A DNA stretch of 12,172 nucleotides from Candidatus Micrarchaeia archaeon (GCA_049966395.1 JBMFUT010000022.1:1-12172); one strand, 5' to 3'. Shown: positions 1-12,172, counted from the first letter of the stretch. Notes: generated by a model from the letters alone, not told the origin. Program-made: numbers and translations.

Positions 1-83
1 CTCTCGAAGGCGCTAAGCCACAGGATCTTAAGTCCTGCGCATTTTTCTGTGGCTATTGCCAGACCAGACTCTGCCACCCCTGC
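1..83 (-). tRNA. tRNA-Leu(UAA), 5' part; T-loop and 3' acceptor strand run off the window; contains a 19-nt intron at position 20/21
   Basis: Reverse complement reads GCAGGGG TG GCAG AGTCTGGT [CTGGCAATAGCCACAGAAA] AATGC G CAGGA CT-TAA-GA TCCTG, then a long variable arm TGGCTTAGCGCCTTC and GAGAG. Anticodon stem CAGGA/TCCTG is perfect, anticodon at 28-30, and the long variable arm fits Leu. Confidence 0.93.
44..62 (-). other. Non-canonical tRNA intron in the D-loop with bulge-helix-bulge-like splice motif
   Basis: 4-bp central helix TCTG/CAGA, 3-nt bulge GTC, intron hairpin TGGC-AATA-GCCA, and an A-rich bulge/loop on the 3' side. Cutting after the second nt of each bulge restores a canonical D-arm (GCAGAGTCTGGT|AATGCG). 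Confidence 0.85.
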
Positions 84-109
84 TCGCGAAGCAGCCTATT
101 GCCGAAGGT

Positions 110-844
110 TTAAACGTATGCGGAAGGTCCTGTCGCATCGATAGCCTTGCTGTAGGTATCGTGCGATTCCTTCGTCTTCTTCAGTATTGATCGCGTCTTT
201 GCTTCTATTATCTTGGCCTCCCTTTCCAGGTCCTTTATGTCTATCTCTATGTTTATAAGTTTCTTCAAATTGAGGATTACTATCTCGGCGTTCTTTGGGT
301 CCATTTCGGCAGGATTCACTGGCACAAGAAGATCTATCGCGTGGAGGCCGTACTGCGCAGCGTTCGAAAGCAGTATTGCGCTCACTCCTGCCACTACGCC
401 CTCCTCTATTGGGCTTATGCCTGCCTTTGTGGCGCGCTCAAGCAATGACTTGTCTGACGATATGGCAAAGACAGTATTCGAAGACTTTTCCGCGGCTATG
501 CCGCCTATCGAAATTATCTCGTCTATGCCGTGCTTGCGGCAGAAGTCTATTATTTCGTAGCTCATCTGGTATACGGTTTCTACAGGTATTGTAAACTCTG
601 ATATTAGCGTTATTATCTTGTATTTGTCATCCTTGTATATCCTGACTGGGAAAAGGGGCGTGGCTCCATGTATGGCGGAGATTGGAGGGAAGGAGTCGCT
701 CTCGATATAACCTATGTATTCCATATTGAGCTTTTCTATTATGTAGCTGTTAACCATTGGCCCTACCAAGCCTACGCTCGGAAAGCCTTCAAGCAGCCTG
801 TAGCCACTCAGATTGTAATCCTTCAGCAAATTTATCTTTATCAT
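110..844 (-). CDS. Proteasome assembly chaperone (PAC2 / PbaA-PbaB family), 244 aa
   Basis: Motifs EGFPSVGLVG, IGYIESDSFPP, FPVRIY, IISIGG and GVSAILL; C-terminal coiled region ending in HbYX-like AYV. Start moved to ATG 844 (MIKINLL) because the ORF-track extension covers the TATA box (TTTATATA, 879-872). Confidence 0.9.
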   Translation of the reverse strand: MIKINLLKDYNLSGYRLLEGFPSVGLVGPMVNSYIIEKLNMEYIGYIESDSFPPISAIHGATPLFPVRIYKDDKYKIITLISEFTIPVETVYQMSYEIIDFCRKHGIDEIISIGGIAAEKSSNTVFAISSDKSLLERATKAGISPIEEGVVAGVSAILLSNAAQYGLHAIDLLVPVNPAEMDPKNAEIVILNLKKLINIEIDIKDLEREAKIIEAKTRSILKKTKESHDTYSKAIDATGPSAYV

Positions 845-954
845 GCAATCAGTAAACTTGAAAAATGAAAATATATAAAGCATAGCGAAACTTAGCAGAA
901 AGAACGCGGCTTTTCATGCATTATGTATTTTGCTGTCGATTTTTCGACGATAGA

Positions 955-992
955 TATATAAGCTTATTCTGTAGATAGATTATCGAGGGTGA
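955..992 (+). promoter_or_regulatory. TATA box (TATATAAG ~955-962) and Shine-Dalgarno GGTGA (988-992) of the 997 gene
   Basis: gatatataagc...gagGGTGA-atta-ATG; archaeal TATA and SD geometry. Confidence 0.6.
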
Positions 993-996
993 ATTA

Positions 997-1227
997 ATGG
1001 CTGAAAGAATAGGAAAGGAGAAAATAGAAAGAGAAGATGGATATCTCTACTATGTAGGAAAGGACGGTTATGCATGGCGCACTCCTATGAAGACAAACCC
1101 TAGGGGCAGAAAGGCAAAGGTAGGAAGCGAAAAGGTTAGCAGAGAGGAAGGCTACCTGTACTTCGTAGACAAGAGCGGCTACATAGCAAGGGCAAAGATG
1201 AACAGGAGAGGAAGGAGGGGAAGATAA
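997..1227 (+). CDS. Small basic protein (76 aa) made of two ~37-aa internal repeats; putative nucleic-acid-binding or nucleoid protein
   Basis: Repeats ERIGKEKIEREDGYLYYVGKDGYAWRTPM and AKVGSEKVSREEGYLYFVDKSGYIARAKM; RRGRRGR tail; strong SD and own promoter. Function is inferred. Confidence 0.8.
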   Translation: MAERIGKEKIEREDGYLYYVGKDGYAWRTPMKTNPRGRKAKVGSEKVSREEGYLYFVDKSGYIARAKMNRRGRRGR

Positions 1228-1232
1228 TTCTC

Positions 1233-1619
1233 CTAGTTTGATTGGTTAGTCTTTTTCTTGAAGATTAGCCAATCTTTTCCTTTTATTCTCAAGAGAACGT
1301 AGACCCCTTTTATTTTTTTGCCGTTTATCTCTATTTCTATCCTTTTTTCGTTCCATCGCAAAGGCGTGTAATAGCCGTAATCCCAAAGTATTACTTCGCC
1401 AGCACCATACATTCCCTCAGGTATAACGCCCTCGAAATGGGCGTATTCCAATTGGTGGTCCTCTGTTTCTATGGCAAGGTGCTTTGACTCGTCGACTGGA
1501 ATTCCTTTTGGCATCGCCCAGCTTTTGAGCACTCCTCCTTTCTCCAATCTTAGGTCATAATGCAGGTGCGATGCGTGATGCTCCTGCACCGAATAAATCA
1601 GCTTTCTGGATTTCTCCAT
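1233..1619 (-). CDS. Stand-alone LigD-type 3'-phosphoesterase (PE) domain protein
   Basis: Diagnostic motifs [34 protein letters not shown] and [21 protein letters not shown]. Start at ATG 1619 preferred because of TATA spacing; 1634 is the alternative. Confidence 0.92.
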
Positions 1620-1634
1620 GATCCCGCTTCGCAT

Positions 1635-1653
1635 TAAAATATATTAAGCTTAA
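1635..1653. promoter_or_regulatory. Probable bidirectional TATA region between the divergent PE and amidohydrolase genes
   Basis: taaaatatattaagcttaa lies about 20-30 nt from both ATG 1619 (-) and ATG 1670 (+), consistent with leaderless transcripts in both directions. Confidence 0.5.
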
Positions 1654-1669
1654 CTCCCATCAAATAGCA

Positions 1670-2917
1670 ATGACAATAGCGATAAGAAATTGCATAATAA
1701 TAACACAGAACGGTGCAAGGGAAACTATAAGGGGCAGCATAGAGATAGAAGGCAACATAATAAGCAAGGTTGCCAAGGGATCTTCTCACATAGACACTTC
1801 TGATATTGTAATAGATGGAGATAGCCACATAGCGATGCCAGGCCTGATTAACACCCATACGCACGTCGGAATGAGCGCGGTGAGAGGCAATGTCGAGACA
1901 AAAAACCTTGACGCTTTCTTGAAGGACACTGAAGAATTCGACAGGCGCAACAATGAGAGGAGAATAGAAGCTTCCACGCTGATCGGCGTCGCGGAGATGC
2001 TGCGCACAGGCACTACTGCATTCCTTGACCTGTACTATTCGGAGGACGTGATAGCAAAGGTAGTAGATAAAATAGGCATGAGAGCCTATCTTGCGTGGGT
2101 GGTCCTAGACAAGGAGTTCACTACCCAGAAAGGCAACCCGATAGACAATGCAAGGAGGTTCGTAGAGAGCAGATTGAGAAGCAGCATAATCAAGCCGGCT
2201 TTTGGCCTCCAGGGTGTATATGTCTGCTCTAAGGAAACAATTTCAAAAACGGAGGAGCTTGCCGCTAAGTATAACACAGTATTGCACATGCACCTTTCCG
2301 AAACTAAGGAAGAGATAATTGGCAGCCTGAAGCGCTACGGAAAAAGGCCGGTTGAGTGGCTCTATGACAACGGCCTGCTTTCGAAAAGGCTTGTCGCGGC
2401 ACATGCCGTATGGCTGGAAAATAAAGAAATCAAAATGCTTGCCAAAAGCGGAGTTACTGTATCCTACAATGTCGCGAGTAACATGAGGCTCGGAAGCGGC
2501 AGGGCAAGAATAGGCGCATTGCTTAAAAATGGAGTAAATGTCACCCTGGGCACCGACAGCACAGCAAGCAATGATAACTTAGACATGTTCCAGGGGATTA
2601 AAATAGCCGCCCTTGAAAACAGGCTTTCTCCCAGCGCCGCGCTGGATTTTGCCACCGTCAACGCCGCGCGGGCTCTTGGATACAATGGCGGCAGCATAGA
2701 GGAAGGCAAGCTGGCAGACATAATAATGCTTGACGCAAGGCAACCGCAACTCCTTCTTACAACAGAAAGGAACGCACAAAGCAATGCTGTGTATTCCGCG
2801 GAAGGACTCAACGTAGACTGCAGCATAATTGACGGCAAAGTGCTTATGGAAAACGGAGAATTCACAACCTTAGATTACGACGCGGCGATAGAAAAAATAA
2901 ATTCCGTTTTTGATTAG
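1670..2917 (+). CDS. Metal-dependent amidohydrolase, MTA/SAH-deaminase-like (substrate uncertain), 415 aa
   Basis: PGLINTHTH (HxH), EMLRTGTT, HMHLSET, AAHAVWL, LGTDS and GSIEEGKLADI motifs. Confidence 0.88.
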   Translation: MTIAIRNCIIITQNGARETIRGSIEIEGNIISKVAKGSSHIDTSDIVIDGDSHIAMPGLINTHTHVGMSAVRGNVETKNLDAFLKDTEEFDRRNNERRIEASTLIGVAEMLRTGTTAFLDLYYSEDVIAKVVDKIGMRAYLAWVVLDKEFTTQKGNPIDNARRFVESRLRSSIIKPAFGLQGVYVCSKETISKTEELAAKYNTVLHMHLSETKEEIIGSLKRYGKRPVEWLYDNGLLSKRLVAAHAVWLENKEIKMLAKSGVTVSYNVASNMRLGSGRARIGALLKNGVNVTLGTDSTASNDNLDMFQGIKIAALENRLSPSAALDFATVNAARALGYNGGSIEEGKLADIIMLDARQPQLLLTTERNAQSNAVYSAEGLNVDCSIIDGKVLMENGEFTTLDYDAAIEKINSVFD

Positions 2918-3970
2918 TCACGATTCAAAGAATGCACTTAGCCTCTTCATCGCCTCGAGCTTTTCTTGCCTGTCAATGTTCGAGGCGTCAATTATGTAGT
3001 TCATGCTTTCTATGACTTTGTCGTATGTGCTCCGCTGCACAGGAAAAGGTATGCCATCTTTTCCGCCGAGATTGTAAGCGAATGCGGCCGGATCGCGATA
3101 GGCCAGCTCCTTGCCAAAAATCAATGATGCCACGAAAGCAAGGGATCTCAGTGTTGATCTGCCAACTCCCTTGACCAGCAGAAGCTCCCTGTAGTCCTTC
3201 GGCTCAGCTTCGCTCGCTCTAATTATTGCCTTTCTCGCTGCTGCACTGACATCCACATTGTAGAGAAGCGCATGACGCTGCGGATACGACTTAGTTACAA
3301 TGTTGCTGTATTCTTCCAGCGCGTCAAGGCTTGCTTCCCTGGCCCACTTGTTTTCAACATACGTGAGATCAAGAGAAACCTTGTGCGTTCTAGATGAAAT
3401 CGCCGAATGGGGCTCGTTTGCAACATCCCGCTTGTCAATATAATCGCTGAACCACTGGAACCTTATTGCATTCCCACCTTTCTGCTCCATCGCCTGCTGC
3501 ACTACTGCCCACTTGTTCCTTGTGAATATGAAAGAATGGTGGTAGATGCCTATGTTGTCATAAATCATGGATGAATCGATCTTTGCGGCAAGCCTGCTGG
3601 TCTGCTTGAATTCTTCAGCATTTTGTGGAATGGAAAGCGCGTCTACGCCTTCTTCTATGTCGTTGGGGGTGTTTGTGCCAGACTTTCCCTTGCCTCCGGC
3701 TATATAGATTTCTTTAGTGTCGTTGAGCGCCTCCTTGAGCGCGCCTATCGTCACGGTCGTCGTGCCGCTGCTGTGCCAGTCATAGCCTATTGCGCATGCG
3801 AGAGCCTGGAACCAGTTAGGATCGCTTAGCCTTCTCACGAGCTCGTCGGCGCCGTAATTGTCCATTATAGCAACAGATATTGCGCGGCCGAGCTTGACCA
3901 TCCTCCCATAAAGCCATCTTGGCGCCTTGCCGCCATGCAGAGGCAGCGTCGTAGCATAGTGCACGCGCAT
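2918..3970 (-). CDS. DUF763 family protein (uncharacterised; HhH-like motif), 350 aa
   Basis: LPLHGGKAPRWLYGRMVKL, DPNWFQALACAIGYDWHSSGTTT, AGGKGK, LAAKIDS, YHHSF, WAVVQQ and GGKDGIPFPV match my recollection of DUF763; LLLVKGVGRSTL is HhH-like. Confidence 0.85.
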   Translation of the reverse strand: MRVHYATTLPLHGGKAPRWLYGRMVKLGRAISVAIMDNYGADELVRRLSDPNWFQALACAIGYDWHSSGTTTVTIGALKEALNDTKEIYIAGGKGKSGTNTPNDIEEGVDALSIPQNAEEFKQTSRLAAKIDSSMIYDNIGIYHHSFIFTRNKWAVVQQAMEQKGGNAIRFQWFSDYIDKRDVANEPHSAISSRTHKVSLDLTYVENKWAREASLDALEEYSNIVTKSYPQRHALLYNVDVSAAARKAIIRASEAEPKDYRELLLVKGVGRSTLRSLAFVASLIFGKELAYRDPAAFAYNLGGKDGIPFPVQRSTYDKVIESMNYIIDASNIDRQEKLEAMKRLSAFFES

Positions 3971-3984
3971 CACTTTTTATTCTT

Positions 3985-4059
3985 CGGGCATGGCGGGATT
4001 TGAACCCGCAACCTTCGGCTCCGCAAGCCGGCGCGCTATCCAAGTTACGCCACATGCCC
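3985..4059 (-). tRNA. tRNA-Arg(GCG), intronless, CCA not encoded
   Basis: Reverse complement GGGCATG TG GCGT AACTTGGATA GCGC G CCGGC TT-GCG-GA GCCGA AGGTT GCGGG TTCAAAT CCCGC CATGCCC G. Perfect acceptor and T stems; anticodon at 4022-4024. Confidence 0.95.
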
Positions 4060-4142
4060 AGCTGATATCTTTTTATATATTTTGAATTAATAAACTTATA
4101 CTTAACCTAACCGGTTTATTAGATTATGCTTATGGTGATTTT

Positions 4143-4310
4143 ATAGCATCTTTGCCAGGAAAAACATGCATATCGTGCGGCAGGCTTACCAAAGACTATG
4201 TGGAATTCAAGTGCCCTAACTGCGGCAAGGCAAACATAGTCAGGTGCTCCCACTGCAGGGAGACATATGTTAGGTACAAGTGCCCAGAGTGCGGATTCGA
4301 GGGACCTTAA
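4143..4310 (+). CDS. Zn-ribbon RNA-binding protein (DUF1610 / HVO_2753-like), ~55 aa; missing from the ORF track
   Basis: (M)ASLPGKTCISCGRLTKDYVEFKCPNCGKANIVRCSHCRETYVRYKCPECGFEGP*: four CxxC motifs and the family's CGFEGP end. It sits directly upstream of aEF-1beta (conserved archaeal arrangement) with a TAATG overlap. Start is ATA 4143 or TTG 4152. Confidence 0.92.
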   Translation: MASLPGKTCISCGRLTKDYVEFKCPNCGKANIVRCSHCRETYVRYKCPECGFEGP

Positions 4311-4552
4311 TGTCAGATGTTGGAGTTCTTTTCAAAGTATACCCTGAAAACGGAAAGGAAGAAGAAATCAGCAAGCGTATAGCGGAGCTCAAGCCTTCCG
4401 GAATACAACTTGAAGACGTGGCATTCGGGATAAAAGTGATAAAGGTTCTTTTCATACACGACGACAAGGAAGGAAGCAGCATTTTCGAGGAAAAGCTGAA
4501 GCAGATACCGGGGGTTAGGGAAGTGGAAGTCGAAGAAGAGAGCTTAATATGA
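4310..4552 (+). CDS. ef1b: Translation elongation factor aEF-1beta, 80 aa
   Basis: MSDVGVLFKVYPE...EDVAFGIKVIKV...EEKLKQIPGVREVEV. True start is ATG 4310, overlapping the upstream TAA. Confidence 0.92.
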   Translation: MSDVGVLFKVYPENGKEEEISKRIAELKPSGIQLEDVAFGIKVIKVLFIHDDKEGSSIFEEKLKQIPGVREVEVEEESLI

Positions 4553-5029
4553 ATGCGCCATCCTGCGCACTTTCTTTAGGCGTTTTGTTATAGATTTCCA
4601 GTGAGTGCCCTTCCAGTATATTTTGCCGCATTTTTTGCACATGTAGAAGTACCTGTTTTTATCATATGCAAGCTGAGGAACCTTGCCAGCCACTTCGCTC
4701 TTTTTTACCCTTTCGAGCTTTCCGCCGCACTTGGTGCATATTTTAGAGTTTGAAACTCCTATGCGCAGCTTCAGTGAGCGCGCCACGAATGCAAGTTGAT
4801 CGTCTATGCTGGCTTCGGGCACGTAGAGCACTTTGAATTTCCTGCGCCTGGCGCGAAGCGAAAGCTCCCTATCGGAAGTCAGCAACATTGCGTTTTTTCT
4901 TTTTACAGAAGCTATGAGCCTGTTGTCGTCAGTTATCGCGGCGGCTTCGACCTCTATGCCTGCGAGCCTTAACCATCTTGCAAGCTTTGCAAGCATGACG
5001 TCTGCAACCAGCCTTTGATGTTTTCCCAT
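4544..5029 (-). CDS. Mut7-C RNase domain protein (PIN fold with Zn ribbon), 161 aa
   Basis: VADVMLAKLARWLRLAG, LLTSDREL, CTKCGG and CKKCGKIYWKGTHW. Confidence 0.9.
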   Translation of the reverse strand: MGKHQRLVADVMLAKLARWLRLAGIEVEAAAITDDNRLIASVKRKNAMLLTSDRELSLRARRRKFKVLYVPEASIDDQLAFVARSLKLRIGVSNSKICTKCGGKLERVKKSEVAGKVPQLAYDKNRYFYMCKKCGKIYWKGTHWKSITKRLKKVRRMAHSY

Positions 5030-5154
5030 TTTACCATCGACATTGACCTATATCCCGCGAATTGACGCTCTGGCTTATCGCCCGGTCTGATTTGCTATTC
5101 AACAAATGGTATACAAGCTTTATATTTTTGATTAGGCAAAATAGAAAGGAGGAA

Positions 5155-7452
5155 ATGATAAACGAGATTCAGCTAATAAACTGGAAAGCGCACAAGGACA
5201 CGAAGTTGAGATTTGTAAAAGGCACAAATGTGCTTATGGGAGTCATGGGCGCAGGCAAAAGTTCTGTCCTCGACGCCATATCGTATGCGCTTTTCGGTAC
5301 TTATCCCGCGTTGCAGCACAAGCGCAGCAGCGTTGCAGGCATAATAAAAAGCAGGCCGGCACAAGAGCAGGAAGCAGTGGTCAGGCTCTCTTTCAGCGTG
5401 GGAAAAGATGTCTACGATATAGAAAGAAGAATAGCGTTGAATGGCACAACAAAGGCTGTGCTTAACAAGAATGGGGAATATCTGCAATCGCAGCCCCAGC
5501 GCGTCACTGAGACAGTAGAAAAGGTGCTTAAGGTTGAATACGACCTGTTTTCAAGGGCGGTATACTCCGAGCAAAACAGGCTCGACTACTTCTTAGAACT
5601 CAGGGCCGCTGACAGGAAAAGCCAGATAGACGAGCTGCTAGGGCTAGACAAATTCAGCATCGCGATAGAAAACGCGACAACGCTGGCTAACAGGATAAGC
5701 GAGATGGTCAGCGACCAGGAGGCCGACATGGCAAGGCTTGATGTTGATAAAATAAAAGCAGAAAGGGATTCGCTCAACAAGGAAAAAGAAGAGATTGCGG
5801 CTGAGGCGAAAAGGATTGAATCTGAACTTGCAAAAAAGACAGCCAACTTGGCAAAACTTGAAGAGGAGCTCAAAAGGGTCAAAGAACTTTACAACAGGAA
5901 GAACGCGCTGGCCAAGGAAATTGCCGAATCCAAAAGCAAGCTGGAAGTCCTCAAGAGCGAAATAAGCAAAATAGAGAGTAAGGGGCTCGGCGATTACGCC
6001 TCGATAGAATCGAATCTGAAGAAAGCCAAGGATGAACTGGATAGGCTGAAGGCCGAAGATGCGCGCATAAGGGAAATCGAAGGCGAGGCCAAAAGGAATT
6101 CGGCAAGGGCAGCGGCAGAGCTCAAGCAAATAGAAGAGAAGATTGCAGAGCGCAACAAGCTGGAAGCCGAGATCGGAGGCAAAAACCTGAAGGACGCCGA
6201 AAGAAGCCTTGAGGGCAATATAGAGGCGGCAAAAAAACTGGAAAACGAGATTGCAAGCCTCAGGGCAAAGAAGAAGGAAGTGGACAACTGGATCGCTGAA
6301 CTGGAAAAGCACATAACGCAGTGTCCAGTGTGCGAAAGGGAACTTTCAGAGGAGATGAAGAACAGGCTCCTGGAGGGCAAGAGGGAACAGTCCAAAAGCC
6401 TTGAAGATTCCGCCGCTGAAGCTGCAAAATCGCTCGCGAAATTGAACAAAAAGATAGAAGAAGATAGGGACGCGCTTTACAAGCTCAAGGGGGATTTGTC
6501 AAAAATGGAGTCGTTTGCCGGCATAGACGATAGGCTTTCCATTGTCAAAGGGAGCCTGGAAAAGTACGCTGCTGAAGAAGTCAAGGCAAAAGAGAGCTAT
6601 GAAAACAACAGGAAGATGATAGATGCGGCAAACGAAAGGTTCGCGCAGCTCAGTTCGGCTCTTGAAACTATGAAGAGGCTTTCCTCTTACATTGAAGAAG
6701 AGAAGAGAACAAACAAAATACTAAAAGAAAAGGAGATGGAATTCAATAGTTTAGACGTGGACGAATCGCGATTAGACAGCGTAACAAGGGCGTATGGTGA
6801 CACCAAGGCGGAAATAAGCGGGATGAAGGTAGACTACGATGCCAAAAAAAAGGCTATAAACGAAAAAGAGAAGCAGGTAATAGACAAGGATGAGCAGATA
6901 GAAAAAATAGAAAAGGCTTACGCGGAAATAAAAGAGAGAAAGAAGGTAGCGGAAGGCGTAAAAAAATTCAAGAACGCGCTTTCCGAAACGCAGGGAGTCC
7001 TCAGGAGCAAGCTGATAAACTCGATAAACAGCGTCATGCAAGAGATATGGCCTGAAATTTATCCGTATGGGGATTACAGCAGCATAATGCTAGAAGGAAC
7101 AAGCTCAGACTACGTGCTCAAGCTCAAGACAAACACGGGATCGTGGGAAGAGGTTAACGCAATTGCAAGCGGAGGCGAGAGAAGCATAGCGTGCCTAGCT
7201 ATGCGGGTGGCGTTCGCAATGGTGCTCGTGCCAAACTTGAGATGGATAATACTCGACGAGCCCACGCACAACATAGACAGACAGGGGCTTTCAAGGTTTG
7301 CGCAGGTTTTCAATGAAACCTTGCCGAAGATAATAGACCAGGTTTTTATAATAACGCACGACGAATTCTTAAGGCAGGCGGCAAACGCTAAAGTCTATAT
7401 ACTAAGCAGGGACAAAGACAAGGACGGCGCCACTGTGGTAGAAGAGGCGTGA
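5155..7452 (+). CDS. rad50: Rad50/SbcC-type SMC-family ATPase, 765 aa
   Basis: Walker A GVMGAGKSS, Q-loop YSEQ, long coiled coils with central zinc hook CPVC, signature ASGGE, Walker B/D-loop ILDEPTHNID, H-loop IITHD. Start ATG 5155 follows AAGGAGG. Confidence 0.9.
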   Translation: MINEIQLINWKAHKDTKLRFVKGTNVLMGVMGAGKSSVLDAISYALFGTYPALQHKRSSVAGIIKSRPAQEQEAVVRLSFSVGKDVYDIERRIALNGTTKAVLNKNGEYLQSQPQRVTETVEKVLKVEYDLFSRAVYSEQNRLDYFLELRAADRKSQIDELLGLDKFSIAIENATTLANRISEMVSDQEADMARLDVDKIKAERDSLNKEKEEIAAEAKRIESELAKKTANLAKLEEELKRVKELYNRKNALAKEIAESKSKLEVLKSEISKIESKGLGDYASIESNLKKAKDELDRLKAEDARIREIEGEAKRNSARAAAELKQIEEKIAERNKLEAEIGGKNLKDAERSLEGNIEAAKKLENEIASLRAKKKEVDNWIAELEKHITQCPVCERELSEEMKNRLLEGKREQSKSLEDSAAEAAKSLAKLNKKIEEDRDALYKLKGDLSKMESFAGIDDRLSIVKGSLEKYAAEEVKAKESYENNRKMIDAANERFAQLSSALETMKRLSSYIEEEKRTNKILKEKEMEFNSLDVDESRLDSVTRAYGDTKAEISGMKVDYDAKKKAINEKEKQVIDKDEQIEKIEKAYAEIKERKKVAEGVKKFKNALSETQGVLRSKLINSINSVMQEIWPEIYPYGDYSSIMLEGTSSDYVLKLKTNTGSWEEVNAIASGGERSIACLAMRVAFAMVLVPNLRWIILDEPTHNIDRQGLSRFAQVFNETLPKIIDQVFIITHDEFLRQAANAKVYILSRDKDKDGATVVEEA

Positions 7453-7453
7453 A

Positions 7454-8104
7454 TCAGCCCTTGTACGCCTCATTCAGATATTCGAGGAAGTTTTCCTCCG
7501 GCAATGCGCCCTCGAAAGAAACAGTGTCGTTTATCACTATTTTCGGCACTGCCATCACGTTGTAGCTGTTTGCGAGCTCCGGAAACTCCATCGATTCTAT
7601 CATGCTGCCCTTTATCTTATCGTTCTCCATTGCAAACTGGTGCGCCATTCTTACCGCCCTTGGGCAATACGGGCATGTTGGCGTGACGAAAACCTTTATG
7701 TCCATTGGCTTGTCTATCTTCTTCAGCGCCGCTTTTGTAGCTTCAGAAAGCCTTGTCTTGTTGTTCGAAGCGTCTACTATATCTTCTAGCAACGCCGCGA
7801 ATTCATGCCCGGCCGGAATGCCGAAATAGATGGCGCTGTATATTTTAGAGCCTCCTATTACCAAAGCGGGCACCTTGTCAACACCGAGGAATTTCGCCTC
7901 CTTCTGATGTTCCGAGATGTTGTAAACAGTGAGTTTTATCTTGCTGCTTAGAGCCGAAACCTCGCCAAGAAGTTCCTCTGTGTCTTTGCAGTACTGACAC
8001 TTTTCCTTTGAATCGACGAAAAGCATGAGCTTCACTTCGCCGCCAAGGTTTTTCTCAAACAGCTCCTTTACATATTTCTTGTCTTGCTCTTTTAGGAATT
8101 CTAT
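7454..8104 (-). CDS. Protein disulfide oxidoreductase (two thioredoxin folds, PDO / AhpF-NTD-like), 216 aa, probable ATA start
   Basis: Active sites CQYC and CPYC, plus DKVPA, GIPAGHEF, VMAVPKIVIN and FEGALPE. The frame extends 23 codons upstream of GTG 8035 as (M)EFLKEQDKKYVKELFEKNLGGEVKL, which resembles the usual N-terminal helix of the family. Confidence 0.9.
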   Translation of the reverse strand: MEFLKEQDKKYVKELFEKNLGGEVKLMLFVDSKEKCQYCKDTEELLGEVSALSSKIKLTVYNISEHQKEAKFLGVDKVPALVIGGSKIYSAIYFGIPAGHEFAALLEDIVDASNNKTRLSEATKAALKKIDKPMDIKVFVTPTCPYCPRAVRMAHQFAMENDKIKGSMIESMEFPELANSYNVMAVPKIVINDTVSFEGALPEENFLEYLNEAYKG

Positions 8105-8115
8105 GCAATCACCAT

Positions 8116-8130
8116 TATAACTTAGTTATA
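8116..8130. promoter_or_regulatory. Perfect inverted repeat TATAAC-N3-GTTATA between the TATA box and SD of the PDO gene; candidate operator
   Basis: tataac-tta-gttata; TATA-like TTTAAAAT at 8154-8147 on the minus strand. Confidence 0.4.
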
Positions 8131-8193
8131 TTTTAGCGGAAAAGGTATTTTAAACTATCGCTGATCAAAACGCGAATTGCCAATTAGGGACAA

Positions 8194-9222
8194 TCAGAGA
8201 TAGCCTATGTCCATTCCATTTGAAGGATGCTCGTCCTTGCCTACCACTGAAGATCCGGAAACGCCGGTGAATATAGCTACAACTTCCACCTTGTCCTCGT
8301 AATTAGGATCAATTGTCGCGCCCCAGGTAACGTAAGAGTTGGGCGATATCGATTCAGTGAGCTTTTCGCCTATCTGGTTTGCTTCACCAAGCGTCAGGTC
8401 TGGCCCTCCTCTTATGTACAGAAGCACGCCCTTTGCTCCCCTGTAATCGACGTCGAGAAGCTTGTTCTTGAGGGTTTCTTCAACCACCGCCTCCACCCTG
8501 TTGTGACCTGAGGCCGAGCCCACGCTTATCATGGAAAGCCCTCCAGCATTCATTACGGTGCGAACGTCTGCAAAATCGAGGTTTATTAAGCTTGGTTGGG
8601 TTATGGCTTCTGTTATGCCGCGCACCGCCTTGGCTGTTATCTCGTCGGCAAGCATGAATGCCTGCTCTATCTGAAGGTTTGGGTAAAGCGTAACGAGCCT
8701 CTGGTTGTCTATGACTATAAGGGTGTCGACATTTTTTTTCAGCTCCTCTACTCCCTTCTTTGCGACCTCGAGCCTTACCCTTTCCAGGGAAAAAGGAACT
8801 GTGACTATTCCTATTACTATGGCGCCGTTTCTTTTGGAGATGTCTGCTATCACAGGAGCTGCCCCGGTGCCAGTGCCTCCTCCCATTCCGGCAGTCAGGA
8901 AAAGCAGGTTTATGTCTTTGAGCAGAAGGTCTGCATCATTCCTTGAAAGCTCCGCGGCCTTTGCGCCTATCTCAGGAAAACCGCCTGCGCCGAGTCCGTG
9001 GGTTATAGATTGGCCCAAAACCAGCTTTTTTATTCTTGGGCTTATCATGTTGAGCTGCTTTGCGTCGGTGTTGAAGGCGAAAAGGTCAGCGCCTTTTATG
9101 TCTAGCGTGCTTATCCTGTGCACGGTGTTAGTGCCGGCGCCGCCCACTCCCGCCACCGCTATTTTAGGTTTAAAAAGCTCCAAATCCTCGCTCTGCATAC
9201 CCATGCTTGTGATTATTGGCAT
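8194..9222 (-). CDS. ftsZ: Cell division protein FtsZ (FtsZ2-like), 342 aa
   Basis: GVGGAGTN, NTDAKQL, GLGAGGFPEIG, tubulin signature GMGGGTGTG and T7 loop NLDFADV. FSLERVR and LLDVDYRGA resemble archaeal FtsZ2. Start ATG 9222 follows AGGTGC-TATA. Confidence 0.95.
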   Translation of the reverse strand: MPIITSMGMQSEDLELFKPKIAVAGVGGAGTNTVHRISTLDIKGADLFAFNTDAKQLNMISPRIKKLVLGQSITHGLGAGGFPEIGAKAAELSRNDADLLLKDINLLFLTAGMGGGTGTGAAPVIADISKRNGAIVIGIVTVPFSLERVRLEVAKKGVEELKKNVDTLIVIDNQRLVTLYPNLQIEQAFMLADEITAKAVRGITEAITQPSLINLDFADVRTVMNAGGLSMISVGSASGHNRVEAVVEETLKNKLLDVDYRGAKGVLLYIRGGPDLTLGEANQIGEKLTESISPNSYVTWGATIDPNYEDKVEVVAIFTGVSGSSVVGKDEHPSNGMDIGYL

Positions 9223-9337
9223 TATAGCACCTATATGATATGCATGAATAAAAAGAAATATTTTGCGTATATTGGGCGCAACTAATGCAAAACGCTCTTG
9301 GGTAAATTTATTTAATTTTTTCTGCGGAAGAGCAATA

Positions 9338-11068
9338 ATGTACAACAAGCAGATTTCTGAAATGTTCAACGAGATCGCCGACATGCTTATGCTTGAGCCC
9401 GGAGACCACAGCTTTGAAGTGAGGGCTTACCAGAAGGCAGCTATGACTGTTTCTACTCTGCAAGAGGATGTTGGGGACATAATTCAAAAAAAGGGCATTG
9501 ACGGCCTTCTTGCGCTTCCTGGCATAGGCAAGACCATTGCAGAAAGAATACAGGAATTCGTGGCAACAGGGCGCATGAAAAAATACGACGAGCTGAAGGG
9601 CAAGTATCCTATAGATTTTGCAAGCCTTACCAGAATACAGGGGCTTGGCGCGAAGAAGATACTCAGGCTTTACAAGGATCTTGGAGTCAATAACATAGAC
9701 AGCTTGAAAAAAGCGGTAGAGTCGCACAGCATCAGCAAATTGGAGGGTTTCGGAGAGAAAAGCGAAGAAGAGATCAAGAAGGGGTTAGAGATGCTCCAAA
9801 GCATAGGAGGCAGGATGCTGCTAGGGACAGCTCTGCCAGAGGCTGAAAGGATAGTAGACAAGATAATCAAAAGCGGCCTGGCGGAGAAGGCTGTTATTGC
9901 TGGCTCAACTAGGAGGATGAAGGAAACTGTCGGGGATTTGGACATACTGGTAATATCAAAAAACAACGATAAGGTGATGGATTTCGTATCTTCAATGCCC
10001 GAAACCAAGAGCGTTGTGGTAAAGGGGCCAACTAAGACTACCGTAGAGCTAAAGATAGGGCTTACTTGCGATTTCAGAGTGATAGAGGCGGAAAGCTTCG
10101 GCGCGGCGCTGCAGTACTTTACCGGAAGCAAGGACCACAACATACAAGTAAGGCAAATAGCGGTGAAAATGGGATACAAGCTGAGCGAGTACGGACTTTT
10201 TGACGGCAAGGACAGGCGCATCGCAGGCAGCGACGAGGAATCGGTTTATGGCAAGCTCGGCATGGACTACATAGAGCCGGAGATGAGAGAAGGAAGAGGT
10301 GAGATAGAGCTTGCGCAAAAGCACAAACTGCCGAAGCTTGTGAGGCTGGAGGATATAAAGGGAGACCTGCATACCCACACAAACTACAGCGGCGACAGTT
10401 CAAACGACATTGACGATCTAATCCGCGAAGCTATCAGGCTTGGCAGAAAATATATAGGTTTGACAGACCACACCAAGAGCGAGTATGTGGCAAGGGGAAT
10501 GAATGACAAGCAGTTCGAAAGCTATTTCAAAGTAGTAGACAAAGCAGCTGAAAGATACGAAGGCAAAATAGTAATACTGAAAAGCGCCGAAATAGACATA
10601 CTCAAGGATGGCTCTCTCGATCTTTCAAGGAAGACCCTTGATGAAATGGACTACAGGCTGTGCGCGGTGCACACCAACAGGAACATGAGCAGGGATGAAA
10701 TGACGAAAAGGATAACCACCGCACTAGACAGCGGTTATGTGGATATACTTGCTCACCCAACAGGCAGGCTCATAAACGAGAGGGGACCAATAGACATTGA
10801 TATAGACAAAGTTTTCGAGGCGGCAAAAAGGAACGGCGTGATCATGGAGATAAATTCTTTCCCCAGCAGGCTCGACCTCAACGACGAAAATATAATGAAA
10901 GCAAGGGAATACGGCCTCAGGTTTTCGATAGGCACGGACGCCCACAGGCTCTCGCATCTTGAGTTCATGAAATTTGGAGTAGGCATGGCGCGAAGGGGAT
11001 GGCTCGAGAGCAAGGACGTGATAAATACTTCCAGCCCTGGAGAAATAAGAAAAATATTGAAGAGATAG
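9338..11068 (+). CDS. polX: DNA polymerase X with C-terminal PHP domain, 576 aa
   Basis: HhH motifs LPGIGKTI, IQGLGAKK and LEGFGEKS; GSTRRMKETVGDLDIL (catalytic DxD), CDFRV, YFTGSKDHN; PHP motifs DLHTHT, TDH, AHPTGR and GTDAH. Start ATG 9338 lies ~24 nt after TTTATTTA. Confidence 0.95.
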   Translation: MYNKQISEMFNEIADMLMLEPGDHSFEVRAYQKAAMTVSTLQEDVGDIIQKKGIDGLLALPGIGKTIAERIQEFVATGRMKKYDELKGKYPIDFASLTRIQGLGAKKILRLYKDLGVNNIDSLKKAVESHSISKLEGFGEKSEEEIKKGLEMLQSIGGRMLLGTALPEAERIVDKIIKSGLAEKAVIAGSTRRMKETVGDLDILVISKNNDKVMDFVSSMPETKSVVVKGPTKTTVELKIGLTCDFRVIEAESFGAALQYFTGSKDHNIQVRQIAVKMGYKLSEYGLFDGKDRRIAGSDEESVYGKLGMDYIEPEMREGRGEIELAQKHKLPKLVRLEDIKGDLHTHTNYSGDSSNDIDDLIREAIRLGRKYIGLTDHTKSEYVARGMNDKQFESYFKVVDKAAERYEGKIVILKSAEIDILKDGSLDLSRKTLDEMDYRLCAVHTNRNMSRDEMTKRITTALDSGYVDILAHPTGRLINERGPIDIDIDKVFEAAKRNGVIMEINSFPSRLDLNDENIMKAREYGLRFSIGTDAHRLSHLEFMKFGVGMARRGWLESKDVINTSSPGEIRKILKR

Positions 11069-11392
11069 CTAAAGAGACCCTGCCATTGCGCGCAGCGATT
11101 TTTCAGCGCAGAGCCTGTCTATTGAATCTGCTATCTTTTCAGGGCTTGCGCCGTTTGCTATTTCATCCACTATAGGGTCGCTCAAGCCTGCCTTTGCTAT
11201 GTAAGTGCGCATCTCTGATACCTTCTTGGAGCAGTTGCCTTTCAGGTACTTGTTGACTGCAGCCTGAGCTATGCCAAGTTTCCTTGCTATCTCTTGCTGT
11301 GTGAAGCCATGCTCGTTCTTGAGCTTTAAGGCTATGGAAGCCCTTATTGCCGGCAGTATTACGCTTGTTATTTCTCTGCAGTGAGGATCCAT
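11069..11392 (-). CDS. Archaeal XRE-type HTH transcriptional regulator (COG2522-like), 107 aa
   Basis: PHCREITSVILPAIRASIA followed by HTH GFTQQEIARKLGIAQAAVNKYLKG. Confidence 0.85.
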   Translation of the reverse strand: MDPHCREITSVILPAIRASIALKLKNEHGFTQQEIARKLGIAQAAVNKYLKGNCSKKVSEMRTYIAKAGLSDPIVDEIANGASPEKIADSIDRLCAEKSLRAMAGSL

Positions 11393-11401
11393 GCCAACAC
11401 G

Positions 11402-11998
11402 CTAGCGGTGGTCTTGCTTGCCGTAGCCCTCGTCTTCTATTCCAAGCGCGTATTTTATCTTTTTAATTATGCCTTTCTGCGGAGGCGGCGTGTCCTCTTC
11501 CTCTTCCTCTAAATCATTTGCTTCCGCCTGAGGTTGAACCTTGGATGCCTTTGGCTGAGATTGAACCGGTGCTGCATTCCTTGGAGCTACAGACGCCTTC
11601 TGGAGGTCCTTCTTGCCTGGTTTAAATATACCTGGCATCGCCTTTCTAGACTGCTGAAGCTGCACGACTGACTTGGCTATGCTGCGGATGTCAGCATTCC
11701 TGCCAAGTATTATCACGTTTGCGCCATTGTCCCTTGCAGACTCTATGTCTTCGCCACTGCTGCACACCGCAGCGCGGACTTCCTGCCTCTTGTTTAGCAA
11801 AATACCCATGCCAACGGGATCTGAAACTGCTAGCAGCACGCTGTCAAATGCTCCGTTGCCAACTATACCATACAGCGCGTCTAGGTATTCGTCTCTGCCA
11901 GTAACCTCTTTTTCGACTATGTTTATGTCGTATTTTTCGAGCTCGCTAGCCAGCTCCTCGCCACCATTTTGGGAATCGCTGAGTATGCACACTTTCAG
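11402..11998 (-). CDS. Degenerate RpiB/LacAB-fold protein with low-complexity C-terminal tail, 198 aa, probable CTG start
   Basis: (M)KVCILSD, GMGILLNKRQEVRAAVC and ARDNGANVIILG align with RpiB motifs (MKIAIGSD, GMSIAANKxxGIRAALC, ARxHNDANVLCLG), but the catalytic motifs are missing. Confidence 0.7.
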   Translation of the reverse strand: MKVCILSDSQNGGEELASELEKYDINIVEKEVTGRDEYLDALYGIVGNGAFDSVLLAVSDPVGMGILLNKRQEVRAAVCSSGEDIESARDNGANVIILGRNADIRSIAKSVVQLQQSRKAMPGIFKPGKKDLQKASVAPRNAAPVQSQPKASKVQPQAEANDLEEEEEDTPPPQKGIIKKIKYALGIEDEGYGKQDHR

Positions 11999-12172
11999 GC
12001 AATCACCTTAGTTATTGATAACATAAGCGCTGTACTATTATAAACTTATCGCGCCAATCTTTCTGCCGACAAAATGGAATATATACGCATGCGGCGCTCT
12101 TTCAGTGAACTGCAGCGCCTTCCTCAAATGCCAAAGTTGGAAGAGCTATTTTGGCGCCAATAGCTATTCCTA

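Follow-up and report, generated by a model that had tools for sequence, protein, structure and literature searches.

Near-cognate start codons behind strong Shine-Dalgarno motifs are probably genuine in an order of Micrarchaeota

Introduction

The pcnB gene of E. coli reportedly starts at AUU. Further bacterial cases are E. coli infC, which starts at AUU (PMC2831307), and S. aureus infC, ccpN and citZ, which start at AUA, and cvfC1, which starts at AUU, all led by a Shine-Dalgarno motif (SD); bacterial AUA and AUU starts are credited there with about 10% efficiency (PMC13009471). As these sources present it, SD-led initiation at near-cognate codons is already a known mechanism in bacteria (infC, ccpN). 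Across prokaryotes, weaker start codons are described as paired with stronger SDs, and an annotation-based count gives 3 switches to CUG or AUU in 61,358 AUG starts (Belinky, Rogozin, Koonin 2017, PMC5622118). Archaeal start selection is described in terms of aIF1/aIF2, local scanning and discrimination against non-canonical codons, and the available portions of these two papers name no natural archaeal gene started by AUA or ACG (PMC6237735, PMC6412873). Natural non-AUG archaeal starts are barely described in the literature searched, and this search returned no report on start codons in Micrarchaeota.

The genes analyzed here resemble the S. aureus and E. coli sites, as published, in that a near-cognate codon lies at the right spacing behind a strong SD and is kept in relatives: in 25/29 for RNase HII and 13/29 for a Zn-ribbon gene, but only 1/18 for a protein disulfide oxidoreductase (PDO) and 3/23 (as ATA) for an RpiB-like gene. 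S. aureus cvfC1, described as a putative zinc-finger gene of small size, is likewise first in its operon, as is the Zn-ribbon gene here. In contrast to the bacterial cases, the machinery here is the archaeal aIF1/aIF1A/aIF2 set and the starts are deduced from sequence comparison; infC autoregulation has no counterpart, and an infC-type control of aIF1 was rejected because aIF1 starts with ATG in 30/30 loci. Whereas four sites are reported for S. aureus, at least 11 of ~712 genes are involved here, ACG and GCG starts included. The pairing of weak codons with strong SDs described in PMC5622118 is shared, but switches here occur in about 1 in 100 gene copies. With the archaeal system, as far as PMC6237735 and PMC6412873 set it out, our genes share an SD that pre-positions the complex and the same factor set. 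The Micrarchaeota set very probably comprises ATA, ATT, ATC, CTG, ACG and once GCG, in ~1-2% of genes.

Results

We analyzed a 12,172-nt stretch of DNA (the window) from the genome of a tiny symbiotic archaeon of the Micrarchaeota (G000). A sequence-only reading had placed ATA, ATA and CTG four nucleotides behind a perfect GGTGA, and all three sites were located as described: GGTGA-TTTT-ATA at 4134/4143 (+), GGTGA-TTGC-ATA at 8113/8104 (-) and GGTGA-TTGC-CTG at 12007/11998 (-). Two of its ATG controls were also confirmed, GGTGA-ATTA-ATG (997) and GGTGC-TATA-ATG (9222); the ACTGA ahead of PAC2 (844) is a poor SD, pairing with the G000 16S tail at -3.2 kcal/mol. The features are:

988..999, + strand: control GGTGA-ATTA-ATG of the gene at 997-1227
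4095..4100, + strand: TATA-like box, 48 nt ahead of the Zn-ribbon start
4134..4140, + strand: Zn-ribbon SD GGTGATT, -9.1 kcal/mol with the G000 16S tail
4143..4310, + strand: Zn-ribbon gene (PRK14890 / HVO_2753 family), 55 codons, very likely ATA start at 4143 (profile match, orthologues)
4310..4552, + strand: aEF-1beta, ATG start, operon partner downstream of the Zn-ribbon gene
7454..8104, - strand: PDO gene (TIGR02187), 216 codons, almost certain ATA start at 8104 (profile match, orthologue column)
8107..8113, - strand: PDO SD GGTGATT, -9.7 kcal/mol (16S tail pairing)
8147..8154, - strand: TATA-like box, 50 nt ahead of the PDO start
11402..11998, - strand: RpiB-like gene with acidic C-terminal tail, probable CTG start at 11998, GTG two codons on
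12001..12007, - strand: RpiB-like SD GGTGATT, -10.8 kcal/mol, in-frame TAA (12008-12010) immediately ahead
12037..12044, - strand: TATA-like box, 46 nt ahead of the RpiB-like start

GGTGAT is the ribosome-binding site of this genome. The spacer to ATG measures 4 nt in 26/38 GGTGA-ATG pairs and 4-6 nt in 33/38, and near-cognate codons occupy the 4-nt slot above chance. The 3' end of the 16S rRNA (contig C25) reads GAUCACCUC(A) and so lacks the C with which the tail usually ends; the working SD is therefore the start-proximal GGUGAU, at a narrow 4-nt distance from the start codon. With this tail, the pairing energies at the three odd sites range from -9.1 to -10.8 kcal/mol. The window holds 13 GGTGA motifs, four of them at gene 5' ends, with ATG, ATA, ATA and CTG in the slot. 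In the in-frame slots of strong SDs by gene 5' ends, ATA, ATT, ATC, CTG and ACG made up 13 of 28 non-canonical codons against a background of 11.7% (binomial p 5e-6), and only 2 of 63 in out-of-frame slots. The strongest SD class was enriched in TTG and near-cognate codons. Most candidates were chosen by SD strength, so that the constant link with a strong SD is partly circular; when genes were ranked with SD left out as a criterion, six genes with an SD and an odd codon stood in the top nine.

All three odd codons fall in the column where orthologues start (column 0). The PDO gene scores 271 bits against TIGR02187 (curated cut-off 185) and carries two CxxC motifs, CQYC and CPYC. As the earlier reading had it, there is no ATG, GTG or TTG between the upstream stop (codon -8) and the GTG at codon +23 (8035), which is followed by ATG 8026, and the codons ahead of this GTG look family-like: the profile match starts at residue 13 of the ORF, 18 codons before the GTG at residue 31. 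Among 18 relatives, column 0 holds ATG in 11, GTG in 2, TTG in 1 and ATA in 1, with an ATG within -1 to +3 in the other 3, giving a canonical start in 17; the ATA-starting relative belongs to another genus and has its first canonical codon only at +26. We conclude from the alignment that PDO almost certainly begins at ATA 8104.

The Zn-ribbon gene scores above the cut-offs of NF011481 (67.7 vs 61) and PF07754 (55.4 vs 33.2) and below that of NF041909, and its stop overlaps the aEF-1beta ATG by 1 nt. Its TATA-like box would imply a leader that includes the SD. Orthologues (n=29) start with ATG in 15, ATA in 12, ATC in 1 and TTG in 1, and the 13 with ATA or ATC in the SD slot are spread over both families. 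For the RpiB-like gene, the expected in-frame TAA at codon -4 is present; as a candidate RpiB/LacAB isomerase, the gene exceeds the Pfam cut-off (28.2 vs 24.7), yet it lies far under every NCBIfam cut-off. Its 23 aligned relatives show ATG in 13 and TTG, GTG and ATA in 3 each at column 0, with an ATG at -1 in one; CTG occurs in none of the 23. It is quite improbable that these two genes start instead at TTG 4152 and GTG 11992 with the slot codons unused. These canonical codons lie only 3 and 2 codons downstream, and public calls choose them. They sit, however, 13 and 10 nt from GGTGA, outside the 4-6-nt spacing of 33/38 pairs, and the orthologues begin at column 0 or -1. Position 4152 is a Leu codon, because its column is synonymous (CTA, CTG, CTT, TTA) in many relatives, and five of the 29 Zn-ribbon relatives have no canonical codon through column +11. 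The Zn-ribbon gene thus very likely begins at ATA 4143, and the alignment favors CTG 11998 as the probable start of the RpiB-like gene.

Outside the window, RNase HII shows the habit as well. Its 29 relatives start with ATA (10), ATT (8) or ATC (7), i.e., 25 with AUH (AUA/AUU/AUC), and 17 of the 29 have no alternative start ahead of the catalytic DEAGRG. A quick tree places AUH starts all through the clade formed by the order (41 of 52 rows), and its ATG rows branch from within that clade. This kept AUH, with swaps among AUA, AUU and AUC and occasional AUG reversion, is shared by the Zn-ribbon gene in about half of the genomes and may point to selection for low output. A fusion of RNase HII with the upstream PRC-barrel gene, or a frameshift leading from that gene into it, was rejected, the two being separated by 8-75 nt and lying in all relative frames. 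Among 23 loci from other Micrarchaeia orders, ATA was found in 2; of 7 non-Micrarchaeota loci, 5 have ATG or GTG at column 0 or -1 and one more has ATG at +2.

Since G000 is a metagenome assembly and the odd codons are one change from canonical ones, we considered whether sequencing or assembly errors had altered ATG to ATA, CTG or ACG. This has a negligible chance of being right: ATA, ATT and ATC recur at the same columns in dozens of independent genomes, which refutes error for RNase HII and the Zn-ribbon gene, and in other assemblies of the species PDO, the RpiB-like gene, RNase HII and the GCG-started gene are called downstream, which would imply that the slot holds no ATG. Contigs from three runs of a single sample give patchy coverage of the window; a 198-nt piece across the PDO start shows 4 differences. 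RNA editing is hardly more credible. A single deamination (C-to-U for ACG, CUG and GCG, A-to-I for AUA) would convert ACG, CTG, GCG and ATA to AUG, UUG, GUG and an AUG-like codon, respectively, and GCG would otherwise be a double mismatch; transitions, however, are also the commonest mutations, and ATT and ATC, which make up 16 of the 30 RNase HII starts once G000 is included, are beyond repair by deamination.

A four-codon upstream ORF (ATG GTG ATT ... TAG) lies over the ATA of both PDO and the Zn-ribbon gene, and TiaS was not found in 5/5 genomes. Termination-reinitiation from this ORF, or AUA read as Met throughout, is nevertheless very unlikely: its TAG is a by-product of SD-N4-ATA-G and is gone where the second codon begins otherwise, and internal ATA behaves like ATT and ATC in alignments, matching Ile at 63% and Met at 2.8% of 4255 positions. 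Reinitiation was thus rejected as a geometric by-product, and mitochondrial-type reassignment of AUA because internal ATA is Ile.

Genome-wide, we counted 11 orthologue-supported near-cognate starts and one unverified in ~712 genes (~1.5-1.7%), so that the "3 of 14" first taken as a rate is a local excess. Beyond PDO, the Zn-ribbon and the RpiB-like gene, eight more genes align with relatives' canonical starts; the cases include ACG and, once, GCG. PDO, RNase HII, C33, the GCG gene and DUF357 have no usable canonical start. The other six of the 11 have a canonical codon near: TTG +3 (Zn-ribbon), GTG +2 (RpiB-like), GTG +1 (V-ATPase C), GTG +6 (phosphoesterase), TTG +8 (VKOR) and, for a ligase, an ATG at -10 with a TATA box fitting that ATG. 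An ORF with ATA on C2 had no match in 5/5 genomes searched and stays a candidate. PNP was dropped because a TTG precedes the slot by one codon, as were several GGTGGTG doublets (TTG at -1) and an EF-2-like ORF (ATG close by). Near-cognate starts occupy 8 of ~30 genes with a perfect SD; the claim that the lineage routinely initiates at AUA/CUG therefore stands as an SD-guided lineage habit with starts that are very probably real, and is routine only for the perfect-SD genes.

NCBI translation table 11 lists ATT, ATC, ATA and CTG as alternative starts; ACG and GCG are not known to be among them. With this table, NCBI calls on G000 contigs already take ATA as the start of PDO (216 aa) and of RNase HII (230 aa; the ATA used here lies one codon after column 0). 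The warning that callers would truncate such genes does not hold for this PDO call and is borne out in public calls for the Zn-ribbon gene (TTG 4152) and the RpiB-like gene (GTG 11992); the GCG gene and DUF357 are also cut short.

The order yielded 6 obligate near-cognate starts behind an SD among 551 gene copies, and three outgroups yielded none among 763 (0/292 other Micrarchaeia orders, 0/154 Thermoplasmatota-centred, 0/317 Woesearchaeota-centred), a comparison in which the outgroup sets are mostly ribosomal proteins and do not match the ingroup set; when ribosomal-protein regions were compared like for like, a single obligate case appeared in 138. These outgroup counts, with the canonical starts of 5/7 non-Micrarchaeota RNase HII loci, speak against SD-led near-cognate initiation at 1-5% being a general, overlooked archaeal trait. 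In favor of such generality are the two RNase HII ATA loci of other Micrarchaeia orders and Haloferax, where near-cognate codons made up ~30% of the putative alternative starts and were set aside (PMC7261190). We regard a general trait as rather unlikely, and SD-led near-cognate starts as quite probably genuine in this order.

A cause had been suggested in the initiation factors or initiator tRNA. We inspected aIF1, aIF1A, aIF2-gamma and initiator tRNA, and all four look ordinary. aIF1 was found in 40/41, so that its loss was rejected as the cause, and its consensus resembles the outgroups; aIF1A and aIF2-gamma were each found in 5/5 (presence only), and the initiator tRNA carries A1:U72 together with three G-C pairs in the anticodon stem. 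In the QGD motif of aIF1, Ser replaces Asp in G000; this Asp is a fidelity residue in yeast eIF1, but the position varies in all four groups and is not diagnostic.

Another possible cause, to which we give limited credence, is a remodelled P site in which compensated changes in helix 44 loosen the start-codon check, so that near-cognates are tolerated more. In an Rfam alignment, U:A and A:U replace two consensus G-C pairs in G000. The three pairs beside the P-site codon (1404:1497, 1405:1496 and 1406.1495, E. coli numbering) are off consensus in 42 of 43 resolved order genomes versus 2 of 26 from other orders, and the anti-SD tail lacks its last C in 43/43 and retains it in 25/26, in parallel with the obligate starts counted above, with the same mismatch of gene sets. 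However, RNase HII starts at ATA despite a canonical helix 44 in G017, which has an in-frame GTG inside its SD, and ATA also occurs with a canonical helix 44 in G044 and G064 (other orders), while an Iainarchaeum genome with A1405:U1496 starts RNase HII at GTG; this is one clade, moreover, so that the co-occurrence counts as little more than one event.

Discussion

In the mechanism that we propose, SD pairing would park the 30S subunit so that the slot codon occupies the P site, where ordinary Met-tRNAi would tolerate a single mismatch with it (two in the case of GCG); proteins would begin with Met, at reduced efficiency. Two regimes may be distinguished. Weak starts would be kept in RNase HII order-wide and in the Zn-ribbon gene of about half of genomes, whereas ~1-2% of genes, PDO and the RpiB-like gene among them, would have undergone sporadic, tolerated switches behind a strong SD, in most cases by a single transition from ATG, TTG or GTG. 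A bolder proposal, which we consider doubtful, is that start selection moved from codon to SD, with the shortened tail fixing the slot, compensated changes in helix 44 pairs that are near-universal elsewhere relaxing the aIF1/tRNAi check and a weak AUH rationing RNase HII.

For annotation, ~1-2% of this order's proteins, with RNase HII in most genomes, would be shortened by callers restricted to ATG, GTG and TTG, and the 189-residue RNase HII calls lose the catalytic N-terminus and could pass for pseudogenes. The order-wide AUH start, with its repeated AUG returns, makes it readily testable whether selection favors weak starts as a means of limiting expression. The helix 44 co-occurrence provides a concrete, buildable hypothesis on how start-codon fidelity is set by the rRNA that surrounds the P site. 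If true, AUH, CUG, ACG and even GCG could start essential genes, and the order would carry a natural "loose-start" ribosome variant, linking an rRNA change to genome-wide start codon use.

Probable near-cognate starts in the window

All three sites that combine GGTGA, four nucleotides and an ATA, ATA or CTG codon were found exactly as the sequence-only reading had claimed. Family scans identified their genes, and the features read in the window are the following:
8104 (minus strand): ATA start of the PDO gene (TIGR02187)
4143 (plus strand): ATA start of the Zn-ribbon gene (PRK14890/HVO_2753)
11402-11998 (minus strand): weakly RpiB-like gene with its CTG start at 11998; protein far below the RpiB cut-offs, with a long Pro/Gln/acidic tail
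997-1227 (plus strand): 76-codon gene with an internal repeat, homologues in 5 fetched loci and no Pfam/NCBIfam match
1233-1620 (minus strand): stand-alone LigD 3'-phosphoesterase
5155-7452 (plus strand): Rad50-like ATPase
9338-11068 (plus strand): PolX-PHP
3985-4059: tRNA-Arg(GCG)
1-83: resemblance to part of another tRNA, listed by neither of two tools
The LigD phosphoesterase, the Rad50-like ATPase and PolX-PHP lie within 10 kb of one another in the window, in which family scans found no Mre11.

The genome (G000; 693,655 bases in 34 contigs, 89% complete), of which the window is contig C22, carries on contig C25 a 16S rRNA 3' end that reads GAUCACCUC then A, and the complementary SD is therefore (GA)GGUGAUC. 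Pairing with this tail reached -9.1 to -10.8 kcal/mol at the three odd sites and was weaker at the ATG controls (-8.5, -6.1 and -3.2 kcal/mol). Across G000, the GGTGA-to-ATG spacing was 4 nt in 26 of 38 instances and 4-6 nt in 33 of them. TATA-like boxes were observed 46-50 nt upstream of all three odd starts, the same peak position as in SD-bearing ATG genes, so the SDs of these genes should be transcribed.

We then compared the start columns across 40 related genomes. PDO was found in 18 of them, with ATG (11), GTG (2), TTG (1) or ATA (1) in the ATA column and ATG within -1 to +3 in three. The ATA relative (G001), from a different genus, has GGTGA plus 4 nt and its first canonical codon (ATG, GTG or TTG) at +26. 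All 40 relatives have a match to the Zn-ribbon gene, whose start column, read in the best 29, held ATG (15), ATA (12), ATC (1) or TTG (1); one ATA copy carries ATG two codons downstream, and 5 of the 29 lack any canonical codon between the upstream stop and column +11. Since the column of TTG 4152 holds CTA, CTG, CTT or TTA in many relatives, this TTG is a leucine codon. The RpiB-like gene was matched in 25 of 40 relatives. Among the 23 of 27 fetched loci that aligned (one being a closer RpiB paralogue), the start column held ATG (13), TTG (3), GTG (3) or ATA (3), with ATG at -1 in one and CTG in none.

RNase HII as the clearest case

Among the odd-start genes, RNase HII was the clearest case. 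It was matched in 40/40 relatives, and in the best 29 of these the start column held ATA (10), ATT (8), ATC (7), ATG (2) or GTA (1), one copy having TTG one codon before it. Seventeen of the 29 have no canonical codon ahead of column +11, and the catalytic DEAGRG stands at columns 7-11. GGTG was located 5-7 nt upstream of the start in 23 of 26 copies beginning with AUA, AUU or AUC (AUH), G000 counted; the in-frame GTG within the SD of some copies is a possible alternative start. An unpublished genome (G038) supplied the row with GTA, one of the Zn-ribbon rows with ATG and one row with TTG; our conclusions are independent of them.

In our counts, "the order" refers to two main families (f1 and f3) classed as one order, here called Micrarchaeales. 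In 29 of its 30 loci (L122-L151), RNase HII lies directly 3' of a gene that we take to be of a PRC-barrel-like family; this gene ends 8-75 nt before RNase HII, with all frames represented. A quick 79-row tree recovered the order as a single clade (support 99) with AUH in 41 of 52 rows and the ATG rows nested among the AUH rows; the direction of the start-codon change is what we infer from this midpoint-rooted tree. The named RNase HII loci that cluster with G000 belong to Candidatus Micrarchaeaceae / Micrarchaeota. In other orders of the class, GGTG with ATA was observed at RNase HII in 2 of 23 fetched loci. RNase HI likewise starts at GGTGA, 4 nt and ATA in two near-identical genomes (L223:4165 and L228:4231), so both RNase H types can carry weak starts.

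Genome-wide count and public gene calls

A codon model gave 711 genes for G000 and missed the Zn-ribbon gene. When genes were ranked independently of the SD, by coding signal 5' of their first canonical codon, the top nine included six with GGTG and ACG, GCG, ATA, ATA, ATA or ATT. An SD-matrix scan gave 28 non-canonical codons in in-frame slots, of which 13 were near-cognate (ATA, ATT, ATC, CTG or ACG) versus an 11.7% background (p 5e-6); out of frame, the count was just 2 of 63. Eleven odd starts were supported by orthologues; for six of them the search covered 5 relatives.

Table. Orthologue-supported odd starts in G000
ATA: PDO, Zn-ribbon, V-ATPase C, DUF357
ATT: RNase HII
CTG: RpiB-like, DNA ligase
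ACG: VKOR, a phosphoesterase, an unnamed gene on contig C33
GCG: conserved 154-codon gene, contig C1:47791-48255 (minus strand), locus L117

A canonical codon is absent over 18-89 codons in five of the 11 and close by in the other six. Support is weakest for DNA ligase, in which an ATG lying 10 codons upstream of the odd start is consistent with the TATA box. For a twelfth candidate, an ATA gene, no orthologue was found in the 5 genomes searched. The GCG-slot gene, without a Pfam family, is present in 41/41 genomes and has ACG in the relative G033. A 2.8-kb ORF without a family (contig C14:16376-19177, plus strand, L121) has no canonical codon in its first 77 codons, and its ATA at codon 11 is preceded by a GAGGGT stretch.

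The near-cognate rate was thus 11-12 of ~712 genes (1.5-1.7%), a lower bound because screening covered mainly exact SD spacing, and not the 3 of 14 counted in the window. At this rate, 3 of 14 has a chance of p 0.0015; the genome holds ~50 windows of this size, so a single cluster of this kind is not exceptional. Among starts with an SD of the strongest class, 8 of ~30 were odd, after three doublet-SD artefacts were taken out and the Zn-ribbon gene was put in.

Assembly error as the source of these codons is countered by AUH in the same columns of dozens of genomes. For PDO, the RpiB-like gene, RNase HII and the GCG gene, public calls in other assemblies near G000 are 190, 194, 189 and 114 aa long, respectively; since these begin at downstream codons, the slots there presumably hold no ATG. 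On the G000 contigs, NCBI calls start PDO (216 aa) and RNase HII (230 aa) at ATA, and the PDO start is therefore already in the public record. The expectation that gene callers truncate or miss such genes was borne out for the Zn-ribbon and RpiB-like genes, which public calls begin at TTG 4152 and GTG 11992, but not for PDO in G000.

Rate in relatives and outgroups

The sample of the order comprised 301 loci (1.59 Mb) and 625 scored gene copies of 68 families, or 551 copies once three families selected for the odd start of G000 were excluded; a consensus rule left RNase HII and Zn-ribbon out of the 551. Obligate SD plus near-cognate starts were observed in 6 of 551 copies: RNase HI twice (the near-identical genomes), an HTH gene, a membrane gene, uS3 and uS19. 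Three further flags were discarded as lacking an SD with a near-cognate codon, as were 7 outgroup flags on the same check. In the outgroups, sampled as aIF1-flanking regions of 20 genomes each (~0.36 Mb per outgroup), there were 0/292 in other Micrarchaeia orders, 0/154 in a Thermoplasmatota-centred phylum and 0/317 in a Woesearchaeota-centred phylum. The difference (Fisher p 0.005) involves non-independent kin and unequal gene sets, and like-for-like regions of the order gave just 1/138. Manual reading found such starts at uL29 (2/34), eS26 (1/21) and uS3 (1/20) in the order, versus uS3 0/20 and uL29 0/4 in other orders. Overall, the near-cognate rate is likely raised in the order.

Initiation machinery and 16S rRNA

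Altered aIF1, aIF2 or initiator tRNA, which the sequence-only reading had suggested inspecting, found no support: aIF1, present in 40/41 genomes and starting with ATG in 30/30 loci, is similar to outgroup aIF1, aIF1A and aIF2-gamma are present in 5/5 genomes, and the initiator tRNA keeps its usual identity pairs. Internal ATA is read as Ile and is by far the commonest Ile codon. TiaS (PF08489) was matched in four control archaea and in none of G000 and four relatives (G001, G033, G044 and G041); with ATA so dominant, another route for reading AUA is implied. ARAGORN found no tRNA-Ile in G000.

In the 16S rRNA of G000 (C25, minus strand; L368:257-479), the top of helix 44 has U:A and A:U, as compensatory changes, where the consensus has two G-C pairs. 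We take these pairs to be E. coli 1404:1497 and 1405:1496. The 16S 3' end was matched in 135 of 151 genomes, 70 of which were read. Deviations from consensus at 1404-1406/1495-1497 were seen in 42 of the 43 genomes of the order that could be resolved (one locus could not), versus 2 of 26 in other orders; 34 genomes of the order have U1404:A1497. In some relatives 1406.1495 became a Watson-Crick pair, and C1400 is U in 8 of the 70 sequences. At gene level, the anti-SD tail has lost its terminal C in 43/43 genomes of the order and retains it in 25/26 others. In six genomes (G181, G044, G022, G197, G172 and G097), inserts of ~0.3-0.9 kb, probably introns, interrupt the 16S match around query position 58. 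PMC3900107 describes C1404:G1497 as universally conserved and adjoining the P-site codon, and PMC2831307 reports that a modification close by tunes AUU initiation. The helix 44 change is a possible but rather unlikely cause of the near-cognate starts, and with the anti-SD change it co-occurs with AUH starts in the order; yet RNase HII has ATA in three genomes with consensus helix 44 (G017, G044 and G064) and GTG in an Iainarchaeum genome with A1405:U1496.

Relation to known start codons

The near-cognate start observation is real. In mechanism, the SD-led starts of G000 resemble the bacterial AUA/AUU starts described in PMC13009471, and they agree with the start codon/SD compensation outlined in PMC5622118. 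Five archaeal papers describe discrimination against non-canonical starts, leave them aside or confine them to small ORFs with CTG (PMC6237735, PMC6412873, PMC8211752, PMC7261190, PMC11456600). Our literature search, with most subscription journals outside it, found nothing linking Micrarchaeota or DPANN to start codons. Taken together, what is new is the order-wide AUH start of RNase HII with reversions to AUG, the half-conserved AUA start of the Zn-ribbon gene, the ACG and GCG starts, and the 16S rRNA changes that co-occur with near-cognate starts.
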